In this document: positions 1 through 64,000 of the stretch, in pieces
Numbering within the stretch: position 1 is the first letter of the stretch
How the letters are laid out: every line of letters starts with the position of its first letter
Source of the DNA: a virus
Reading direction: 5' to 3' (one strand)
DNA: 64,000 nucleotides
IMG/VR virus record: IMGVR_UViG_3300038701_000531
Span: 1,438-65,437 of that record
The notes under the pieces: model-generated
Told to the model about the DNA's origin: nothing
What the model saw: the letters and a program-made list of their open reading frames with translations, nothing else
Databases searched by the model: none
Translations under genes and position numbers: made by a program

Positions 1-285
1 TCTAAAGTAGAGTATGTATTAAGTGAAGACGACCCGCTATGGTTAGATTTTATAGCAATTAAGAATAAGATTGATGAATTTAATAATATTATTAAAGGTT
101 TAGTAAAAGATAAAAAATCTTATGAGGAGGGGGTTAGTCAAGTACTAGAGGGTGTAAATACTACAGGGCAACTACTAGAACAATGGCCTGAAGTAGAGGA
201 TTATTTACCTCAAAATATTTCTAACCCTAGTAAAATTAATTTACCAAGTGTTAGTGTTTCAAAATTAAACGAAAAATTAAAATAG
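1..285 (+). CDS. partial CDS (3' end), Nmad5-like nucleotide-modification-associated protein
   Basis: Frame 1 is open to TAG at 283-285; C-terminal 'TTGQLLEQWPEVEDYLP..INLP' resembles the Nmad5 family. Confidence 0.45.
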   Translation, partial: SKVEYVLSEDDPLWLDFIAIKNKIDEFNNIIKGLVKDKKSYEEGVSQVLEGVNTTGQLLEQWPEVEDYLPQNISNPSKINLPSVSVSKLNEKLK

Positions 286-297
286 GAGAATATATAA

Positions 298-1269
298 ATG
301 GCTTTTAAACCAAAATCAGTAAATGAGAATACAGGGTCAACAATTGATTATAATGCAATCAACCAAAATGTGAAGGGTGGATCGCGTCCGTCTAGAGTTA
401 GTCTTATTGTAGATTTAGGAACACAGGAAAGAGAACCTTTTACTGAAGACTATAAAGAAACACCAGCTCAAGAGGAAGCTATTAAAGATGGTGTAGGCTG
501 GGTAGATGAAGTGGATGATAAGAAAGTATTCTTTAAAGAACAAGCCCCTAATGATCAAATTGCAGTCTTTGTAGACTTAACTAGTGATGTAGTAGATCAT
601 GGAGAAGATATTGGTAAGCAACCTTATCGCTTAATGGTGAATTCATCATTTATGGGGGATATCAAAGGTATTTCTTTTAGTGGTTGTTATAGTTTTGATA
701 AAGATGGTAGCATCCTAAAAGATAAAGGATTTACATTCCACTCTAATTCAGTATTAACTAAATTAGCTAATGCCACTAAACAGACTCAGATTGTTTCTGG
801 TAGTGGTGATGATAATATGGATGTGACTCAGTTACTAGATAAGCCTTTGATGGTTACTGTTAAGAAAGATGAACGTAAAGATAATACCTACATCAACTAC
901 AAAGGGTGTTCAGAAGTTCCTATGGTTCCGTCTGACCCTAGTGACCCAGATAGTGATGAAGTGGCTCTTAATGTTAAACCTCTTAAGACAAAACCTTTAG
1001 TTATTACATTTGATAATATAACTCCTGAAGTGGTTAAATTCTTACGTGGTGATGTTATTAAGAAGATTAAGAAAGCAACTAACTATGAAGGTAGTAAGAT
1101 GCAAGAAGTATTAGAAGCTGCTAATAAATCTAAAGCTGAAAAGGAAGATGATGCACCGAGTCAAGAGGAAAATAAAAAGAAAAAAGCTCCTGCGAAGGCT
1201 AAAAAAGTGGAGAAAGTAGAAGAGACTGATGATAATCCTTTTGAAGAACAGCCAGAGGAGTTATTCTAG
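298..1269 (+). CDS. putative ssDNA-binding/annealing protein
   Basis: 323 aa, RBS GGAG, acidic C-terminal tail ending in an aromatic residue (EEQPEELF), upstream of the exonuclease. Confidence 0.45.
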   Translation: MAFKPKSVNENTGSTIDYNAINQNVKGGSRPSRVSLIVDLGTQEREPFTEDYKETPAQEEAIKDGVGWVDEVDDKKVFFKEQAPNDQIAVFVDLTSDVVDHGEDIGKQPYRLMVNSSFMGDIKGISFSGCYSFDKDGSILKDKGFTFHSNSVLTKLANATKQTQIVSGSGDDNMDVTQLLDKPLMVTVKKDERKDNTYINYKGCSEVPMVPSDPSDPDSDEVALNVKPLKTKPLVITFDNITPEVVKFLRGDVIKKIKKATNYEGSKMQEVLEAANKSKAEKEDDAPSQEENKKKKAPAKAKKVEKVEETDDNPFEEQPEELF

Positions 1270-1372
1270 GGGTCTAGAAGCTCCGTAGTGAGGTTTTCTA
1301 TCATCAGTGATATGATAGGGTAGGTTTAATAATTAGACCTCTTAGAATGGCTCTGAGAGGTTCTATTAGTAT
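1268..1372. repeat. dispersed ~100-bp element (copy A)
   Basis: CTTAGAATGGCTCTGAGAGG (1341-1360) is the exact reverse complement of 52783-52802; TAGGGTAG core at 1316-1323. Confidence 0.7.
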
Positions 1373-1386
1373 TAAAGGAGAAACAA

Positions 1387-1638
1387 ATGACAGAAGTAGA
1401 ATTAGATACAAAAGATGTAGCAAATGCTATTGATGAATTACAAATCCAATTTGGTAATCAGGAAGTAGCAGCAGAGCAGATTAAAAGTATTATGGAATAC
1501 CTCAAAACTAAGTATGGTAAAGAGGAAGCTGATCGAATTAAGAAATTGGCTATGTTGATTCATAAAGACAAATATGATGTTACTATTGAGGAATATAATA
1601 ACATTGAAGAGCTTAATGAACAGGTTTATGGGGAGTAA
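1387..1638 (+). CDS. hypothetical protein
   Basis: 83-aa ORF, RBS AGGAG. Confidence 0.7.
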   Translation: MTEVELDTKDVANAIDELQIQFGNQEVAAEQIKSIMEYLKTKYGKEEADRIKKLAMLIHKDKYDVTIEEYNNIEELNEQVYGE

Positions 1639-1641
1639 GTT

Positions 1642-1818
1642 ATGTTATCTCTTATACTAAATATATGCTCTATTTGTTTTATTATTGTATATATTGTAAC
1701 CCTTACGGGAAGGTTAACAGGGTTTGATGTTAAAGAGGATGATATTATTCTATTATTAGGTTTTATCGCAGGTATTCAAGCTGACGTAATAGATATAAAA
1801 GATACTGTTAAGGGGTAG
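1642..1818 (+). CDS. small membrane protein (58 aa; absent from the ORF track)
   Basis: Manual translation MLSLILNICSICFIIVYIVTLTG...; RBS GGAG; hydrophobic. Confidence 0.5.
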   Translation: MLSLILNICSICFIIVYIVTLTGRLTGFDVKEDDIILLLGFIAGIQADVIDIKDTVKG

Positions 1819-1822
1819 GTAT

Positions 1823-2206
1823 ATGAGTAAGTTAGATAATCGTAAGTGGAAACCAATTATATTAAAAAGCTCTTTAAGGTGGTACACAGGGTATCAAGGG
1901 GACTATCATTTAGATAAAGAAGCTGGTAGAAGATATAATAGCACTCCATGTAGTGAAGGAGGTAAACACTACACAGATAAGCTAACAGTTAAACTAGCAG
2001 GTTATGGTCGAGGTAGGAGTGCTGCAAATTTCTATGTAGAGGATACTGAAGGTTATAAGTATATGATGAGTATGTCAGGTTTTTATAGTCTACTTGAGCA
2101 AGTATTAATTAAGGGAGTAACTATTAAGAGAGGTGGTTATTTCACAGCAACCTTTATGCAAACTAAACAAGGGGCTAATTATTTTATAGCACCTTATGAG
2201 GAGTGA
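1823..2206 (+). CDS. hypothetical protein
   Basis: 127-aa ORF in operon context. Confidence 0.7.
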   Translation: MSKLDNRKWKPIILKSSLRWYTGYQGDYHLDKEAGRRYNSTPCSEGGKHYTDKLTVKLAGYGRGRSAANFYVEDTEGYKYMMSMSGFYSLLEQVLIKGVTIKRGGYFTATFMQTKQGANYFIAPYEE

Positions 2207-3348
2207 GTATGAGCTTTAAACCTAAGAAGCCTAAAATAAAACCTTATGTACATAAGAAAAAAGATGACATAATTTATGATGATGAGGTAACAGCAGTTAT
2301 AGATTATGACTTAATATGCTTTAAAGCTGCTTCTGCTGGAGAGAAACGATTCATTATAGTTACTCATAAGCCTAGTGGAAGTAAAAAACAGTTTAAAACT
2401 AGAACTGAGTTCTATGGACATTATGCTAAAAAATCTGGTGGGTGGTTAGCAAAGACTAATAAAGAACGAGAAGAAAAAGGAAAAGAAATATTTCCTTTAG
2501 AGGACTTTGATATAGTTGATGATCGTAAAGTAGATGATATTAGTTTTATTTATAATTCTGTTAATAAAATGACAGCTAGAATATTAGATGCTTGTAAGAC
2601 TTCTACTTACAAAGCTTATTTAGGTTCAGGAGATAATTTTAGACATAAAGTAGCCACAGTAGAAAAGTATAAGGAAGGGCGTCAAGATTTAATTAAACCT
2701 CTGTACCTAGAGGAAACTAGGCAATATGTAAAAGATAAATTCAATGCAATAGAAATTAAAGAAAATGAAGATTTAACTAATCTAGAGGCAGATGATTATT
2801 TAGTCATAGAAGCCCATAAAGGGTATCAGGACTATTTAAAGACTAAGAGGTGCACTACCGTTCAGGTTAGTACTGACAAGGACTCCGCACAAGGAGAGGG
2901 GTTGTTTTATAATTATGATAAAATGAAAAAACCTTTTTTAGTTAAAGATTATGGACGGGTATTTATGTATCAACCGTCCTTAGACAGTAAAGAGGAAGTT
3001 AAGGGCTATGGTATGTGCTGGCTACTATGGCAAATGAGCGCAGGAGATTCTGCTGATACATATAAGCCAAGTAAACTAAGTAAAATGAATGTAGGTGATA
3101 TAGTTGCATATAAAAACTTAAAAGACACTAAAAATCTAAAAGAGGGTTTAGAAGCTACAGTTAGTCTTTACAAGAAAATGTACCCAGAACCTGTAACTTA
3201 CAATCATTGTATCACTGGAGAGGAAATAACTAAAGATTGGTTGGAACTAGCTAATGAATATTTTACCTTAGCTTATATGAAACGTTCTGAGAGTGATCAA
3301 ACTACCTTCACATGGTTATTAGAGGAATATAAAATTGAATATAAATGA
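2203..3348 (+). CDS. 5'-3' exodeoxyribonuclease
   Basis: IDYD, LEADD, STDKD and GDSADTY acidic motifs of the FEN/T7-exonuclease-like fold. Confidence 0.82.
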   Translation: MSMSFKPKKPKIKPYVHKKKDDIIYDDEVTAVIDYDLICFKAASAGEKRFIIVTHKPSGSKKQFKTRTEFYGHYAKKSGGWLAKTNKEREEKGKEIFPLEDFDIVDDRKVDDISFIYNSVNKMTARILDACKTSTYKAYLGSGDNFRHKVATVEKYKEGRQDLIKPLYLEETRQYVKDKFNAIEIKENEDLTNLEADDYLVIEAHKGYQDYLKTKRCTTVQVSTDKDSAQGEGLFYNYDKMKKPFLVKDYGRVFMYQPSLDSKEEVKGYGMCWLLWQMSAGDSADTYKPSKLSKMNVGDIVAYKNLKDTKNLKEGLEATVSLYKKMYPEPVTYNHCITGEEITKDWLELANEYFTLAYMKRSESDQTTFTWLLEEYKIEYK

Positions 3349-3601
3349 CGTTTTAGACTATATGAAAACTACAGACCTACATAAGTGGTGGTATGTAGAG
3401 GACTTGCGAGAGCATTCTTGGTCTTTGTATCAAGACGAGGTAAAGTGGGTAGTTGATGGGGAGGAGTGTAGTGCTGAGGTAAAACAAAGTACCACTGACC
3501 AAGGATTGTACTTTATTAATGCTGATAATGGTTGCGGAGATAATCTTACTTATATATTTGACACAGAGAAACAAGTATTAGAAGGCGAACTTGATGGATA
3601 A
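3335..3601 (+). CDS. hypothetical protein
   Basis: 88-aa ORF overlapping its neighbours. Confidence 0.65.
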   Translation: MNINDVLDYMKTTDLHKWWYVEDLREHSWSLYQDEVKWVVDGEECSAEVKQSTTDQGLYFINADNGCGDNLTYIFDTEKQVLEGELDG

Positions 3602-3830
3602 AATTAAAGACATGAGGGGAGTCCTCCTACAAGAAGGAGATGTTATTGCTTATGGTAGGTCTAGTAGGCATCACCCTATAAATATAGGAACTATAGAGGG
3701 CTTTGAAGAAGTAAGCGGCACTAATCGAGTATACATATTAGTTTTAGGTAAAGGTAACTCTAAAGTGGCTAAAATACCAAGTTATCACTCTGGTCGAATG
3801 ATAGTATTGCCATCACATTATATGGAGTAA
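3591..3830 (+). CDS. hypothetical protein
   Basis: 79-aa ORF, 'KDMRGVLLQEGDVIAY' phage motif. Confidence 0.65.
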   Translation: MMDKIKDMRGVLLQEGDVIAYGRSSRHHPINIGTIEGFEEVSGTNRVYILVLGKGNSKVAKIPSYHSGRMIVLPSHYME

Positions 3831-3832
3831 TT

Positions 3833-4360
3833 ATGATTGAACCTTGGGAGAAATACTCTCATATATGGAAAACTAAGTCAGCTTTCTTTACGTACTTAAG
3901 AGGCGCTATACGTAAATCTGTATGGAACTTATATCCGCCTAAATTAGACTTTAAGAATAAAGTGTGTAAGCCTCCCCCAGAGGGCATTGAGACTAGAGCT
4001 AAAACAGGAGCTTTCTGTGCTTTATCTGGTGAATGGGTAGGTAAGAGCAAAGGAGAAATAGACCATAAAGTTGGGAACGTATCTTTAAATGATTGGGAAG
4101 ATTTATTACCTTTTGTAGAACATCTATGTCTACGTTGTGAGGGTGACAATTTACAGTTAGTAACTAAAGAAGCCCACAAAATTAAAAGCTACGCTGAAAA
4201 GCATAACATATCTTATCAAGAAGCTAAAATCCAGAAGGAGACAATAAATATCTGTAAAGGGGATGAAAAAGAATGGTTACTAGAAAGAGGTATAACACCC
4301 GCTAGTAACGCTAAGAAAAGACGTCAACAGGTACTAGAGGAGCTTAGTAAGAATGACTGA
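3833..4360 (+). CDS. HNH-like endonuclease
   Basis: CALSGEW..EIDHKVG..NLQLVTKEAHKIKS. Confidence 0.65.
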   Translation: MIEPWEKYSHIWKTKSAFFTYLRGAIRKSVWNLYPPKLDFKNKVCKPPPEGIETRAKTGAFCALSGEWVGKSKGEIDHKVGNVSLNDWEDLLPFVEHLCLRCEGDNLQLVTKEAHKIKSYAEKHNISYQEAKIQKETINICKGDEKEWLLERGITPASNAKKRRQQVLEELSKND

Positions 4361-4526
4361 ATTTAATAAAGGTCAAGAACACTATAAAAATGGTGGTCGT
4401 GTTACAAGACGTTATGGAACTTTCTCTGGAGAATTTCATAGAGGTTATGTAGCTGAAGAAAGAATTAGTCGTTGTGGGTATAATAAATTACATTGGAATA
4501 AATCAAACAGAGTTAAAAGTTATTAA
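4353..4526 (+). CDS. hypothetical protein (57 aa; absent from the ORF track)
   Basis: ATGA overlap with upstream stop, RBS GGAG; MTEFNKGQEHY... Confidence 0.5.
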   Translation: MTEFNKGQEHYKNGGRVTRRYGTFSGEFHRGYVAEERISRCGYNKLHWNKSNRVKSY

Positions 4527-4536
4527 GGAGAGATTA

Positions 4537-4932
4537 ATGAGTGAGACTAGAACAGATATTATAATGCGTTACCAACTTGGGGTAGCTGAAACCGTAGAAG
4601 AAGCTATTAGTATTATAGAACCGCTATTAGGTAAACCAGAAAGTGAAGATGAATTTTACTTTGAACCTAAAGGTAAATTTAAAGCTTCTTGGATTAATAA
4701 TAAAGTATTTCTAGATTACTACTTTGTTGATGGTGCAACTACTTATTGTGATTTAGATTTTAGTTTAGGATTTGAAGAAGTAAATGAGGTGAGATCAGAG
4801 TTTGATAATGTGTTTACAGGGGAACAAGATATTTATATTGAGGATTGTTTACAGCCTTATGTAGATGGCGCAACATTAAGAGTGTTTCAGTATTATGATG
4901 GTGGATGTAGTGGTATATCGGAGGTAGAATAA
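4537..4932 (+). CDS. hypothetical protein
   Basis: Start moved to ATG 4537 (RBS AGGAG). Confidence 0.65.
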   Translation: MSETRTDIIMRYQLGVAETVEEAISIIEPLLGKPESEDEFYFEPKGKFKASWINNKVFLDYYFVDGATTYCDLDFSLGFEEVNEVRSEFDNVFTGEQDIYIEDCLQPYVDGATLRVFQYYDGGCSGISEVE

Positions 4933-4933
4933 T

Positions 4934-5971
4934 TTGAATTTAACAAAGAAAGAATTAGATTATATAGCTGAGAAATTAGCAGATAATATTAGTAATAGAC
5001 AAATCGCAAGAGATCTTTGGGGAGAATCAAATCAAGAATATAAAGTTCGTAGGGCTATTAATAATGGTTTAGTAGGGGTTAATGATAATCAGGGAGATAA
5101 ATCATTAAATGAAGCTATTGATTTGGAAGTCTTTAACCCTAAAGTTAATGTTTATAGTATTGAAACTAGTAAGACAGTAGTACCAAACGTTACCCATTTA
5201 ATGATACCTGATACACAATGTAAGCCAGATATATCTTTAGATTATTTAAAATGGTTAGGAGAGTATATAGCAGAGAAGCAGCCCGAGGTTATTATCCATA
5301 TTGGAGACCACGCTGATATGGAGTCTTTGAGTTCTTATGACAAAGGGAAGGGTAAAGCTGAGGGTAAGAGAGTACAAAAAGATATTGACGCAGCTATTGA
5401 GGGTATGAATGTACTACTTAAACCTCTTTATGACCTTCAACAGCAACAGAGGAAAGAAGTAGGGGAGGTTCTGTATAAACCTAAGATGGTTATGACTATA
5501 GGAAATCATGAAGAAAGGATTATGAGGCATGTTAATGATAACCCCGAACTACAAGGTTTCCTTGATTATGATAATCTTAAGTATAAAGATTTTGGATGGG
5601 AGGTTTATGATTTCTTAAAACCTGTAATAGTTAATGGGGTAAGTTACTGTCATTATATGGCAAACCCTATGACAGGAAGACCTTATGGAGGTATGGCTAT
5701 GAACGTCCTTAAGAATGTAGGAGAGAGCTTCTGTATGGGACATAAACAATGTTTAGATGTTGCTACAAGGTTCTTACCAGCATCAGGGAAGCAGCAATGG
5801 GCTATAATTGCAGGGGCTTATTATGAGCATAACGAAGACTATAAAGGGCATCAAGGGAATCATCATTGGAGAGGGGTTGTTATGCAACATAATGTTAAAA
5901 ACGGTAGTTTTAATCCTATGTTTGTTGATTTAGAGTATCTAAAGGATAGGTATGGCGCACAAAGATTATAA
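4934..5971 (+). CDS. calcineurin-like metallophosphoesterase with N-terminal HTH-like segment
   Basis: PDTQ, HIGDHAD, GNHE, CHY and GHKQ motifs. Confidence 0.85.
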   Translation: MNLTKKELDYIAEKLADNISNRQIARDLWGESNQEYKVRRAINNGLVGVNDNQGDKSLNEAIDLEVFNPKVNVYSIETSKTVVPNVTHLMIPDTQCKPDISLDYLKWLGEYIAEKQPEVIIHIGDHADMESLSSYDKGKGKAEGKRVQKDIDAAIEGMNVLLKPLYDLQQQQRKEVGEVLYKPKMVMTIGNHEERIMRHVNDNPELQGFLDYDNLKYKDFGWEVYDFLKPVIVNGVSYCHYMANPMTGRPYGGMAMNVLKNVGESFCMGHKQCLDVATRFLPASGKQQWAIIAGAYYEHNEDYKGHQGNHHWRGVVMQHNVKNGSFNPMFVDLEYLKDRYGAQRL

Positions 5972-6033
5972 ATTTTACAATGTACTATAACTGAGTTTTG
6001 TTTCATCCAAAGAAATTATTTTAATAAATACTA

Positions 6034-6062
6034 TTGCTTTTGAATAATTTCTTTGCTACTAT
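6034..6062 (+). promoter_or_regulatory. sigma70-like promoter
   Basis: TTGCTT-17 nt-TACTAT with extended -10 TG. Confidence 0.5.
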
Positions 6063-6133
6063 AGTTACCAGTTCCTAGAGTTTTGTTGCAAACGTTATAT
6101 TTCAAAGGCTCTAGGTAATATTTTAAATAATTG

Positions 6134-6162
6134 TTGTGTTATCCTAATAAGTTTGCTATTAT
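6134..6162 (+). promoter_or_regulatory. sigma70-like promoter heading the TAACAGA gene array
   Basis: TTGTGT-17 nt-TATTAT with extended -10 TG. Confidence 0.55.
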
Positions 6163-6200
6163 TAATGCATCAATATAACAGAGAGAAAAACGAGGGATTT

Positions 6201-6383
6201 ATGTTTGATACATCGAAAATAAAGATATTTAAGTTGGCTGATTTATCAGAGCGAACACTTAAGGTTAAGACTTTTTCCGACTCCATTGACCATTCGCAAA
6301 TGACGATAGCATTCGATTTAAAAACGGGCGAACACTTTGTTTTGGAATTTAAACAAATTCCGCAATGTGTTGAATCAAATTAA
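6201..6383 (+). CDS. array gene 1, hypothetical (60 aa)
   Basis: Start moved to ATG 6201 after GAGG; ends TAA-C. Confidence 0.7.
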   Translation: MFDTSKIKIFKLADLSERTLKVKTFSDSIDHSQMTIAFDLKTGEHFVLEFKQIPQCVESN

Positions 6384-6401
6384 CAGACAGGAGTTACCGA
6401 G

Positions 6402-6770
6402 ATGGAAAATTTTGATGTAAAGAAAAGTGATATATGGATGCTTGGCGAGGAAACGACAAAGGAAGAAGATAGGGTTGTTCGAACAGCAACTCCCGGGACT
6501 GTTGTTTATAAACCTGTAATGGGATTTGGGAAAGTCGAAATTGAAAGATACGTAGTGCTAAACCTTTATGCTGATCATGGTGGTGGATATTGCATTGTTG
6601 TCGCTAGGTTGCGCAGAGCAGAGTTGGATAGTTATGCCGCCCTTGATAGGAAGGTGACGTCTTGGAAACGGTTTAAATTCAACAATGAAATGGGCGACTT
6701 TTATACAAGGAAGGAAGATGCCGAATACATTGCCAGATGCCACGTTAGAAAAATTTCTGAAACAATTTAA
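6402..6770 (+). CDS. array gene 2, hypothetical
   Basis: 122 aa, RBS AGGAG inside the junction. Confidence 0.75.
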   Translation: MENFDVKKSDIWMLGEETTKEEDRVVRTATPGTVVYKPVMGFGKVEIERYVVLNLYADHGGGYCIVVARLRRAELDSYAALDRKVTSWKRFKFNNEMGDFYTRKEDAEYIARCHVRKISETI

Positions 6771-6784
6771 CAGATAGGTGAGTC

Positions 6785-7102
6785 ATGGAACCACTAACGT
6801 TTAAAGATATTGAAGAAATGAGCGAGAAGCTTAAATCAGTTCAAGAAGAAGCATTGAGAGGTTTGTTTTCTTGTTTTAAAGATGCTGATTACGACAGGGG
6901 CGACCAAATCATAATGCACTCGTCTTTGTTAAAAGGTCAGTCAATACCAGAATGGGCTAGCCATGTTATTCATTCGTCTGGCTGGATAGAAAGCGGTGCT
7001 TATTACGTTGTTAAAGGTAATAACGAAAAGGTTGAGTTGAAAATTAATGTGCCGATGTTCGTAGAGTGTGACCCACGTTCAATTCTACGTGTAACGGTAT
7101 AA
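6785..7102 (+). CDS. array gene 3, hypothetical
   Basis: 105 aa. Confidence 0.75.
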   Translation: MEPLTFKDIEEMSEKLKSVQEEALRGLFSCFKDADYDRGDQIIMHSSLLKGQSIPEWASHVIHSSGWIESGAYYVVKGNNEKVELKINVPMFVECDPRSILRVTV

Positions 7103-7116
7103 CAGATAGGTGAGTC

Positions 7117-7338
7117 ATGAATTTTAGAGATAGTGTACCAATCGAATTTTACAACGAAAAGGTATCTGGAAAATCGCACCCCAAAGTGCGGACAGTCGGT
7201 GAACTTAAAAAGCAGTTAGAAAGATTACCCGACGATTTACCGTTGCTGTATGACAACGAAGAAGAAGTTTATGAAATGGTGGTATACAACATTGACTCAA
7301 ATGCACACCTATCTCTTGTAGAAAAAGACTGTGGTTAA
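7117..7338 (+). CDS. array gene 4, hypothetical
   Basis: 73 aa, 'TVGELKKQLERLPDD' phage motif. Confidence 0.75.
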   Translation: MNFRDSVPIEFYNEKVSGKSHPKVRTVGELKKQLERLPDDLPLLYDNEEEVYEMVVYNIDSNAHLSLVEKDCG

Positions 7339-7364
7339 CAATTTAACAGATAGGAGAAATCAAA

Positions 7365-7547
7365 ATGGGTAGAGTTTATTCAGAGGCCGAAAAAATGGCG
7401 CAAGTAGCATCCTTGCAAAGAAACGGAAGACACAACGAAGCAGCTAACCTATCCCAAAGGTATGGGAATGAGCGCAAAAACCCGTCTTTAAAAAATCATT
7501 TCTGGAATGAGGCAGAGCGATCTCGTCGAATTAGAGACTCAGATTAA
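7365..7547 (+). CDS. array gene 5, hypothetical
   Basis: 60 aa. Confidence 0.7.
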   Translation: MGRVYSEAEKMAQVASLQRNGRHNEAANLSQRYGNERKNPSLKNHFWNEAERSRRIRDSD

Positions 7548-7565
7548 CAGATACACGCAAGGGGA

Positions 7566-8222
7566 ATGGAAATGGAAAATCAATTTTACTTAGTTTGTCG
7601 TCATGGCAATTGTGGTACTAACGTGATGTTTCATAACAAAGACGAAAACGGTTATGGAACTGACATAGACAACCTTCAGGTTTATACGGCTGAAGAAGGT
7701 CAAAAAGCTCTTGGCTATGACATTAAGTCATTACCCCTTTTAAAGTCTGCTGTAGACGAATTATCTATTAGATCAGTTGATTGTCAGTATGTAAGCCAAA
7801 ATGACGAACAGGAAGACCCTAACGGCGAATATATAGTCCAAGTCAAAGGCTGTTGGAATGGTAACGACATAGCCTTTGTCATGATGGGTGGTCAAACATA
7901 CGACTTAGACAAAGCGGCAGTATTCAGCCTTGAAGATGCGAAATCTGTATGCGGGTTTGATACTGACATTTGGTCAAAAGCTTATCTCATTTCGAAATCT
8001 AGACGAACCTTTCAAGAACAGAATATTTCAATTAGAAAAATGGTTACTGGTGCTGGTATCAAATACAAGAAACCAAGAAAGCGACGTGAGACATCTGGCA
8101 AGACTCGTCACAACTGCCCTAACTGCGGAAAAATCGTTTGGGATTACAACCCTTATGAAGCTCCGAATTGCTCAACTTATTGTGAGATTATGATGGCTCG
8201 TAATCCGTCATACGCCTACTAA
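7566..8222 (+). CDS. array gene 6, hypothetical with C-terminal Cys-rich (Zn-ribbon-like) segment
   Basis: 218 aa, CPNC...CSTYC. Confidence 0.75.
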   Translation: MEMENQFYLVCRHGNCGTNVMFHNKDENGYGTDIDNLQVYTAEEGQKALGYDIKSLPLLKSAVDELSIRSVDCQYVSQNDEQEDPNGEYIVQVKGCWNGNDIAFVMMGGQTYDLDKAAVFSLEDAKSVCGFDTDIWSKAYLISKSRRTFQEQNISIRKMVTGAGIKYKKPRKRRETSGKTRHNCPNCGKIVWDYNPYEAPNCSTYCEIMMARNPSYAY

Positions 8223-8247
8223 CCAAATTAACAGATAGAGGGAAGAC

Positions 8248-8574
8248 ATGGGAATCAATAAAAACAATGTCGTTTACTTGTTAAACGAGCTAGCAAATTC
8301 AGAGCCAGAGCAGTATGAAACTGGCGTAATGGAGATTCAATTTGAAGATGAAGATGGGCGTGATACTGGTTGTGATGTAAGCGTTAGCGAATTGGCAACT
8401 AGCGCGTCAATCAGAATTGAAAAATTAGAAGAGACTTGTCAGCGACTAAAAGACTTGCATCTTTGGTCACTCGGTCACTTCAATTTCCCGACGAAACAGG
8501 ACGGTGACGGTGCATATTGGTGGCGCAAAGAATTACGCCAAAAGCTAAACGAAATCCTGCATGAAGCAGGATAA
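8248..8574 (+). CDS. array gene 7, hypothetical
   Basis: 108 aa. Confidence 0.75.
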   Translation: MGINKNNVVYLLNELANSEPEQYETGVMEIQFEDEDGRDTGCDVSVSELATSASIRIEKLEETCQRLKDLHLWSLGHFNFPTKQDGDGAYWWRKELRQKLNEILHEAG

Positions 8575-8589
8575 CAGATAGCAAAGACA

Positions 8590-8694
8590 ATGGAATTTGG
8601 CGATTGGATAAATTTGTTGATCATTATAGTTATTGTCGCTGTTTGGTTCAGCCCAACAGAGCGAAATAGACGTAGAAACAATAGGAGTTACTAA
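8590..8694 (+). CDS. array gene 8, 34-aa single-pass membrane peptide (absent from the ORF track)
   Basis: MEFGDWINLLIIIVIVAVWFSPTERNRRRNNRSY*; TAATG coupling to the next gene. Confidence 0.55.
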   Translation: MEFGDWINLLIIIVIVAVWFSPTERNRRRNNRSY

Positions 8695-9023
8695 TGGAAA
8701 CTTTACCAGATTTTGAAATTTGTAAGCGAATAGCTGAAATAGAGGGTTTTGAAAAAGCTTTATTTGAGGGGGTTGAGGAAAGAGATTTCTTTGTCAAGTG
8801 TGAAAGTTTTAATGTACAAAGATTTAATCCTTTGACAGATGATGGTTTATGTTTTCATTTAATGTTAAAACATAATATTACTTTCTATAGTAAAAATCAT
8901 ATAATAGGTAATACTAAATATGGCGCTCGTAAATTTATAATTAATCACCCTAAAACAATAACTGATGAAAATCCAAATAGGGCTATATGTTTAGCTATTA
9001 TTGACGCTAATAAACTAAAATAA
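8694..9023 (+). CDS. DUF2591-like phage protein
   Basis: FNPLTDDGLCFHLM...NPNRAICLAII. Confidence 0.55.
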   Translation: METLPDFEICKRIAEIEGFEKALFEGVEERDFFVKCESFNVQRFNPLTDDGLCFHLMLKHNITFYSKNHIIGNTKYGARKFIINHPKTITDENPNRAICLAIIDANKLK

Positions 9024-9036
9024 TTTAAAAACTCAA

Positions 9037-9066
9037 TTGACATGAGTATCTAAAATAGGTTAATAT
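9037..9066 (+). promoter_or_regulatory. sigma70-like promoter for the tRNA pair
   Basis: TTGACA-18 nt-TAATAT. Confidence 0.5.
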
Positions 9067-9082
9067 TCATTGTCTACTAAAT

Positions 9083-9159
9083 ATCTCCATAACTCAATTG
9101 GAAAGAGTAATTTCCTTCTAAGAAATAGGTTGTAGGTTCGAGTCCTACTGGGGATGCCA
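9083..9159 (+). tRNA. tRNA-Arg(TCT)
   Basis: Acceptor ATCTCCA/TGGGGAT, anticodon loop CTTCTAA, GGTTCGAGTCC T-arm, encoded CCA. Confidence 0.9.
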
Positions 9160-9160
9160 A

Positions 9161-9237
9161 GGGTCTGAAGCTTAAGTGGTATAAGCAATCCGCTCATAAC
9201 GGAGAGATAGCTAGTTCGAATCTAGTCAGACCCACCA
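9161..9237 (+). tRNA. tRNA with CAT anticodon (Met or Ile2)
   Basis: GGGTCTG/CAGACCC acceptor, CTCATAA loop, TTCGAAT, encoded CCA. Confidence 0.9.
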
Positions 9238-9258
9238 ACTAATTAAGAGGAGAAAGTT

Positions 9259-9567
9259 TTGGGTATAATTTTAAGTCCTATCGAACAATTAAGAGCAGAA
9301 GCAGAACATATTAATTCTACTAAAAATACTCTTAAATTCCCTAAACAGGAACGATACAAACAACCTAATGGTTTAGATTGGATTGATAAATGCGCTGATT
9401 CTTTTACAGAGGAAGAATTTAGAGGGGCTATGAAATTTACAATAGGTAAATACTTAGAGAGGTTAGGTAAGAAGGATAATATAACCTTAGAAGTAACTAA
9501 GGTAGCGGATTATGCAACTCGTTGGTTAGAATATGAAAAGAGTAAGGAGGAAATTGATGGACTTTAA
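9259..9567 (+). CDS. DUF3310-like (T7 gp1.7-like nucleotide kinase family) protein
   Basis: IGKYLERLGKKD..EVTKVADYATRW pattern; next to MazG and thyX. Confidence 0.55.
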   Translation: MGIILSPIEQLRAEAEHINSTKNTLKFPKQERYKQPNGLDWIDKCADSFTEEEFRGAMKFTIGKYLERLGKKDNITLEVTKVADYATRWLEYEKSKEEIDGL

Positions 9568-10132
9568 TAAAAAATCAAAAGAGATATTTGAACAAAATAA
9601 AGAAGCTGGTTGGTGGGATGATATGAATCGTTGTATCTACCAGACATTGCAGCTAGTTAATACAGAAATAGCGGAAGCTACTGAGGGGGCTAGAAAAGAC
9701 CTTATAGATGACCATCTCCCTCATCGTAAAATGGAAGAGGTTGAATTAGCTGATGCATTAATTCGTATGTTAGATTTAGCTGGCCGTTGTGGTTGGGAAA
9801 ATGAAAACCTACATAGTGATGCTACTTTAGAGGAGGTTTTTAAACCTTGTATTTCTACTTTTAAAAATAGTAGTGCAGGTAAAGTACATCTAATTCTTAG
9901 TAGCATAGTCTGTACTATAGGGGATGAGATAAGTGACTCTGGTAAGTTTTATGACTCAAATTCTTTAGAAATATTAAATGCCTATAGCAGCTTTACTTAT
10001 TCAATATTATTATATAGTAAATGTAAAGGGTATGATGTGTTAGGCGCTATGGAAGAAAAATTGGAATATAACAAAAATAGACTAGATCATAAGCGTGAAA
10101 ATCGTGCTAAAGAAGGAGGTAAGAAGTTTTAA
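9557..10132 (+). CDS. MazG-like NTP pyrophosphohydrolase
   Basis: EIAEATEG..EEVELADALIRMLD..EKLEYNKNR; start moved to ATG 9557. Confidence 0.8.
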   Translation: MDFNKKSKEIFEQNKEAGWWDDMNRCIYQTLQLVNTEIAEATEGARKDLIDDHLPHRKMEEVELADALIRMLDLAGRCGWENENLHSDATLEEVFKPCISTFKNSSAGKVHLILSSIVCTIGDEISDSGKFYDSNSLEILNAYSSFTYSILLYSKCKGYDVLGAMEEKLEYNKNRLDHKRENRAKEGGKKF

Positions 10133-10767
10133 TGAAAGTAGTATACATCGACCATATGGGAGACGACACTTCTGTAGTTAAAGCTGCTAGAGTTTCTTTT
10201 GCTCAAGATGGGGAGGTACGTAGTGTAGAAGACAATACAAAATTAATCAATTATTTGGCTAAACACCGTCATTGGACACCTTTTTCACATACTTCTATTA
10301 CTTTACGTATGACTGCCCCCATACCTATTAGGACGCAAGCTTTTAAACATAAGGTAGGTTTTTCAGAAAATGAGGAAAGTAGGCGCTACGTCAGTTATGA
10401 ACCTGAGTACTTTATTCCAGAGTTCAGGGAATCATGTGATAATAAAAAGCAAGGATCGGGAGGCTCTCATCCTGAAAGCAATAAAATACAAGACCTCTAT
10501 AAGGTGTGTATGGAATATAACATTCGGTTGTATAAGAACTTATTAGATAAAGGTGTAGCAGAAGAACAAGCAAGGTTTGTACTACCACAAGGGTGTATGG
10601 TTAATTGGTATTGGACAGGGAGTTTAAGCGCTTTTGCTAGATTCTATAAACAACGTAGTGACTCTCATGCACAAAAAGAAATTCAAGAATTAGCTAAAAT
10701 GGTTGCAGATACTATCCAACCACTATATCCTATATCTTGGAAAGCCCTTACAGAGGATAAAACATGA
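10132..10767 (+). CDS. thyX: flavin-dependent thymidylate synthase
   Basis: HWTPFSH, KHK..NEESRRY, EQARFVLP, HAQKEI. Confidence 0.95.
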   Translation: MKVVYIDHMGDDTSVVKAARVSFAQDGEVRSVEDNTKLINYLAKHRHWTPFSHTSITLRMTAPIPIRTQAFKHKVGFSENEESRRYVSYEPEYFIPEFRESCDNKKQGSGGSHPESNKIQDLYKVCMEYNIRLYKNLLDKGVAEEQARFVLPQGCMVNWYWTGSLSAFARFYKQRSDSHAQKEIQELAKMVADTIQPLYPISWKALTEDKT

Positions 10768-11081
10768 AATTACCCTTTAAAACAGTATTACTAGATGATA
10801 TACTAGAATACTACCCAGAGATAGACCCTCAGACCTCCTCAGAGGCAGAATTAGAGGTTTTATTATATAAGCTAGGTATTGATATCAATTTTGGATTTGA
10901 ACAGCTTACAAGGCTATTCAGGGACTCAAAAGATAAAACAAAAGTTGAAAACAAAGTTTGCTGGAGCGGAATTGAACGTTCTGATAAAGTTTGGCGTGAT
11001 AGTGGTAATGCTTCTGAAGAATGTCTAGAATTATTCCGAAGTAGTATAGCAAGAGATGTAGGAGATAAACTTAGTGTTTGA
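10764..11081 (+). CDS. hypothetical protein
   Basis: 105-aa ORF, ATGA overlap. Confidence 0.65.
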   Translation: MKLPFKTVLLDDILEYYPEIDPQTSSEAELEVLLYKLGIDINFGFEQLTRLFRDSKDKTKVENKVCWSGIERSDKVWRDSGNASEECLELFRSSIARDVGDKLSV

Positions 11082-11235
11082 TAAAAACTACATTTAAATC
11101 ACTACTACTAGTGATTAATTATTAGTTGTATTGAATTAAGTAGTTTATTAACTATTACTAGTGAATAATAAATAGTATTAATTTAAGAGAGTTTTGGTAA
11201 ATCTAACACCTCTTTTTTTTTTTGGAGAATAATAA

Positions 11236-12222
11236 TTGATAAAAAAACCTAATATTCAAAAACCACAACCAGCTTATGTTTTTGAATACCCAGAATATGC
11301 AACCTTAGCAGATCAACAATTAGATGTGTTTTGGCCTTGGAAAGAAATAGACGTTAGTAAAGATAAACAAGCTCTTTTAACTGAGATGTCAGAAAGTGAA
11401 AAACATGGAGTGACGACAGCTTTAAAACTCTTCACTAAATATGAAATAATTGTAGGTAATGAATATTGGTTAGGTAGGGTTATGAGAAACTTCCCTAAAC
11501 CCGAAATACAAAGGATGGCAGCAGCTTTCGGCCATGTAGAGTTAAATAGTCATGCACCTTTCTACAATGAGATTAATAAGGAATTAGGTTTGGCTACAGA
11601 AGATTTTTATAATTCTTATGTAGAGGATGAGACTCTTAAGGGTCGTATGGATTTTATTGATAAACTGGTTAGTAGTAAAGACGATGTATTATCTTTAGCC
11701 GCCTTCAGTATCGTAGAGGGCGCTGTGTTGTACAGTAGCTTTGCTTTTCTAAAGCACTTTCAAAGTAATGGCAAAAATAAGCTAACCAATATATGTAGAG
11801 GCATTAATATGTCAGTTACAGATGAAAATCTACACAGCATTGGCGGTGCAAGTTTATGTAGAGACCTTAAAAGAGAACTAGAATATACTGAGGAGGAGGA
11901 GTTAGAGTTTGAACATGAGGTGTACAGTTTATGCGATATAGTTAGGGACCATGAATATCGTATCATTGATATGATCTTTGAGAAAGGTAAAATGGATGGC
12001 ATTACTGATATACAGATGAAACATTTTGTAGATAGTCGTATCAACACTTGTTTACAGCAATTAGGGCTTAACAGACTTTATGATGTTAAATATAACCCTA
12101 TTGCAGAATGGTTTTATAAAGGTATTAATAACTACCAATTTAATGATTTCTTTAGTGGTATTGGTAGAGAGTACCAAAGGAATTGGGATGAATCTAAGTT
12201 TATATGGAGGAAGAAAACCTAG
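11236..12222 (+). CDS. nrdB: class I ribonucleotide reductase beta subunit
   Basis: FTKYE, ELNSHAPFY, VEGAVLYSSF, DENLH diiron motifs. Confidence 0.95.
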   Translation: MIKKPNIQKPQPAYVFEYPEYATLADQQLDVFWPWKEIDVSKDKQALLTEMSESEKHGVTTALKLFTKYEIIVGNEYWLGRVMRNFPKPEIQRMAAAFGHVELNSHAPFYNEINKELGLATEDFYNSYVEDETLKGRMDFIDKLVSSKDDVLSLAAFSIVEGAVLYSSFAFLKHFQSNGKNKLTNICRGINMSVTDENLHSIGGASLCRDLKRELEYTEEEELEFEHEVYSLCDIVRDHEYRIIDMIFEKGKMDGITDIQMKHFVDSRINTCLQQLGLNRLYDVKYNPIAEWFYKGINNYQFNDFFSGIGREYQRNWDESKFIWRKKT

Positions 12223-13928
12223 TGGCTAAGACGATTTATGAAGAACTTTCTGCTGAAAGAAAACAATTACAAGAACAAAATAAAATGCCAGATTGGTTCA
12301 CAACAGGGGGTTGGCAACTTTTTAAAGAAAGGTACTTATATGATGCAGCTAATCCAAGAGATCAATATAAACGTATCGCGGATACAGCAGCTAAATATGT
12401 AGAGGGTAAAATGCCCCACCCTGAGGGTAAATTGTGGTCAGATGTATTTTTTGAACTTTTATGGAAAGGTTGGTTATCAGTATCCACCCCTATATTAGCT
12501 AATATGGGTACTAACAGAGGTTTACCTGTTAGTTGTTCTGGGCAGTATATTGGAGATAGTATCTATGATATTTACTCCTCTAAACTTGAAACAGCTATAT
12601 TAACTAAACATGGATTTGGTACAGCAGGGTATTTTGCTATTAGAGAACGAGGAGCAGGGATATCTGTTGGAGGGAAGTCTAGTGGGACTCAACCCGTATT
12701 TAAAGGCTTGGTTGGAGATATGCAATATGTCTCTCAAGGAGGAGTTAGAAGAGGAGCCTTTGCAGCTTATATTGAAATAGATCACCCTGACTTCTTTGAG
12801 TTATGTAATTTTATTGAACAGAACCCAGAGGATGCTAATATAGGGTGGATTGTACCTCAGAATTTTATAGATAAACTCAATGAGGAAGATGAAGATTGTA
12901 TAGAGAGATTTCAGAAAGCTCTGTTCACTAAGATGGTTACAGGCAAAGGTTACTTCTTCTTTAAAGATAAAGCCAATAAACAAAGACCTAAAATGTATAA
13001 GGACTTAAGTTTAAAAGTAGAGGCTCCCCAGCTTTGTAACGAGATCATGTTACATAGTAGTCCTGATTATACTTATACTTGTGTATTAAGTTCTAAAAAT
13101 TTAAGTAAATATGACGAGTGGAAAGGGACAAATTCTGTGTATGAATCCACCGTTTTCTTAGATTGCGTAGCTGAGGATTTTATACAAAAAGGTTGTAAAA
13201 TAAAAGGTTTAGAAAAAGCTGTTAGATTCACCAAGGAAAGTAGAGCGCTTGGTTTAGGTGCTTGCGGTTTACATACTTTGTTCCAAAGTAGAGGAATACC
13301 TTTTGAGAGTTTTGAAGCTCACATGTTAAATAACGAGGTGTTCTCTTATATAAAGCAAGAGAGTGAGAGAGCGTCAAAAGATATGGCTGAATACTTAGGG
13401 GAACCCCTGTGGTGTGAAGGGTATGGAGTAAGGAATACTCATACTAGAGCAGTAGCACCTACTAAATCAACAGCTTTGATTATGGGGGGTATTAGTGAAG
13501 GTATCAATCCTGACCCTGCTATGACATATACACAAACTACAGCAGCAGGAGAAGTTGATAGACTTAACCCTCAACTATTGAAGTTGATGAAAGATAAGAG
13601 AATTTATACTAAAGAACATATACAAGAAGTTATTGATGCTAAAGGCAGTGTACAGAAAGTTAATTGGTTATCTGATGAGGAAAAACTAGTATTTAAGACC
13701 GCATTTGAAATAGACCAAAAAGCTATTTTAAGGTTAGCTAGTTTAAGACAAACTACTCTAGATCAAGGACAGTCTCTTAACCTCTTCTTCTCCTCAGATG
13801 AGGATGAGTCTTATATAGCGGAGGTTCATCAAGAGGCTTTTGAAGACCCAAATATTAATGGTTTATATTATTGTTATAGTAAACGTGGTGTAGAAGCCTC
13901 TAAAGGCGAGTGTGTAGCTTGTCAATAA
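12204..13928 (+). CDS. nrdA: class I ribonucleotide reductase alpha subunit (no ATP-cone)
   Basis: STPILANMG..SC, QLCNEI, APTKST, C-terminal CVACQ. Confidence 0.95.
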   Translation: MEEENLVAKTIYEELSAERKQLQEQNKMPDWFTTGGWQLFKERYLYDAANPRDQYKRIADTAAKYVEGKMPHPEGKLWSDVFFELLWKGWLSVSTPILANMGTNRGLPVSCSGQYIGDSIYDIYSSKLETAILTKHGFGTAGYFAIRERGAGISVGGKSSGTQPVFKGLVGDMQYVSQGGVRRGAFAAYIEIDHPDFFELCNFIEQNPEDANIGWIVPQNFIDKLNEEDEDCIERFQKALFTKMVTGKGYFFFKDKANKQRPKMYKDLSLKVEAPQLCNEIMLHSSPDYTYTCVLSSKNLSKYDEWKGTNSVYESTVFLDCVAEDFIQKGCKIKGLEKAVRFTKESRALGLGACGLHTLFQSRGIPFESFEAHMLNNEVFSYIKQESERASKDMAEYLGEPLWCEGYGVRNTHTRAVAPTKSTALIMGGISEGINPDPAMTYTQTTAAGEVDRLNPQLLKLMKDKRIYTKEHIQEVIDAKGSVQKVNWLSDEEKLVFKTAFEIDQKAILRLASLRQTTLDQGQSLNLFFSSDEDESYIAEVHQEAFEDPNINGLYYCYSKRGVEASKGECVACQ

Positions 13929-13948
13929 AAATAAATACAAAATAAAAC

Positions 13949-14013
13949 TTGCAAACCTCTTAGTGATGTTGTATTATTAATTTAATTACATTGCTAGGAG
14001 GTTTTTTTTTATG
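13949..14013 (+). promoter_or_regulatory. promoter with embedded anti-RBS inverted repeat and T-tract
   Basis: TTGCAA-17-TATTAT; AAACCTCTTAG (13953-63) complementary to CTAGGAGGTTT (13994-14004). Confidence 0.65.
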
Positions 14014-14313
14014 TTTGATGCTAATCTTAGACACTTACCAAAAGGTCATAAATTCTTTGCTTCTATAGAGTATATAAATGTAGATGGTATTGATGTAGGT
14101 GATAATGTGTTAGTGCTTTGTGAAATGCTATCTGAGGAAAGCATCAATCCAAAAATTGAGTTTAAAGCTAATGGCAGTACTTATAGACTAAAACATAAAG
14201 ATCACTTTGAAGAGGTATTAATGGTATATCAAGGTAATGTAGATGGTACAGGTTTTATAGATAAATATGTCAAAGCACATGTATTAACAATATTAGGAGG
14301 AGAATGGTTATGA
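14011..14313 (+). CDS. hypothetical protein
   Basis: 100 aa, strong RBS. Confidence 0.7.
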   Translation: MFDANLRHLPKGHKFFASIEYINVDGIDVGDNVLVLCEMLSEESINPKIEFKANGSTYRLKHKDHFEEVLMVYQGNVDGTGFIDKYVKAHVLTILGGEWL

Positions 14314-14900
14314 GTTATAAATTAGCGGATGGAAGTTTAAGTACAGATTATAAAGTAGGTGATAAATTTGAGGTTGTTAGTGGTTTAAGCAACTCTGGGG
14401 TAAGTATAGGAACTATTTTAGAGTTTTTAGATGATGATGGTACACCTATGCCTGCATTTGATGTATCAGGAGGTGGAGGTTATGAAGTTTATGTTGGTTG
14501 GGAAGACTTAGTACCGCACCAAGAGCAGCCTAAATTCATTAATTCAGTAATGAAGAACTCAGAAATAGCTCAATTAGGTTTGTTAGAATTAGGTTACAAG
14601 TTTAAGACAGGAGATCAACAACCTAAGAGTTTAACTATAAAGTTCCTTTATACTAATGAATGCGGTGCACTTTCCTTAAGTGACCACTTAGATCTTAGTT
14701 ACCTTAGAAATTTATATGCATTCAAAGCTACTATCGAAGATGGAAATACTGCTGTCACTGCAAAACTAAAGCAAGAGAAAGACTCTGCTAAATTATATCG
14801 CCAATTAAAATCTAATTACAGAGAGGAATCTTTTGGTCTAATGGTAGAAGATATTAAAAGTGGTAAAATAGATTTCTTAAAATTTACAGGAAAAGACTAA
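14304..14900 (+). CDS. hypothetical protein
   Basis: 198 aa, RBS AGGAGG. Confidence 0.7.
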   Translation: MVMSYKLADGSLSTDYKVGDKFEVVSGLSNSGVSIGTILEFLDDDGTPMPAFDVSGGGGYEVYVGWEDLVPHQEQPKFINSVMKNSEIAQLGLLELGYKFKTGDQQPKSLTIKFLYTNECGALSLSDHLDLSYLRNLYAFKATIEDGNTAVTAKLKQEKDSAKLYRQLKSNYREESFGLMVEDIKSGKIDFLKFTGKD

Positions 14901-15208
14901 TGAAAACTTTACTTCTTATATTTAGTTTGCTACTATCATCTACAACATATAGTGCAGAACATTATAAGACTAAATCATTTAATGTAGGTAGTGTATACTG
15001 TGATATAAGAACAGGTAGGAAAGTTAGAGATGCTGTATGCTACTACGTGTTTAAAGAAGATGAGACTACTATACACTGTAAAGAAGCTACTTACATGCAC
15101 CCCAATAGGTTTATTATAGATAAAGGTGTTTATAGGGTTAGCAAAACAAGCTATGAAGCAAGAAGGTTTCTAGAAGAGGTAGCTAAAATTAAACTAGGTA
15201 AGGAGTAA
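14900..15208 (+). CDS. hypothetical secreted protein
   Basis: Signal-peptide-like MKTLLLIFSLLLSS. Confidence 0.6.
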   Translation: MKTLLLIFSLLLSSTTYSAEHYKTKSFNVGSVYCDIRTGRKVRDAVCYYVFKEDETTIHCKEATYMHPNRFIIDKGVYRVSKTSYEARRFLEEVAKIKLGKE

Positions 15209-15213
15209 TAATT

Positions 15214-15420
15214 ATGAATGGTAGAGAACTTTTTAGAAATTATTTTAAGATTAAGAAAGGTCTAGATGTAGCGTCTTTTGTAGAGGAAACTGCAAATACA
15301 GACTTTTATCATAATGGGTCTTTTACTTTCTATTATAAAGATAGTGAGGGTAAAACTCAAAAGGCTAAAGGTTATTACCAAGATGTCTTATATTTTGCTA
15401 TAAATAATAGGTGGCTATGA
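15214..15420 (+). CDS. hypothetical protein
   Basis: 68 aa. Confidence 0.6.
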   Translation: MNGRELFRNYFKIKKGLDVASFVEETANTDFYHNGSFTFYYKDSEGKTQKAKGYYQDVLYFAINNRWL

Positions 15421-15600
15421 ATGTATATCATAATGTACTCTGAGAGTTCCTCAGAAGGTCTCAGAGAAGAGATCTTAACTCAGGTAGGGGATAGTATACC
15501 TTTACGATTTAAAGACGCTGAAGGGGCTAACAATTACATTCACAGACATAGGTTATATGATGTATTTGATAACATCAGACCTGTACTAGAGGAGAATTAA
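15421..15600 (+). CDS. hypothetical protein (59 aa) containing dispersed element copy B
   Basis: Manual ORF MYIIMYSESSSEGLREE...; contains CTCTGAGAG, CTCAGAG and GTAGGGGATAG. Confidence 0.4.
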   Translation: MYIIMYSESSSEGLREEILTQVGDSIPLRFKDAEGANNYIHRHRLYDVFDNIRPVLEEN

Positions 15601-15601
15601 A

Positions 15602-15895
15602 ATGAATACAAAATTAGAAATGAAATACTTAAATGAAAAGAAGAGTATGAAGTTAGCTTACTTACTAGGTGCTATTAGTTACATTATTCCATTAGCTCTA
15701 CATAAATTCTACCTAGAACAATATGGATGGGCAGTATTATATATTATTCTTATATCTATAGGACTACTTAGCCCTCAAAGCCTAGAAGGAGCTTTATGTA
15801 CTTTAGTTTATAGCATTTTAATGCTTGTAGATATTATTAAGACTTCCCTTGATGTTAAGAGTTATAATGAAAAATTATTAGATGAATATTTTTAA
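15602..15895 (+). CDS. TM2-domain membrane protein
   Basis: 'KKSMKLAYLL..LALHKFYL..GWAVLY..W/DII' TM2 signature. Confidence 0.75.
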   Translation: MNTKLEMKYLNEKKSMKLAYLLGAISYIIPLALHKFYLEQYGWAVLYIILISIGLLSPQSLEGALCTLVYSILMLVDIIKTSLDVKSYNEKLLDEYF

Positions 15896-15896
15896 T

Positions 15897-15923
15897 AAAA
15901 AAAAAGGAGGCTAAAAGCCTCCT
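15897..15923 (-). terminator. Rho-independent terminator between convergent blocks
   Basis: AGGAGGCT-AAA-AGCCTCCT hairpin with A-run (U-tract on the - strand). Confidence 0.8.
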
Positions 15924-15926
15924 CTA

Positions 15927-16247
15927 TTAACAAGCATCTCTAACTTTAATTACTATATCACCTAAAATACAATCAGTAAGTGATATACCATCTGGATGAT
16001 CAGCATCAGTAACAGATAAGTGTAGTATGTAACTACCTACTGCTAAAGCTGTGTCTCCTAGAAGTAGTTCTAATTTAGTTATATCATTCGTATCTAATAA
16101 GAATACTTCTGGATTAGAAACTTTAGTATAAGTCTCTGTACCAAGCTTAACAGTTATATCCGCCATGCTAGGTAGGTTAACTCCATTAACTCTAATTATC
16201 ACTGGAGTTGATGTAGTCTTTACAACAGTATCCCACAACATTAACAA
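15927..16247 (-). CDS. putative virion accessory protein (Ig/BppU-like)
   Basis: 106 aa, last gene of the structural operon. Confidence 0.55.
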   Translation of the reverse strand: MLMLWDTVVKTTSTPVIIRVNGVNLPSMADITVKLGTETYTKVSNPEVFLLDTNDITKLELLLGDTALAVGSYILHLSVTDADHPDGISLTDCILGDIVIKVRDAC

Positions 16248-16447
16248 TTCCTCCTATCTTCTATATAAATACTTTCCCTAGATTCAAGATAAACTAATTC
16301 TCTCTCCTCAGGACATATAGATAATGCTGTCCAATCAATTGGAGTAACTACAGGAGGCAAACCAGAAGAAAAACCTCTGGTTATAATATCCTTTATTGTT
16401 CCTAAACCAGCACCAAAACCTCTAGTGATTATAGATTTAACAGACAT
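16241..16447 (-). CDS. small protein with repeated IITRGF motif
   Basis: SIITRGFG..DIITRGFS. Confidence 0.6.
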   Translation of the reverse strand: MSVKSIITRGFGAGLGTIKDIITRGFSSGLPPVVTPIDWTALSICPEERELVYLESRESIYIEDRRNC

Positions 16448-18600
16448 TAACTACTCCTAGTGATTGAAGTAGGATTAGCTGAATCATTAATGGTAAATGT
16501 TCCTGCTGCTGTAGCTCCATCTAATCTCTTAACATTATAACTAACTCCAGTAATATCAAAGTCAGTTAAGAATTGTTGAGTCATTAGAATAGCTTGAGTG
16601 GCTGTAGGAGCAACCCCATCTGCTGCATAACTCTCTACTAATTGAGTAGTCCATACATCACTAACACTAATATCATTCAATGCTGATATCTGATTAGGTA
16701 TAGTAGTACTAGTGTCCTCTAAGATAGCTGCAATACTCGCGTTATCAGGATTAACAGTAGCAAAGCCTGTAGCAGTCAACCAATTGCCTTGATTAAGCTG
16801 TAACTCATTAGTATCTGCTAATATGTCAGTAATACTAGAGTTATCTGGTGCGGTGTAACTAGAAGCTAACAGAGCATTGTCTGTACCTCTCATGTCAGTA
16901 TTGGTAGTTGTAGTATCTACTAATGTAACATTAGCAACTACATCACTAGCAGCATTAAAATCATTAAGGTCATCTAAGGTTGTCTTAGTACCACTAATAC
17001 TAAAACCAGCTTTATCAGTTAGTGATCTAGTAGCATATGACCAGATATCAGCAGGGGTAGTACCTCCACCGCCTCCAGCAGCACTAACTTCACTATCTAA
17101 GTAGAAACCAAAGGTTCCTGCTGTTGTGTGTCCTGATTGAGCTTCATCCCAAACACCATCTACTATTTGAGATACTGTAGGAGGAGTACCTGTGTAAGCA
17201 GAATCAGTTCCTCTCATATCTGTGTTAGTTGTTGTTGTATCAACTAATGTAACATGAGCTACTGTATCTGTAGCAGGATTAAAATCATTTAAATCTGTTA
17301 TATCACTTTTCTGAGATAAATCAGGAGTAGCTGTAGGAACAGCAGTAGTTCCATCCATACCTAATCTATATCTGATTTGGTTCTTCTCAGTAGCTGTAAA
17401 CTCACCACCCCCACTAATAGCTGTTCCTACGTCATCTACCACTTTAGTAGTAACTGCATCTGCATTCTCAAAGAATACATCAAAGTTACCAGCGATACGT
17501 CCTGCTGTAGTTTCTGTTAATGTGGTAGATAAGAAACCCTGTGTAAATGAATTAACATTACCACTAACGTCTATAGCCATAGAGCTAAAATTAGTAGGGA
17601 AAGTCTGAGTAAGGCTATAGCCTGTCTTGCCAACATTCCAATTACCCTTATTATCTAAAGCATTAGCTGCAATACCAGAAGCTGTTATCCAGTTAGTTGG
17701 TATTGAAGGTAAGTTAGTTAAGTTAGTTACTGTAGCTACTGCATCTGTTGCAGGATCAAAATCATTTAGAGCTGCTATTTGAGCAGGAATAGTAGTTCCT
17801 GTATCTTCTAGGATAGCAGTAATACTAGCATTATCTGGGTTTACCGTAGCAAATCCAGTGGCTGTAGCCCAATCCCCCTGATTAAGTTGCAACTCATTAG
17901 TATCTGCTAATATAGCTGTAATACTAGAGTTGTCTGGAGCTGTATAACCTGATGCTAATAAAGCGTTATCTGTACCGCGCATATCTGTATTAGTAGTACA
18001 AGTATCCACTAAGTCTACATTAACAACTGCACCAGCTAGAGTGTTAATAGCTCCTGCACTAACTATATCTGTAGCTGCTATATCATTAAGAGCATCTAGA
18101 GTAGTCTTAGTTCCTGATATAGTGAATCCAGCCTTATCAGTTATTGCTCTTGTAGTTGTACCCCAAACTTTATCAGCCCCTACTTGAGTTATACCTACAT
18201 CATTAGTGACATTTGTAGTTGTAGCTACTAAAGTTACATTAGCTACAGCATCACTAGTAGCATCAAAAGTACTTCTAGTGCTAATAGCAGCGTCTAAATT
18301 AGTTAATCCTAAGTCAGCAGTATCGTGGGGGTCAAAACTTACAGTATACACTTGAATAGCAGCAGTAATAGCTGACGTATGAGTAAATGTAAATACTACA
18401 TGATTACCATTGGTCTCTGCTTGAGTTGGAGCATAACTCCAAGTACCGTTACCTTCATGAGCTACTGTACCTGCTCCAGCAGATTGAGTGCCCCCATCAA
18501 TAGTGACATATACAGTAGTAGTCCCTGTTACGACATCACTCCCGTCAGAGGAGTTTATTAGTTGGGCTGTTACTACTTGCCCTGATATATTTTTTCTCAT
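16447..18600 (-). CDS. repeat-rich putative fibre/appendage protein
   Basis: 717 aa, Thr/Ala/Asp-rich, three 'LVDTxTTNTDMRGTD' repeats, ~90-aa internal duplication. Confidence 0.65.
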   Translation of the reverse strand: MRKNISGQVVTAQLINSSDGSDVVTGTTTVYVTIDGGTQSAGAGTVAHEGNGTWSYAPTQAETNGNHVVFTFTHTSAITAAIQVYTVSFDPHDTADLGLTNLDAAISTRSTFDATSDAVANVTLVATTTNVTNDVGITQVGADKVWGTTTRAITDKAGFTISGTKTTLDALNDIAATDIVSAGAINTLAGAVVNVDLVDTCTTNTDMRGTDNALLASGYTAPDNSSITAILADTNELQLNQGDWATATGFATVNPDNASITAILEDTGTTIPAQIAALNDFDPATDAVATVTNLTNLPSIPTNWITASGIAANALDNKGNWNVGKTGYSLTQTFPTNFSSMAIDVSGNVNSFTQGFLSTTLTETTAGRIAGNFDVFFENADAVTTKVVDDVGTAISGGGEFTATEKNQIRYRLGMDGTTAVPTATPDLSQKSDITDLNDFNPATDTVAHVTLVDTTTTNTDMRGTDSAYTGTPPTVSQIVDGVWDEAQSGHTTAGTFGFYLDSEVSAAGGGGGTTPADIWSYATRSLTDKAGFSISGTKTTLDDLNDFNAASDVVANVTLVDTTTTNTDMRGTDNALLASSYTAPDNSSITDILADTNELQLNQGNWLTATGFATVNPDNASIAAILEDTSTTIPNQISALNDISVSDVWTTQLVESYAADGVAPTATQAILMTQQFLTDFDITGVSYNVKRLDGATAAGTFTINDSANPTSITRSS

Positions 18601-18609
18601 TATTTCCTC

Positions 18610-21042
18610 TTAGAAATATCCTATCATAACGTTAGCTTGTCTAGCCCAGAATGGGGAGAAACCTGCTGCTTCCTGATTCCAACCATCATTAGTAGTCCAA
18701 GTCCCTGTATTAACTTCATTATCATAAACCGTTGATTCCCTGTCATCTGATGTACTAGCATAAGCTAACGAAGCATCTGATATAGTTAGGGGTTGTCTAC
18801 CAAAAGGGGTAGAATCTGGGGATACACCTAATGTAAGCCTATTTATAGTTTCTGTATCAGTAGACGTAGCTGTATTTGAATCTACGTGTACACCATTAAC
18901 ATAAAGTTTTCTACTGCTATCACTTTCATGGTATACTGTGTACTTACGCCATTCGTCCTGAGTTCTATCTCCAGAAGAACCAGCATAAACCTCAGTACCT
19001 GAACTAGTGTCACTCCACCTTACTGCTTGACTTCCTGAGAACCAAGTACCAATCACGCCTTGATGGGAGGTAACTCCACCATTACCTATACATATTATAC
19101 GTGTTTCAGAGTTAGTATTTATCTTAGCCCAAGCTGTTAAATAACAAGGATAGGTTCTTGAAGTTGCTAAAGCTACTGCAACATTATCATTGTCTGTACT
19201 GTTATATAGTCTGGCAGAATCAGTTATACCTAACCTGTTAGTTGCTAAAGTTGTACCTGATTGGGTTGGAGTTTGAGTACCAGTTTCATCTGTTAAACCC
19301 TCTACAGAAGCATATTGAGCTACACTATAAACTGCTTCACTACCATAAGTACTGCTTGCTGCTGGTTGCACTGTTTGAGTACTATCTGCAACTAAGTAGA
19401 TAGTTTGTCCAGTTTGGGCTGTGGTTTTAACCCTCATATATACTTCTGGAGAAGCCCCAGTTACAAAAGTAAATATATGTACTGGTAGTCTTACAGCTTT
19501 AGTACTATCTTCATACGCTATAAGATTTCCACCACCATTAGTAAAAGCATTTGCTCCATCTAAAGCTAAAGTTGGAAAATCACCAGCAGTTAACAATACA
19601 GGGAAATCTGAGTGACTACCTGTAATAGTAGGTAATGTGATAGTAGTTGCGTAGTCTCCTCCTGTAGGAGGGGATTCCACTGTATAGAAATTATCAAAAT
19701 TAGTATGGGCGTCTGATAATTCAGCATCAGATAAAACTTTGTCAAATACTAAAATATCTTTGTATATATTATCAGCTTGGTCATTACTAGCGTTTATACC
19801 ACCAACATATAATCCCCCTGCTGGGGGTGTTACCCAAGTACCAAGAGTATTAGTATCTTCATACGTCCCGTTAACACCTAGTTTGATAGTAACGTTAGAA
19901 CCTTGCTTGCTCCAAGAAAAAGCTAATATATAATATTCTTGAGTATTTAACCCTGTGTAAGTAACTCTTTGACTACTATCAACTCTAAAATGTAGATCGG
20001 TATCCGTTTCACTCCAAGATTCCCAATCATTTGATAAATTATTGTTATCAAAAACTGTCCTAAAGTTAGCCAAGGATTGAAACCAAACCTTCATCACAAC
20101 AGTACAATCATCAGAGATTAAACTATTAGTTAGGTATTGCTGAGGATCGGATTTAGAGGTTACTGTACTAATGTACATGTTATCTAATTTAATAGTTCTA
20201 GGCGACCCTTGATAGTGGTTGAATATTAAATCCCCACCATAAGATGTAACTCCCTCCATCTCTATACTAGATAGTATAGGGTCTAACTGTGTTATTAAAT
20301 TCCAATCACTATCATATCTATAAATCTCATTGACACTACCTGATTGATAGTAAGACCCTAAGAACCAATCGCCATCGTGCTGTGTTAAGGACTGAATACC
20401 TACACAGGCATCATTCATAGTTATTACACCAATGAATGCTCCTGTGCTTTTGTTGAATCTGTATATATCTGTATTTCTTTGATCAGACCCAAGTGTATTA
20501 TAAAATGACGTTACATATAATTCTAAACCGTCAGGGCTTAATGCTACAGCAGATCCATTACAATTAGTCTGAGCTGAAATATCAAAATGTGAGTCATAGG
20601 ATAAGTCACTAATTAGATATTTAACTATACACTGATCTGTAGAAGACTGTGTAGGGGAGTCCCAATTAACTACAGGGACATAAAGATAAGTATCATCAAT
20701 AAACCCCGATCCAATATGATCTACACCAGCAGGTAAACTAGTATAAGGACTAGTGTTACTCTCTACCTCAGTACCTGTTAGGTCGTACTTCTTTAGGCTT
20801 GCAGTGTTCATTGCAAACCAATGAGTAGCATTTCTAGCTATACCTTGTTGAGCATTCCAACCAGTTGTACCACTTATTTCATCGGAAACTACTTGGTGCT
20901 TTGTTTGGTTTGCAGTATCAGAACCTCCAGCTAAGGCTACCAATTTAGGTAGCTTCTCATCACCAGATAAAGCTCTAACTATATTTCCATAAAGGGCATG
21001 GGAGGTATTTAAAATCTTACCAGCGCTCATACCAACCTCCAA
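18610..21042 (-). CDS. putative receptor-binding/virion protein (propeller-like N-terminus, LamG/ConA-like and DUF2341-like domains)
   Basis: 'GVNGT..GLYVGG..YKDILVFDKVLSDAE' and 'LYVNGV..LTLG' LamG-like motifs; 'SHSDFPVLL..DSTKAVRLPVHI'. Confidence 0.6.
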   Translation of the reverse strand: MEVGMSAGKILNTSHALYGNIVRALSGDEKLPKLVALAGGSDTANQTKHQVVSDEISGTTGWNAQQGIARNATHWFAMNTASLKKYDLTGTEVESNTSPYTSLPAGVDHIGSGFIDDTYLYVPVVNWDSPTQSSTDQCIVKYLISDLSYDSHFDISAQTNCNGSAVALSPDGLELYVTSFYNTLGSDQRNTDIYRFNKSTGAFIGVITMNDACVGIQSLTQHDGDWFLGSYYQSGSVNEIYRYDSDWNLITQLDPILSSIEMEGVTSYGGDLIFNHYQGSPRTIKLDNMYISTVTSKSDPQQYLTNSLISDDCTVVMKVWFQSLANFRTVFDNNNLSNDWESWSETDTDLHFRVDSSQRVTYTGLNTQEYYILAFSWSKQGSNVTIKLGVNGTYEDTNTLGTWVTPPAGGLYVGGINASNDQADNIYKDILVFDKVLSDAELSDAHTNFDNFYTVESPPTGGDYATTITLPTITGSHSDFPVLLTAGDFPTLALDGANAFTNGGGNLIAYEDSTKAVRLPVHIFTFVTGASPEVYMRVKTTAQTGQTIYLVADSTQTVQPAASSTYGSEAVYSVAQYASVEGLTDETGTQTPTQSGTTLATNRLGITDSARLYNSTDNDNVAVALATSRTYPCYLTAWAKINTNSETRIICIGNGGVTSHQGVIGTWFSGSQAVRWSDTSSGTEVYAGSSGDRTQDEWRKYTVYHESDSSRKLYVNGVHVDSNTATSTDTETINRLTLGVSPDSTPFGRQPLTISDASLAYASTSDDRESTVYDNEVNTGTWTTNDGWNQEAAGFSPFWARQANVMIGYF

Positions 21043-21051
21043 GTATTTGTA

Positions 21052-21423
21052 TTAGTTATATCTCTTATCCCACTCATCAATATTTACTGAGTGCTTAGCG
21101 ATAAAAGCATCATTCTTAGCTTTCATATCTACTAAGTCTTCCATATTAATTATACCAAAAGCCTCTTGAACTTTAGCCATATTCTGTGTCAATATTTGGT
21201 ACAGCACCAAACCCTCTTGGTTCATATATGACATATCATCTGCATCTACCAAGTCTTTACCTCCTAAGAATTGGTCATTCTTCCAAGGAGCATATTGAAC
21301 TAACCTATCAGTCTCTCTAGTAAGGTCTGATGCTAACTTAGCCCAAGCTGTTGATATTTGTTCTTGTTCTTGGTCGTGCTTTCTTCTTCTTCTACTTGCT
21401 ATCATATTTGCCACTTTGTACAC
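21052..21423 (-). CDS. hypothetical protein
   Basis: 123 aa. Confidence 0.65.
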   Translation of the reverse strand: MYKVANMIASRRRRKHDQEQEQISTAWAKLASDLTRETDRLVQYAPWKNDQFLGGKDLVDADDMSYMNQEGLVLYQILTQNMAKVQEAFGIINMEDLVDMKAKNDAFIAKHSVNIDEWDKRYN

Positions 21424-21688
21424 CCCTAATCTTAACTAAGTTTTCTTCTTTTACTCTATCCCACTCTATACTATTTATACAGTGGTCTTCCTCACCAGTT
21501 ATTTTATTAAATATCCAATCTATTACAGGCATAATAGTCTTAGCCCATCTCTTACCTAATAAGAACATTATTCCCGTTCTACCACTAAATGTCTGGTCTG
21601 GGTCTCCACCTGTCACTACATTAAGAGACTGTGTACCCCAAACCAAGATATTCCAGAAATAACTTTTTATTTTATCTCTAGTCCTCAT
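21392..21688 (-). CDS. lysis-region conserved hypothetical protein
   Basis: 'Q.LN...GGDPDQTFSGR.G....W....IDW.F.....HC..SIE' pattern. Confidence 0.6.
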   Translation of the reverse strand: MRTRDKIKSYFWNILVWGTQSLNVVTGGDPDQTFSGRTGIMFLLGKRWAKTIMPVIDWIFNKITGEEDHCINSIEWDRVKEENLVKIRGVQSGKYDSK

Positions 21689-21923
21689 GTTTATCCTTTA
21701 TATTATCTATGCTGAACTTAAATGTACCTAATAAAGCTCCTAGGAAGCCAAATAAAGCTACTAATTCATATTCTGATAGTTTACCTACATGTAACTTATA
21801 AAACTCCCACACTTCAAGCATAAACCACCCTGAGAACACTATAGCGGCTATAGATATAAGCCTATATTGTTTTAATGTTATATGTAGAGGTTGTTGATGT
21901 ATGTGTTCAATTACTTTTTTCAT
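21678..21923 (-). CDS. putative holin
   Basis: 81 aa, two TM segments, charged C-terminus, next to the spanins. Confidence 0.55.
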   Translation of the reverse strand: MKKVIEHIHQQPLHITLKQYRLISIAAIVFSGWFMLEVWEFYKLHVGKLSEYELVALFGFLGALLGTFKFSIDNIKDKHED

Positions 21924-22290
21924 CTTGAGGGCATCTCTCTTCTCTCAGTTCTTTCCTGTAGTAGCAGAGCATCTTTTCTAATTTCCTTGTCCTCAACTCT
22001 TTTTGTTCTTCCCATATTCTAAATAGTTGGGAATCATCTGGAGTAAAACCTAATATAGTTTTAACATTACCCTCCTCATCTACATACTGAACTTCTGTAA
22101 TTCTACCTTTCATAAAAGGAGGAATTGGATCAGGCCAATCTGGATGATGAATAATATCCTCTGTATCTGGGAGGACAAAAGGGTTTTGAACTTCGATAGG
22201 CATTGATGAACAAGCACCTAATGAAATACAAAATAAAAGAGTGAGCCAAGTCCTTTTGGCTCTGGAGGAAAACTTTATTAATCTTTGCAT
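21907..22290 (-). CDS. putative o-spanin (Rz1-like lipoprotein)
   Basis: Lipobox SLGAC, Pro-rich, overlaps the i-spanin 3' end. Confidence 0.65.
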   Translation of the reverse strand: MQRLIKFSSRAKRTWLTLLFCISLGACSSMPIEVQNPFVLPDTEDIIHHPDWPDPIPPFMKGRITEVQYVDEEGNVKTILGFTPDDSQLFRIWEEQKELRTRKLEKMLCYYRKELREERCPQDEKSN

Positions 22291-22700
22291 GAATTCTTAT
22301 CCCCCGAATTACAGCTCACTTCATCAATAAACTTATCAAAAGACCTATTAACTAATTTAGTCATTAACTTTGGATGTTTACTGAAAGCATTCTCTAGTCT
22401 ACCTATGTGAGACTCAAATTCTGACTTCTTTTGATTAAAGTCTGAAGTGAGTTTTGTATTAGCCTCTGAGAGTTCCTGAGCGGCTCTCTGAGCCTCTTTA
22501 ATACGATTGTTGAGGTTTACTATAGCTTCATTAGAACTCTTCAACGCGGCCTCTACAGAGGCTTTCTCAGCCTCCATAAAAACTAAAGCACTCTCTGCTT
22601 TTTCAGCTTTTTGATATAATCCATAGCTAACACCAGATAATGCAAGCACTAATAATATAGCTATAGCTCCTGTCTTAGCTGAGGATAGGAAACCTAACAT
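22278..22700 (-). CDS. putative i-spanin (Rz-like)
   Basis: N-terminal TM, coiled coil, C-terminal Cys pair. Confidence 0.7.
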   Translation of the reverse strand: MLGFLSSAKTGAIAILLVLALSGVSYGLYQKAEKAESALVFMEAEKASVEAALKSSNEAIVNLNNRIKEAQRAAQELSEANTKLTSDFNQKKSEFESHIGRLENAFSKHPKLMTKLVNRSFDKFIDEVSCNSGDKNSCKD

Positions 22701-22716
22701 AATACCTCCTCAGTAT

Positions 22717-23430
22717 TTAGGTTTGAGGTACATTGTCTCCATTGTCCCCATTAACTGCTTCGTTAGTTACTTCAGTTGTGGTAGTTGTTGTATCACCTTG
22801 AGTATTAGTTTCTGAATTGGAACTAGTATTTTCTGAAGAAGATGAACTATTATAGCTCTCATTAGCCGTATCACCGCTAGTAGTATTATAGCTATCATAA
22901 CTATAAGTATCAGAGCTGTTATTAGAGTCCTGAATGCTAGAGTGTTGAGACATGTCATTATTGGAGTCAGTATATGTGTTTGTAGTTGTGACCCCAGACC
23001 CTTTAATTTCTGCCATACCATTGAAGATATCCTTAAACATTGAGTCACTAGATAGTTGTCTTAATGTACCATGCTCATTATTATTCTTAGCAATTTGGAA
23101 TTGGAAGAAAGGACTAGCTAGTTTACCTAAGAAGTCTAAAGTGACTGCATACTTGTCTGATTGAGGAGGTTCTACATTGACATAACGTTGTTTTACATCA
23201 AAGACTACAAGACCACAGTTATTTGTATTTATCTGTTCGTCTGTACACCTAATCTCACCTTTAATCTCAAATAACTTTTTAGGGGCATTTACTACCTTAC
23301 CATACTCAAAACGAGCTTTAGCTATTTCAGCATCATATTTATTTGTGGTGCATCCTGTCATTAGCAACAAGGATACTAGGAATACGCTTATTAATTTTTT
23401 CATTGGTTGCCTTATTTTAATCCTAACCAA
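22717..23430 (-). CDS. lipoprotein with Ser/Asn/Thr low-complexity tail
   Basis: Lipobox LLMTGC; S/N/T/D-rich C-terminal third. Confidence 0.65.
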   Translation of the reverse strand: MVRIKIRQPMKKLISVFLVSLLLMTGCTTNKYDAEIAKARFEYGKVVNAPKKLFEIKGEIRCTDEQINTNNCGLVVFDVKQRYVNVEPPQSDKYAVTLDFLGKLASPFFQFQIAKNNNEHGTLRQLSSDSMFKDIFNGMAEIKGSGVTTTNTYTDSNNDMSQHSSIQDSNNSSDTYSYDSYNTTSGDTANESYNSSSSSENTSSNSETNTQGDTTTTTTEVTNEAVNGDNGDNVPQT

Positions 23431-23804
23431 ATTAAGACACCAGCAGTGATAACTGAGCCTATAATACCAAAGAAAATCTTACGTGCATCACCAATACTCC
23501 TGTCATTAAGAGCTTGTTTAGTGGTCACATCACTCATCTTAACTTTAATATCTTTTTGTTCTTTAGTTATTTCTGCTAGTGTTAGTTGGAAGGATGCTTG
23601 TTTTTCTAATAGATAATTATGATTCTGCTCTACATAGTCCTTGAGAGCATCATCTCTAATTTTAGAGTTACTTACTGCAATTGCTAGTTCATGAGTGGCA
23701 TCTGCTAATTTATCTAGCGTAGTTGTAACACCATCTTTGAAAGAGCTAATTTCACTTTTTACTCCAGCAATATCTTTTTCTATCTGATCTATTTTTTCCT
23801 GCAT
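23412..23804 (-). CDS. coiled-coil protein with C-terminal TM (holin/XhlA-like)
   Basis: Heptads then IFFGIIGSVITAGVLIWLG. Confidence 0.55.
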   Translation of the reverse strand: MQEKIDQIEKDIAGVKSEISSFKDGVTTTLDKLADATHELAIAVSNSKIRDDALKDYVEQNHNYLLEKQASFQLTLAEITKEQKDIKVKMSDVTTKQALNDRSIGDARKIFFGIIGSVITAGVLIWLGLK

Positions 23805-23860
23805 ACCTAAACTTTTTTATTTTTAAATGATAGTATACTACTGCTAGAGTAGCTCCCAAA

Positions 23861-24277
23861 CTACCCATTAGTAGGGCTGTTATTATTGTTATTATCAAAA
23901 ACTGCATATGTAAATATTAATACCTCGCTCACGTTTAGTATTAATGCAACACTATTTAAATCTATATTAGACAATATACTAAAAGCACCTGAGAGATATT
24001 GTATTATAAAGAAGCAATATAAAAAGGCATAAGTTGTGTAAACACCTTCTTTCTTATTCTTTACTGTCAAATACAGCACTACCAACACAGTTAATTGATG
24101 TCTAATGCCCTCTGAGATATAGTATTCTAAACCCCAAAAGTTAATATCATTATAGTATAGCCACCAATTACTGATAACTATTAAAATAGCGAGAGTACCA
24201 GTGTCCTTCTTGGCATCTAGGAGAAATATTAATGTTATATTCATATAAATAAAAATTATAATATCAAATGTAAGCAT
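23861..24277 (-). CDS. multi-pass membrane protein
   Basis: About four hydrophobic segments. Confidence 0.6.
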   Translation of the reverse strand: MLTFDIIIFIYMNITLIFLLDAKKDTGTLAILIVISNWWLYYNDINFWGLEYYISEGIRHQLTVLVVLYLTVKNKKEGVYTTYAFLYCFFIIQYLSGAFSILSNIDLNSVALILNVSEVLIFTYAVFDNNNNNSPTNG

Positions 24278-24305
24278 TAATATTTCTCCTTAGTTTTATT
24301 ATTTA

Positions 24306-24368
24306 CTACTTACTTTTACGTCCAGTTCCAGTAGGTTTCTTACCGTTCTTACCTTTTGAAGCTCCCAT
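24306..24368 (-). CDS. 20-aa Lys/Gly-rich peptide (absent from the ORF track)
   Basis: MGASKGKNGKKPTGTGRKSK*; RBS AGGAG; double stop TAG TAA. Confidence 0.5.
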   Translation of the reverse strand: MGASKGKNGKKPTGTGRKSK

Positions 24369-24385
24369 TTAAATCTCCTGTTGTT

Positions 24386-26923
24386 TTATTGTGTTGGGTT
24401 TGCTATGTTAAACCAATAATGAGTTACCCCTGTATCATTGGTAAATGAGTTGTGACTTGGTATTCTGATTTTAGTTCCGTCAATATCTATACCAGATATA
24501 TAGGCTGAAGTAGGGGAAACAACCTGAAAAGTCTTAGAGCTAGTACCAGTTTTATAGGTGTTCACTACTCCTAGACCATTATTGAAATTTCTACACATAA
24601 AAAGGCCAAGTCTATTTTCTATATCTACTAATTGACCATCCAATCCAGAAGCTGTGTAACTACCAGCAGTTATACCTACAGCAGGGTCGTCAGCAAAAAC
24701 ATAACCTACATACTCTGTGCCATCCTTATTCATATCAAAGTTACCGCCTATACTACCTACACTAATTTCCGTAGAAGTTGGAGCTGTACCTGCAAAAATA
24801 GATCCTACTGTAACGGTAGAAGTATAAGTCATTACTGAGTCTGCTGGCATACCCTTAAACCACATTTGAGCATTATTAGGGGCACCTACATCAACACCTT
24901 GTACTATAAGTAAAGCTACTTCTTTTCCTAAACTATGGGGGATTTCCTGTCTTGCTGTACCATCCCCTGTCCAAGTGATAACATCCATAAAACCTAGAGA
25001 TTCTTTTATACAAGTGGCTAGGTATTTACCACCGCTACCATTCCAAGATGTAGAGCTAGCTGCCGTCATAGAAAAGCTATTATTAGTAAGAGTAAAGTCA
25101 CCTAAGGCTGCAAAACCACTACTACCAGAAAGCCAAGTTTTAAAACCTTTTACTCCTAACTGTGATATAGCTGCTGCATCATGTACTTTACTATAATAGT
25201 TCATATGAAGAGAATTAACTAAATCCCAGTGTAGTATAAGACCTTCATTATTTAATAGATCAACTCCTGTAAGTACATCGTTATTACTTAAGTTGCCTGT
25301 ATAATTAGTCACAGAGAACTTAGTGTCTAAATCGGGTATAACACCTTGTTTCTTAGTTAAACCTTTAGTAGATTTAACAGTAAGACAAAAGTACCTGCCA
25401 GTGCCTCCTGAGGAGTTAGTGGATGTTGAATTTCCTAAGAATATCGAGTTTTTATTTACATTATAATATAGGTCTGGGTCAGTTCCTGATACTGAGGAAG
25501 CCCATCTTCTACTTCTACTAGCCCCTGCCTTCTCATCGAAGATAGCTGTAGTTGCCTGTGAAGCCCCTCTAATTAAAGAAAAACCTACGTTATAAGGTAA
25601 CACTAATTCATCTGCTAAGGTATCAGTAGATTGGTATTCTATAACTGACACACCATTTTCAGGAGCGTCTGCAAAGATGATACCCATGTATTCAATACCA
25701 TCTTCATTTAAGTTATTTGCTCCAGCATCAAAACCTACTGTTACCTCAACATTATTGGGGAGAGTACTAGCCCAGATAGAAACATTCTCCGTAAGAACGC
25801 TATTAGATATGTACTCAGTCCCTGACATACCTTTAAACCAGTAAACCTCTCTCTGAGCTGCTCCAGTGTTAACTTTAGGAAAGAATAACATTGCTGCTAC
25901 ATTCTTTTTGCAATTATGAGGTAGTTGTCTCTGTAGTGTACCATCTCCTGTCCACTCTATAACATCACAGAAACCTTCTTTAGATCTAAAAGTATTAACT
26001 GTCATAGCTTCTAATGAGTGGTTAAATCTGTCTTGAGCAGGTAAGAGTACATCCTGTTCTAAAGTGAAGCCTGTAGCCCCAAAAGCAGTTACTCCTAAAC
26101 TACGTATAGACCCTGTATTAACACCCATACGTCTAAACTTGTTGATACCCATGAAAGGACTGATAGCCTCTTCCCAAGCATTAATACCTGTTATACACTT
26201 TATAAAAGATATAGATTTATTATCTGAGATATCAAAACCTACATCAATATCTATTTCTGTACCATTACCTGAGAACACTTGAGAATTATAACAAGTAGTT
26301 ATATCAAAATCTTGTGCTATACCTGTCCCACCTAAACCATCATTATAAAGGTCTACAAGGAATAAAGCAGACGAATCACCAACATCACCAAAGATAGCTT
26401 TGGCTTCTTGAGATGTGTCACCTAAATCCTGACCTATCCAACCTCCACCTTCTTTATCATGAAGTAACCCAATATTACAAGTTGCTATAGAGGATGCTTG
26501 AAAATAATCAACAAAGTTATCTGGTATATTCAACCCATCAAAAGACATCATATAACTAACAGGATAGTGCTCAAAGATATTTACATCAGTAGATAAAGTA
26601 ACTTCTTTTAAAGACGCCATTAATTCCTCTGGAGTTCCGTGGGAATTATTAACATTTATCTTAAATTGAATAGCAATTCTGAAATCATCATCAGACTTAC
26701 CTTTCCTTGCTTCACCTACTATAGCCCCTATCACATCTAATTGGTAGCCTATAGCGGTATCTAAGCTCCTATCACCTATTAAGTCGAAGAAAGTGTTCTC
26801 TAAGTCATTAGTTTGTTTAGTGTAGGCTGCTAGAGTACCTTCTATATTAGGTTTACCCTTAAATTGGTCTAAGAGTCTTTCCTGACCTTGTTCTATTTGG
26901 TCTATCTTTATTGGCTTTGCCAT
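24386..26923 (-). CDS. baseplate wedge (DUF2612-like N-terminus) fused to a duplicated tail-fibre module
   Basis: 'LDTAIGYQLDVIGAIVG..R...DDDFR' then two 'DVIxWTGDGT' modules. Confidence 0.7.
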   Translation of the reverse strand: MAKPIKIDQIEQGQERLLDQFKGKPNIEGTLAAYTKQTNDLENTFFDLIGDRSLDTAIGYQLDVIGAIVGEARKGKSDDDFRIAIQFKINVNNSHGTPEELMASLKEVTLSTDVNIFEHYPVSYMMSFDGLNIPDNFVDYFQASSIATCNIGLLHDKEGGGWIGQDLGDTSQEAKAIFGDVGDSSALFLVDLYNDGLGGTGIAQDFDITTCYNSQVFSGNGTEIDIDVGFDISDNKSISFIKCITGINAWEEAISPFMGINKFRRMGVNTGSIRSLGVTAFGATGFTLEQDVLLPAQDRFNHSLEAMTVNTFRSKEGFCDVIEWTGDGTLQRQLPHNCKKNVAAMLFFPKVNTGAAQREVYWFKGMSGTEYISNSVLTENVSIWASTLPNNVEVTVGFDAGANNLNEDGIEYMGIIFADAPENGVSVIEYQSTDTLADELVLPYNVGFSLIRGASQATTAIFDEKAGASRSRRWASSVSGTDPDLYYNVNKNSIFLGNSTSTNSSGGTGRYFCLTVKSTKGLTKKQGVIPDLDTKFSVTNYTGNLSNNDVLTGVDLLNNEGLILHWDLVNSLHMNYYSKVHDAAAISQLGVKGFKTWLSGSSGFAALGDFTLTNNSFSMTAASSTSWNGSGGKYLATCIKESLGFMDVITWTGDGTARQEIPHSLGKEVALLIVQGVDVGAPNNAQMWFKGMPADSVMTYTSTVTVGSIFAGTAPTSTEISVGSIGGNFDMNKDGTEYVGYVFADDPAVGITAGSYTASGLDGQLVDIENRLGLFMCRNFNNGLGVVNTYKTGTSSKTFQVVSPTSAYISGIDIDGTKIRIPSHNSFTNDTGVTHYWFNIANPTQ

Positions 26924-26934
26924 TTAGCCTCCTA

Positions 26935-27447
26935 TCACTCTTGGAACCAAATAGCTTCCATTGCCTGACCAGCCAACCTAAGAGCTTGTTTCAATTGTGG
27001 TCTAGTGACATTAGCCACTGTATTATCAGCTAAAGCCCATTTAACAGTTTCAATATCATCTATTGCAGCATTAATTGCTGTATTCATTCTTTGTTGTGAT
27101 TTCTCATCACCATCAAATTCCATAGAGTCTACAGTAACTTTAATATTATCCACTTGAGCTGACCTACTAGCTTTGAAAGATTCTCTAAAATAAGTAGTAA
27201 GTTCCTCAGCTATATTACCCTCTATAGGCTGATCAAACATTGGAATACTTTGGTCTGTTCTTAACCAAACTCTATAAGCATCAAACCATTGCCACATTTT
27301 AGTTATGTAATGTTGATTTACTGCTGTTAGAAAATTATTACTATCTAAGGTAATATCTGCTACAGCATTATGAAACTTATAGTCATTAGGTCTATCAGTT
27401 ATTGTAGTATGAGTTTCATCTGTATAAAACATGTCTAGTTCAAACAT
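26935..27447 (-). CDS. tail-fibre assembly-like protein (DUF4376-like)
   Basis: 'V.V..MEFDGDEKSQQRM..A....WALADN' pattern. Confidence 0.7.
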   Translation of the reverse strand: MFELDMFYTDETHTTITDRPNDYKFHNAVADITLDSNNFLTAVNQHYITKMWQWFDAYRVWLRTDQSIPMFDQPIEGNIAEELTTYFRESFKASRSAQVDNIKVTVDSMEFDGDEKSQQRMNTAINAAIDDIETVKWALADNTVANVTRPQLKQALRLAGQAMEAIWFQE

Positions 27448-27449
27448 AA

Positions 27450-27986
27450 TTAAACTCCTGCACTTATTTCACAAGACCACTCAGTACCCGTACCAGATGG
27501 TAAACTCTCTATCATAAAAGTAGCTATTCTTCCAGCAGGTATTGTACCAGTAAAGCCTACTCTAGTTGCTCCAGAGTTTAAAGTGACTGATGTTGAGTTA
27601 GTTGTTCTTACTTTGATAGTAGACCCTATCTGTTCATTACCACCCCCAACACTAATAACATTTTCCAGTGTTATTGTACTGCCTGTCATAATAACATAAG
27701 TATTAGATTGGTCTCTGGTTAAGGTTGGATCAGTAGAGGTTACTACTGTCTTTTTACCTACATCGTCTTTGAAAGTATTTAATGTATCTACTTCAACATC
27801 AAAATACTCTACCCACTGGTTATTTAACCAGAGGGCATCATTGATATATTGTCTTGGTGTAGGTTCCTCACCTAACTGCCCATCATCTTTCCATTGTGCT
27901 GTAGGCTCTACCCTGTTATCTAGACCTGTAACACCATCTGTAACAATGTTATTAGCCCATTCAGGATACCTAGTTGGTTTTGCCAT
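27450..27986 (-). CDS. tail fibre/collar protein
   Basis: 'P..YPEWA...GQ....P.RQYIN' N-terminal fibre-attachment motif. Confidence 0.6.
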   Translation of the reverse strand: MAKPTRYPEWANNIVTDGVTGLDNRVEPTAQWKDDGQLGEEPTPRQYINDALWLNNQWVEYFDVEVDTLNTFKDDVGKKTVVTSTDPTLTRDQSNTYVIMTGSTITLENVISVGGGNEQIGSTIKVRTTNSTSVTLNSGATRVGFTGTIPAGRIATFMIESLPSGTGTEWSCEISAGV

Positions 27987-27988
27987 TA

Positions 27989-29575
27989 TTATTCCTCAAT
28001 AATCTCTGTTCTATCTTCTGTAAATGTAGCTATCTCATTATCAGAAATAGTAATAACTTGTTCTTTAAAATTAGCTATGTTAGGTTCTATTAATGGGTCT
28101 ACTGAAGTAGCCACTAAAACTCTTAAATCCTGTATACCAGATACAGAGGAATAAATACCTCCATAGAATCTTTTAGGTATAACATCCTCACCTAGGTCTA
28201 GAGTACTTCCATAACTAACTATAGAATCCTCCATTAAGTCCTCACCATTGGTAGGGAAAGCCTCTTCTGAGTATTTAGTGTAATAAGCTTTAACCCAAAC
28301 ATATATTGAGGTAGGTCTAGAGAACTTAACGCTCCTAAATTTACCTTGATCGTCAGTTATGGTGACTGATTCAGTACCTACTAATTCTACACCCGCAGGT
28401 TTAGATTCCCATATGACTTGAGCTATAGCTTCGTCTGTACCCCCTACTACAAGACATTCATAAGACTTACCCTCTCTCCCTTGAGCGTCCACATTAATAC
28501 TTCGATTTTCTATAACAAAAGCTTGTGATACCCCCTCTACTTGATTGAGTTTGGCTTCTATAGATGGGACTGTAGCATTACCATTGATAGATGATGACGT
28601 TTTAAATCTAGCTCTTAATTCTTCATCAGATTCTAAGTCTCTACCTGATATAATATCCGCAGGATTGTTCACTGTATCCAACCCTGTTACAGGTGTATCT
28701 ATAGTTGTTAATGAATTGCTAGAAGTAAATCTTTCCCCTGTAGTTGTAGCTTCCACTTTAACAGTGTCTGTAAATGTAGCTACTTTAGTTGCCACACCCA
28801 TGAATGGTGTGTTATTAGCTTCATGAGACGCTGTAGGAGAGTTAGTAATCTGTACAGTAACTGTTATAGGGTTAATTTCATCTTTATTTATAACATTTAA
28901 TGTAGATGCAGCATTAAGATTAAAACCTAATAAAGGTTCAAAATAAGATATAGGGTCATTAATAAATTCAGGATTACCATCGTAAATAGTCTCTATATAG
29001 TAATCCTTATCAGAGGGTACTAAACCCTGTAGGGTCTCTGCTATATTTTGTAGTGAAGGAGGCCAAACAGTCTGGTAAGAGTATAAGTCCCCATTAATAG
29101 TTATAGCGAAAGTAGTACTAGGATCATCTGGAACACCTACACCTCCTTGAGGTCTAATACTCACAGGAGTTCTTGAAGTACCAGTAGAGAGTGTACCTTG
29201 CTCTGTACTAAGATATTCATTACCATTTAAATCACTAAACTGTGTCCCAATAGGTACTACTGTACCACTTGTACCAAATAAGTCTAAATCTCCAAAACTC
29301 TTAGTAGGGGCTAATCTAGTAATCTTAAGTATTGCTGCTAAATCATCTAATGACTTACCCTCAGCTACATCTATAATAAATGCATCATATAGTGATTGTG
29401 CTAATTCCCATTGTTCAGCTATAGCAGCAGCTATAATAGTATTCAGAATACCAAATAAACTATTCTCTGATACATCTAGGCCATTACCATACTGTAGCTT
29501 TAAAGCAGCTTCTAATTCTTCTATAATATCGGGTAATCTTTTTATAACCAACCCGTTCACGGTTAAACCTGCCAT
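27989..29575 (-). CDS. baseplate J-like wedge protein
   Basis: 'AEGKSLDDL', 'GRDLESDEELRAR', 'VVGGTDEAIAQ.IW..KPAG'. Confidence 0.88.
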   Translation of the reverse strand: MAGLTVNGLVIKRLPDIIEELEAALKLQYGNGLDVSENSLFGILNTIIAAAIAEQWELAQSLYDAFIIDVAEGKSLDDLAAILKITRLAPTKSFGDLDLFGTSGTVVPIGTQFSDLNGNEYLSTEQGTLSTGTSRTPVSIRPQGGVGVPDDPSTTFAITINGDLYSYQTVWPPSLQNIAETLQGLVPSDKDYYIETIYDGNPEFINDPISYFEPLLGFNLNAASTLNVINKDEINPITVTVQITNSPTASHEANNTPFMGVATKVATFTDTVKVEATTTGERFTSSNSLTTIDTPVTGLDTVNNPADIISGRDLESDEELRARFKTSSSINGNATVPSIEAKLNQVEGVSQAFVIENRSINVDAQGREGKSYECLVVGGTDEAIAQVIWESKPAGVELVGTESVTITDDQGKFRSVKFSRPTSIYVWVKAYYTKYSEEAFPTNGEDLMEDSIVSYGSTLDLGEDVIPKRFYGGIYSSVSGIQDLRVLVATSVDPLIEPNIANFKEQVITISDNEIATFTEDRTEIIEE

Positions 29576-29583
29576 AGTAATTC

Positions 29584-29940
29584 CTATATTGTGACAGTCA
29601 CTACATTTTGATTTAAAGTAGTTACTGTGAAAGTTGCATTATAAACCCTTTCTCTAGGATTAAATGTACCCTCGAAATTTGTTATCCTCACTACTCCCTC
29701 AGTTTTCAATATTACGTCCCTCAGGATATTCTCTACTAAGAATCGTTGATATTGTTGTGTGAGTATTTGTTCAAAGTAAGGCACCCCTACTTCTAAGTTA
29801 TAAAACCACTCACCTAGAAAAGTATTAAGTCTAATAGTTAGCCTTTGTCTCACTAGAGTGGCTTCATCTGTTTCTAAGATAGGAGCATTATTAACTATTT
29901 TTATATCCCCTGTAGCAGGGTCTATTAATAAATCTGACAT
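29584..29940 (-). CDS. gp25-like baseplate wedge protein
   Basis: 'RQRL.IRL.TFLGEWF.NL..GVPY'. Confidence 0.82.
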   Translation of the reverse strand: MSDLLIDPATGDIKIVNNAPILETDEATLVRQRLTIRLNTFLGEWFYNLEVGVPYFEQILTQQYQRFLVENILRDVILKTEGVVRITNFEGTFNPRERVYNATFTVTTLNQNVVTVTI

Positions 29941-29948
29941 ATGTTACC

Positions 29949-30590
29949 CTATACTGGAGGTGTGGTTTGTGAACCACCTGATTGTACACCACCATGTTTA
30001 TGATTCTTAAGACTCTTACCACCGCCAATACAATCAGTACTAGCTGTTACTGTCTTAGAACAATTAATATCTCCATTAACGTCTAAATCACTATTAATTG
30101 TGGTTTTACCTGCTGGGGTGATCTCTACATCTCCTGATGATTTTAGAGATACTGTTGTACCAGCAAACTTTAGTTCTACATCACTATCGCTAGGACTTAA
30201 ATTAGAAGTCTGTGTGAATAACCCACAAATAGCTATAGCGTCTGATATGCTATGTTGTCTATTCTCTCCTGCAACTCCAGCTCCTTTATTCTTCCATTTA
30301 TCTATAGAATACTTAGAAAAGCATATGAGTACTTTATCCCCTGCTTTAATAGGAAAAGATAGTATACCACCTCCACCAGCAGGAAAGACTACAGGGACTC
30401 CTCTAAGAGCCGTGGTAGGACTTTCTTCTTTAGTTAAGGCATTGACTAGCCTAACGTCTAAAGTCACGTCTACGGACTGCTCAGAGGCCTTGTAGGAGGT
30501 TACAGTAGCAGGTAATGAGGTGTAGATTCTATCTTGTAGTTTATCTACATGAGTTTGTATTGTATCAAATAAGTCAAAGTTATAACTCAC
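29949..30590 (-). CDS. baseplate central spike (gp138-like)
   Basis: 'GVPVVFP.GGG..LSFPIK.GD', 'HSISDAI', C-terminal HKHGGV. Confidence 0.85.
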   Translation of the reverse strand: MSYNFDLFDTIQTHVDKLQDRIYTSLPATVTSYKASEQSVDVTLDVRLVNALTKEESPTTALRGVPVVFPAGGGGILSFPIKAGDKVLICFSKYSIDKWKNKGAGVAGENRQHSISDAIAICGLFTQTSNLSPSDSDVELKFAGTTVSLKSSGDVEITPAGKTTINSDLDVNGDINCSKTVTASTDCIGGGKSLKNHKHGGVQSGGSQTTPPV

Positions 30591-31615
30591 TACCTAGCTC
30601 CTATGGTTAGTTTAGAAAACCAAGGCTTCCCTCTATTATCTAATTCATGACTGAGAGACCTGACATTGTAGTCACCATCTATATCTCTACCATTTAATTG
30701 TTCAAAACCTTTTAAAGTGACTACGGTATCTATATCTACTGCACCATTAAGGAATATTGTAATATTAAGACCTTGCGGTGATCCAGCATTTAAGTTAGAC
30801 CTTTGAACACTAGTAGGAGTACCTACTACATCATTAGGAGATAATATTACTTTCCTAACTAGTTTAGGTTCTGTTTTGTTTATAAGAAAGAAAATCTTAT
30901 TCAGTATATACCAATTGAGGTTTTCATCTTTGACTAACTCATCTAAGATATTAGCTATTACTCCACTAGCAGTAAATTCTGAGGTGAAAGATGAAGATAT
31001 AAACTTAGCGTTATCACTTATAGAGTTGTTAGTGAAAATAACACCATCCCAAGAATTGACTAAGCTCTTTATTATATCTTTCTTAGCAGAACCTTTAGGA
31101 AATACTTTAGATATTTTAACATTCCTTATACTAACAGCAGAATCTTTAGCTGTAATAGTTGTTATAAGGTCAATGCCTGTATCCTCAGAAGTTATATCTA
31201 CTATCTCCCCTGTGAATATCTCAGGGAGAGCATCATATTCATCTACCTGTGCATTCTCAATAATACTCTTATACCCAGCTCTTAGTGATATTCTTCTATA
31301 ACTAACAGCAGTAGTAATAAAGCCTAAATCCTCTTTAGACATATTGTAAACTTTAATGGTTATGTTATTAGTATTACTGTTAGTATTATTCTTGTCTGTA
31401 GTTGCTTGTATTCTTAGTGGATTATCCCCTGAGTTTCCCCAGACTCTAGATTTTAACTTATCATCGACAGGTAATGCACTAGTTTCTGTAGTAACTGCAC
31501 TTGGGAATGGAGAAGAAGGAACCTCTAATTGTTGTGATACTGAAGTTCCTGTTGGAGGAGGAGAAGTCACATTAGTTATGACTAACTCATATATTCTATC
31601 TAAGACCTGCGCCAA
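30590..31615 (-). CDS. baseplate hub protein
   Basis: 'IKVYNM...LRAGY...IFTGEI...G.Y.V....H..D.RG..W'. Confidence 0.8.
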   Translation of the reverse strand: MAQVLDRIYELVITNVTSPPPTGTSVSQQLEVPSSPFPSAVTTETSALPVDDKLKSRVWGNSGDNPLRIQATTDKNNTNSNTNNITIKVYNMSKEDLGFITTAVSYRRISLRAGYKSIIENAQVDEYDALPEIFTGEIVDITSEDTGIDLITTITAKDSAVSIRNVKISKVFPKGSAKKDIIKSLVNSWDGVIFTNNSISDNAKFISSSFTSEFTASGVIANILDELVKDENLNWYILNKIFFLINKTEPKLVRKVILSPNDVVGTPTSVQRSNLNAGSPQGLNITIFLNGAVDIDTVVTLKGFEQLNGRDIDGDYNVRSLSHELDNRGKPWFSKLTIGAR

Positions 31616-31934
31616 TTTCTTCTTCCTCTGTTAAGTATACTAACTGGAAAGCTGTTCCTAGATTGTCTCTAGTAATCTTATCAGCAGAGGATTCAAATCT
31701 AAGAACCCACAAGTGTCCCTCTGGTAACTCAGGCTTGTAGTAGCCCAAGTCAACAGAAGTATTCTCAGTTAGTTTGACACCAGTTAAGATTGTATCTCCA
31801 TTAGCATCATATATATCAATACACCAAACTGCCTCTCTAGTCTGCCACCTTAATTCTAAGTTTAAGACTACACCTCCTAGAATTACTTGCTGAGAAGACC
31901 AAGCATTTTTTGGTGTTCTTATTTGTAATGCCAT
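31596..31934 (-). CDS. virion structural (baseplate) protein
   Basis: Conserved position; 'L.L.W..R...W.IDIYD.G..IL.GVKL'. Confidence 0.65.
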   Translation of the reverse strand: MALQIRTPKNAWSSQQVILGGVVLNLELRWQTREAVWCIDIYDANGDTILTGVKLTENTSVDLGYYKPELPEGHLWVLRFESSADKITRDNLGTAFQLVYLTEEEEIGAGLR

Positions 31935-31937
31935 AAG

Positions 31938-32501
31938 TTATCCTTTGTAAGAGTAATTCTTTTTACCAAATTGAGTATCAGGGGTGAAGTCACCAAGACC
32001 CTCTAATTGAGGTATACCTTTATCTTTAGTACTACTAGCACTAACATTAGTTTTAGGGTCTGATTGGCCTCCTAAGACGTTTACAGTAGTTTCCTCTCCC
32101 CCAGTGGCAATATTTATTTGCTTTAAGTGGAGAGATACCATCCAACCATTAACACCCTCTTTAACTGTTTTAGATAAACTTAGGTCTTCTACAAAACAGC
32201 TTTCATAAAGTTTATCTCCTGATTGGAAACTAATTAATTTAGCTTGTAGTATTAAAGACCTTAAGTTCTCAGTTAGTTGTTCAGATGAAACTAACACGCT
32301 ATCTTTTGGGTTATAGACTCCTGATATCACACCATCAATAGTGAATTGAGCATTCTTCCTAATATAGTGGTCAGTTACAGAGGTTCTATTAGCAGTTGGA
32401 TTTTCTGTAGCTGTACCTGAGAATTTCTCCACTACTTTAGTAGTAGCATCTAAAGCAATTACAACTCCATTATCTAAGTGTAATGTATATCTTGATGCCA
32501 T
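31938..32501 (-). CDS. tail-tube initiator/Dit-like protein
   Basis: 'LDAT......TENP......TDH', directly after the tape measure. Confidence 0.7.
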   Translation of the reverse strand: MASRYTLHLDNGVVIALDATTKVVEKFSGTATENPTANRTSVTDHYIRKNAQFTIDGVISGVYNPKDSVLVSSEQLTENLRSLILQAKLISFQSGDKLYESCFVEDLSLSKTVKEGVNGWMVSLHLKQINIATGGEETTVNVLGGQSDPKTNVSASSTKDKGIPQLEGLGDFTPDTQFGKKNYSYKG

Positions 32502-32503
32502 AA

Positions 32504-35500
32504 CTACCTCTGTGCCTGTGCATTAATATTATTCATCTTAACTCTAGTATCTACAGAGCCATTGCCTGAATCATCTATAGTGATAGTATTAGATACACTA
32601 AAACCTATACCCTCTAGAGCCGATAAAAGGATATCTTTAGCTCCACCTACTATATTAGTTCCAATTGCTTGGTCTATTGTAGCATAAGGACCTGACCAAA
32701 AAAATGTTTCTGCTAGGCTAGGTTCTGTTTTTTTCTGTGAGGACTTATCACTAGACCTCTTATCAACTTCACTATCTGACCCAAAACCTAAGTCTTTACC
32801 TAGTCTTCTTTCTACTTCACCCATAATGTTCTTAGAACTTAAAGCTATAACTTCTTCTATTAGTGCTTTAAGTAACATTAATTTAAGTATTACCCTACCT
32901 AGTGGGTTTAACATTAAGAGAAAACCTGCTGATAGTTTACTTACTGTGCTTTCAGCAAATTCACCGCCTACTTGGTTAAGGAAACCAAACATTTTAAGAA
33001 GCATACCTAGAGAACTTAAAGCTCTTAATATTGCCCCTGCTAATTCCCTAACTACACCAAAGACAACCTCAAAGGCTTGCCCTACAGCTTCTAGTGTTGG
33101 TTCTAGTTCTTTTAATCTTAGTGATAAATCTTTTAGTAGTTTGGCAAAACCTCTACCAAAACCTTTCTTAAAGATTGTATCTTGTGCTTTTTGTACTTGT
33201 GTAAAGAATCTACCTTGTTGTACTCTAACAGTCTTAAGAGCTTCAGATAATGCACCACCTTGTCTAGCGGCTTTAGCAAACTCTTTAGCTACTTTTGGAA
33301 GCACATCTTTAGCTAAGAGTGTGCCTTTTTCCATCATTGCAAATAATTCTTGCTCTGATACATTTAGAGCGCTGGCAAATACTTGTATACTTCCGGGAAC
33401 TTGTTCCAATTATATTCAATAAAAGTCGCTACACCTTTACCCGCCCATCAAGGGCTGCTATATGTCTCCATATAGTTTAGACTATATCTTAATCTACAGC
33501 ACTACCTGTTTAGATTCCTACCATTTCCCTCACCAATCGCTTGTGAAGTACGAGCTAAAGCTCTAGTCGTTGATCCTGCCTCTTATCAGAGGATTGGATG
33601 CTGATTGACCTTATCTTAATAATTTTTACAGGTCGCCAGTATATCTCTATCTGGTATTGTATATTAAGCTTAACAGGTGTTTCCAGCAGTTAAATAGGTT
33701 TTCATAAGGAGTTTCCTACCTTAAGCGCCTAACATTAAGCGAGTTGTTGCTTTCATTAAGTTTTTTCTGATAAGTTCGTTACTCTTACCACGTTCTCTAA
33801 GAACTGCTACATGTCTCCATGCAGATAGGATCATATCTTCACCCTCTCTAATGAGTAGGGGCTTTCTGTTTCGATTCTACTTAGAACCTACTCCCTTTCG
33901 GGATGACCTCTGAACTACTATTTTTTTTTTTTTAGAAATATAAATCTGAAATATCTTTATATCTTATCTTGTGTCGTATACGTTTCACTTCAATCACTTT
34001 AAGGTTTTTATTGGTAGATATCTTAGCTATGTTCTGGTCTGAGATACCTTCATTTATCTTTTCACAAACCCAACAAATAGTTTTTGTAGAGAACTCTGTT
34101 CTATACTGGTGAGGTACTTGATAAAGTTTTCTTACATGGAACCAAGTATCTCCAGCTTTTAGCTTCCGTAGAACATCCATACTTATGTTATAACTGTCGG
34201 AGAGGTCTCTTACTCTATAACCTTCTGACAATTTTTTACAAAGTTCGTGTGCTGTGTTCTCATCAAAAGAAGAGTTGTATAACCCCTCTCCTCTACTGCT
34301 TTCTAAGTTCTGTCCTGCGTGTTGCTGGTTTTGTGCCAAGGAACACCACTCTAAATTATCTAAGTGGTTATTTAGCTTATTACCATCTATGTGATTAACT
34401 GTTGTCCATATTTCAGGGTTAGGGTTGGGTATCCAAGCTTTTGCCAGTAACCTGTGTACTCTAGCGCAAGCTGCTTTACCATTAATACAAGTTCTTATAT
34501 ACCAGTACTTAGGTACTCCTTGTAAAGTGTGAGTCATCTCTTTTTCAGAATCTATCCTGAATATTCTACCACATTTACTAACAGCGTAAGCTGGGTATTC
34601 CTCACAAACTTTAACCTTATAGCCTTTTATTTCAAAAATATTTGACATTTATTTCTCCTACTGAACTTGGGAGTTAAAAAAAAAATAATAGCTGCGGATT
34701 GTCTCTATTATTAACCTTATTACCATACCACGCTCATTACAGCGTGTGCTAGTACCTTATCACTAAAGCACTGCGGTAGTCAATACCTAACAAGATATCC
34801 CCGCAATTAAGAAAGTTTTTACTTAATTATTACTAAAAAAGTGAGCCAAATCAACAACTTAGCTCTTCTGACATGATCGTGGTCTTATTGAGCATTTGTT
34901 GCAATGCCCTTAAACCACTTTTAGCTTGCTCAGGTGCAACTTTAAGAGCTGTAGCAAACTCACTAAAACCTGTAAACAATTCTTTTGTTTCAGTTCTAGT
35001 CAACTTACCTTTAGCTGCAAATTGCAATTTAGAGAAAGCATCTGTAGAGGCTTTTAAGTCTAAACCTAACCTTACAACTTCACTATCAACAAAAGCTAAA
35101 TCATTAGCAGCTAACTTAGCAGAACCTGATGATGCAAGCATTGACGCTCTCATTCCCTCAAAATCCTGACCTACTCTATTAATAGATTGAACACTATTTA
35201 ATACAGCAAAAGCACCTAAATAAGATGTAGCTAATTGTCTAGCTGATTCCTTCATCCTATTCTGTGCCCTAGTTAACTCATTAATCTTTTGTTTCGTTTG
35301 TGAGGAAACTCTATTTATCTTCCTCATCTCAGCAGCTTGAGCTTTAAGAGCCATAGTAGCGTCTATAGTAGACTTACCCATTTTCTCTTGCTCTAGTCCT
35401 AACTGCCTTAATTGTTTTTGTTGCTTCTCTGTGAGATTAAATAGTAATCTCCTACCCTCAACAGTTCTATTAAAGAAATCATCACCGCCTTTAAAAGGAG

Positions 35501-35954
35501 TTAAAGCTTTATTGTTACTATCCTTAGTAGATGTAAAAGCATCAGGTTTCTTAAATATGTTCTCTTTACCAAGTAAAGCATTTGTAGAATGAGTCTTTTT
35601 AAGTTCATTCTTAAATCTCTGTTGAGCTAGAGTAGCTTCTTGTATTTCATTTTTGAGTTTTAAAAACTCAGAGGCTTTGTTAATATTATTAAGTCTATCT
35701 TTGAAACCTACTAAGGTAGACCCCATCCTTTCAAGCCTATCATGTGCGCCTTGAATAGCTAACCTTTGCCTTTTAAGAGCATCACCACTAAATGCAGTGT
35801 CCATCTTATTAGCTTGAGCTACACTATTGGCTCCAATCATCTTTAAAGATTTATTAATTCTATTTAAACTATCCTCTATCTTTTTAACTTCTTTTGTATC
35901 AGCTTTAATACTAAGTTGAGCAAAGAAGTCTGCAATCGAGAATCCTGATGCCAT
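32504..35954 (-). CDS. tape measure protein, three exons (35954-34861, 33753-33738, 33406-32504; 670 aa spliced)
   Basis: Splicing restores TIMSEEL-KQQLA-EQVPGSIQ; exon lengths 1094+16+903 keep the frame. Confidence 0.9.
33407..33737 (-). mobile_element. group I intron (TMP intron 2, 331 nt, no ORF)
   Basis: 5' exon ends in U; P1 CGCU/GGCG; S element AAGATATAGTCT; P9 CTATATG-GAGA-CATATAG; terminal G. Confidence 0.9.
33754..34860 (-). mobile_element. group I intron (TMP intron 1, 1107 nt) carrying an HNH homing endonuclease
   Basis: P1 GAGCU/GGCUC; P10 AGUUGUUG/CAACAACU; AAGATATGATCC; GAGA-capped P9; terminal G. Confidence 0.92.
33932..34648 (-). CDS. intron-encoded HNH homing endonuclease (NUMOD4-like N-terminus)
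   Basis: 'YAVSKCGRI', 'RVHRLLAKAWIPNP..VNHIDGNKLNNHLDNLEW'. Confidence 0.92.
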   Translation of the reverse strand: MSNIFEIKGYKVKVCEEYPAYAVSKCGRIFRIDSEKEMTHTLQGVPKYWYIRTCINGKAACARVHRLLAKAWIPNPNPEIWTTVNHIDGNKLNNHLDNLEWCSLAQNQQHAGQNLESSRGEGLYNSSFDENTAHELCKKLSEGYRVRDLSDSYNISMDVLRKLKAGDTWFHVRKLYQVPHQYRTEFSTKTICWVCEKINEGISDQNIAKISTNKNLKVIEVKRIRHKIRYKDISDLYF

Positions 35955-35962
35955 TTAATCTC

Positions 35963-36543
35963 CTATTCAGTATTTGAAGGGATAAGGGCTTTTTCCGTTG
36001 CTGCAATGATTTCTAGCATTTCTAAAGCTTGAAAGAAATCTTCCAGAGACCAATCATTTCTTATTTGTAAATATGTCTCATTGAATTTACCTGAAGTGGC
36101 TATTCTTAGAGCTAACATATTAAAAGTAGGAATTGAAGTTTTCTTAGAGATATCTTCTATAGTTCTTGTGAGCTTGACATTGCCTTCTCTATCATCCCCG
36201 TTAGGTGAATTAGAGAATCTGGATCGAAAAAAGGTATCACATTTTCTGCTAAGGAAAACCCTACAACAGGGAGAAGATCTTTTCTAAATTCAGCAAAATG
36301 ATTATCAAAGTCTATTGCTTTTCCTTGGCAAGTAACTTCTTTAACTAAAGCTTTGATTAGCTTTAATCCATCTCTATGGCCTAAGATATTCTTTGCCATA
36401 CTACCTATTGAAGTGTCTTCTACATTACCAAGCATATCCATAACTTGAGATACAAAACCCCAACTCTGCTCTGCACCAAATGTAATTATTTTATATTCTC
36501 TGCCGTTAATCTCAGCAGATTTTTGTCTATGTTCTAGACCCAT
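35963..36543 (-). CDS. tail assembly chaperone G (36543-36157) and GT via -1 frameshift (to 35963)
   Basis: Slippery U UUU UUC at 36232-36226; -1 frame open to TAG 35963; directly upstream of the TMP. Confidence 0.8.
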
Positions 36544-36573
36544 TATTTTACCTCCAGTAAATTTTTAATAAAT

Positions 36574-36598
36574 AAAAAGCAGCTTATCCGAAGCTGCT
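36574..36598 (-). terminator. Rho-independent terminator after the tube genes
   Basis: AGCAGCTT-ATCCG-AAGCTGCT with A-run. Confidence 0.7.
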
Positions 36599-36607
36599 AT
36601 TCTATTC

Positions 36608-37096
36608 TTATACTTGGATGGGTATAGATTCCTCTACAGGAACTACATCACCACCAATAGTCTTTAAATCGCTAGTAGTAAATTCCCAAGTTAGGGAATC
36701 TAATTCATCACTATAGTTAACTTCTGGTTGATTAGATATCCAAACATTAGTGGCTTTTTGATAAGCCATACCATTATTCCTCTTATCATTAAATGTAAAA
36801 GAACTAATACTATTTGGATTTGTACCATCATCATCTCTGTATTCATTATATAATAATTTATGGACTACAGATGTTGACCAGATTTTAACTGTGATTGTAG
36901 CGCTAGTGTCTGCATTTAATAATCTAGCACCTACACCACCACCATCAATGCTAGGTACATAAGAATATTTTTTAGCATTCCTACGTACTACTACATGAGA
37001 GTTTGGGTCTAACCCAGAGGTTAAGTCTATACCATTAAATACAAAGCTGATTTCTTCTGGCCTATACGTTTCTAAAAACTTATTTATAAAAGCCAT
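36608..37096 (-). CDS. tail tube-like protein, paralog 2 (DUF3277-like)
   Basis: 'Y.PEE....FNG.DL..G'; similar to the upstream paralog. Confidence 0.65.
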   Translation of the reverse strand: MAFINKFLETYRPEEISFVFNGIDLTSGLDPNSHVVVRRNAKKYSYVPSIDGGGVGARLLNADTSATITVKIWSTSVVHKLLYNEYRDDDGTNPNSISSFTFNDKRNNGMAYQKATNVWISNQPEVNYSDELDSLTWEFTTSDLKTIGGDVVPVEESIPIQV

Positions 37097-37108
37097 GATA
37101 CCTCCCTA

Positions 37109-37543
37109 CTATGCAGGTAACGGTATGAAATCTAGCTGATGACAACCAAAAGACCAAGTTACTTCTCCAGACTCTTGAGCTTTCGTCATATCGGGAGCTT
37201 TAACAAACCAACAATTAATAGCTGTCATTTGTCGAGAATTACTTGGGTCGATTACTGTAAAATTACTCCAGTAGTCTTCCTGAATGTTCTCTTGTGCCAA
37301 ATAAGCAGCAGTTAGTAAGCCATTCACAGCACTATTAGCCATTAATGTAAACTCAATAGTACCTTGCTTATTAATGTTCTTAGAGTTAGCTGTATCGCCT
37401 CTAGCGTTACCTTTTGTTGTTACTAAGTCATGTACACGTTTAGCGTCCAATACTGTATCAGAACCAACGCCACTAGACATATCAATACCGTTCCATACGA
37501 ATTGACAAGTAGCTAACATATAAGTTTTAATCATATCACTCAT
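37109..37543 (-). CDS. tail tube protein (DUF3277-like)
   Basis: 'G.IEFTL...S..N..L...D........W..K.PD'; follows the sheath. Confidence 0.75.
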   Translation of the reverse strand: MSDMIKTYMLATCQFVWNGIDMSSGVGSDTVLDAKRVHDLVTTKGNARGDTANSKNINKQGTIEFTLMANSAVNGLLTAAYLAQENIQEDYWSNFTVIDPSNSRQMTAINCWFVKAPDMTKAQESGEVTWSFGCHQLDFIPLPA

Positions 37544-37554
37544 ATTACTTCTCC

Positions 37555-38664
37555 TTATGCTGCTACTTCGTAGGTTACATTACCTGAGATTGGGTTAATC
37601 TCATTAACAAAACCAGCTAAGAAAGCTTCAAATTTAATATCACGTATGATACGGTTAGCTTTGTCTGCAAAAGGAATATCAATTGCTTTAGGCATTGTGA
37701 TTGTATAATTCTCTTGGATGAATCCATATCCAACCCAACGAGTTAATACAGAATCAATGACATTCTCAATCTGAGCTAGTCCAGCGTCCGTCATACGGAT
37801 ACCACCACCTTTTTGATTGATAAGTAGATCTAGTAAAGAAGCGTCTATGTCTTCTCTAAGACCGTCAGTACCCCGAACCAGATCAATCCATTCGCTACTA
37901 GCTGATTGCCCTTTCCATGTTCTAAATTGACCTCGCTGAGAGAATACAAAGTTTGCATTACGCGCTGAGACATTTGTAATCTGTGTATCTGTGAGTACAT
38001 TACCTAGAGCATTCTGAGAAGCCCCTACACCGCTTAAAGCTAAGAAAGCCCAGTTAGCAGTACCCTCTCTAAATGGTAAGTTATGACCTGCGAAAGCACA
38101 TTCAGGGAACTTAGTATCTGCTTCGTGATGCCATAGTACTACTGATCGTTCATAGTTAGCATCAGCTAATTTACCCGCTATATCTCCTGAAGCTGCTGAA
38201 CCTGCTACATAAGCTGTATCAACAGAACTAACTACATTGTTAGAGGTGAAGAACAATCTTTGTTTAGCCTCAACATAAGCTGCCATAGCTAATACTTCAG
38301 TCTCAGTGTGGTCTTCCATGCCAATTTGATACCAAGTATCATTTTCTAAACTACAAGCTGTAGCTGCTGCTACATAAGAAGCATCTGCTGTACCAGCACT
38401 ATAGTATTGACCAATTATTACTTGACTAACAGCAGGGTTTTGTCGTAGATAAGCAGAAACTGCTAAGTAAACTACATCCGTATCTGCAAAGTCGTCTAAT
38501 ACTGAATCAATAGAGGTATAAACTCTTACTCGACCAGTAAAATCTACATCAGGAGCTGTTGAGTCTCCTGCATCATAGATAAACAAAGGAATATTAAATG
38601 CTGCGCGTTGCACTGCACTTGTATTCTTTGTGATATTTGTTTTAATTATTACGGGTAGTCCCAT
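37555..38664 (-). CDS. contractile tail sheath protein (DUF3383-like)
   Basis: 'EWIDLVRG.D.L','TD.G...I','F.A.LAG.V'. Confidence 0.85.
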   Translation of the reverse strand: MGLPVIIKTNITKNTSAVQRAAFNIPLFIYDAGDSTAPDVDFTGRVRVYTSIDSVLDDFADTDVVYLAVSAYLRQNPAVSQVIIGQYYSAGTADASYVAAATACSLENDTWYQIGMEDHTETEVLAMAAYVEAKQRLFFTSNNVVSSVDTAYVAGSAASGDIAGKLADANYERSVVLWHHEADTKFPECAFAGHNLPFREGTANWAFLALSGVGASQNALGNVLTDTQITNVSARNANFVFSQRGQFRTWKGQSASSEWIDLVRGTDGLREDIDASLLDLLINQKGGGIRMTDAGLAQIENVIDSVLTRWVGYGFIQENYTITMPKAIDIPFADKANRIIRDIKFEAFLAGFVNEINPISGNVTYEVAA

Positions 38665-38688
38665 TATAATATGTCCTTTAGTTTGTTG

Positions 38689-39273
38689 TTATGGTTTGGT
38701 TACGTCTATAGGGACTGGTATATCACCATTCACCCCAGTGATAAGGTCTCCATCTCCATTAAGAGTGATAGCATAATCACCTTCTTGGTATGGGTCTATA
38801 AATTTGTCAACAATATAAAAAGAACAAGTAAGTCTACTTCCTTCTCTAAACCTTGTTGATAATAATGTTGGTGTTGGTACTACCTCTCCCTTAGCTCTCA
38901 AGGCTAAACCACCTGTAGTACTAAGGATATTATTGATAGTATAGGGAGTTATTAAGCTAGACCTAAATTGCTGTAGTATAGACTCTGAATCCTCACCGTA
39001 ACACCTCCAAGTAAAGAACACTTCATAAAGTATCTCATAGGTAGGTAAGTTGGTGTCTTCATCTAAGTAGCTATCTAATACTTCCCCTGAGGGCTGTATA
39101 GTAACTCCTAAGTCTAAAGTAATATAAGGTGTATCTGCTTGAGGTCTGCCAGTTCTAGCTCTACTAACTGAAGGTGTGGTTCCTGATTGTAATGGTGTAG
39201 TACTTAGTCTATTACCTACCACTGCTTTAGTTGTAGCTATAAGACCATCATACATCAAATCATAATTAAGCAT
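38689..39273 (-). CDS. tail terminator/completion protein
   Basis: Synteny upstream of the sheath. Confidence 0.6.
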   Translation of the reverse strand: MLNYDLMYDGLIATTKAVVGNRLSTTPLQSGTTPSVSRARTGRPQADTPYITLDLGVTIQPSGEVLDSYLDEDTNLPTYEILYEVFFTWRCYGEDSESILQQFRSSLITPYTINNILSTTGGLALRAKGEVVPTPTLLSTRFREGSRLTCSFYIVDKFIDPYQEGDYAITLNGDGDLITGVNGDIPVPIDVTKP

Positions 39274-39641
39274 TAAACTTTCTCCTCCAACATTACAAAA
39301 ACTTTATAATGTTTTGTAGAGAGTTGCCTCCACTTTTCAACTACACCAACTTGATATCTTTTATTATCTATAACTACAATATCAGCTTCACGGTTAATAG
39401 TGTCATCTACTGTCTTTAATTCTTGCTTAGTGTATATTTTTAATGATTCAGTATTTTTAAAAGCTTCTGGTAATTTATTTAAATCATCACCTGTGACAGG
39501 TTGAATACTACCTTTAGCTTTTATCCTAGTAGTACTTTCTTTAGCTTCTACCCAGTTACCTTTACCATCATCATAACCCTCAAAACCTTTAGCAGCCCTT
39601 AAGACTAAGAAAGAATCAGTTTGTAATAATCTCATTTCCAC
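39273..39641 (-). CDS. head closure (head-tail adaptor) protein
   Basis: 'GSIQP....L..LPE','AD.V.....Y.V'. Confidence 0.7.
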   Translation of the reverse strand: MEMRLLQTDSFLVLRAAKGFEGYDDGKGNWVEAKESTTRIKAKGSIQPVTGDDLNKLPEAFKNTESLKIYTKQELKTVDDTINREADIVVIDNKRYQVGVVEKWRQLSTKHYKVFVMLEEKV

Positions 39642-40169
39642 CTACTTACTTGTCTTAACTAACATACCATCTCGTAACTTATGTGTATCTACAAGAGGAT
39701 CATTACGTCCTTTTTGCTTAATAGTAGAGGGTGCGTTATCTACTAGACCAATGGTATTATCTATTCCAAAATTATCTTGAGTTTTCTTTTTAAGATGTTC
39801 ACCTACTCCCTCTAGGAAGTCTGTTATATGCTTATTTAGATTCTTACCTTTTCCAAAACCCATATAGAGTTTCTTAACTAAAGGTACTAATTTATTAGCC
39901 TCAGATTTTCCCATCATTTGTTGTAGTGTACCTTCAAAGAAAGGTCTAGGAGGTATACGTCCATCTTTAGTACCCTCATGCAACCAAGCAGCTAATTCAG
40001 CCATATTGACATCTTCTTTTTTACCACGTTCATTAGTGTGGTGAATTTCAGAAGAATCAAAACCAACTTGAACCCACTCCTGTGCTAGCCTGTTAAAGTC
40101 TTTCTTAAATTGGTTTAATTCTTTAAAACCTTTATTAGTATCTAGAGTAGCTTTAACAGTAATAGCCAT
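39642..40169 (-). CDS. neck/tail completion protein
   Basis: 'IPPRPF','NAPSTIKQKGRNDPLVDT..L'. Confidence 0.75.
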   Translation of the reverse strand: MAITVKATLDTNKGFKELNQFKKDFNRLAQEWVQVGFDSSEIHHTNERGKKEDVNMAELAAWLHEGTKDGRIPPRPFFEGTLQQMMGKSEANKLVPLVKKLYMGFGKGKNLNKHITDFLEGVGEHLKKKTQDNFGIDNTIGLVDNAPSTIKQKGRNDPLVDTHKLRDGMLVKTSK

Positions 40170-40366
40170 TACTTCTCTTCCTTAACCTTAGTAGGTTTAG
40201 GAGATGCCTTAGGAGCCTCTGTAACGCTTATATTGCCCATATCTTTTAAAACCTTAAGTTCTACCTTATTGAAAGGTATCGTTGGGTAGCGCTTGCTAGG
40301 GGACTCCTGACCAGCTCTATATTCCACTTTTGCAAACTTAAAGTTTTTTAAAATTGTTATTTTCAT
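40169..40366 (-). CDS. small virion-associated hypothetical protein
   Basis: 65 aa in the head-neck cluster. Confidence 0.55.
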   Translation of the reverse strand: MKITILKNFKFAKVEYRAGQESPSKRYPTIPFNKVELKVLKDMGNISVTEAPKASPKPTKVKEEK

Positions 40367-40373
40367 TTTAACC

Positions 40374-40802
40374 TCATAATGTTAAATCTGAGTCACACAC
40401 ACAAGAGGTATCTAGTTCTACTGCTTTACTATTTACAAACAAACCTATACTAACAGGAGGACTATAACCCATAATAGGGCAGATAGTATTATTAACTGCT
40501 TTTATGTAGTCTTTCCAAGGGTCAGCCCCAGAACGCTCAAAACGTTCTAATTCTACCTCACCTGTTTTCTCTTTCTTAGTGCTGGCTTCATCCACATAGT
40601 AACTAGACTGATTCTTAATAGCACAGAGTTTTAGAGATTTACATGCAACCTCTGCATACTTCTCATCCTCACTGCCTACTTGATTAATTGTTAGATTAAT
40701 CAGCATAAGTATTTCATCATCTTTAAGAGTGTTGTTATCTGGCAACCAGAATACAATATCTTTTAGTAACTTATTCTGATTCTCTGGTGATGTTAATGCC
40801 AT
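40374..40802 (-). CDS. head-tail adaptor (connector)
   Basis: Synteny after the capsid; 'EKTGEVE'. Confidence 0.6.
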   Translation of the reverse strand: MALTSPENQNKLLKDIVFWLPDNNTLKDDEILMLINLTINQVGSEDEKYAEVACKSLKLCAIKNQSSYYVDEASTKKEKTGEVELERFERSGADPWKDYIKAVNNTICPIMGYSPPVSIGLFVNSKAVELDTSCVCDSDLTL

Positions 40803-40814
40803 TTTAACTCCGAT

Positions 40815-40837
40815 AAAAAGAGGGGCAAAAGCCCCTC
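40815..40837 (-). terminator. Rho-independent terminator after the major capsid gene
   Basis: GAGGGGC-AAAA-GCCCCTC with A-run. Confidence 0.85.
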
Positions 40838-40844
40838 AACACTA

Positions 40845-41927
40845 CTAAGTAGAAGTAGTTAAGTGGGTGATAGCGCGAGGATTACCGTTGAAGTAAAGTA
40901 CGTTAGACTCTTCTGCAACTGTAACACCTGAACGATTATCTTCCCAGAAAGCAGCATACTTAGAAAGTGCTTGTGTATTCACACTATCCATAGTTTGAGC
41001 TGGAGCATACTTCTTACCAATACCATTAGCCAAACCAACTGGAACAATGTAAGCATCTGCATCAGCAATTAGCTTAGTACCAGCAATGATCTCTGAACCG
41101 TAGTTAACATAAATCAAACCATCGTGTGATTTGAAGTTGTCATAACGGAAGTTACCATCTGACATAGTAGGCACAGCTTCAGACGCTAAATCTAAAGTAG
41201 AACGCAATGGACGAGCCAAAGTATCTTGCTTCTCAATATCATAACGCTTACTAAAGAAGTCATCACCACACAATACGATTTGAGCATTAGCGCTCTCACC
41301 GCCACGGGCAATCTCTTGAGCGTTTAACTTACGTTGTTCCATAAAGCGTTGGATGAAATCATCGGCTGCTGTACCAAGAGTCATATCTATTTTAGCAGGA
41401 CGAGCTGAACCAACTTGGTCAGTATAGAAGTTGTACTCAGTTGCACCACTACCACGAACAATGTTTGTATCTGCTGTAATCAACTGAGCAAGAGCCAACT
41501 CATCAAAGTTACTCCAAGAGTCCTCAGCTTTGATACTCATCATTGCTAAGATATCTTCGATAGTAAGTAAATCCATTGAGTTAGGTTTACGTCTACCAGA
41601 GATATCTTGTGGAGCTGCATTAAATTGTAAACCGAATGAAGGAACTTCATAGTAGAAAGTCTTCGCACGATCTTTAGTTAAGTTTTTACCTAACTCATGG
41701 TATTGCTTACCATCTGGTAATGCAACTGAGCTAGTAGTTTCATCATACTTGAACTGAGTAGTAGTCAAGAACTCATTAGTAGCATCTGTACCAAATAATG
41801 AGGTTAACAAGCGAGGCTTAACATAAGTACGTTGAGTACCCATTGTGATATCCTGCATCTGGAAACCACCAGTAAGAGCTTGACCTAATGCTTTATCAAG
41901 TACCTTTTCTGAAATTTTAATTGTCAT
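40845..41927 (-). CDS. major capsid protein
   Basis: 360 aa, Felix O1-like MCP pattern ('K.YAPA..M..VNT','ESN.L..N..P'), followed by a strong terminator. Confidence 0.88.
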   Translation of the reverse strand: MTIKISEKVLDKALGQALTGGFQMQDITMGTQRTYVKPRLLTSLFGTDATNEFLTTTQFKYDETTSSVALPDGKQYHELGKNLTKDRAKTFYYEVPSFGLQFNAAPQDISGRRKPNSMDLLTIEDILAMMSIKAEDSWSNFDELALAQLITADTNIVRGSGATEYNFYTDQVGSARPAKIDMTLGTAADDFIQRFMEQRKLNAQEIARGGESANAQIVLCGDDFFSKRYDIEKQDTLARPLRSTLDLASEAVPTMSDGNFRYDNFKSHDGLIYVNYGSEIIAGTKLIADADAYIVPVGLANGIGKKYAPAQTMDSVNTQALSKYAAFWEDNRSGVTVAEESNVLYFNGNPRAITHLTTST

Positions 41928-41955
41928 TTTCTTTTAATATCCTTTGATTATACTA

Positions 41956-42432
41956 CTAAGCTACTACGTAAGATGGGATTACATTAGTTGCTGGGTCATA
42001 GACTGCCACACCTTGAGTTTCTAATTCTGTGTAGAATTCAGCTAAGTTAGGTGCTGTGATAGAACCCTCTTCCAAACCACCTTTGTCAATTTCTGCATGA
42101 CGATACAAAACTACCATTCTAGTAGCTGTAGTTGTCAATGTAACATCAGCTCGGTTAGTACCAACACCAGCCTCAGGAGTACCTACAGTAACAGCAACTT
42201 TAGCACCATTAGGTAGTACAGAAGCTCCTGTAGCTGCAATATCTTGAGCTAAGTATGGTTCAAAAGCGTCTGTATCATCCCATACAACTAATGTACCAAT
42301 AGGGTCTACAGCAGCAGCGCCTTTAACGTCTACAACTGCATATGAATAGTTTGTACCAGCACTGTTAGTAAATGCACCAAGGCCTTTTACTACTTCTGAT
42401 AAATGTTTACGGCTAGTTTCGACTACTGGCAT
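41956..42432 (-). CDS. head decoration protein
   Basis: Immediately upstream of the MCP. Confidence 0.65.
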   Translation of the reverse strand: MPVVETSRKHLSEVVKGLGAFTNSAGTNYSYAVVDVKGAAAVDPIGTLVVWDDTDAFEPYLAQDIAATGASVLPNGAKVAVTVGTPEAGVGTNRADVTLTTTATRMVVLYRHAEIDKGGLEEGSITAPNLAEFYTELETQGVAVYDPATNVIPSYVVA

Positions 42433-43127
42433 TATTTAGCATCCTTATTTGTTAATTCATTACGGGCTTTAATCAATTTCTCAGCCATAGTTAGTTCAGC
42501 TTCTTCTTCATTAATTGAATCAGAGCCTTGTTCTTGTTTCAAAGCTTTCGCTAATTCAGTTTCTTCTTCTTTTTCTACAACTTCTTTAGCTTTATTAACT
42601 GCTTCTTCTTTATCCGCAATTAGGCTATCAAAAGCTTTGGTAATGAAAGATACTTGATCTTCGTTTAAATCAGCAATAGCACCTGCAATGCCAGCTTTCA
42701 CATCACCATCAAAACTATAAGCAGCTAACACTTTTTCTGCTTTAAGAATTTTATTATCTTGCTCTAATTGTTCTAGTTTTTTCAAAATCTCAGCGTTATC
42801 TGACATGAGTTCTGTATTTCCTTTATCGTTTTTGTTATCTTCCCCTAAATCAACCGTAGTGGAAGATGGGGTGTTGGTATCTACTGTTAGATTTTTATCT
42901 AACGGAGTAAATTCTTCTCCAATCTCATCTAAGATTTCTTGTTGAGATGGCGTTAATTTTTTATTTATATCTGAAGCTTTGAGTAATACTGGCTCATTAT
43001 ATCCTGAGGCAGCTCCACCTTGATCTCCATGTGTATAGGCTATATGTGCGCCTTTAAACTGAAAGTGTACACCTTTAAGGTTACGTTTAGCTTTTGGTTC
43101 ACTTTTTATATTATCTAAATCACTCAT
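42432..43127 (-). CDS. scaffolding-like protein
   Basis: Acidic coiled-coil C-terminal half. Confidence 0.65.
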   Translation of the reverse strand: MSDLDNIKSEPKAKRNLKGVHFQFKGAHIAYTHGDQGGAASGYNEPVLLKASDINKKLTPSQQEILDEIGEEFTPLDKNLTVDTNTPSSTTVDLGEDNKNDKGNTELMSDNAEILKKLEQLEQDNKILKAEKVLAAYSFDGDVKAGIAGAIADLNEDQVSFITKAFDSLIADKEEAVNKAKEVVEKEEETELAKALKQEQGSDSINEEEAELTMAEKLIKARNELTNKDAK

Positions 43128-43891
43128 TATAATTCTTCTACCTCAGTAGCCATAGCTCCTATTGATAATCCCATAAGCTTACCACTCTTACGTAGCTCCC
43201 AAGCTTTAGGGTTTGTGAATTGTATCTCACACAAAGGCTGTCCTTCCTCTACCAGAGTTTCTCCTATCATACATTGATAAGGGTTAACCCAAGCTTTATT
43301 TACTTTAAAGGACTGTGACTTGTGACCGTGGAATAAAGATGATTGCAATGTTCCATCTTCATTAGCCTCATTAAAACTCTTAACTAAGTTATAAGTTTCA
43401 TCTAAGCTAATAGTATCCCCTTGACCGTCTACGGATTCAGGTAATATATAGAGGGCTTCAACAGCTATCATTTCTTCATCATTAAATTGTTTTATAACTG
43501 ATAGAGTTTCTTTCTTAGAACACCCAAAGTACTTATCTAAAGCCTCTCCTAGGCTATCTGTTAAGCTCTTAGAGACCTTTGATTCCTCAGGTACGTCTTT
43601 GTACTCAGTTAACCTTTCAACCCTCTGAGGCTCTCCTGAGAAGCTTACAGACGTTACATCAGTGATGGAATAACTTAATTTGTAGTCCTCACTTCTATAA
43701 TCTCTGTCCTCTCCTGCAAAGTAAATAAAGTTATCATCAAAGTCTACTAAGTAAACCCAAGAGATAGTACTATCGTCTCTAAAATGATTTCTAAGAGCCT
43801 TAGATAACAACTCTCTTTTATCATTGTTTGTATTTTTAATCAGAGTTGTCATGCTCTTCCTTATCCTCAAAAATAGTTGTGCCAGTTTCAT
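43127..43891 (-). CDS. prohead protease (XkdF-like)
   Basis: 'ILPESVDGQGD','W...KSGKLMGLSIG'. Confidence 0.8.
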   Translation of the reverse strand: MKLAQLFLRIRKSMTTLIKNTNNDKRELLSKALRNHFRDDSTISWVYLVDFDDNFIYFAGEDRDYRSEDYKLSYSITDVTSVSFSGEPQRVERLTEYKDVPEESKVSKSLTDSLGEALDKYFGCSKKETLSVIKQFNDEEMIAVEALYILPESVDGQGDTISLDETYNLVKSFNEANEDGTLQSSLFHGHKSQSFKVNKAWVNPYQCMIGETLVEEGQPLCEIQFTNPKAWELRKSGKLMGLSIGAMATEVEEL

Positions 43892-45419
43892 CTAACCTAA
43901 ACAAAGCTTTATTCTCCACATTAGTAGCACTATTAGCACCACCTGCTTGTGAGCCGCCTACACCACTAGTGCCATTAGATTCTCCACCTCTTGAGGTGTC
44001 TCCATCATCAAATACTAAATCCTCAATACCTTCAGTTGGTAACTTAGCTTTCTTATACAAGTACTTCAAAGCTGCTGGAGTTAAACCTCCTACAGATTTC
44101 ATACGCTGTGTTACCTTACTTAATTCATCATGAGAGTACTCAGTAGGATCAGCAGGTACAAATTTAGGCATATCCTCAAAGTCTAAATGGATATTATTAA
44201 CTGCAAGCAACCTAGGAGCTAATTGAGAGTTAATCACATCAACTTTCTGTTGAACTGATCTCTCTACGTAATAACCGTGAGTGCTAATAGCATTAGTAGA
44301 CATTGAATAACTACCTACACTATCTTGACCTAGTAGTAAATGACCAGCGCCTAATGTGTTATAAATTGATTTACGCTTCTGGTCTATAACATCAGATGTT
44401 TTATACTGTTTACCACCACTACCCTCAATACCTTGTAATTTGAAATCATATAAAGGTGTTTTAGTAACCTCATCTACATCAGAGACTTGAACTATATAAG
44501 TACTTTCTCCATTCTGTACACGGGCTACATCCTCTTGTAGCTGTTTATAAGCTAGGGCTGCGTCTGGGTATTGAGCTGGGTTATTGGCTTGTTCTATTAG
44601 TAGTTGTGGCACTTTAATAACTACAACACCACCTAAGTCTTTAGAGATACCAATCATCTCTAGCTTCTCTACTACTTTCTTCTCAGCCCAAGCATCATAA
44701 CAATGAACTAAAGGGCTATCGCCTTGAGGGTTATTACCCGTAGAATTGAAAGTGAAGTGTAGGAGGTTATCTGTTTTTAACTGTACATAGTTTCTTGAAC
44801 TTAGTTGTGTGTTAAAAGCTGTTAAGTAACCTGCGAATTCTCTAGTAGAATCAAACTTACCCCTTTTTATAAGAGGTTTTTGAATAGCTGCTACAAGTTC
44901 TCTATTGTTAGTATCAAATTGCCAAGCATAAATAGATTTCTGATCTCTAGGGCTAAGTTTACGTAGTACTGTATTACCTTTGTACTTACCATAAGTTCTA
45001 ACTTCAGTTACTATATTAAGTAATGAAAATCCATAGATTAAATCAGTAGCTGCATCTTGCATAGCTTTACGCCATGTTCCATAACTCATATTGTGTATAT
45101 TGTAATTAAGGAACTCAGCAGCAATCTTACCTTTAGGGGTAGCACCTGTAAACTCACCATTAGCAAGAGCATTAACTACATGCAAGTTAGTGTTGTCTAC
45201 AGCATTAAATACAGCATCATCTGTTAGCATTCTATCAAAAGTGCAGAGTCTTTGAGGCATAACCAAATCTTTTTTCTTTGCATCTTGTATAAAACCAGAT
45301 TGCATTAAGAGGTGTGGTTGACCTTTCTCCATTCCAAAGGGTCTAGGAACTGGAGTAAAAGATTCTGCTTTGTTAATAGGAACACTGTCTTCTTTTTTAT
45401 TTATATCTTCTGTAGACAT
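43836..45419 (-). CDS. portal protein
   Basis: 527 aa, 'NPQGDSPL..CY..W..K', 'GQ..VGSYSMS'. Confidence 0.88.
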   Translation of the reverse strand: MSTEDINKKEDSVPINKAESFTPVPRPFGMEKGQPHLLMQSGFIQDAKKKDLVMPQRLCTFDRMLTDDAVFNAVDNTNLHVVNALANGEFTGATPKGKIAAEFLNYNIHNMSYGTWRKAMQDAATDLIYGFSLLNIVTEVRTYGKYKGNTVLRKLSPRDQKSIYAWQFDTNNRELVAAIQKPLIKRGKFDSTREFAGYLTAFNTQLSSRNYVQLKTDNLLHFTFNSTGNNPQGDSPLVHCYDAWAEKKVVEKLEMIGISKDLGGVVVIKVPQLLIEQANNPAQYPDAALAYKQLQEDVARVQNGESTYIVQVSDVDEVTKTPLYDFKLQGIEGSGGKQYKTSDVIDQKRKSIYNTLGAGHLLLGQDSVGSYSMSTNAISTHGYYVERSVQQKVDVINSQLAPRLLAVNNIHLDFEDMPKFVPADPTEYSHDELSKVTQRMKSVGGLTPAALKYLYKKAKLPTEGIEDLVFDDGDTSRGGESNGTSGVGGSQAGGANSATNVENKALFRLDETGTTIFEDKEEHDNSD

Positions 45420-45427
45420 GAGTTACC

Positions 45428-45751
45428 TTACTTTTTAGCAGCAGGTTTCTTCACTGTTGCTTTCTTAGGGGCTTTCTTAGAAACTACAGGAGTTTCTTCT
45501 TTAGTTTCCACTACAGGAGTTTCTTCTTTAGTTTCCACTACAGGAGTTTCTTCTTTAGTGTTATTAATAAGAGTTACTCTAGTAAAAGTCATTGCAGCAG
45601 GGACTTCTCTAATAGAAGTTAGCAATTCTTTCTCGTATCTGTAACCTTTATCCATGTAGTCCTGAACTTCTGTCCAAAATTGAATTAGATTAGACATTGA
45701 TGGTGCATTACATTGGATGGTTACTTTATTGCCATTTTCTTTAGCGTACAT
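45428..45751 (-). CDS. hypothetical protein with ETKEETPVV tandem repeat and Lys/Ala tail
   Basis: 27-nt unit repeated about 2.8 times at 45484-45559. Confidence 0.7.
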   Translation of the reverse strand: MYAKENGNKVTIQCNAPSMSNLIQFWTEVQDYMDKGYRYEKELLTSIREVPAAMTFTRVTLINNTKEETPVVETKEETPVVETKEETPVVSKKAPKKATVKKPAAKK

Positions 45752-45761
45752 TTAAGTTCCT

Positions 45762-48700
45762 TTAGTTATTCATATTATCCAACACATTCTTAGCTAGTGT
45801 TGGGTCAGTTGATTGATTTCTTGGTACAATTTTTATTACACGTTCTTTACAGAGGTAGTTGAATGCTGTTGCGCAAGCATCAGGCCAATCATCTTTCCTA
45901 TGTGCTGTTGATCTTTCTCCATCGAAAGACTCTAGCTCTTTGTAAAAAGCGTCTAGTGTAGCTTTATTAGGAAAAGATTCCTCTACTATTCTAACTAGCC
46001 CCGCTTGACAAGCTGCTGCAAAAGGTGAGAATTTAGTTAACTTAGATTTGTTAGTAGGCATTGCATCTGCCTTTACTATATAACCCTCAGATAATAATTT
46101 CTTAGCGGATTCCTGAAACTCTACAATACCAGCTTGACCTACATCTTTAGGTAGTATTATAGGGACTTCATCTCCATCAGCTTCTGCTTGGTCTTTTATT
46201 AGCGCATCTCTTTCTCCAGCTAATCTACAAAACTTACCATAGATATCTGATTTCTCATCTTTAGCTGATGGTATAAAATCTGCTATGATATAATAAATAC
46301 CATTCTCATCTTTTTCCATTCTAATAGAAGCTGTAGGGTCTACATATCTATTTTTCTCGCTGGGTATACTAGCACCTTTATCCCAAGCTCTGCATTTAGA
46401 GGTCTTACATATAGGATAAGTTACATTTTCAACCCAATCTCTACCCCAATAATTACTACCCTCTGCTCTTGCATACCAGTTACCTTCAAGTAGTCTTGAC
46501 CTCTCTACTCTAGGGAGTGAATTTAATTCTGCTAAATACTTGGGGTTTTTCTTGATTAATATTGGATTATCAAAAATAGTACCCGCAATGAAAGTAAAAG
46601 ATTTAGGCTGTACTGTAATGTATTCTTTATCTATAGGATTCCAAACCTTACAAGCGTCAGGAAAATCTGCTATGATTTCCTCTGCACTATTTCTAAATAC
46701 AGGTTTCTCGTCTATTACTATATAATACCTAATTTTACCCTGCTTCTCAGGGTCTGGTAATCCAGTTTCATCTAGATACCACTCAATCCAATTTAACACC
46801 CAACTATCAGCATCTGGATTACAAGAACCGAAAGCATAAGAATCACTTTCTGCTCCAGAACGTAGTCGAGATAGTAGATATGTGAACTGTCTTTCTGTAA
46901 AGTGGGTTAGCTCGTCAAAACCAACAAAAGAGTATTGTACTTTTATGTTCATAACTATTCGTTAGGTAGTTACCGCTAATTAAAGCTGCTATATGTTTCC
47001 ATATAGATCGGACTATATCATCATCCTTTTCAGGACGCCTTGCGCTTCGAGTATCAATAACTTATACCCTACGAGTTTCCTCTAGTCTCTGCACTCACCT
47101 AAAGTTTAATTATAGGCTAGCTCAGGATTATCTTCAGCATTACTTGTTAAGACTTCCCCTGAATTCACAAGGTTTGCAACTTATATTACTATAAGAGGGG
47201 GCTACAAATTAACCCTTGATGGTCTTCGCAGTTATCTTCATGCTGCATGTGAGCAAATGTTAAGGTTGCCCCACTTGGAAATTCATGTTGATACTGCGGT
47301 TTATTTCTAGTTTTGGTTTTAAAAGGTCGGTACATCTTTTGGCTCTCAGGCCAAAGTCCCCCAGCACCTACTAATTGAGTAGTGACCCTACGAAAGAATA
47401 TACCATTAAAATTGGGGTCATGTACATGCTGCAAAGGGTGCATCAACATTAAGTGAGAGTTATGAGTAACTATAAAATCTTTGGTAATAAACTGTTTATC
47501 GTCCCCTGTAATGGATATACAAGTTGAATAATCTCTACCTGTCAATTCTACACTAACAACCCTATTCTTAATTTTCTTAGGTTTACACCGTTCTTTCTTA
47601 CGAGTTAAATGAAATATATCCGCCCCATTGGGGTGTCTAATATATAGTATATAAGCTTTACCGTAAGGAGACGGTGTTTTCTTCTCAGTTATAGTTGCAG
47701 TACCACCTAAACTTCTAATTAAGTATTGCATATCCCTAGCTAATTTAGAGGATACCGTACAGAACTCTAAAGAGGTATCTAAGTTAGCGCACCCATCAGT
47801 ATCCATAAGACCTCGTAGTAGTTCGAGTCTATTATTGTAAGTACTATTTAAGTACTCATCTGGAATACTTTTTGTATAAGATTTATGTCCAAATAACCCC
47901 AAGTCAATAAGGTCGTCTTTTATGTTATGTATTCCATAAGCGTACTGAGACGATCTTTTATTAATTCTATAACCTAGTGACTTTAATCTATCTATAATTT
48001 CCTTATCCGCAGACGTAATAGCTACTTCTTTATTAATAGATCCATCACCTAATAAACACCCTACTAAGTAGGGATGTAAGGTATGTTCTTTACCTTGAGA
48101 ATATTCTAGGTTGGTGGGTAAATCAATTAAAGGACAACGTCTACGAGCGCCTTTAGGTTTTCCATATTCTTTATCTAGTATACTTTTTAATTTTAAAGTA
48201 TCTACAGTCTTGCGATTATCCTGCCCATCTCCTGCTATAGAAATAGTCCATAGATGTTCTCCACATACCTCTACATTTCCTCCGTCTTGGAAAGTAACTT
48301 TATAAACATCTTTCTTAGGCTGAGGATATATCGCTAAAACTTTTTCGATATTACCTTTAGACCCTATCACAGAGTTTCCTACAGAAATATTTTCTATATT
48401 TACCCAACCAGTATCAGTTAGTACTGGAGTACCGTGTTTTAATGCTTTTCCCGAACCAGCCTTGGGATTGTTATGTAGCTCGTTATACTACTCTCTGATT
48501 TACCAGAGTATCGGACTATATCTTAGCTTTACGCTCCCCCCGTTTCGAGTTCACTTGAACCCTACTTCCTCTCGGAATAGTCTCTACGCTCGGATATTAA
48601 TCCTAGCTCGGTATTAGCATATCTTTAGACTTAGCTTTCACCGAATTAGAGGGGTATATTAAGGTGGAACCACTGGATTTTCAAGCACCACCGTAGATTA

Positions 48701-48788
48701 CAAGGTCTACACCTTTATTTGTTATATTGAAAGCAAGCTCTTGTGAACCTTTTTGTCACTGTGGTTGGATAACAACTTGTTTACTCAA
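45762..48788 (-). CDS. terL: terminase large subunit: exons 48788-48684, 48460-47212, 46939-45762; contains an intein and an in-frame TGA (48758-48756)
   Basis: Splicing restores YGGA-AGSGK-(intein)-SHLM and HQG-L-QYSFVGFDE; nuclease 'RAWD..S', 'HDD.PDA'-like motif; TTG start with AAGGAGGT. Confidence 0.9.
46940..47211 (-). mobile_element. group I intron (terL intron 2, 272 nt, no ORF)
   Basis: P1 GGGU/GCCC; P10 UUGUA/UACAA; GATATAGTCC; GAAA-capped P9; terminal G. Confidence 0.9.
47459..48445 (-). mobile_element. class 3 intein (329 aa) with LAGLIDADG endonuclease in the TerL Walker A
   Basis: Ala1 (ALKHG), block B CGEHLW, block F STCIS, block G VTHN/S (WCT triad); LLGDG and LMDTDG. Confidence 0.9.
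48461..48683 (-). mobile_element. group I intron (terL intron 1, 223 nt, no ORF)
   Basis: P1 GGUGGUGCU/GGUUCCACC; P10 CCAGU/GCUGG; AAGATATAGTCC; terminal G. Confidence 0.9.
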
Positions 48789-48789
48789 C

Positions 48790-49453
48790 CTACACCTCCT
48801 TAGGGATAAAATCCCATCCCAATTGTTTATAAGATTTACCTAACCATTCTAGAGGTATTACCCCCTTTCTTGGTTTTGTTAATATATGATTATTCTTATT
48901 CCTGCATCTATTTCTTAAAGTTCTGCTATCAATATGATTAGCTTTAGCAGCTTCCCTACAAGTATCAAAATTCCCTAAAGGAGTGATCCAACTCCCTATC
49001 CAAAAAGGGCTATCTTTACCTTTAGGCTGAGATAAGTTATCAGGTCGTATACTATTAAGAAATTCTACCCTAAGACTTTTATCTTCCTCTGATAATTTTT
49101 TTATAATTATCTTTTAAAGTATTCCTCATTTTAGCAGTAGCTTCTTTACCCCTATAACCCCCCCAACCTCCTAAGGATATGTTGTAGTATTCGGGGTTAT
49201 CCACAACTGCCTGAGTAACTACTTTTTTCTCGTAGGCATAACATTCTTTAGCTGAACCCTCAAATAAAATTTCTCTTTTGAAGTTGTCCTTTCCATATTT
49301 ATCTAAGGCCACTTTAATAATAGATCCTGAACCAAAATATTTGTCATCATTTACTGTATTCTTATAAGTTCTTACCCCTATGTACTTCCTATTATTAACT
49401 AAATTAGTAGTAAGATACACAAAAGCTTTTTTACTAAAATCTGGACTAGACAA
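48790..49453 (-). pseudogene. free-standing GIY-YIG homing endonuclease, frameshifted at an A7 run (49096-49102)
   Basis: 'FVYLTTN..NNRKYIG..YFGSG'; removing one A gives a 220-aa ORF ending 'WLGKSYKQLGWDFIPKEV'. Confidence 0.8.
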
Positions 49454-49473
49454 GTTTAACCTCTATATAAAAG

Positions 49474-49809
49474 CTAATCCGCAGTCATTTTAATAACTGG
49501 GCTAAAATCATCATCCTCGTCACTATCATCATTAGAATCACTTTGACCTCTCTTGACAATACCCTGAGCTTTCTCTAAATACTTCTCAGCTTCAAAAACT
49601 AACTTAATTAAGTCTTTACTAGCTGCAACCTTTTGTGGTAATGTTAATTTGTTTTGAGGGTCTAAGACAGCAGCTATTAGATTATCTACTGCATCAGGTA
49701 AATATTGTTTACCTTTAGCCCTCACTTTCTTATGGGCTGTGGCTATATGCTTACTAGCAGGTTTATGTTCACCTGTAGGATTAGCTACCTTACCTTTTTG
49801 AAATGCCAT
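49474..49809 (-). CDS. putative terminase small subunit
   Basis: 'FQKG..ANP.G' N-terminus, helical, upstream of terL. Confidence 0.6.
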   Translation of the reverse strand: MAFQKGKVANPTGEHKPASKHIATAHKKVRAKGKQYLPDAVDNLIAAVLDPQNKLTLPQKVAASKDLIKLVFEAEKYLEKAQGIVKRGQSDSNDDSDEDDDFSPVIKMTAD

Positions 49810-49812
49810 ATA

Positions 49813-50562
49813 TTACTCCTGTGTCACACCAATCAATAATGATGCTGCATTAACTACAATCTTAGTATTAGCATTTTCACTAATACCTCTAAATTCAAAA
49901 GTAGTTCCTGCGGTATAAGGGGGTGGTGCAAAGAAAGTATCCTCTAAACTAGATTCATACAATTGGTATTCAATCAACCTGAAAGGTACTGGGTTATGAG
50001 GGGGATATACATATATACTAACATCACAATCTTTATTCTTACCTAAATAAGCTCTAACCCTATTAGCAATTAATACTTTATCTTTAGACACTGTATAAAC
50101 TGCATTATGAGATATCTCAGCTCCTTGCCCCACTTTAGCCATAATCTTAGATGCCACATTAGGAATACCTGCTGTAGCACCACCTTCCCCAGAATAAATA
50201 TAAATATCTCCTTGAGAGGCAACTCCTGATAAGTTAATAGCTTGATTAAATCTATAATAAGTACCACCTCCAACTAAAACTGGAGTAGTACCATTGGGTG
50301 TAACTGGAATAGTTATCTCTGTGAAATCGTCTGTTAGAAGTGTTAAAACGAAAGTGTTTGCTGTATCTGATGCAGAGGTAGATACTATGTATACATTCTC
50401 TGCTGTTGCTAGAGGTGTGTATAAGCCTCCGTGAGGCCATAATGTCTCCTCAGACATACCTACGTCTGGGTTAACCCCTGTTATTGTCTTAGGGACTGCG
50501 CCACCAACCCTCCCTAAAGATATATCCACTCCAGAGGAATAGATTTCATAAATACTACTCAT
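49813..50562 (-). CDS. putative virion structural protein
   Basis: 249 aa, beta-rich, 'G.NPDV....ETLW..GG.Y' motif. Confidence 0.55.
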   Translation of the reverse strand: MSSIYEIYSSGVDISLGRVGGAVPKTITGVNPDVGMSEETLWPHGGLYTPLATAENVYIVSTSASDTANTFVLTLLTDDFTEITIPVTPNGTTPVLVGGGTYYRFNQAINLSGVASQGDIYIYSGEGGATAGIPNVASKIMAKVGQGAEISHNAVYTVSKDKVLIANRVRAYLGKNKDCDVSIYVYPPHNPVPFRLIEYQLYESSLEDTFFAPPPYTAGTTFEFRGISENANTKIVVNAASLLIGVTQE

Positions 50563-50837
50563 TACTGCTCCAAAAATTTCTTTATTTTTATTGTTTTCAT
50601 CCGCTCTTTTCTTTCATACCTGAGATAAAGTATACCTTTATCATTCAAGGTTTTTATGAGCTGTCTTAATAATTTTCTGTTAAGTTTACCTACAGTATTG
50701 CAGATGTAAGCTTCGTGGTCTGATATGTAATGAATTGTGGCTGATAATATTGGACTAGACCTACGAGCATAAGAATCACCAACCTTGTAAAATCTCAATG
50801 TCTCGACTTCAGGCTTTAAGTGTATAGAAAATTCCAC
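50562..50837 (-). CDS. hypothetical protein
   Basis: 91 aa, GTG start with RBS. Confidence 0.55.
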   Translation of the reverse strand: MEFSIHLKPEVETLRFYKVGDSYARRSSPILSATIHYISDHEAYICNTVGKLNRKLLRQLIKTLNDKGILYLRYERKERMKTIKIKKFLEQ

Positions 50838-50858
50838 TTTGGTTCACCTGCTTGTGTT

Positions 50859-50934
50859 TGGTGCTACTCGTATGATTCGAACATACGACATCTACAGTAC
50901 AAATGTAGCGCTCTACCATCTGAGCTAGAGTAGC
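50859..50934 (-). tRNA. tRNA-Thr(TGT)
   Basis: GCTACTC/GAGTAGC acceptor, TTTGTAC loop, TTCGAAT, CCA. Confidence 0.92.
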
Positions 50935-50985
50935 AATTTGGTTGCGGTATAAAGAATAATTAGGTCTCTCTACACCGCTAAAATT

Positions 50986-51062
50986 TGGTACGGGATTTAG
51001 GATTCGAACCTAAGACATTATGCTCCCAAAGCATACGCACTACCTGACTGTGCTAATCCCAT
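50986..51062 (-). tRNA. tRNA-Pro(TGG)
   Basis: ATGGGAT/ATCCCGT acceptor, TTTGGGA loop, GGTTCGAATCC, CCA. Confidence 0.9.
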
Positions 51063-51244
51063 AAAAGTAAAACAGATACCTCACTGTCTAAGGAGGAGAA
51101 ATTCAGTGAGGTATCTAAACAAATCCTTTTGATAGAAGCTAGTGTGAGGAGGAGGCCATATTGACAAACTAGCTTAGGAATTTCCTGTTGAACATAATTC
51201 TTATAGGTGATAGAAACTCCATACAACAGATATTACTAAAACTC

Positions 51245-51454
51245 TTAATCATTGTCAAGGTTATTTGTAATAAAATTATTACAATCTGATATATTTAAAC
51301 TTTCTGTCAATTTCTCATGAGCATACTCTTTATCCCTAGTGTATATATAAACAGGGTTACTCTTACCTACACATTTACGACACATCCCATTATATTCTTC
51401 ATCTCTGGACATCTCTACACTATCTAAACCTACATTACAAGCTTTACATCTCAT
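51245..51454 (-). CDS. Zn-finger hypothetical protein
   Basis: CKAC...CRKC. Confidence 0.65.
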   Translation of the reverse strand: MRCKACNVGLDSVEMSRDEEYNGMCRKCVGKSNPVYIYTRDKEYAHEKLTESLNISDCNNFITNNLDND

Positions 51455-51521
51455 AATGGAAACCTTTTAAATTTATGGGGTACATACAAACTCCTTATAG
51501 TTTCTCTCAACCCTTAATTTA

Positions 51522-51550
51522 ATTATGCACTTATAATACCAACTTGTCAA
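51522..51550 (-). promoter_or_regulatory. sigma70-like leftward promoter
   Basis: TTGACA-17-CATAAT on the - strand. Confidence 0.65.
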
Positions 51551-51586
51551 CAACTATTTAATATTTTAGTTAAATTTATTAGTTCA

Positions 51587-52030
51587 CCGTGTTGTTGATA
51601 ATCGACAAGACGGTTAAATACATAAGAACACTACATACAGACTCAAAACTCCTCTGTAGCCCTTTAAAATATCCGTGTTGTTGATAATCAACATGTATTA
51701 AAAGAAGATCTAATTAAATATACTACTTAAGTTAATAACTAAATTAGCTAACTAAGTAGCTAACTAAGTTATAAAAAGAAGATACTAAACAGACGAGCTA
51801 CAAGCGAGAAAAAGAAAATAAAAAAAAACTAAGTTAGCTACTTAGATTATAATACTTAGATTATACTAACTAAGTACTAACTAAGTTATAAAAGAAAATA
51901 GCTCTCTTGTGTTATATTTAGTTTTGTCCAGACTACGAGCTAATGGCTCGTAAAAAGAAAAAAGAAAAACTCTATTGGCTAATTTTAGTTATCTACTTAA
52001 GTGATCTACTTAGTTAGTAATAATATAATT
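51587..52030. repeat. non-coding strand-switch region with iterated motifs
   Basis: CCGTGTTGTTGATAATC twice (51587, 51673); several AACTAAGT / ACTTAG(A/T)T units; two ACGAGCTA..A-tract units. Confidence 0.7.
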
Positions 52031-52084
52031 AAATTACCATTGTGGCATCTTTTACTGTGCTAAATAAATATTTAAAGAATATTC

Positions 52085-52112
52085 TTGTATTTCTCTGTAA
52101 TACGTGTATAAT
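52085..52112 (+). promoter_or_regulatory. sigma70-like rightward promoter
   Basis: TTGTAT-16-TATAAT. Confidence 0.5.
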
Positions 52113-52338
52113 TAAACTTATAAGATATATAAAATTATAAGAGGTAACTATGGAAGAATTAGGTTTAAGAGGTTCCAAGATTAATTTATTGTGTTTATGT
52201 GGCTATAGCCTGTCAGAGGCTATCACCTATGTGGATACTGAAGATGTTGAACATCAAAACACAGAAACTGTAGGATCTCAATTAACTAATACATTAATAA
52301 CTACTAATATTAAAACTAATAATTAAATAGGAGTCGCT

Positions 52339-52545
52339 ATGCCAACTTACACTTACAAGTGTACTAATAAATCATGCAGTAAGCATGAAGAGTGTTTTGA
52401 GGTGATTCAAAAGATCACAGATGATAAACTAGAGACATGTTCTGAGTGTGATACTAATTCTTTGACTAAAGTAATAGTCCCTAGTGTTGCAGGTTTTAAT
52501 TTGCAAGGTAAAGGTTGGACTAGAAAAATAGGGAGTGGAAAATGA
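52339..52545 (+). CDS. FmdB-family zinc-ribbon protein
   Basis: MPTYTYKC..C...C..C..FNLQGKGW. Confidence 0.85.
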   Translation: MPTYTYKCTNKSCSKHEECFEVIQKITDDKLETCSECDTNSLTKVIVPSVAGFNLQGKGWTRKIGSGK

Positions 52546-52811
52546 TTACAGAAATAACTAAGTGGTTTTCTAGATTAAATATCTTAAAGAAACTAGGTTG
52601 GTCTTTGAAAGTGGTATGGTGGTGGTTATACTTAAAACGTGTAACAATACAAGATCTCTACTGTATACACACTGTAGAACAACTAGAGGGTTACAAAATC
52701 AATTTTATTGTTGACAATGGTAATAAATTATATAAGAATCATGCAGAGGGATCATTTAAATTTAGATTTAATGAGATTGTAGCCTCTCAGAGCCATTCTA
52801 AGGCTAAATAA
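52542..52811 (+). CDS. hypothetical protein
   Basis: 89 aa; 3' end overlaps dispersed element C. Confidence 0.55.
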   Translation: MITEITKWFSRLNILKKLGWSLKVVWWWLYLKRVTIQDLYCIHTVEQLEGYKINFIVDNGNKLYKNHAEGSFKFRFNEIVASQSHSKAK

Positions 52812-52885
52812 GTTGTTAGTGGTAGGGTAGCTTAGGTTAACCTTTAAAAACGTTACTACGAGCTTCTGAGAAACTCTCAGAGGTA
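52780..52885. repeat. dispersed ~100-bp element (copy C)
   Basis: Arms are reverse complements of those of copy A (1268-1372); TAGGGTAG core at 52823-52830. Confidence 0.7.
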
Positions 52886-52904
52886 TTAATGAGGAGGATT
52901 TAAG

Positions 52905-53285
52905 ATGGAAGAACTAAATAAGAGAGAATATTTTTCAGTATTAACTATGGCAGCTTATCTATCAGGGAACTTAGATTATTCTGGAGTAGTAAAGCTAGCT
53001 AATATGTTTGCTTATAAAGGTACAATAAAATCAGATGAACATACTGATAGTCTTTTGAACCATTTGGAAAGTACTCAAGGTAATTGCAAATTACAAACAC
53101 TTAAGTGGATTAAGTGTAGCGATAAATTACCTTCAGGTGTTAGTGGTAATTATATGGCATTTCGTCCGAAAGCTCCTGTAGAGTCTAGAGTATCTACCCT
53201 TTGGTTTGATCCCCTTTACCAAAGGTGGTCAGGAAAGTATGCTGTGACTCATTGGGCAAGAGTGCCAAATGAACCTAATATTTAA
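52905..53285 (+). CDS. hypothetical protein with C-terminal DUF551-like domain
   Basis: WIKCSDKLP...VTHWARVP. Confidence 0.65.
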   Translation: MEELNKREYFSVLTMAAYLSGNLDYSGVVKLANMFAYKGTIKSDEHTDSLLNHLESTQGNCKLQTLKWIKCSDKLPSGVSGNYMAFRPKAPVESRVSTLWFDPLYQRWSGKYAVTHWARVPNEPNI

Positions 53286-53313
53286 TATAATTAGAAATTA
53301 AGGAGGACTTAGA

Positions 53314-53772
53314 ATGAAACATGTACAAGGTAACTTAGTATCCGCATATTTAGAAGGTGAAGTGGATATGATGCTACACGTAACCAATGCTCAAGGTGTT
53401 ATGGGAAGTGGTATTGCTAAAGAGGTTAAAGATAGAATTCCAAAAGCTTTCAGTTATTATGAGGAAGCTTATAAGAAAGGTAAATTGGATTTAGGTCTTA
53501 TTACTTCCGATGGTAAGGGGTGTTATAATTTAACAGCTCAGAAATTCTTTGGCAGAGGTTTTAGACCACTAAACTATGGTGCATTATCTGATTGTTTACA
53601 ACAAATAGATACTGAAGCTTTCCACACAACAATAGATAATTGCGGTGCTGTACCTAAGATAGGAATTCCTTACAAAATGGGGTCTGATAGGGCTGGTGGT
53701 GATTGGGAAATTGTTAAAGAGTTAGTAGAATACTACTTAAGTCATTATGAAGTTTACATCTATAAACTGTAG
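53314..53772 (+). CDS. macrodomain (ADP-ribose-processing) protein
   Basis: 'HVQGNL..HVTNAQGVMGSGIA..IGIPYKMGSDRAGGDW'. Confidence 0.88.
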   Translation: MKHVQGNLVSAYLEGEVDMMLHVTNAQGVMGSGIAKEVKDRIPKAFSYYEEAYKKGKLDLGLITSDGKGCYNLTAQKFFGRGFRPLNYGALSDCLQQIDTEAFHTTIDNCGAVPKIGIPYKMGSDRAGGDWEIVKELVEYYLSHYEVYIYKL

Positions 53773-53975
53773 TTTTCGTTAGGTAGCAACTGCCTGAACC
53801 ATTGCTAATGGTAGTGGTAACGAGACGGTAAATCCTACATACCGTAGTTGCAATGTAGGCGTTAATAACTTAAATGCTCAAATATGTGTACAAGGATACA
53901 CAAAGCCTCTTTGTGGCGCTTCCTAGGGCGCTTTAGACGTAACAGAAGCTAGGACTAATTATAGGAGGTGGTTAA

Positions 53976-54266
53976 GTGAAATCAGTATTTTATGTTTGCT
54001 CGGACATACAAGAAGCTATAAATTTTATCAGAGTTAATACAGATTGGAGTCAGAGAACAAGAGTTTCCTTTTTAAATAAGGATGAAAATATAGTAGTTAT
54101 AAATTCTTTTGAGAGAATCAGGGGCAGGATAGTAGACAAGGTTTATATTGATTATTCTTTTGAGAGTTTGAATGACAATATTCAACATAATTTTAAGGAA
54201 AGATTTAAACATCTAGGGGTTACTCCTATTAATCTAAATGAAAAAGAAGGAACACAAAATGAATAA
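53976..54266 (+). CDS. hypothetical protein
   Basis: 96 aa, RBS GGAGG. Confidence 0.6.
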   Translation: MKSVFYVCSDIQEAINFIRVNTDWSQRTRVSFLNKDENIVVINSFERIRGRIVDKVYIDYSFESLNDNIQHNFKERFKHLGVTPINLNEKEGTQNE

Positions 54267-54759
54267 ATACATGAAACAACTAGCACACCACTTTGAAGGG
54301 TGTGAATTAAAAGCTTATTTAGATACAGGTGGTGTACCTACTATAGGTTGGGGTACTACTTATTACTCAGATGGTGATAAAGTAGCTATGGGAGATATAA
54401 TTACTCACGCATATGCAGACCAAGAGTTTGACCTAGCAGTAGAGAAATTTACAAGACAAGTTAAAAAACTAGTAGAAGTTCCTTTAACTGAATATCAAGA
54501 GGGCGCTCTTATAGATTTAGCATATAATATTGGTATTAATAATTTTAAAAAGTCCACTCTACTTAAATTAGTAAACTCTAGAGATTTTGAAGGAGCTGCT
54601 CAAGAGTTTAAATGGTGGAGGAAGGATAATGGTAAGGTTATAGAAGGCTTAGTTAGAAGACGTTTATCAGAAGAAAATTTATTTAGAGGGGATACCGTTA
54701 ATTTTATTATAGAAAAACTTCCAGAAAACTGGAGAAGCTTTTATTATAACGGCAAATAA
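54259..54759 (+). CDS. endolysin, GH24 lysozyme
   Basis: E-x8-D-x5-T triad (FEGCELKAYLDTGGVPT), 'GLVRRR..E..LF'. Confidence 0.92.
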   Translation: MNKYMKQLAHHFEGCELKAYLDTGGVPTIGWGTTYYSDGDKVAMGDIITHAYADQEFDLAVEKFTRQVKKLVEVPLTEYQEGALIDLAYNIGINNFKKSTLLKLVNSRDFEGAAQEFKWWRKDNGKVIEGLVRRRLSEENLFRGDTVNFIIEKLPENWRSFYYNGK

Positions 54760-54772
54760 GAGGTAATACTTA

Positions 54773-55321
54773 ATGTCCAAACAAAGACATAGTAATAGAA
54801 GATCAAAACAGTCAAGACAACAAAAAGTGGAAAGTGGGGAAAAGAAAATAATCAAAGAAAAATTTGAGGAAGGGAGAAAAAGACCCCCAATCAAAGCTAA
54901 AACTCAGGCACAGAAATTATACCTAGAATATCTTAATAATAAACGTATGGGTAATGGTGCGTATGAGACAAACTTAAAAGACGCCTTAACAGGTAACATA
55001 GAAATTCAGGAGGTTGAGTCTATACGGGGTAGGTCTTTTGATGAGAAGAGTATGCTCATTATTGAAGAGGCTCAACAATGTACTATAGATGAAATACAGA
55101 GTATTTGTAGTAGGGTATCAGATGATTGCCAACTTATAATTTCTGGAGATCCTAAACAAAAGGATATTAAAGGTGAAAGTGGTTTAGAGTGGTTGTGCAA
55201 GTTTGTAAAGAGACACGACCTACAAAATGTTGGCTTAGTCCATTTTACAACAGATGACTGTGTAAGAGGAGGTCTAGTGAAAGATTTTCTTAAAGGTATG
55301 GATAAAGATAAAGGGGAATGA
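54773..55321 (+). CDS. phoH: PhoH-like protein lacking the Walker A segment
   Basis: 'IRGRSF..IIEEAQ..SGDPKQKD..SGL..D.VR' present; no GPAGTGKT. Confidence 0.75.
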   Translation: MSKQRHSNRRSKQSRQQKVESGEKKIIKEKFEEGRKRPPIKAKTQAQKLYLEYLNNKRMGNGAYETNLKDALTGNIEIQEVESIRGRSFDEKSMLIIEEAQQCTIDEIQSICSRVSDDCQLIISGDPKQKDIKGESGLEWLCKFVKRHDLQNVGLVHFTTDDCVRGGLVKDFLKGMDKDKGE

Positions 55322-55369
55322 TTTGGGTAGGATGTTTAAAAGCCTAACTAAACTATACGAAGGAGACTT

Positions 55370-55687
55370 ATGAATATAACAATTTTTTACTATGAAGAAC
55401 ATCTACAAAAAGCTGTAGCAATTAACAACTCAAATAACCCCTACTTAGAAGAACCACTCTCTCTTGAGAGGGCTGAGGAAGAACTAATATCTATTGTATC
55501 AGAGGATATAGAGGAACTAAATGTTGTAAGTTTCTATGGAATATTCTTTTTACCCCAAATAATTAGTGATCCAGATGAATTTGAGGATATAGGGATTATG
55601 ATGCACGTACTCCAACCTCCACTGTTTGAATTTAAGGATGAAGACCTTAAACATGTTGTACTATCTGAATCCTTAAAATCTCATTAA
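55370..55687 (+). CDS. hypothetical protein
   Basis: 105 aa, acidic. Confidence 0.65.
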   Translation: MNITIFYYEEHLQKAVAINNSNNPYLEEPLSLERAEEELISIVSEDIEELNVVSFYGIFFLPQIISDPDEFEDIGIMMHVLQPPLFEFKDEDLKHVVLSESLKSH

Positions 55688-55703
55688 AACTATAAATTAA
55701 AAC

Positions 55704-55768
55704 TTGACAAAACCTCCTAGGCTATGATACCTTTAACGTATTAATTAGTTAGGAGGTTTTTTTTTATG
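55704..55768 (+). promoter_or_regulatory. promoter with embedded anti-RBS inverted repeat and T-tract (copy 2)
   Basis: TTGACA; AAAACCTCCTA (55709-19) is the perfect complement of TAGGAGGTTTT (55750-60). Confidence 0.7.
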
Positions 55769-56011
55769 TCTTTTAAAAAGTTTACATTAAGTCCAGATGA
55801 TATAAGACCTATTGACTTGGGAATCATTGATTGTTATAGTATGCCTAAATCAAATAGAGGAGACCTTATGATCACTGAAATGACATTATATAATATTACA
55901 TATGACGATAGCAGTTATCATAAACAAATTTATGATAGTTTTGATACACTAATTAATTTAAGAAGAAGTGTAGACGTAGTTAATAAATTTATAGGAGGTT
56001 GGTATGAGTAA
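55766..56011 (+). CDS. hypothetical protein
   Basis: 81 aa. Confidence 0.6.
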   Translation: MSFKKFTLSPDDIRPIDLGIIDCYSMPKSNRGDLMITEMTLYNITYDDSSYHKQIYDSFDTLINLRRSVDVVNKFIGGWYE

Positions 56012-56228
56012 ACAGAGTACACTAAACAAAATTACATTCATATTTTTTATTTTTATATTTCTAGCAGTAATTCACTTATTAGGTAATATAGTGTATCTAG
56101 AAGAACAACTAGAAGAAATACAACAGAAAGATTATACTGTAATCTGTAAAAAGGCTTACCAAAGAGAAGTTACTATGAATTATGAGGGCTATGATTGTAT
56201 TATTTTAGGAAATAGTGATGAGATATAA
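56004..56228 (+). CDS. single-pass membrane protein
   Basis: N-terminal TM. Confidence 0.6.
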   Translation: MSKQSTLNKITFIFFIFIFLAVIHLLGNIVYLEEQLEEIQQKDYTVICKKAYQREVTMNYEGYDCIILGNSDEI

Positions 56229-57051
56229 TAAATCCCTCTTTAAGTGGGCTGGAGGTAAAGGTAAGGCACTTAAACATGTACTACCTATACTAGAGCAACA
56301 CAAGCGTAAAGTCTTCGTAGAGCCTTTTGTAGGAGCTGCTAACGTATCTTTAAACTTTGATTGTGATGAATATATTTGGAATGACATAAATAAAGAATTA
56401 ATGAACACTTATAAGTATCTATTAAGTGCTGATAAAAATAAGCAAGATTATATAAATAAGTGTAATAAGATATTCTCCTCAGGTTATGAGAGTTACTATG
56501 AATTAAGAGATAGATTCAACAATACTGAGGATAAAATTGAGAAACTAACTATACTACAATTCCTTAATAAGCACGCCTTTAACGGGCTGTATAGGACTAA
56601 TAAAAGTGGTAAATTTAATGTTCCTATAGGTACTGTAAAGAAGAATCCACCTAATGTTCCTGTAGAATCTATTGATATCTTAGTTAACCGACATAAGAAT
56701 AACACAAAATTATTATGTCAGAGTTATAACAGTGTATTTGCTGTAGCAGAGGAAATGGAGGATTGCCTTATTTACTGTGATAGTCCTTATGCGCCATTAA
56801 CTACAGAATTTAAATATTCTGCTGGGGGTTTTAATAAAGATGATCACATTAAATTAAAAGAATTAGCTAAAAATAGTAAACACACTACAATACTTAGTAA
56901 TCATTGGACAGATTTTACAAAAGAGCTTTACAAAGACGCAGATGAGTTATACACTTTCCCAGTACAGAGGACTATCTCTTGTAAAGGTGGTGATAGGAAA
57001 AAGGTTGAGGAAGTTGTAGCTGTTTATTTAGGAGAGGATAATGAGTTGTAA
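56215..57051 (+). CDS. dam: Dam-like DNA adenine methyltransferase
   Basis: KWAGGK, EPFVG, LYRTN..G.FNVP; catalytic motif reads DSPY. Confidence 0.88.
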   Translation: MMRYNKSLFKWAGGKGKALKHVLPILEQHKRKVFVEPFVGAANVSLNFDCDEYIWNDINKELMNTYKYLLSADKNKQDYINKCNKIFSSGYESYYELRDRFNNTEDKIEKLTILQFLNKHAFNGLYRTNKSGKFNVPIGTVKKNPPNVPVESIDILVNRHKNNTKLLCQSYNSVFAVAEEMEDCLIYCDSPYAPLTTEFKYSAGGFNKDDHIKLKELAKNSKHTTILSNHWTDFTKELYKDADELYTFPVQRTISCKGGDRKKVEEVVAVYLGEDNEL

Positions 57052-57418
57052 GCATGAGAGAATTGAGGTTAAAGACCTACCTAAAATAACTTGGATAAAA
57101 CTTATTTGTCATTGTGGAAAGGAATATAAAGCTAAAAGATCTGACCTACTACGTCATTATGGTTTATCTTGTTCTAAATCTTGTGCAGCTAAGAAAAGAA
57201 CCTATAAAAGACTTCATCCTAAATTAGCTGGTACAGATTTATATCTGTCTTATCTTAAGACTAAGACAGCTAAACGTAAAAATGAACCTAATGATATAAG
57301 ATATGTTGAGAGAGCTATAGCTAGAGATGAGGCTGCGAAGCAAGGAGGTTACTACCCCTTCGATAGCCCAGACGAAATGTATGCTGCTATGTGTGATAAC
57401 CCTGTGGAGGGACGATAA
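57041..57418 (+). CDS. Cys-rich hypothetical protein
   Basis: CHCG...SCSKSC. Confidence 0.65.
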   Translation: MSCKHERIEVKDLPKITWIKLICHCGKEYKAKRSDLLRHYGLSCSKSCAAKKRTYKRLHPKLAGTDLYLSYLKTKTAKRKNEPNDIRYVERAIARDEAAKQGGYYPFDSPDEMYAAMCDNPVEGR

Positions 57419-57630
57419 TGAGTTGTGAAATATGTGGTAGAAGTAGTTGCTGTAAATCTTTTCATTCTATAGAAGCCCAAATAGACTATGATGAGGTTGC
57501 TGATAGAGTTGAGGAAAGAATTAAGGCTAAAGTATTAAATATTTTATATCAAGCAGATGGATATCACAATGCTGAAGACACCTACGTAGTTTTATATGAT
57601 AAACTTGTAAAAGATATAGAGGATATGTAA
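57418..57630 (+). CDS. Cys-rich hypothetical protein
   Basis: MSCEICGRSSC..SFH. Confidence 0.6.
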   Translation: MSCEICGRSSCCKSFHSIEAQIDYDEVADRVEERIKAKVLNILYQADGYHNAEDTYVVLYDKLVKDIEDM

Positions 57631-57983
57631 TGTTCAAGGTTATCATAGCTGGAGGTAGAGATTTCAAGAAAGATAAAAATACTTTTGAAACTCTAGATAA
57701 AATACTAAGTAAACAACTTAAAGGTATAGAAGTTGTATCTGGAGGTGCTAGAGGTGCAGATGCAGTAGGAGAAGAATATGCTGTATCTAGAGGTTTAAAT
57801 ATTAGAGTCTTTGAAGCTGATTGGGATAAGTATGGTAAAAGTGCTGGTTATAGACGTAATGCTGAGATGGCTAATTACGGAAATGCACTTATAGCTTTCT
57901 GGGATGGGGCGTCTAGAGGAACTAAGAATATGATAGAATTGGCAGAAAAGAAAGGGTTGCCAATTAGAGTTATTAATTATTAA
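57630..57983 (+). CDS. SLOG-family (DUF2493/YspA-like) protein
   Basis: IIAGGRDF..VSGGARGAD..AGY.RN..M..AFWDG.SRGT. Confidence 0.88.
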   Translation: MFKVIIAGGRDFKKDKNTFETLDKILSKQLKGIEVVSGGARGADAVGEEYAVSRGLNIRVFEADWDKYGKSAGYRRNAEMANYGNALIAFWDGASRGTKNMIELAEKKGLPIRVINY

Positions 57984-57994
57984 GGAAATTAAAG

Positions 57995-58297
57995 ATGAAA
58001 ATAAATGTTGTAAATAAGTATAATCATACTCCATCTACAAATTATATATACATAGGAAGAGGTACTGCATTAGGAAACCCATTCCCTATTACAACTAAAG
58101 ACGATAGAGATGCTGTTTGTAATAAGTATGAGAATTACTTAAAAAATTTAAAGCCTTCAATGAAAGCACAATTGAACTCTATAGTAAACCTAGGTAGAGA
58201 GCATGGAGAGGTAAACTTAGTATGCTTCTGCGCTCCTAAGAGATGTCATGGAGATTCCATAAAAGCTTTAATTGAATCCAAATTAGGAGAAACATAA
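57995..58297 (+). CDS. DUF4326-like protein
   Basis: YIGRG..LGNPF...CFCAPKRCHGD. Confidence 0.85.
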   Translation: MKINVVNKYNHTPSTNYIYIGRGTALGNPFPITTKDDRDAVCNKYENYLKNLKPSMKAQLNSIVNLGREHGEVNLVCFCAPKRCHGDSIKALIESKLGET

Positions 58298-58518
58298 TGA
58301 TAGATGAAACTAAAGAATTACTTGAAGAATATGAAAATCTATGTAAAAATAGAGATTGGTATTTCTACTATTCAGATGATCATAGTGTGTGGTCAAGAGG
58401 TCAAGCTAACTTAGATCGATGTATCTATATAGTTAACTACCTTAAGCAGTTAGGACTTAAAGATAAAACAGTAGAGATATATAATAAGTATGCTCCTACA
58501 AAAGCTACAGTACAATGA
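58297..58518 (+). CDS. hypothetical protein
   Basis: 'DW.F.YSDD..VW.RG' phage motif. Confidence 0.65.
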   Translation: MIDETKELLEEYENLCKNRDWYFYYSDDHSVWSRGQANLDRCIYIVNYLKQLGLKDKTVEIYNKYAPTKATVQ

Positions 58519-58639
58519 GTGAAGATGTTATCACTGTAGTTAAAGAAACTAGGTGGTGTGAATTTGGTTTTTACGTAGTAGCCCTTACAAGTGATGGTAG
58601 GAAGTATATAATCTTTGGAGATGAATTAGAGGAGGATGA

Positions 58640-59719
58640 ATGAAAACAATAGAACTATCTTTAGCGCGTAATTATGTATCATCGTGGTCAACAGTAGACG
58701 CAGTGAGAGAATTAATTGCTAATGCCTTAGATGAAGGTGATCCATATATTGACACTATAGGCGATGACGAAATAATCATTGAGACAGAAACTGGTAAAAT
58801 ACCTATTGAATATCTCCTTATGGGGAGTGGCAGTAAAACAGAGGGTACTGATACTATAGGTCAATTCAATGAGGGACTAAAATTAGCACTACTAATCATT
58901 GCTAGAAATGATTTACCTCATGTAATATTAAATGGTGATGAACAATGGGAAGTTTATATAGCGAAATCTAATACATTTGGTATTGATTGTCTTCATATAG
59001 ATATCACAGAAAATACTTACAATTCTGATACCGATAAAGTTAGGTTTGAAATATCAGGATTACGTAGTGTACTAGGAGATATTAAAAGTAAGAATTTATG
59101 TTTCCAAGAAGACTTAGATGTTATATCTACTGATAATGGGGATATAATTAAAAATGACCACTTAAAAGGCCAAATCTTCTGTGGTGGTGTCTGGGTTTGT
59201 GAAGACTTAAGCTTTGATTATGGTTATAACTTCACCACTGATGTACTAAAACTTGATAGAGATCGTAGAAAAGTATCTACTTTTGATTTAGCTTGGCAGA
59301 CTAAAGAACTCTGGAACCTAGTTGATTCTGAGGAGGACGAAGAAGAATTAGTAGAAGCCATTCTAAAAGACAAATATGATGCTAAGTATGTAAATGGTTC
59401 TATGGTTAGTACTGAGGTTGCTAATAGAGTTCTTGAGCGGGCTACTAAAGACTTAGATGAGGACACTGTATTAACAGGTGATTGGGCTGAATATGATAAC
59501 CTTAGAGAGAGTAAAGTTAAGGTTAAATATATTAGTAGTGACGCTATAGCAAGTGTTATAACTAAAGCTACTAATTATAAGAAACCCCAAGAGTTTATAA
59601 AAATTGAAAAACCTATGGATATTTTAGTTGACTTTCATGAAAAATGGAGTGATAATATGGATTCAGACTTAGAGAGTGCTTTTAGTGAGTTAATTGATAA
59701 GTTAGATGGTTTAATTTAA
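58640..59719 (+). CDS. GHKL-family ATPase (rIIA/MORC-like N-terminus)
   Basis: RELIANALD, MGSGSK, IGQFNEGLK, LDRDR. Confidence 0.8.
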   Translation: MKTIELSLARNYVSSWSTVDAVRELIANALDEGDPYIDTIGDDEIIIETETGKIPIEYLLMGSGSKTEGTDTIGQFNEGLKLALLIIARNDLPHVILNGDEQWEVYIAKSNTFGIDCLHIDITENTYNSDTDKVRFEISGLRSVLGDIKSKNLCFQEDLDVISTDNGDIIKNDHLKGQIFCGGVWVCEDLSFDYGYNFTTDVLKLDRDRRKVSTFDLAWQTKELWNLVDSEEDEEELVEAILKDKYDAKYVNGSMVSTEVANRVLERATKDLDEDTVLTGDWAEYDNLRESKVKVKYISSDAIASVITKATNYKKPQEFIKIEKPMDILVDFHEKWSDNMDSDLESAFSELIDKLDGLI

Positions 59720-59740
59720 ACAACAAAAGGAGATACAAAA

Positions 59741-60022
59741 ATGAGCAACACAATTAATGTACAAGACTACTATTTACTAGACCAAGATAAGAACTTACCC
59801 ACTGAGGAATCTGTGGTGGCAAGCTTCAAAGGTGTAGTAGCTAGTGATAATGACCAAGTAGTTATCCAACAGCTATTAGTTGATGAGGATATCAAATCTG
59901 CTATCACTAGCCACAATGAAAAACGAGTTAAGTTAATTAATAAGGGCATTCTAGAACGTACTGGTAAAAAGGTTAACCTAGAACCTATCACTATTAAAAA
60001 TTTGACTTGGTTAATTAAGTAG
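59741..60022 (+). CDS. conserved phage hypothetical protein
   Basis: 93 aa, strong RBS. Confidence 0.7.
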   Translation: MSNTINVQDYYLLDQDKNLPTEESVVASFKGVVASDNDQVVIQQLLVDEDIKSAITSHNEKRVKLINKGILERTGKKVNLEPITIKNLTWLIK

Positions 60023-60030
60023 TATACTAT

Positions 60031-60053
60031 AACCCTCTTCGGAGGGTTTATTT
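60031..60053 (+). terminator. Rho-independent terminator
   Basis: AACCCTC-TTCG-GAGGGTT followed by a T-rich tract. Confidence 0.75.
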
Positions 60054-60070
60054 GTAAATAAGGAGGTCAT

Positions 60071-60495
60071 ATGGAATTTAATGGAGCAGCTCTATACACT
60101 GCTGAGGAAATTAAAAGAGCTTTAAATAATTATAAAGAATCATGTGATGTATATGAGATTGACTTAAAAAAAAAGCCAAACAAAAATATCTAAAAGATAA
60201 CACTCCTAAATATGAATATAAATTTAAGTGGTTTTATTTTAAAAAGATACCTATAAGTTCCCAAGAGATATTAGACGAAGACGTTGATGATTCTTATGGA
60301 AAATATAAAAGTATAAATAATAAACTAAATCTTCTAGGTTATTTAGAAGAATCTAGAATTGTAAGTGAATGGGGGTACTACTGGGATAAAACTATATCAA
60401 ACCAAATTAGACACCTAACTAATGGCGGTAAGGATGCTTACCTAAACCCAGAACAAGCTAGGTTTGTGAACAATTGGAAGGAGAACCAAGAATGA
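60071..60495 (+). pseudogene. hypothetical gene interrupted at an A9 run (60166-60174)
   Basis: AGGAGG RBS; frame 1 stops soon after the run; the alternate frame is open to a TGA overlapping the next ATG. Confidence 0.6.
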
Positions 60496-60899
60496 CAACA
60501 GTAAAAGAATACATAGATTTATACAACAAAGGTGAACTACGCCAATCACAACTGCATTCTATGATTGAAGCTATGATCTTTGAAATAGAGGATAAAGAAT
60601 CTGAGGAAGAAACTACTATTGAATCTTTTGGAGGTTTAAACTATAAAACTATCTTTGGACAAAAAGAATTTTATAATGGACATGGACAATTACAAGTAGA
60701 TGAGTTATCCTTAACTGAATGTCTTGGACTGATAAAACAATTAGGAGATAATAGTAAGGAAACTGATAAGCCTGTATATAATATTTTCTACTTATCTATA
60801 TTTCCAGAGAAAGAGGGATACTCAGGTAATATCCATCAGAGTGTTATAGGCGATGATATTTTATGGTTAACAATTAATAATCTTGATATAGAATTATAA
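60492..60899 (+). CDS. hypothetical protein
   Basis: Start moved to ATG 60492 (RBS GGAG). Confidence 0.6.
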   Translation: MTTVKEYIDLYNKGELRQSQLHSMIEAMIFEIEDKESEEETTIESFGGLNYKTIFGQKEFYNGHGQLQVDELSLTECLGLIKQLGDNSKETDKPVYNIFYLSIFPEKEGYSGNIHQSVIGDDILWLTINNLDIEL

Positions 60900-60916
60900 A
60901 TTATAGGAGGATACTG

Positions 60917-61471
60917 ATGACAATTATTGTAGGTTACAAAGATAAAAAGAATAAAAAAGTTATTATTGGTGGTGATACTAATGCTACTGGAGGTTGGCAC
61001 ACATCACGGAGATTAGATGGTAAAACCTTCACAGTACATGGTATATCCTATGGCTTCACATCTTCCTATCGGATGGGGCAGATTATTAAGTACCATATGC
61101 CAGAACTACTAAGCACTATAAGAAAGAAAGACCCTTTTAATTATGTTGTAAGTGTTCTTGTACCTGAATATCGAAGACTTTTAAAAGCACATGGTTATAA
61201 TGGAGAATATGACTCACACAATGATGTATCAGGGAGGTTTATTATAGCTATTGATGGTAATCTCTTTGCTATTGATAATGATTTCCAAGTAATTGAACCT
61301 AGAGATGACTATTTTGCTGTAGGTTGTGGCAGTGAATATGCTTTAGGAAGTTTATATCAAACCAGTACAGACAAAGATACTAGTATTAAAGATAAAGTAA
61401 TAAAAGCTTTAGATTGTGCTTGTTATTTTAGTGCTGGCTGCGGTGGCGAATATACTTTTGAGGAAAACTAG
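60917..61471 (+). CDS. HslV/proteasome-beta-like Ntn hydrolase
   Basis: N-terminal (M)T, GGD, K, 'AVGCGSEYALG'. Confidence 0.75.
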   Translation: MTIIVGYKDKKNKKVIIGGDTNATGGWHTSRRLDGKTFTVHGISYGFTSSYRMGQIIKYHMPELLSTIRKKDPFNYVVSVLVPEYRRLLKAHGYNGEYDSHNDVSGRFIIAIDGNLFAIDNDFQVIEPRDDYFAVGCGSEYALGSLYQTSTDKDTSIKDKVIKALDCACYFSAGCGGEYTFEEN

Positions 61472-61486
61472 AGGGTAAATTAATAT

Positions 61487-61687
61487 ATGAAAGATTTAGA
61501 TATAGGTACTAGGGTATCTACAACCCATAACTTTCTCTCAGATGGTGTAATTAAAGATCTTATTAAAAGCTACTGTGGCAGTTATGTAGTCTATTACTTA
61601 ATTAAATTAGATGAGAAAGCACCTAATCAGTATGCTTGGGAAACTGATGAGGTTTTATTAGATAGAAGTGAAATAAAGGAGAAATAA
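61487..61687 (+). CDS. hypothetical protein
   Basis: 66 aa. Confidence 0.55.
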   Translation: MKDLDIGTRVSTTHNFLSDGVIKDLIKSYCGSYVVYYLIKLDEKAPNQYAWETDEVLLDRSEIKEK

Positions 61688-62310
61688 TGACAACAGTAAT
61701 TACTTCATTTATGAGCAGTACTTATCAGGGAACAGAAGAAGATCTCTTAGCTGACCCTTATTTTAAGAACCTTCAACTGATATACCAAGAATTAAAAGAA
61801 AAGGGTTATTGTTATGTGTCAATACCTGATGGAGACTATGAAGGGAGTATAGCTAAATTTACAGTGGATGTAGATCAAATAAAGGATAAACTCTACTGGA
61901 GTATAGATAGGTATAATAACATTTATAATATGACTTCTTATTTTTCAGGGAGATTATCTTGGAAAGGTAGAAAGAATAATCCTAAATTTTTATTAACTTC
62001 TAGAAAGGTAACTGCCGTTTTTCTAAACTATGATGGTGAAGAAGTTTTCAGGCGTCTAGACTTTAATAAAATTAAAAAGGAATTATTAGAAAAGCCATTA
62101 TATGATATGAAAGGTGATGAATTATTTATAGGTGATAATGTACTATATATGAATCTTAGATATGGAAATGGTGGCAGGTTATCTATAGGAACTATTAAAG
62201 AATTCAAACCTCACGCTAGAGATGGTTATGTATCAGTTATTATCATCAACGAAGATGAAGAACAAAAGAGTGAGTGCAACTACCCACAGAATCAAGTGTA
62301 TAGATTATAG
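61687..62310 (+). CDS. hypothetical protein
   Basis: 207 aa. Confidence 0.65.
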   Translation: MTTVITSFMSSTYQGTEEDLLADPYFKNLQLIYQELKEKGYCYVSIPDGDYEGSIAKFTVDVDQIKDKLYWSIDRYNNIYNMTSYFSGRLSWKGRKNNPKFLLTSRKVTAVFLNYDGEEVFRRLDFNKIKKELLEKPLYDMKGDELFIGDNVLYMNLRYGNGGRLSIGTIKEFKPHARDGYVSVIIINEDEEQKSECNYPQNQVYRL

Positions 62311-62318
62311 GAGAAGTA

Positions 62319-63554
62319 ATGTCAATAGAAAGAGCAAAGCAGTTAATATCTGAAGGACATAATGTATGTGTACTAGGTTCTGGTGGTACAGGTAAGAGTA
62401 CATTAATTAGAGAATTAGACAATAATAGAACTCTAATTGGAGCGCCTACTGGAACTGCTGCTCTTAATGTTGGAGGAATGACTAATCATAGTTTATTTGG
62501 CTTATCTTATGGCCTACCAACAGAAAAGGATTGTACTACATTAAGTCAGTCCTTAATTAATCTATTTAGAGGGGATAAACCACCTAATAGACTAATCATT
62601 GAAGAAATATCTATGGTTAGAGCAGATACTCTAGACCTTATTGACACTAAATTACAACTACTAAAAGGTAACACTAAACCTTTTGGAGGTTTACAGGTAG
62701 TAGCCTTTGGAGACTTCTATCAAATAGAACCTATTGTATCAAGCTATGAAGAATCACTATTCTATGAGTACTACGATTCCCCTTTTGCTTTCGCTGCTAA
62801 TTGTTGGGATTTTAAAACAGAACAACTTAAGAAAGTATGGCGTCAAAGTGATATAAGACAAGTAGCAATGCTTAATTCTATCAGATGTAAAGATCATAAC
62901 TCAGAAAGAGCATTGAGATTAATCCAAGAAGAATCCTTGCCATATGAGAATAATTGTAGTAGTGTACTACACCTATGCGCTTATAGGAAAGACGCTGAAA
63001 GAATTAATAGCTACTGGTATAACCAATTAAAAGGTAAAGAGGAAGTATATTATGCCACTGTAGATGGCAAGCCCTCGGAGTTCGATGAAGCTCCTGTAAG
63101 CCATCAGGTGAGGTTAAAAGTAGGTTGTAGGGTGGTTATATGCGCTAATGGAAAAAGCTACGTGAATGGCTCTACAGGAACTGTGCTGGACACTAGTTAC
63201 CCAGTTAAAGTGAAGTTAGATAGTGGTAATATTGTAGAAGTAGAAGAACATACTTGGGAAGCTATGAGATACAACAAAGCTCTAGTTGGTGTAACTAAAA
63301 AGGCAATTGCCACTTTCACTCAACTTCCAATTATGCTAGGATATGCACAAACGATACACAAAGCTCAAGGAGCCACACTAGATGATGTAGCTCTTGATAT
63401 TGGCAGAGGTTGTTTTAGTCATGGTCAATTATATGTTGCTTTATCTAGACTACGTGATCTAAGAAAATTAAGAGTGGTACGTAGAATTCATAAAAGTAAT
63501 ATTGTTATTAGGCCAGAGGTTCAGGAATTTTATAAGAAACTGGAGGGAAGCTAA
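62319..63554 (+). CDS. Pif1/RecD-like SF1B DNA helicase
   Basis: GSGGTGKS, APTGTAA, EEISMV, FGDFYQI, TIHKAQG, GQLYVALSR. Confidence 0.92.
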   Translation: MSIERAKQLISEGHNVCVLGSGGTGKSTLIRELDNNRTLIGAPTGTAALNVGGMTNHSLFGLSYGLPTEKDCTTLSQSLINLFRGDKPPNRLIIEEISMVRADTLDLIDTKLQLLKGNTKPFGGLQVVAFGDFYQIEPIVSSYEESLFYEYYDSPFAFAANCWDFKTEQLKKVWRQSDIRQVAMLNSIRCKDHNSERALRLIQEESLPYENNCSSVLHLCAYRKDAERINSYWYNQLKGKEEVYYATVDGKPSEFDEAPVSHQVRLKVGCRVVICANGKSYVNGSTGTVLDTSYPVKVKLDSGNIVEVEEHTWEAMRYNKALVGVTKKAIATFTQLPIMLGYAQTIHKAQGATLDDVALDIGRGCFSHGQLYVALSRLRDLRKLRVVRRIHKSNIVIRPEVQEFYKKLEGS

Positions 63555-63932
63555 ATGTTTGGTAAAATTGAGGATAATAAATACTCCTTCAAACTTAAAT
63601 TATATCATCATAAAATAGAGGATGAATTTTTAGAGGATTTGGACAGTAGTATTGAGTATAAACCTACGTGTATACATGATGACTTTATACCTACTGAAGA
63701 CGCTTCAAACTATATAGTATTAGACGCTTTTTATGATATACAAGCTTTTGATAAAAATTATGTAGAAGATAAAGTTTATTGTACTTTAATTGATATAGAG
63801 GTTAGTAATTACACTAATTACATGGGAGAAGCTGATCAAAATATCTATAGTAGAATACTATCTCATGAAGTTATAAGTGATGATGTAGATAAATGGTACA
63901 AAGAAAATGTACTGGAGAAAAGTTATGAGTAA
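63555..63932 (+). CDS. hypothetical protein
   Basis: 125 aa, acidic. Confidence 0.6.
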   Translation: MFGKIEDNKYSFKLKLYHHKIEDEFLEDLDSSIEYKPTCIHDDFIPTEDASNYIVLDAFYDIQAFDKNYVEDKVYCTLIDIEVSNYTNYMGEADQNIYSRILSHEVISDDVDKWYKENVLEKSYE

Positions 63933-64000
63933 TGAAAGTATAGTGTCATGGATAATATTTATATTATTCTGTTTTATAATGATTGGTTTGAGTTCTTTAG

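Follow-up and report, generated by a model that had tools for sequence, protein, structure and literature searches.

A short oriented linker bounds the genes of a foreign island in a phage genome and recurs in otherwise unrelated phages

Repeated sequences at gene boundaries

Between the gene cassettes of an integron sits attC, an imperfect inverted repeat of about 55-140 bp that folds as a hairpin; an IntI-type tyrosine recombinase lies adjacent to the array, and the core site GTTRRRY occurs at each cassette boundary. The cassettes are promoterless, mostly single-gene units that lie in one orientation behind a common promoter; their genes end at TAAC, and their contents are accessory and variable. 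In T4-type phages, modular shuffling is associated with promoter-early stem-loops (PeSLs), repeats with a regulatory function that lie on either side of small non-essential ORFs in a hyperplastic region (Arbiol et al., 2010, PMC2839356; Comeau et al., 2014, PMC4122927). A PeSL consists of a full, strong sigma-70 early promoter and a terminator stem-loop, so that each gene is its own transcription unit. The breakpoints of insertions, deletions and replacements between phages lie at these repeats, for which homologous recombination from one repeat to another has been proposed as the mechanism; when neighbouring repeats recombine, mini-circles or deletions result. According to Pope et al. (2011, PMC3203893), Cluster K mycobacteriophages carry the SAS/ESAS repeats (SAS consensus GGGATAGGAGCCC), which are short, asymmetric and in a single orientation, and which are found 3-7 bp from the ATG, immediately upstream of the starts of non-structural genes of different families. 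An SAS includes or abuts the SD, and the upstream stop may lie inside it. Finally, the stoperators of Cluster A mycobacteriophages are asymmetric sites of the 13-bp class that are located in short intergenic gaps and oriented with transcription; they occur genome-wide and require a cognate immunity repressor (PMC9283540).

A foreign island with a linker at every junction

The window, that is, the whole stretch of 64,000 nucleotides analysed here, belongs to a genome record of 70,872 bp (78% complete), apparently that of a lytic, Barba19A-like marine myophage. A block of 2,561 nt with eight small genes (o1-o8) lies behind the metallophosphoesterase gene, in a hypervariable slot. The content of this slot differs among the backbone relatives (Rheinheimera phage Barba19A-like), which carry neither o1-o9 nor the island nor the junction repeat in it. 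The GC content of the block is 0.394 compared with 0.345 for the genome, and its CpG observed/expected ratio of 1.08 is the top value among all 2.5-kb windows of a genome whose mean is 0.37 (sd 0.17). The enrichment that a preliminary description of this locus had judged by eye is thus strongly confirmed. Gene by gene, all of o1-o8 are distinct from their flanks, each with a CpG ratio of at least 0.97 and a GC3 of 0.34-0.40, compared with a GC3 of 0.15-0.27 in the flanking genes, and the CpG-dense island (6191-8671, GC 0.39) coincides exactly with o1-o8. The phages in which the linker was found elsewhere have GC contents of 0.38-0.41 and CpG ratios of 0.84-0.99, which fit the island and not the backbone. 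Therefore, the island is foreign DNA within a CpG-depleted backbone, and the contrast in composition indicates that the lytic myophage took up the whole array from a different phage pool.

All features described below lie on the + strand. Between the phosphoesterase gene (4934-5971) and the block, a perfect 13-bp inverted repeat with a 22-nt loop (6008-6055) has the AT-rich, CpG-poor composition of the backbone and is probably a terminator or the boundary of the upstream backbone unit. The promoter claimed ahead of the first linker (6134-6162) does have promoter-like hexamers (TTGTGT, 17 nt, TATTAT), but these score under the threshold of our promoter scan, and a promoter at this position is at most plausible from its sequence. 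The same scan found no sigma-70-like site above 9/12 on the + strand within the block. The stretch upstream of the first motif (ATCAATAT+AACAGA) resembles an AT-rich stretch before the o6 homologue of contig L198 (ATCAATAC+AACAGA).

The motif TAACAGA occurs at 6176, 6381, 6768, 7100, 7344, 7545, 8229 and 8572, as had been described, each time followed by (T/C/G)A and ahead of one of the consecutive small ORFs. It is placed directly 5′ of the SD at all eight junctions, and the distance from its start to the ATG is 17-25 nt (8/8 copies). The core of the linker is TAACAGATAG, with an optional leading T, and some copies extend to about 22 nt; the canonical form, TAAcagaTAGgTGA, has stops in all three frames. 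Each of the three stop positions serves a real upstream ORF, namely TAA in the window, TAG in contig L284 and TGA in contig L137. The core does not vary, in contrast to the unrelated flanks and to the SD and spacer next to it, which do. Each of the seven upstream genes closes with a TAA that is followed by C. For five of them this is the TAA of the motif itself, and for o4 (7336) and o6 (8220) a TAAC of their own lies 8-9 nt ahead of a second full motif, in agreement with the earlier account. The gaps from stop to start are 14-25 nt. Two identities between junctions were likewise recovered, one of 20 nt (J3/J4) and one of 18 nt (J3/J5, AACAATTTAACAGATAGG).

The eight copies in the block compare with 0.61 expected from the genome-wide density on the + strand (P about 3e-7) and with a mean of 0.31 and a maximum of 3 in dinucleotide shuffles of the block (n=2,000). 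The remaining 19 copies in the 70,872-bp genome (9 on the + strand and 10 on the - strand) all lie within coding sequence and none at a gene junction, which extends to the whole record the earlier statement that other junctions lack the motif. These counts demonstrate that the linker is non-random and restricted to the island. No local inverted repeats were found at the junctions, and the RNA fold z-scores of the junction regions range from -0.4 to +2.0 relative to shuffled sequences, with the exception of one 7-bp hairpin before J8. The motif is predicted to be unpaired in the mRNA, and the linker has neither a match in Rfam nor a conserved structure.

The first linker, J1 (type D, TAACAGAG.AAAAAC, 6176-6185), lies in the 5′ leader of o1, and its TAA is needed by no upstream gene; the same type also precedes an Acb2-like gene in contig L285. 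The gene o1 (6201-6383, 60 aa) has no recognisable family and stops at the TAA of J2 (TAACAGACAGGAG, 6381-6390). It is followed by o2 (6402-6770, 122 aa), an orphan whose sole match in a search of 5.8 billion proteins was o2 itself. J3 (type A, TAACAGATAGGTGA, 6768-6781), with stops in three frames and then an SD, precedes o3 (6785-7102, 105 aa), which belongs to a family of small proteins in which an ADYDRGD motif is conserved; the relatives of o3 are distant. J4 (type A, 7100-7113) has the 20 nt in common with J3, and o4 behind it (7117-7338, 73 aa) has only sub-threshold matches (DUF6225, phrog_7217). Because o4 has its own TAAC stop before the second motif, its junction reads as a degenerate 8-mer tandem (TAACAATT + TAACAGAT). 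J5 (TAACAGATAGGAGA, 7344-7355) leads to o5 (7365-7547), a basic protein of 60 aa with no recognisable family, and J6 (type C, TAACAGATACACGC, 7545-7558), of the same type as the linker before the L198 homologue, leads to o6 (7566-8222, 218 aa, or 216 from the second ATG). The latter belongs to phrog_2457, which is common in phages and prophages of gammaproteobacteria; it has a Cys4 zinc-ribbon-like motif at its C terminus and a confidently predicted fold (pLDDT 88) with no solved relative. The extended linker J7 (type B, TAACCAAAT+TAACAGATAGAGGG, 8220-8242) is of a type found after o6 in three phages and before two other genes in L285. It precedes o7 (8248-8574, 108 aa), of which L285 has a 92%-identical copy with different neighbours. 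J8 (TAACAGATAGC, 8572-8581), with the 7-bp hairpin just before it (8554-8572), is followed by the last island-type gene, o8 (8590-8694), which encodes a predicted small membrane peptide of 34 aa. The stop of o8 overlaps the ATG of the backbone-type gene o9 (8694-9023, GC3 0.145, phrog_444-like), which together with tRNA-Arg(TCT) (9083-9159) and tRNA-Met (9161-9237) forms the right flank outside the island (8694-9237). Searches of o1-o8 revealed neither an HTH nor a repressor family.

In its placement the block resembles the PeSL regions, since the slot is variable and the o6 and o7 homologies stop at linkers, and here too the repeats flank small ORFs. However, the linker measures 10-22 nt, consists of a stop and a pre-SD segment with neither promoter nor hairpin, lies within one operon and is common to unrelated phage backbones. 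The promoter scan, the inverted repeats and the folds revealed no promoter-plus-hairpin PeSL unit at the junctions of the block, and the PeSL mini-circles have no demonstrated counterpart. The likeness to SAS is closer in form: all eight copies are asymmetric repeats in one orientation upstream of a start, and the octamer GATAGGAG is present in both the SAS consensus and J5. In contrast to SAS, the core TAACAGATAG ends 7-15 nt before the ATG, and whereas SAS are dispersed over half a genome within one phage cluster and have not been reported as recombination breakpoints, the linker is found in one island and in several unrelated phages. The linker is thus an analogue of SAS and not a member. 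Like stoperators, the sites are asymmetric, of the 13-bp class, located in short gaps between genes and oriented with transcription. Unlike stoperators, they are tied to an SD and to stop codons, and no regulator or repressor shared among the linker-bearing contigs was found. The array has in common with integrons its single orientation, its gene ends at TAAC and its accessory, variable contents, and its mostly single-gene units appear promoterless behind a plausible promoter; however, the record has no attC, IntI, attI or conserved GTTRRRY, and the short junctions include the RBS.

The same cassettes in other phages

The same linker types are demonstrably present in four or more further phage contigs that are otherwise unrelated. 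Cassettes aside, the window genome and these contigs have few ORFs in common, with amino-acid identities of up to about 42%. Each contig has 2-5 sites, only around particular cassettes, and types A-D are common to several phages but lie ahead of different genes. Three junctions of the same sequence lie between unrelated ORFs in L137, with an HTH protein gene after the third, and two copies of the core lie between unrelated ORFs in contig L287.

Alignments further establish that homologous cassettes of o6 and o7 are bounded by the linker while their neighbours differ, which upholds the proposal that single genes form modules. In L198, the o6 homologue aligns with window positions 7546-8240 from linker to linker (76.5% nt identity) between unrelated flanks. 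In L284, o6 (85% nt) is the last gene of a different operon and is flanked by TAACAGATAGAAGG upstream and by CAACAGATAGAGG plus a terminator hairpin downstream; the linkers of this contig surround o6 only, and the remnant after the last gene has nothing translated downstream. The o7 homology with L285 (91% nt) extends from AACCAAAyTAACAGAT to the next TAACAGATA, in an array with three different genes neighbouring o7 and five linkers in 1.2 kb. The suggestion of accessory or anti-defence contents finds some support in a sister array, that of L285, which has an Acb2/Tad1-hairpin gene (E 3e-20). Close homologues elsewhere were found for two of the eight cassettes (o6 and o7). Because the same linker surrounds the same genes with different neighbours in unrelated phages, it marks points of single-gene exchange. 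In an unrelated array family with o3 homologues, a different motif, TGTCGTTTAAG, takes this place at the junctions.

The SD half of the linker is not fixed. It reads AGAGGG before o7 in the window and AGGTGA in L285, the o6 leader of L284 also differs, and in some cases this half has moved together with the gene before it, in others with the gene after it. Therefore, additional events such as conversion must be assumed.

Two independent runs contain the array with 100% identity. In the source run, a minor contig (depth 39 vs 1005) retains o8 (91%) together with 21 nt from the J1 region and a type-A linker of 21 nt, and has none of o1-o7 at 85% identity or above; thus, a variant array appears to be present in the same sample. 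No J3-J4 deletion joint was seen in the main population among the contigs of the runs.

Readings of the linker

With moderate confidence, we consider the block to be a horizontally acquired accessory operon in which the stop-plus-SD linker serves both as an intercistronic expression signal and as a short-homology substrate for gene-by-gene exchange. The operon would comprise one promoter-like region and eight small cistrons, each behind an oriented linker that is retained for termination followed by re-initiation or as a "start-associated sequence". An identity of 10-22 nt at every gene boundary would permit short-homology recombination between co-infecting phages, by which single genes may be swapped, inserted or deleted precisely at ORF boundaries, and, owing to the stops in three frames, every newly formed join would be safe for translation. 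Within an array, linkers could be homogenised by gene conversion, as in J3 and J4. A dedicated integrase would not be required, and candidate agents are single-strand-annealing recombinases such as the Rad52-like and ERF genes of L284 and of contig L201; phage Rad52-like recombinases perform relaxed homologous recombination (PMC3945230). Because the breakpoints fall at no fixed phosphodiester bond, short-homology recombination or gene conversion fits better than site-specific strand exchange.

Several observations count against this account. No recombination event was observed directly, the array is the same in both runs, and close homologues elsewhere are limited to two of the eight cassettes. 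In the genome of the window (78% complete), no RecA, Rad52 or other clear recombinase was found. A core of 10 nt is short even for single-strand-annealing recombinases. Illegitimate recombination, with selection retaining only intact genes, could likewise place breakpoints at gene boundaries. The differing SD halves of homologous cassettes call for the additional events mentioned above. The linker remnant after the last gene of L284 weighs against the account as a whole, and the variable distance from motif to ATG (up to 30 nt in L198) against a translational role.

Possible, although rather unlikely, is a purely expression-related motif, an RNA or DNA element that is associated with gene starts and recognised by a host factor, for which exchange is a by-product of selection for intact genes. 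The orientation of the motif, its position directly 5′ of the SD, its predicted unpaired state, its presence in the leader of the first gene, where a stop codon is unnecessary, and its conservation while the neighbouring SD and spacer vary all favour this reading. The different motif of the o3-homologue arrays suggests lineage- or host-specific signals, and the Cluster K SAS are a described parallel (PMC3203893). Given the unrelated backbones, a factor acting in trans could only be one that the host encodes. The element might be a ribosome standby site or re-initiation enhancer, a site for a translational repressor or CsrA-like binder, or a single-strand endoribonuclease site at which a polycistronic early transcript is cut into monocistronic units. 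However, it is left unexplained why variants of about 20 nt are common to unrelated phages, in new combinations with the genes to either side. The L284 remnant, the variable spacing to the ATG and the lack of an Rfam match or conserved structure also count against this reading. It is compatible with the dual role that we favour.

Improbable is an origin as stoperator-like operators, bound by the immunity repressor of temperate donor phages and now inert passengers in a lytic recipient; the repressor would stop elongation at every junction of an accessory operon that may be toxic. The asymmetric sites, all in one orientation, in short intergenic junctions, the first just downstream of the promoter-like region, the temperate or lambdoid appearance of the donor-type contigs (ERF, SSB, Rad52-like, NinB), the HTH protein gene of L137 and the L5-type precedent (PMC9283540) are consistent with it. 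However, the linker-bearing contigs have no common DNA-binding gene, their few sites surround particular cassettes (in L284 only o6), and operators are not expected to couple tightly to an SD and three-frame stops. Equally hard to credit is a linker that serves as both recognition and crossover site for a dedicated activity, of the host or of a phage, that recombines or nicks DNA; cassettes would be captured with neither hairpin nor integrase. Single anti-defence or host-takeover genes would then move between unrelated phages, and the design of three-frame stops plus SD would be an adaptation that ensures expression of a captured gene at any landing site.

Very improbable is a static operon acquired en bloc, whose similar junctions arose by serial duplication of one donor intergenic region and have no continuing function or mobility. 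The uniform donor-like composition of all eight genes, the identical array in two runs and the J3/J4 identity agree with it, but the same linker surrounds o6 and o7 in different phages with different neighbours, the core is invariant between unrelated flanks, and a variant array apparently exists in the same sample.

The integron-like mechanism of the preliminary description, in which strand exchange by a phage or host recombinase takes place at the TAAC/GTTA of a minimal site that lacks a hairpin, is the least probable reading and is not supported, because attC-like palindromes are absent from the 14-25-nt junctions, whose folds have z-scores near 0 except before J8, because neither PF00589 nor PF00239 has a match in the 70.9-kb record (PF00589 at E <= 1 in the 78% complete record; controls positive in 14/14 genomes), and because GTTRRRY is at chance level. 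The single-orientation array of apparently promoterless single-gene units behind one promoter-like region, the TAAC ends and the between-phage breakpoints at the motif speak for this mechanism. The description was itself correct in reporting no attC hairpin and no integrase in the window; its observation that every junction reads GTTA on the bottom strand is true but trivial, and a perfect GTTRRRY at two of the eight junctions is about what chance gives once GTTA is fixed. Moreover, the position of the breakpoint within the linker is not fixed, copies in L198 and L284 have C in place of the T of TAAC, so that the GTT triplet is not conserved, and the linker-bearing contigs have no recombinase gene in common.

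Whether the small accessory genes of phages, many of them anti-defence genes, are gained and lost exactly at ORF boundaries through homologous linkers or by illegitimate recombination followed by selection is an old question. An oriented linker of 10-22 nt that is common to at least five otherwise unrelated phage backbones provides a concrete substrate for it, and stops in up to three frames followed by an SD would render linker-to-linker joins functional at once. If the linker promotes exchange, it may be of use in engineering the accessory regions of phages, and searches of metagenomes between linkers could yield accessory and anti-defence genes.

A compositional island ahead of o9

A pattern scan located TAACAGA on the + strand at 6176, 6381, 6768, 7100, 7344, 7545, 8229 and 8572 (junctions J1 to J8), exactly where the preliminary description had placed it, and each copy precedes the ATG of a small ORF by 17–25 nt; the eight ORFs, o1 to o8, are consecutive. 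The description had also claimed that no other gene junction carries the motif, and the 19 remaining genome copies (nine on the + strand and 10 on the - strand) are indeed all inside coding sequence. At the genome-wide density, 2,561 nt should contain 0.61 copies instead of the eight present (P about 3e-7), and 2,000 dinucleotide shuffles of the block contained 0.31 copies on average and three at most.

The block had been judged by eye to be richer in GC and CpG than its flanks, and the computed values agree. Its CpG o/e of 1.08 is the genome maximum, against a backbone value of 0.37 (sd 0.17; 2.5-kb windows), and its GC content is 0.394 vs. 0.345, a level reached by 0.3% of equal-sized windows. 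CpG becomes dense at about 6191 and sparse again at about 8671, the CpG o/e of each gene from o1 to o8 is at least 0.97, and GC3 is 0.34–0.40 in these genes compared with 0.15–0.27 in the flanking phosphoesterase, o9, o10 and o11. Because the on and off points and the per-gene composition match, the island coincides exactly with the motif-bearing genes. It stands just ahead of the backbone gene o9 and two tRNA genes. In eight backbone relatives that are syntenic on both sides (L001, L003, L005, L006, L007, L009, L029 and L030), o1–o9 are absent and other genes occupy the slot, in which neither an island nor any repeated 9-mer was found. The o1–o8 block is a foreign island.

The recipient contig (70,872 bp, GC 34.7%, CheckV completeness 78%), of which the window covers 1438–65437, is present in two 'algae metagenome' studies. 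Its metallophosphoesterase (4934–5971) shares 68–82% identity with proteins of several uncultivated viral contigs and 66% with that of Rheinheimera phage Barba19A; we therefore regard the phage as a Barba19A-like myophage, apparently lytic because an integrase was not found in the 70,872-bp contig. CpG is strongly depleted in the backbone (o/e about 0.33–0.37, whole genome) and GpC is normal (about 1.0); the relatives L003 (0.39) and L009 (0.38) share the depletion and L007 (0.83) does not. Host methylation or restriction pressure could account for it, as could mutational bias. Directly 3′ of o9 are tRNA-Arg(TCT) and tRNA-Met(CAT) (9083–9237), at which public-run contigs break, with loose ends that resemble other tRNA contexts.

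The linker and its genes in other phages

Among the many homologues of o6 (phrog_2457), only the close ones carry the linker. The motif is absent from distant o6 homologues (at most 62% amino-acid identity; about 100 viral and 33 bacterial loci) and from the distant o7 homologue L388; it is not intrinsic to either protein family.

Three contigs share a cassette with the island. The ENA contig L198, which has an Sf6-type small terminase (GC 0.39, CpG 0.99), aligns at 76.5% to 7546–8240, a stretch that extends from one flanking linker of o6 to the other, and the sequence outside is unrelated. Its upstream AT-rich stretch ends in ATCAATAC+AACAGATACACGC, which is similar to both J1 and J6. The 41.8-kb Logan contig L284 (DnaB and a Rad52-like gene, GC 0.386) carries o6 at 85% nucleotide identity as the final gene in another operon, followed by TAACCAGAA+CAACAGATAGAGG and a terminator hairpin. 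The 1.2-kb Logan contig L285 has five linkers and o7 at 91% nucleotide identity; the homology starts at AACCAAAyTAACAGAT and ends right after the next TAACAGATA, and the three remaining genes are unrelated to those of the window. Two further contigs have the type-A linker between other unrelated small ORFs: L137, with three identical junctions, and L287, with two core copies. Beyond o6 and o7, the linker contigs have almost nothing in common with the window genome or among themselves, and their composition (GC 0.38–0.41, CpG o/e 0.84–0.99) is island-like, unlike that of the backbone.

The linker variants (14–22 nt) are type A, TAACAGATAGGTGA (J3, J4); type B, TAACAGATAGAGGG with an AACCAAAy extension (J7); type C, TAACAGATACACGC (J6); and type D, TAACAGAG.AAAAAC (J1). 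They are common to several phages yet stand ahead of different genes. Thus, the linker is a module that re-assorts with respect to the ORFs before and after it.

In L198 (162–1025), the stops of the linker region after o6 are all substituted (TAA to CAA twice, TAG to GAG), within and just before the linker. As a result, o6 continues in frame into the next cassette (61 aa) as one ORF of 287 aa, a natural case of a read-through linker.

A nucleotide search of the block against 50,697 GenBank phages, in near and distant mode, gave no match, and tblastn searches of that collection with o3 and o7 gave nothing useful. Exact scans of IMG/VR returned zero matches to the 20-nt J3/J4 string and to the 21-nt J1 string. 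Single matches, about the chance number, came from IMG/VR for the type-B and extended-linker patterns and from JGI metagenomes for the type-A pattern, and those examined lie inside continuous sequence rather than junction arrays, with the exceptions of L137 and L287. Therefore, the linker family is rare in IMG/VR and JGI metagenomes.

Distant o3 homologues belong to a separate family of small-gene arrays (L390–L394), whose junction motif, TGTCGTTTAAG, also occupies a pre-SD position and in which cassette duplication is seen between near-identical contigs. Copy number differs among near-identical arrays (two 144-aa genes in L391, two 109-aa genes in L394), and a PapB-family regulator gene ends each array (L390:1–800; L391–L394, e.g., L391:450–3720). 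L217, a phage contig whose o6 homologue is 42% identical, has its own 30-nt junction (AACCACCAGCAAACAGAGAGATAGATTATG) twice, before two consecutive small genes (5830–6220).

Junction anatomy and gene products

The TAAC ends and shared identities of the preliminary description withstood recounting. TAAC ends every one of the seven upstream genes; in five the TAA is the motif's own, and o4 and o6 have a separate TAAC stop 8–9 nt ahead of a second motif. J3 equals J4 over 20 nt and J5 over 18 nt. In an alignment of 23 junctions, taken from the window and five more contigs, AACAGA is invariant, mostly with T before and TAG after, and a CA(A/G)(A/T)(A/T) element immediately 5′ of the core is weakly conserved. 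The canonical linker TAAcagaTAGgTGA carries a stop in every frame, with an SD (GGTGA) at its end; three-frame stops occur in 9 of the 23 copies, and most others have stops in two frames. The TAA serves five window genes, the TAG (inside TAACAGATAGAAGG) serves the 109-aa gene before o6 in L284, and the TGA serves an upstream ORF in L137. Moreover, J1 lies within the leader of the first gene, and in L284 a linker copy comes after the last gene; therefore, the core is more than a stop codon. Junctions J5 and J7 are degenerate tandems of an 8-mer, TAACAATT+TAACAGAT and TAACCAAAT+TAACAGAT, which would be the expected residue of unequal joining between two linker-bearing units.

No inverted repeats were found at the junctions. 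The motif is largely single-stranded in the predicted RNA folds, whose stability does not exceed that of shuffled sequence. The sole exception is a 7-bp hairpin (ATCCTGC/GCAGGAT, 8554–8572, z -3.4) at the 3′ end of o7, which abuts J8 and is partly conserved in L285. No Rfam family was found in the block, L198 or L285. The TTAACA inside the linker was rejected as a -35 box, since J3, J5 and J7 have no -10 at 16–18 nt. Within the 3′ part of o4 (7306–7320 vs. 7098–7112), 193 nt beyond J4, is a reverse complement of the type-A linker/SD (CACCTATCTCTTGTA), which in mRNA could pair with the SD regions of type-A or J5 linkers or could be due to chance.

Pfam and PHROGs searches gave no function for the array genes. 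The predicted fold of o6 (218 aa) is confident (pLDDT 88); its model has no match in the PDB, and its AlphaFold DB neighbours are all uncharacterised. Gene o3 represents a small protein family with an ADYDRGD motif; its matches in giant He_PIG/cadherin-repeat proteins were dismissed as motif coincidence. An Atlas look-up of o7 gave nothing above noise, and o8 is a 34-aa hydrophobic peptide. The sole functional hint comes from the sister array L285, in which the second gene upstream of the o7 homologue (284–508) encodes a 74-aa Acb2/Tad1-hairpin protein of the anti-CBASS/Thoeris type (PF24729, E 3e-20). A GC-rich 98-nt intergenic stretch follows this gene (509–606; Rfam search negative).

Origin of the array

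We give about an even chance to the explanation that the block is an accessory operon from GC-40% phages, in which the linker is kept as an expression signal and genes are swapped through short homology. The source pool would be phages that use the linker to join small early or accessory genes. The linker would be retained because it ends the upstream ORF in any frame and passes ribosomes to the next SD, or because a host factor binds it; the start-associated sequences (SAS) of Cluster K mycobacteriophages are a parallel (PMC3203893). Single genes could be swapped cleanly by short-homology recombination because identical 10–22-nt sequences lie at every boundary. Phage recombinases of the Rad52/ERF type typically act in this way (PMC3945230), and the PeSLs of T4-type phages mediate the same gene swapping (PMC2839356). 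Searches of the contig for RecA and Rad52 found none, and AAA_24 gave a sub-threshold match only.

That the linker is an expression signal and nothing else is a possible, distinctly weaker explanation; it would not account for the re-assortment across phages. We consider it improbable that the linkers are stoperator-like operators.

A static operon is slightly less probable still. The block is 100% identical in contigs L199 and L200 (two runs, two studies). The source run X1 also contains a minor contig (3,072 nt, depth 39 vs. about 1,005 for the main phage). Its matches are confined to o8 with the first part of o9 (91%), 57 nt beyond o9, 21 nt that run up to the J1 motif and 21 nt of a type-A linker; at 85% or more, nothing in o1–o7 matches. 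The pattern is suggestive: a relative in the same sample probably keeps this frame but carries other cassettes. Across 3000–12000, run X1 contains a related phage of about 88–91% nucleotide identity at roughly 3–4% of the main depth, to which the minor contig belongs.

Least probable is the integron-like system first proposed: the array layout is similar, but the parts that define an integron are absent. Neither a tyrosine nor a serine recombinase (PF00589, PF00239) was found in the 78%-complete contig, and no attC-like structure was found at the junctions. Two perfect bottom-strand GTTRRRY sites do exist, but the consensus fits just two of the eight junctions; C replaces the T of TAAC in some linker copies, and breakpoints between phages vary in position inside the linker.

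Junction repeats with a fixed orientation are already known among phage accessory genes (PeSL, SAS). Compared with these, the new element in the block is a very small linker that has neither hairpin nor promoter and carries multi-frame stops. Also new are the presence of one linker in several unrelated backbones, homology breakpoints that match the linker at the base level, and clean compositional proof that a whole array was transferred into a lytic myophage.

Follow-up and report, generated by a model that had tools for sequence, protein, structure and literature searches.

In the cholera (Vibrio) phage ICP1, the tape-measure transcript (gp81/gp80/gp79; Barth et al. 2023) is spliced into four exons; proof of this splicing came from RNA-seq, RT-PCR, and Sanger sequencing (PMC10448857). 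Tape-measure genes of Bacillus cereus-group prophages carry the group I introns TMP-IVS1, TMP-IVS2, and TMP-IVS3, a system in which similar introns occupy different sites via changed guides and different introns are found at one site (Tourasse and Kolsto 2008, PMC2504315). Three group I introns interrupt orf142, the tail tube gene of Staphylococcus phage Twort, the second and third being separated by a 23-nt exon (Landthaler and Shub 1999, as related in PMC10136302 and PMC11878797). According to PMC10136302, this 23-nt Twort exon and a 34-nt exon of Coxiella 23S rRNA, each lying between two tandem group I introns, are both known to be skipped, and skipping in Twort is linked to the high similarity of the two introns, which can form one large ribozyme.

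The window analysed here is a 64,000-nt stretch (positions 1,438 to 65,437) of IMG/VR virus record IMGVR_UViG_3300038701_000531, an uncultured virus contig that is 78% complete and derives from a marine, alga-associated metagenome. The locus at 32504–35954 is best read, with a probability of roughly 0.9, as one tape-measure gene in a myovirus tail module into which two mobile group I introns have moved independently. The initial annotation had already proposed a tape-measure gene with a pair of group I introns and a 16-nt coding micro-exon, and Rfam matches, relatives, profile alignment, and spliced threading agree on it. The predicted features, in the direction of transcription, are as follows.

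34861–35954, minus strand: tape-measure exon 1, 1094 nt, codons 1–364 and the first two bases of Leu365
33754–34860, minus strand: intron 1, group I, 1107 nt, with boundaries from spliced threading and relative L005
34843–34859, minus strand: internal guide of intron 1, P10 and P1 strands, read from the sequence
34649–34860, minus strand: 5' ribozyme half of intron 1, with P1, P2, the P3 5' strand, P4-P5 with extensions, and the P6 5' strand
33932–34648, minus strand: HNH homing-endonuclease gene in the P6 loop of intron 1, 238 aa, with its own AGGAG ribosome-binding site
33754–33931, minus strand: 3' ribozyme half of intron 1, with the P6 3' strand, J6/7, P7, P7.1, P7.2, the P3 3' strand, P8, J8/7, P9 with extensions, and the terminal G
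33738–33753, minus strand: 16-nt micro-exon AAAGCAACAACUCGCU, the third base of Leu365 and codons KQQLA
33407–33737, minus strand: intron 2, group I, 331 nt, without an ORF
32504–33406, minus strand: tape-measure exon 3, 903 nt including the stop, 300 codons, the first of which encode EQVPG

Exon 1 starts with an ATG at 35954, with GGAG upstream, and ends in ...GAAGAGCT at 34861; the micro-exon reads AAAGCAACAACTCGCT at 33753-33738, and exon 3 begins with GAACAAGTT at 33406. These coordinates and letters are the same, to the base, as those given in the initial annotation, and its in-frame 670-aa product is likewise recovered from the exon lengths (1094 + 16 + 903 nt = 2013 nt, or 670 codons and a stop). 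The predicted ligated order is ...GAAGAGCU-AAAGCAACAACUCGCU-GAACAAG..., so joined that the exon sequence across both junctions reads ...TTIMSEELKQQLAEQVPG... and the junction peptide of the 670-aa product would span SEELKQQLAEQVPG. Recomputation also returned the 367-aa fragment that had been claimed for retention of intron 1, as well as the claimed frameshift upon skipping of the micro-exon, which yields 378 aa; removal of intron 1 alone yields 370 aa. An in-frame UGA lies three codons into intron 1 and an in-frame UAA opens intron 2, and both introns are preceded by U at the 5' site and have G as their last base. A single large intron from 34860 to 33407 was also considered and was rejected because a direct exon 1-exon 3 join shifts the frame, with a stop at 378 aa.

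The two large exons are recognizable as parts of a tape-measure protein, within a gene order of sheath, tube, chaperone, tape-measure gene, and baseplate hub. PHROG tape-measure families match exon 1 at E-values down to 1e-41 and exon 3 down to 1e-37. Against Pfam PF20155 (TMP_3), exon 1 aligns with profile positions 3-111, ending at residue 365, and exon 3 with positions 115-173; each half scores under the Pfam cut-off separately (27.7 and 26 bits vs 41), and the profile positions adjoin. Both the PHROG and the Pfam profiles pick up again at the first residue of exon 3. A custom profile built from nine intron-free relatives gives a sharper picture of the junction, with exon 1 at positions 4-346 and exon 3 at 352-649, leaving a gap (347-351) of exactly the five residues KQQLA. 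The spliced product matches this profile as one domain (4-648) with 512 bits, as compared with 275 and 208 bits for the pieces.

Relatives place the same five residues in uninterrupted coding sequence. In L005, the closest relative, whose tape-measure protein is 60% identical, intron 1 is absent and the equivalents of exon 1 and the micro-exon are contiguous (...GAAGAATTAAAACAACAACTCGCT); intron 2 then follows at the same site, giving a product that reads SEELKQQLA up to the junction and EQVPG beyond it. Among relatives that have no introns here, the motif is read without interruption in L006 (667 aa; EELRQQVGE), in L007 (EELKNQLGE), and in Alteromonas phage PT11-V22 (EELRLQLAE), and the micro-exon residues align with RLQLA, KNQLG, and KGQLG of relatives. 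A spliced-threading program that used the rule of U before and G at the end of an intron together with protein similarity, and nothing else, returned introns at 34860-33754 and 33737-33407, reproducing all four boundaries. Megablast returned no match to the locus among 50,697 phage records. Among the contigs of four DNA runs across the locus, none joins over either intron, and an intron-free allele was therefore not seen in these runs; gaps in one of them, X2, are uninformative.

Intron 2 is recognized by Rfam RF00028 over the full model (1-253; window positions 33747-33458) with 88 bits and an E-value of 4e-21, well above the curated cut-off of 50 bits, and thus passes the group I covariance-model check that had been suggested for it. 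The Rfam alignment contains the CGCU/GGCG P1 helix of the initial annotation, in which CGCU and, past the cut, UAA face UUAGGCG, with a U-G wobble at the splice site. The intron ends in ...AATTG, directly followed by GAACAAG of exon 3, and its P10 is weak (4 bp, with a one-base offset). The orthologous intron at this site in L005 is 79% identical over 263 nt. Introns 1 and 2 of the window have no detectable similarity to each other and differ in their guide sequences.

The same Rfam model finds intron 1 as two partial matches that flank the nuclease ORF, one of 17.6 bits to P4-P6 (34805-34645) and one of 22.8 bits to P7-P9 (33962-33807). A single match at the Rfam cut-off is not obtained, as the 717-nt ORF is too long an insertion for the model to span. 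The nuclease-bearing third intron of ICP1 M4, in a locus that splices in vivo, is likewise split into two sub-threshold matches, of 17.2 and 16.5 bits. Comparison with eight related introns reveals compensatory changes at 18 of 24 consensus pairs in the 5' half and 13 of 18 in the 3' half, with covarying core helices that include P2, P4-P5, P7.2, P8, and P9. The eight also conserve the block GAAGAUAU(A/G)(G/A)UC in the 3' half (J8/7-P7). With the ORF removed, P3 (CUUUCU/AGAAAG), P6, and P7 (GGUCAU/AUGAUC) are readable from a fold of the sequence, and the 3' end (...TTAATG) supplies the terminal G.

The guide of intron 1 can be assigned to both flanking exons. Its nt 14-18 (34847-34843, GGCUC) pair with the last five bases of exon 1, GAGCU, to form P1 with U-G at the cut, and nt 2-13 (34859-34848, AGUUGUUGAUUU) pair with nt 1-12 of the micro-exon to form P10, with 11 of 12 pairs Watson-Crick. 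A P10 pairing with the micro-exon had been proposed earlier and stands, though its extent had been set too short, at nt 5-12. With P10 on nt 1-12 and the intron 2 P1 on nt 13-16, guide pairings do take up almost the whole micro-exon, as had been claimed. Counted in Watson-Crick pairs only, the 11/12 match is the unique best in the 3451-nt gene (next best, 9/12), and such a match was reached anywhere in just 25 of 1000 shuffles. A version of these statistics that counted G-U pairs was discarded in favor of the Watson-Crick version, as the U/G-rich guide then attains 11/12 in almost every shuffle. P10 by itself is accordingly no proof of the site, because the guide is not distinctive once G-U pairs are allowed; protein homology fixes the predicted intron 1 site independently of P10.

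The protein encoded in the P6 loop of intron 1 scores 27.9 bits against Pfam PF13392 (HNH_3; cut-off 24.8) and matches PHROG 59 with an E-value of 4e-41. It is 49% identical to ICP1 gp80/hdgA over its full length (residues 4-238; E 2e-82), and by this comparison the ORF is itself full length. We infer nuclease activity from these similarities, and the predicted HNH enzyme probably cleaves intron-free alleles of co-infecting relatives, thereby spreading the intron (homing).

Taken together, these assignments suggest how the gene would be expressed. It would be transcribed as a precursor of ~3.45 kb, in which each ribozyme folds and self-splices with a guanosine cofactor. Intron 1 would define its 5' site via P1 (GAGCU/GGCUC, U-G at the cut) and hold the micro-exon through the 12-nt P10, and intron 2 would define its own 5' site via a P1 helix with the four bases that close the micro-exon (CGCU/GGCG). 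Joining of the three exons would then yield the 670-aa protein, and the in-frame stops at the intron starts may hold ribosomes off the ribozyme cores. Because the two guides pair with adjoining, non-overlapping parts of the 16 bases (nt 1-12 vs nt 13-16), either intron may go first with the exon included, and the sequence implies no obligatory splicing order. Both the splicing of this transcript in the phage and its independence of order are what we infer from the DNA; none of the runs listed for the sequence is an RNA run.

In relatives, such loci are annotated as separate ORFs by gene callers and in several public records, in keeping with a quite different arrangement in which 367-aa and 301-aa ORFs are translated separately as a two-part tape measure, with a free-standing nuclease cassette and decayed ribozyme remnants between them. 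This arrangement is very improbable. The only start available to the exon 3 ORF is a TTG within the intron, which lacks a ribosome-binding site, and the break would cut through the centre of the TMP_3 motif that is most strongly conserved, with the five missing residues encoded exactly between the two ribozymes. Intron 2, moreover, is a full-scoring group I intron rather than a remnant, and the homologous ICP1 locus splices. Less probable still is that one of the introns has lost the ability to splice and that the contig represents a dead or defective variant of the genome. Viability is assumed here, since the sequence is a metagenomic contig of an uncultured virus and is 78% complete, which leaves some room for such a variant; however, both introns retain all core elements, their guide pairings, and the terminal G, the nuclease ORF is as long as expected from ICP1 gp80, and the same sequence is present at high depth, variant-free, in one DNA run.

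A regulatory role for splicing, the inference drawn in the initial annotation from its order or efficiency, by which its order, its efficiency, or exon skipping sets the level of full-length protein or gives a functional 367–378-aa N-terminal fragment that gates tail assembly, is unlikely, if somewhat less so than the two arrangements above. Skipping has precedents in Twort orf142 and Coxiella 23S rRNA, as recounted in PMC10136302, and in the window it would give a truncated 378-aa product. In that account, however, Twort skipping is linked to highly similar introns, and the two introns here share no such similarity and use different guides. The intron 2 guide can pair with just the three terminal bases of exon 1, and the P10 guide of intron 1 is a poor match to the start of exon 3, both of which disfavor a direct exon 1-exon 3 join. 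The same protein motif is encoded by relatives with 0, 1, 2, 3, 4, or 5 introns here, a pattern that resembles neutral parasitism. It is unlikely that the tiny exon, rather than being a mere by-product of two parasitic insertions, is a control point at which inclusion, skipping, and retention set the ratio of full-length protein to 367–378-aa fragments and so time or limit tail assembly; were it one, the tiling of guide pairings over its 16 bases would be a selected feature.

Under the preferred reading, that of a single gene with two mobile introns, the main value of the locus lies in its annotation. Gene finders give two unrelated ORFs and a nuclease and miss the 16-nt exon, and because they cannot see this exon, the tape-measure length is misread, and with it the inferred tail length. 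Several public records of relatives share the error. Tail length amounts to ~1.5 angstrom per tape-measure residue in phage lambda, and at this value 670 aa would correspond to a tail of roughly 100 nm.

Among known phage introns, those of T4 td, nrdB, and sunY belong to subgroup IA2 and carry homing-endonuclease ORFs in peripheral loops. Their architecture is like that in the window, with the extra helices P7.1/P7.2, a loop nuclease ORF that has a separate ribosome-binding site, and in-frame stops soon after the intron start, but the T4 introns are single, reside in nucleotide-metabolism genes, and encode nucleases of GIY-YIG or other types rather than HNH-3. The TMP-IVS introns share with the window the use of tape-measure genes as repeated intron targets (PMC2504315). 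They differ in that they are found in siphovirus-type prophages of Gram-positive hosts, at sites far apart in the gene for a protein of >1200 aa, with no micro-exon. Twort orf142, as described in the accounts cited above, resembles the window in combining a tail gene, tandem IA2-type group I introns, and a tiny exon with a length that three does not divide. According to the same accounts, the Twort introns are near-copies and the exon is skipped part of the time, in contrast to the sequence-unrelated introns and shorter exon (16 nt) of the window, and the gene and host are also different.

The view that introns in a tape-measure gene, and above all twin introns 16 nt apart, are unusual does not survive these comparisons. 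Tape-measure introns were described in 2008 (PMC2504315), an ICP1 homologue with introns at both sites has been shown to splice (PMC10448857), and 18 of 28 related IMG/VR loci are interrupted in the same stretch, one of them by five introns; these intron-site counts leave out the doubtful sites of L021 and the L031 end (contig ends) and of L035 (contains a stop). Single-linkage BLAST clustering of the ribozymes merges nearly all of them into one cluster, in which lineages are not separated by site. The pattern is further evidence that, in marine phages, many group I introns and their nucleases land in the conserved QM..KG....EELK.QL.E.LP stretch of this tape-measure family.

ICP1 is the closest parallel. 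Its homologous tape-measure protein is 23.6% identical overall, with the motif EELKxQLxE common to both, and its introns lie at both window positions, after GA(A/G)CU and 16 nt later; ICP1 thus has the same 16-nt exon, since the introns are at exactly the same two positions. The intron at the first of these two sites, the middle one of ICP1, likewise has an HNH-3 nuclease in the P6 loop, the 49%-identical counterpart noted above, and as in the window, most ICP1 isolates carry the nuclease at this site. Unlike the window, ICP1 carries one more intron, 8 nt upstream, and with it an extra 8-nt exon. With respect to the ICP1-type sites -8, 0, and +16, the window is therefore a two-of-three version, with 0 and +16 filled and -8 empty, and its +16 ribozyme is closer to the -8 intron of ICP1 (72-75% over 106-143 nt) than to the ICP1 +16 intron. 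Introns at these two sites of the same gene are already known from ICP1, and the window reveals no new mechanism.

Both large ORFs at this locus match tape-measure families (PHROG E values down to 1e-41 and 1e-37; also Pfam TMP_3), the profile match covering the first ORF up to residue 365 and restarting at residue 1 or 2 of the second, with four or five profile positions left uncovered between them. The initial annotation had resolved the gene into three exons, the middle one of only 16 nt, separated by two group I introns, and its coordinates all proved exact when the window sequence was read again.

Features of the tape-measure gene in the window
35954-34861, minus strand: exon 1, 1094 nt, ending GAAGAGCT
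34860-33754, minus strand: intron 1, 1107 nt, with a nuclease gene inside
33932-34648, minus strand: HNH nuclease gene, 238 aa, inside intron 1, with its own AGGAG site
33753-33738, minus strand: micro-exon, 16 nt, AAAGCAACAACTCGCT
33737-33407, minus strand: intron 2, 331 nt, without an ORF
33406-32504, minus strand: exon 3, 903 nt including the stop, starting GAACAAGTT

Joined, the exons sum to 2013 nt, or 670 codons plus a stop, and the joints of the spliced frame read ...TTIMSEELKQQLAEQVPGSIQVF... Translation reproduces this 670-aa product as well as the predicted outcomes of failed splicing: unspliced exon 1 is read through to a stop after 367 aa, and omission of the micro-exon shifts the frame, with a stop at 378 aa. 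Excision of intron 1 alone leads to a stop at 370 aa, because an in-frame TAA opens intron 2. The early in-frame stops of both introns would prevent ribosomes from entering the ribozyme cores.

The gene sits in a myovirus tail module of standard type, near the genes for the sheath, two tube-like proteins, the tail chaperone and the baseplate hub. DNA of the source genome, an IMG/VR virus record with a length of 70,872 bases and a completeness estimate of 78%, occurs in alga-associated metagenomes. Just upstream of the tape-measure gene (35963-36543, minus strand), the 128-aa tail-chaperone gene is followed by a 51-aa ORF, possibly the two members of a chaperone frameshift pair.

Related loci give independent views of the micro-exon. 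The closest relative, the IMG/VR contig L005, encodes a tape-measure protein 60% identical to that of the window and is without intron 1. There the sequence GAAGAATTAAAACAACAACTCGCT leads into an intron that shares the site of intron 2 and is 79% identical to it, giving SEELKQQLA|EQVPG. The motif is read straight through, with no gap, in the intron-free relatives L006 (667 aa), L007 and Alteromonas phage PT11-V22. A profile built from nine intron-free relatives only places exon 1 at positions 4-346 and exon 3 at positions 352-649, with KQQLA filling the five in between, and the spliced product matches it as one domain at 512 bits, as against 275 and 208 for the separate pieces. A threading program that scored by protein similarity, with a U before the intron and a G at its end as its sole intron rule, returned precisely the four proposed boundaries; on the control locus of the Vibrio phage ICP1 it recovered three introns and four exons. 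Together with the Rfam matches, these comparisons support the proposed structure of two group I introns around a 16-nt micro-exon.

At the intron 1 site, the intron-free allele of L005 (6084-6100) differs from the spliced sequence of the window (34855-34866 plus 33750-33753) by three synonymous changes, reading GAA TTA AAA for GAG CTA AAG. Judged from sequence, these would break P1, the helix formed with the 5' exon end, and would be consistent either with co-conversion of the adjoining exon or with a resistant empty site. No intron-free allele was seen among the DNA contigs compared with the locus, and no RNA run was found to contain the sequence.

In the covariance-model check proposed with the initial annotation, intron 2 matched Rfam RF00028 over the entire model (33747-33458) and scored 88 bits, where the cut-off is 50. 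The alignment sets the micro-exon's final CGCU and the intron's first three bases opposite UUAGGCG as P1, with the U-G wobble exactly on the proposed splice site, and the last base of the intron is G. Intron 1 gives separate matches either side of the nuclease gene (P4-P6, 17.6 bits; P7-P9, 22.8 bits), both under the cut-off because the model cannot span the ORF; the ORF-bearing third intron of ICP1 isolate M4 likewise gives a split match (17.2 and 16.5 bits). Read from the sequence with the ORF deleted, the helices of intron 1 comprise P1 (GAGCU/GGCUC, terminal U-G), P3 (CUUUCU/AGAAAG), P4 (UGCGGG/UCCGCA), P5 with long extensions, a long A/U-rich P6 stem closing around the nuclease gene, P7 (GGUCAU/AUGAUC), P7.1, P7.2, P8 and P9, followed by the terminal G. 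When its two halves are aligned with seven related hot-spot introns, 18 of the 24 consensus pairs in the 5' half and 13 of the 18 in the 3' half show compensatory changes. P10, the pairing with the 3' exon start, sets intron nt 2-13 against micro-exon nt 1-12 with 11/12 Watson-Crick pairs, the best match within the gene (runner-up 9/12) and one reached anywhere in only 25 of 1000 shuffles. This supports the intron 1 site without proving it, since the guide is not distinctive once G-U pairs are allowed.

The nuclease of intron 1 is intact and probably mobile, to judge from its sequence: its Pfam HNH_3 match exceeds the cut-off, it falls in PHROG 59 (E 4e-41), and along its full length it shares 49% identity with ICP1 gp80 (E 2e-82), the HNH nuclease of the middle ICP1 intron. 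Contigs of the best DNA run break at 33824-34033, where word depth is two to four times as high (2130-3800 versus about 890-1140), a pattern suggesting that further copies or other strains in that sample also carry the nuclease gene's 3' end and the A-run; the window holds no second copy of the stretch.

Insertions are frequent in this part of the gene. Eighteen of 28 related IMG/VR loci are interrupted here and 10 are intron-free, and threading, which may place each site a base or two off, distributes about ten intron sites over ~85 nt of coding sequence, at -53, -44, -33, -26, -8, 0, +11, +16, +28 and +31 relative to intron 1 (intron 2 being at +16). In L031 (IMGVR_UViG_3300008255_000636, 4843-6373), 53 nt of tape-measure coding sequence are broken up by five tandem group I introns (sites -53, -33, -26, -8 and 0), with micro-exons of 20, 7, 18 and 8 nt. 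Four of these introns pass the Rfam cut-off, at 57-83 bits; the fifth, with a nuclease gene, is truncated at the contig edge. Four introns in L034 (IMGVR_UViG_3300025655_001428, 1540-3305) leave exons of 20, 7 and 26 nt. Its 7-nt micro-exon is GATGAGT, and the nuclease ORF of its fourth intron looks frameshifted, with a short first frame and then 197 aa.

Over 106-143 nt, intron 2 (33407-33737) shares 72-76% identity with the site -8 introns of Pseudoalteromonas phage PH357 and ICP1 (compared at L002:3107-3448, L004:4472-5392 and L008:3972-4301). Unrelated introns of the same genome have only 22-47-nt core blocks in common with the tape-measure introns. Sites +16 in the window and -8 in PH357 and ICP1 both read GCU|GAA, a hint that one ribozyme lineage moved between these look-alike sites by retuning its guide. 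Elsewhere in the window, a third group I intron lies in the terminase region at 46989-47221 (minus strand, 99.7 bits).

The best reading is that the two introns would be plain parasites made harmless by their ribozymes, each presumably excising itself by self-splicing. Neither would have to wait for the other, because their pairings with the micro-exon (nt 1-12 in P10 of intron 1, nt 13-16 in P1 of intron 2) do not overlap. Skipping of the micro-exon looks disfavoured, since sequence comparison detects no similarity between the introns and the guides fit the alternative partners poorly (that of intron 2 the end of exon 1, the P10 guide of intron 1 the start of exon 3). Splicing as a gate on tail assembly, as had been proposed, is not supported. 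The main use of the result is the correct annotation of the tape-measure gene. Public records of L002 (KX822733), L003 (OZ196882) and ICP1 (L004/L008) annotate one 'tape measure' CDS followed by downstream 'hypothetical proteins', and none annotates the 8-nt or 16-nt exons.

The layout had also been called unusual, a view that known systems do not support, as ICP1 has introns at the same two sites, Bacillus offers precedents and most related loci are interrupted. RNA-seq, RT-PCR and Sanger sequencing have established four exons and three introns in the ICP1 tape-measure transcript, the middle intron usually carrying an HNH-3 nuclease, with nucleases instead in the first and third introns of isolate M4 (Barth et al. 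2023, PMC10448857). Our reading of two ICP1 records agrees, with introns after ...AUGGCU (site -8), GAAGAACU (site 0) and ...CUGGGU (site +16) that leave 8-nt and 16-nt exons. The window introns occupy ICP1 sites 0 and +16, two introns rather than three, and the nuclease is 49% identical to gp80 although the host tape-measure proteins are only 23.6% identical. The locus thus repeats, with two introns, an arrangement proven to splice in ICP1. Work from 2008 described introns in tape-measure genes of Bacillus prophages, including similar introns at different sites via changed guides (PMC2504315), and very short exons separate tandem group I introns in Twort orf142 (23 nt) and Coxiella 23S rRNA (34 nt), with some skipping in both (PMC10136302). 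The two-intron, 16-nt-exon arrangement is thus a further example of an already known kind of locus.

Follow-up and report, generated by a model that had tools for sequence, protein, structure and literature searches.

A six-nucleotide, stop-containing gap in a phage terminase gene, linked to a Seg-like endonuclease cassette and probably passed by a short hop of tRNA-Gln

Programmed readthrough of UGA, of which the A1 protein of phage Qbeta is an example, gives an extended product at a low level. In the gene 60/mobA system of phage T4, the site cut by a homing endonuclease is shielded by an insert that goes untranslated, and this insert outlasts the decay of the nuclease (bioRxiv 10.1101/2022.08.31.505936). 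Hopping of a ribosome over a stop codon has been described for synthetic constructs in E. coli, which were engineered and of low efficiency (Weiss et al. 1987, reviewed in PMC5009743). The same review of recoding, from 2016, knew of no natural stop-hop, and raised the possibility that some supposed readthrough may in fact be hopping (PMC5009743). [quoted passage not shown] We describe here a terminase gene from an uncultured phage in which a stop codon lies in an otherwise invariant motif, and the group of related loci to which it belongs.

The window, by which we mean the whole stretch of 64,000 nucleotides that was analysed, comes from an IMG/VR contig of 70.9 kb that is ~78% complete and has terL as its only terminase gene. 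All features of the window for which coordinates are given below lie on the (-) strand. The 5′ part of terL reads TTG AGT AAA CAA GTT GTT ATC CAA CCA CAG TGA CAA AAA GGT TCA CAA. The gene opens with the Shine-Dalgarno box AAGGAGGTG (48793..48801), and its first ten codons (48759..48788), which specify M S K Q V V I Q P Q from a TTG start (48788-48786), are homologous to the N-termini of uninterrupted TerL proteins. Codon 10 is CAG (48761-48759), the proposed take-off codon, and codon 11 is an in-frame TGA (48758-48756), which is followed by CAA (48755-48753), the proposed landing codon. The rest of exon 1, from the resume codon AAA onwards, encodes K G S Q E L A F N I T N K G V D L V I Y G G A (48684..48752). 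The initial annotation had pointed to a TGA at codon 11 between two Gln codons, behind a TTG with a strong Shine-Dalgarno sequence. The sequence is exactly as it described, TTG 48788 is the sole plausible start of terL, and ATG, GTG and TTG are absent in frame from the stop to the end of exon 1 (codons 12-35 inspected), as had also been stated. Because the two other frames of the window terL close within 11-14 codons, the zero frame alone reaches the Walker A motif, and an RF2-like +1 or -1 shift at CAG UGA is ruled out. We also considered a -1 frameshift at the C AAA AAG run just past the TGA, entered from a TTG in the +1 frame, and rejected it since the run is not conserved (its site reads CAAAGAGG in the relative L004 and CAAAAGGG in the relative L016) and the peptide is not TerL-like.

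The position of the stop within the protein is central to our argument. The family motif P-Q-x-G-x-Q that the initial annotation named is borne out by the TerL relatives, which begin ...(V/I)xPQxGxQExAxN...DVxIYGGAAGSGKS. Across an alignment of 67 full-length relatives, Q10, G12 and Q14 never vary and have no gaps between them, and the G, G and K of Walker A are equally invariant; the residue before the invariant Gln is P in at least 90% of relatives. None of 202 homologs has an altered PQxGxQ spacing. A search by sequence for relatives of TerL in the PDB found none. In the AlphaFold model of a canonical relative (pLDDT 94) the site lies in an ordered segment where helix 13-19 has its N-cap, shortly ahead of the Walker A strand, and the modelled domain of one relative resembles the TerL structures of D6E, P74-26, Sf6 and T4. 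In packaging ATPases the adenine is bound by N-terminal elements of such a kind (PMC8216284), and the PQxGxQ motif itself may have this role. L013, at 76% identity the nearest of the insert-free relatives, has CCA CAA AAA GGT where the window has CCA CAG TGA CAA AAA GGT. The TGACAA of the window (48753..48758) is thus a 6-nt coding gap without counterpart in L013, placed between the codons of the invariant Q10 and G12, which agrees with the insertion that had been suspected. The consequence drawn in the initial annotation also holds, in that a hop from Gln to Gln would yield the canonical PQKGSQ spacing and readthrough would leave two residues extra.

Downstream of this site the gene carries several further interruptions, which have to be removed on paper before it can be compared with its relatives. 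Exon 1 (48788-48684) closes with GGT GGT GCT at 48684 and is followed by group I intron 1 (48461..48683; Rfam RF00028, 45.4 bits, E 4.7e-10), which splits the Walker A codons (GGA/AGSGK). The intron recurs at this position in L013 and L014 but not in L004. Its 5′ part (48606-48697) has 82-86% identity to DNA of ~100 Vibrio phages, which belong to the ICP1 group or are oyster-associated, and a few Bacillus and Aeromonas phages match it too; judged by these matches, intron 1 looks like a widely travelling group I intron. Exon 2 (47210..48460) is collinear with the L004 ORF and contains an Ala1 LAGLIDADG intein (47459-48445; Pfam LAGLIDADG_3 and Hint) directly after the GK of Walker A, GSGK/ALKHG...VTHN/S. 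Related inteins (GGGK/ALRHG...) occupy the equal position in dozens of distant TerL homologs, and other TerL relatives have a Cys1 intein two residues earlier (GGAAG/C...). Group I intron 2 (46938..47209; Rfam RF00028, 99.7 bits) has junctions that were set by collinearity with L004. Exon 3 (45762..46937; Pfam Terminase_6N and Terminase_6C), which encodes the remainder of the ATPase domain and the nuclease domain, is 88% identical to L004. In L004 terL is a single intron-free ORF, with which the spliced coding sequence of the window is collinear and gap-free; the product of this spliced sequence reads YGGAAGSGK-[intein]-S. With both domains present (PF03237 and PF17289), the window TerL is a large terminase of the Terminase_6N/6C, T4-like type. 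L004 has neither of the two terL introns nor the endonuclease gene described below, but both the 6-nt gap and the intein are still there. A third group I intron (33458-33747, Rfam 88 bits) lies inside another structural gene of the phage. In another relative (P0016; L015 280-780), ~450 nt with a small ORF separate the N-terminal TerL exon from the remainder of the gene, and this interruption is probably a different intron or an endonuclease insertion at Walker A.

An error of assembly, which the initial annotation had allowed for, can be set aside. A contig from the likely source run covers 45843-49900 at ~839x with no differences from the window, a contig from a second run in a different study covers 48622-48805, again with no differences, and the insert is present in other assemblies as well, so that the chance of a sequencing or assembly artefact is negligible. 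The window phage uses the standard genetic code, since TGA terminates 13 of its 90 long ORFs, and a genome-wide reassignment of TGA (code 4 or 25) is ruled out on the same count. Selenocysteine is ruled out by the absence of a conserved hairpin 3′ of the UGA. A suppressor tRNA of the phage was rejected as well. The tRNA genes of the window are four (Arg-TCT, Met-CAT, Thr-TGT and Pro-TGG), the 70.9-kb contig has tRNAs of these specificities only, and L004, whose record (G001) is a complete genome of 90,937 bp with terminal repeats and a single terL, has no tRNA genes at all.

The gap is not a peculiarity of the window. Several terL homologs have been truncated at the insert by gene callers, and the DNA underlying them showed further inserts, which brings the collection to eight distinct cassettes at nine loci. 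The gaps that follow CAG are TGACAA in three cassettes and TGACAT, GTGTAA, GTGGTAA, TGATTAA and TGAGTGA in one each; they measure 6 nt in five cassettes and 7 nt in three, and their deletion recovers PQxGxQ every time. In the 6-nt relatives the site reads CCA CAG TGA CAA AAG GGT (L016), CCT CAG TGA CAT GCG GGT (L022) and CCA CAG GTG TAA AAA GGT (L019). All of the carriers are metagenomic sequences from uncultured phages. Scans of metagenome, viral and genome contigs with patterns for further cassettes returned only contigs that were already known, and among the cultured phages of the GenBank phage set none carries a closely similar endonuclease gene adjoining terL.

Directly upstream of terL in the window lies a gene for a Seg-like GIY-YIG homing endonuclease (48790..49453; Pfam PF19835 SegE_GIY-YIG, 38 bits), whose best named matches by tblastn are segB genes of the T4 type. 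It aligns over its full length with intact homologs of 218-224 aa (L016, L019, L026, L027 and L029) at 48-55% identity. The window copy has the GIY-YIG domain and the intergenic position of a Seg gene, and instead of one intact ORF it consists of two frames, broken at an A7 run (49102-49096). It may be a decaying copy, or a copy expressed through slippage at that run. The 3′ end of the endonuclease gene, with last codons K-E-V, makes the Shine-Dalgarno box of terL, and the wider box AAGGAGGTG-NN-GG-(G/T)TG is common to most insert-bearing terL genes and missing from the insert-free relatives. A search with the endonuclease found six homologs (L016, L019, L026, L027, L028 and L029), all directly upstream of an insert-bearing terL; five of the six were inspected directly, and all five adjoin a truncated terL. 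The endonuclease gene is intact in five loci, frameshifted in the window, and lost in L004 and L022, where the Shine-Dalgarno box alone is left of it. On the TerL tree the carriers fall into four separate, well-supported clades, each beside insert-free relatives. Since the clades are scattered and the cassette endonucleases are merely 48-57% identical among themselves, these comparisons indicate that the cassette is an old one that moves horizontally. The mobA/gene 60 type is characterized by an endonuclease that stands free next to the insert, by a patchy occurrence and by a nuclease that decays or is lost, and all three are found here.

The three 7-nt cassettes are the most informative. Their sites read CAG [TGATTAA] GCT GGT CGT CAA in L026, CAG [TGAGTGA] GCT GGT AGA CAA in L027/L028 and CAG [GTGGTAA] GAG GGC AAA CAG in L029, with the gap in brackets. 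In all three the start codon is in frame with CAG and Walker A is in the +1 frame, and the resume codon is immediately preceded by a stop triplet that shuts the downstream frame; the incoming frame, too, meets a stop at once in L026 and L027/L028. Readthrough and simple frameshifting are excluded for these cassettes because the flanks are in different frames with stops in the way. Both flanks are nevertheless translated, as can be seen from L026 and L027, whose TerL proteins are 96.6% identical with a dN/dS of 0.077. Between these two the changes are synonymous both upstream (CAG/CAA) and downstream (CGT/AGA) of the gap, each in the frame of its own side, and within the gap two of the seven nucleotides differ, the last triplet going from TAA to TGA, from stop to stop. 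With the other routes excluded from the sequence, skipping of the gap would be the only way to join the 7-nt flanks into PQAGRQ or PQEGKQ. Here the gap length is not divisible by three and leaves standard decoding no way of joining the flanks; for the window, where the gap is 6 nt and in frame, the same argument rests on homology to the 7-nt cassettes. It is through these homologous cassettes (L026, L027/L028 and L029) that the hop from Gln to Gln proposed in the initial annotation gains its support, and the 6-nt version is presumably decoded as the 7-nt version would be, by skipping.

The main alternative for the 6-nt cassettes is that the UGA is read through, in a programmed or leaky manner, by a near-cognate tRNA (probably Trp), that the resulting PQ-W-Q-KGSQ protein is functional, and that the stop serves to keep terminase low. 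With a C as the next base UGA makes a weak stop, and such is the context here. In the window, L004 and L016 the CAA after the stop would still put a Gln two residues before the invariant Gly, and the residue that precedes this Gln in the family is not strictly invariant. However, the change of frame in the three homologous 7-nt cassettes makes readthrough impossible there and leaves it open only to the 6-nt members, the window among them. Even among those, L022 would receive His at the position of the invariant Gln, the stop in L019 is TAA, and no homolog out of 202 has two extra residues at the site. The persistence of the stop speaks against readthrough as well. The TerL protein of L004 is 88% identical to that of the window, and the Shine-Dalgarno box, the TTG and CCA CAG TGA CAA are all unchanged between them; in the extein downstream of the stop the two differ with pS 0.68, dS 1.78 and dN/dS 0.039. 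This last value places TerL under strong purifying selection throughout both of the stop-carrying lineages. The much more distant terL genes of L016 and L022 keep CAG TGA CAA and CAG TGA CAT, and such persistence is more than chance would produce. If two extra residues were tolerated, eight of the nine single-base changes of TGA, each of which results in a sense codon, would give more protein, yet the stop persists across a synonymous divergence that is saturated and across cassettes whose endonucleases are ~50% identical. The fact that TGA persists in spite of these many escapes suggests that the stop itself is selected. Three points favour a hop over readthrough in the window, namely its homology to the 7-nt cassettes, the fact that the stop persists, and the His that L022 would receive, and we regard readthrough as unlikely. 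Around the TGA nine of nine codons are identical between the window and L004, against 55% elsewhere, in a 27-nt identical run that is the third longest in the gene; we did not count this as a recoding signal, as co-transfer with the cassette or constraints on initiation would fit equally well.

A different kind of explanation is that these terL genes are non-functional and belong to defective phages, or that TerL starts downstream of the stop and the first ten codons are not TerL. The first form of it draws on the fact that every carrier is a metagenomic sequence, and the second on an in-frame ATG ~10 codons past the gap in six of the eight cassettes (the M of A-M-N). In the window and L004, in contrast, that position is Phe, and an in-frame start ahead of Walker A is lacking. 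A downstream start would also do away with the invariant Q10, G12 and Q14, and it does not account for the synonymous-type changes that lie upstream of the gap and between the gap and the ATG, each in its own frame. A non-functional gene is at odds with the dN/dS of the gene body, 0.04 and 0.08, and a defective phage with L004, a complete genome with a single terL. This explanation is improbable in our view.

It has also been considered that the 6-7 nt are removed or avoided by some other route, such as excision or editing of the RNA, slippage during transcription, or a suppressor encoded in the missing 22% of the genome. The incompleteness of the window record (~78%) leaves room for the last of these, but L004 is complete and lacks any tRNA, and a suppressor tRNA cannot mend a gap of 7 nt. 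Slippage is opposed by the absence of a homopolymer run from the gaps, and we know of no RNA-processing system that removes 6-7 nt. We consider such routes very improbable.

For the window we come back to hopping as the probable reading, namely an endonuclease-linked coding gap across which peptidyl-tRNA-Gln makes a +6 hop that takes it from CAG to CAA. The cassette, as we picture it, would consist of the Seg-like GIY-YIG endonuclease gene, the box with the Shine-Dalgarno sequence and start, about ten terL codons and the gap, and as a mobile unit it would have put the TGACAA mini-gap into the PQxGxQ codons of the terminase ATPase. Ribosomes that initiate at TTG 48788 would make M-S-K-Q-V-V-I-Q-P-Q and then pause, at a point where peptidyl-tRNA-Gln sits on CAG, which it reads by wobble, and the A site holds UGA-C, a weak stop. 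In a fraction of them the tRNA would re-pair on CAA, six bases downstream, and decoding would restart at AAA to give the canonical PQKGSQ protein, and the ribosomes that do not hop would terminate. All eight cassettes fit a scheme in which tRNA-Gln leaves CAG, re-pairs on the last triplet of the gap and the next codon is read.

The take-off codon is CAG in all eight cassettes, despite the divergence of the endonucleases; insert-free relatives have CAA in eight of the eight motifs scanned and in L013, and CAG in L014, and over the whole phage CAA (386) is used more often for Gln than CAG (150). In the window the take-off and landing codons, CAG and CAA, both specify Gln and can both be read by a UUG anticodon. 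The last triplets of the gaps are CAA in three cassettes, CAU in one, UAA in three and UGA in one, and all of them pair with the UUG anticodon by Watson-Crick or G-U pairs, except for the wobble position of CAU. It counts against the hop that the landing triplet is perfectly cognate in only three of the eight cassettes and near-cognate in the others. The A site at take-off holds UGA in six cassettes (the window and five others), and the fact that L019 and L029 have the sense codon GUG there in place of a stop also counts against it, as does the low efficiency of the synthetic stop-hops (PMC5009743). The landing site would be set by the re-pairing of tRNA-Gln. At take-off the nascent chain, 10-11 residues that end in P-Q, is too short for a nascent-peptide signal of the gene 60 type, which is a further point against the hop. 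A conserved take-off or landing hairpin was sought at or after the gap and none was found, with weak z-scores. The sole shared helix joins the start-codon region with codons 8-10. This hairpin (48759-48794), which has equivalents in L004, L016, L019 and L022, pairs the spacer and the start codon with terL codons 8-10, through UUG-CAA in the window and L004 and through GUG-GCA-C in L016, L019 and L022, a difference that looks like a compensatory change. It may control the initiation of terL, or couple it to translation of the endonuclease gene.

At the level of sequence, these comparisons establish that the insert is real, conserved and linked to the cassette, that both of its flanks are under selection, and that the 7-nt gaps leave no decoding other than skipping. 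As for its purpose, the initial annotation had suggested that bypassing limits the amount of terminase. Because the insert belongs to a mobile cassette led by an endonuclease, we find immunity of the target site the more likely reason; by analogy with T4 mobA/gene 60, the insert would then exist because it destroys the site that the endonuclease cuts. More broadly, we lean slightly towards the view that the cassettes make up a natural family of hops of 6-7 nt, in which a Seg-like cassette plants a stop-containing mini-gap in the PQxGxQ codons and tRNA-Gln moves from CAG to CAA, or to a UAA or UGA with which it makes G-U pairs and which also closes the wrong frame, leaving the protein unchanged and the nuclease target destroyed.

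If this is true, these would be the first natural stop-hops, as far as the literature examined shows, and homing elements could invade essential motifs without an intron or an intein. The logic of mobA and gene 60, in which a selfish nuclease shields its own host copy through an insert that the ribosome ignores, would extend to a new nuclease class and a new essential gene. The loci provide a natural set of variants, with gaps of 6 and 7 nt, UGA and GUG as A-site codons, and CAA, CAU, UAA and UGA as landing triplets. Their read-out is clear, since the outcome is either the canonical PQxGxQ, two extra residues or no protein, and this makes the rules of short-range bypass directly testable. There is also a warning for annotation, as every one of these terL genes had been cut short by gene callers.

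The likeness to T4 gene 60/mobA is the closest one. [quoted passage not shown] The two are nevertheless distinct. The gap of gene 60 is 50 nt long and those of the terL cassettes are 6-7 nt, with neither a long nascent-peptide signal nor conserved take-off or 5′ stem-loops. The nuclease is of the GIY-YIG Seg type in the terL cassette and an HNH enzyme, MobA, in T4; the target is the Q-type motif of terL, which is not split in two, in one case and topoisomerase in the other, and the cassettes share no sequence homology. The CAG UGA CAA arrangement of the window resembles the synthetic stop-hops of Weiss et al., also in that the predicted product is two residues shorter than that of readthrough. 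Unlike those constructs, it is natural, conserved and needed by an essential gene, and its 7-nt relatives would land on stop triplets. In Hau3, likewise, the large-terminase gene is broken by short inserts that disrupt the frame and whose flanks resemble relatives without interruption, and a slow-to-decode A-site codon has been proposed there as the trigger of short-range bypass. In contrast to the terL cassettes, the trigger proposed for Hau3 is a rare sense codon, UUA, tied to the development of the host, a regulatory role has been suggested, the inserts have no link to a homing endonuclease, and the terminase family and the site are others. With readthrough of the Qbeta A1 type the window shares an in-frame UGA in a weak context within a phage gene. 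Readthrough in Qbeta adds residues to make a second, minor product, whereas the only useful product of terL lies downstream of the stop, and the homologous terL cassettes change frame, which is beyond the reach of readthrough.
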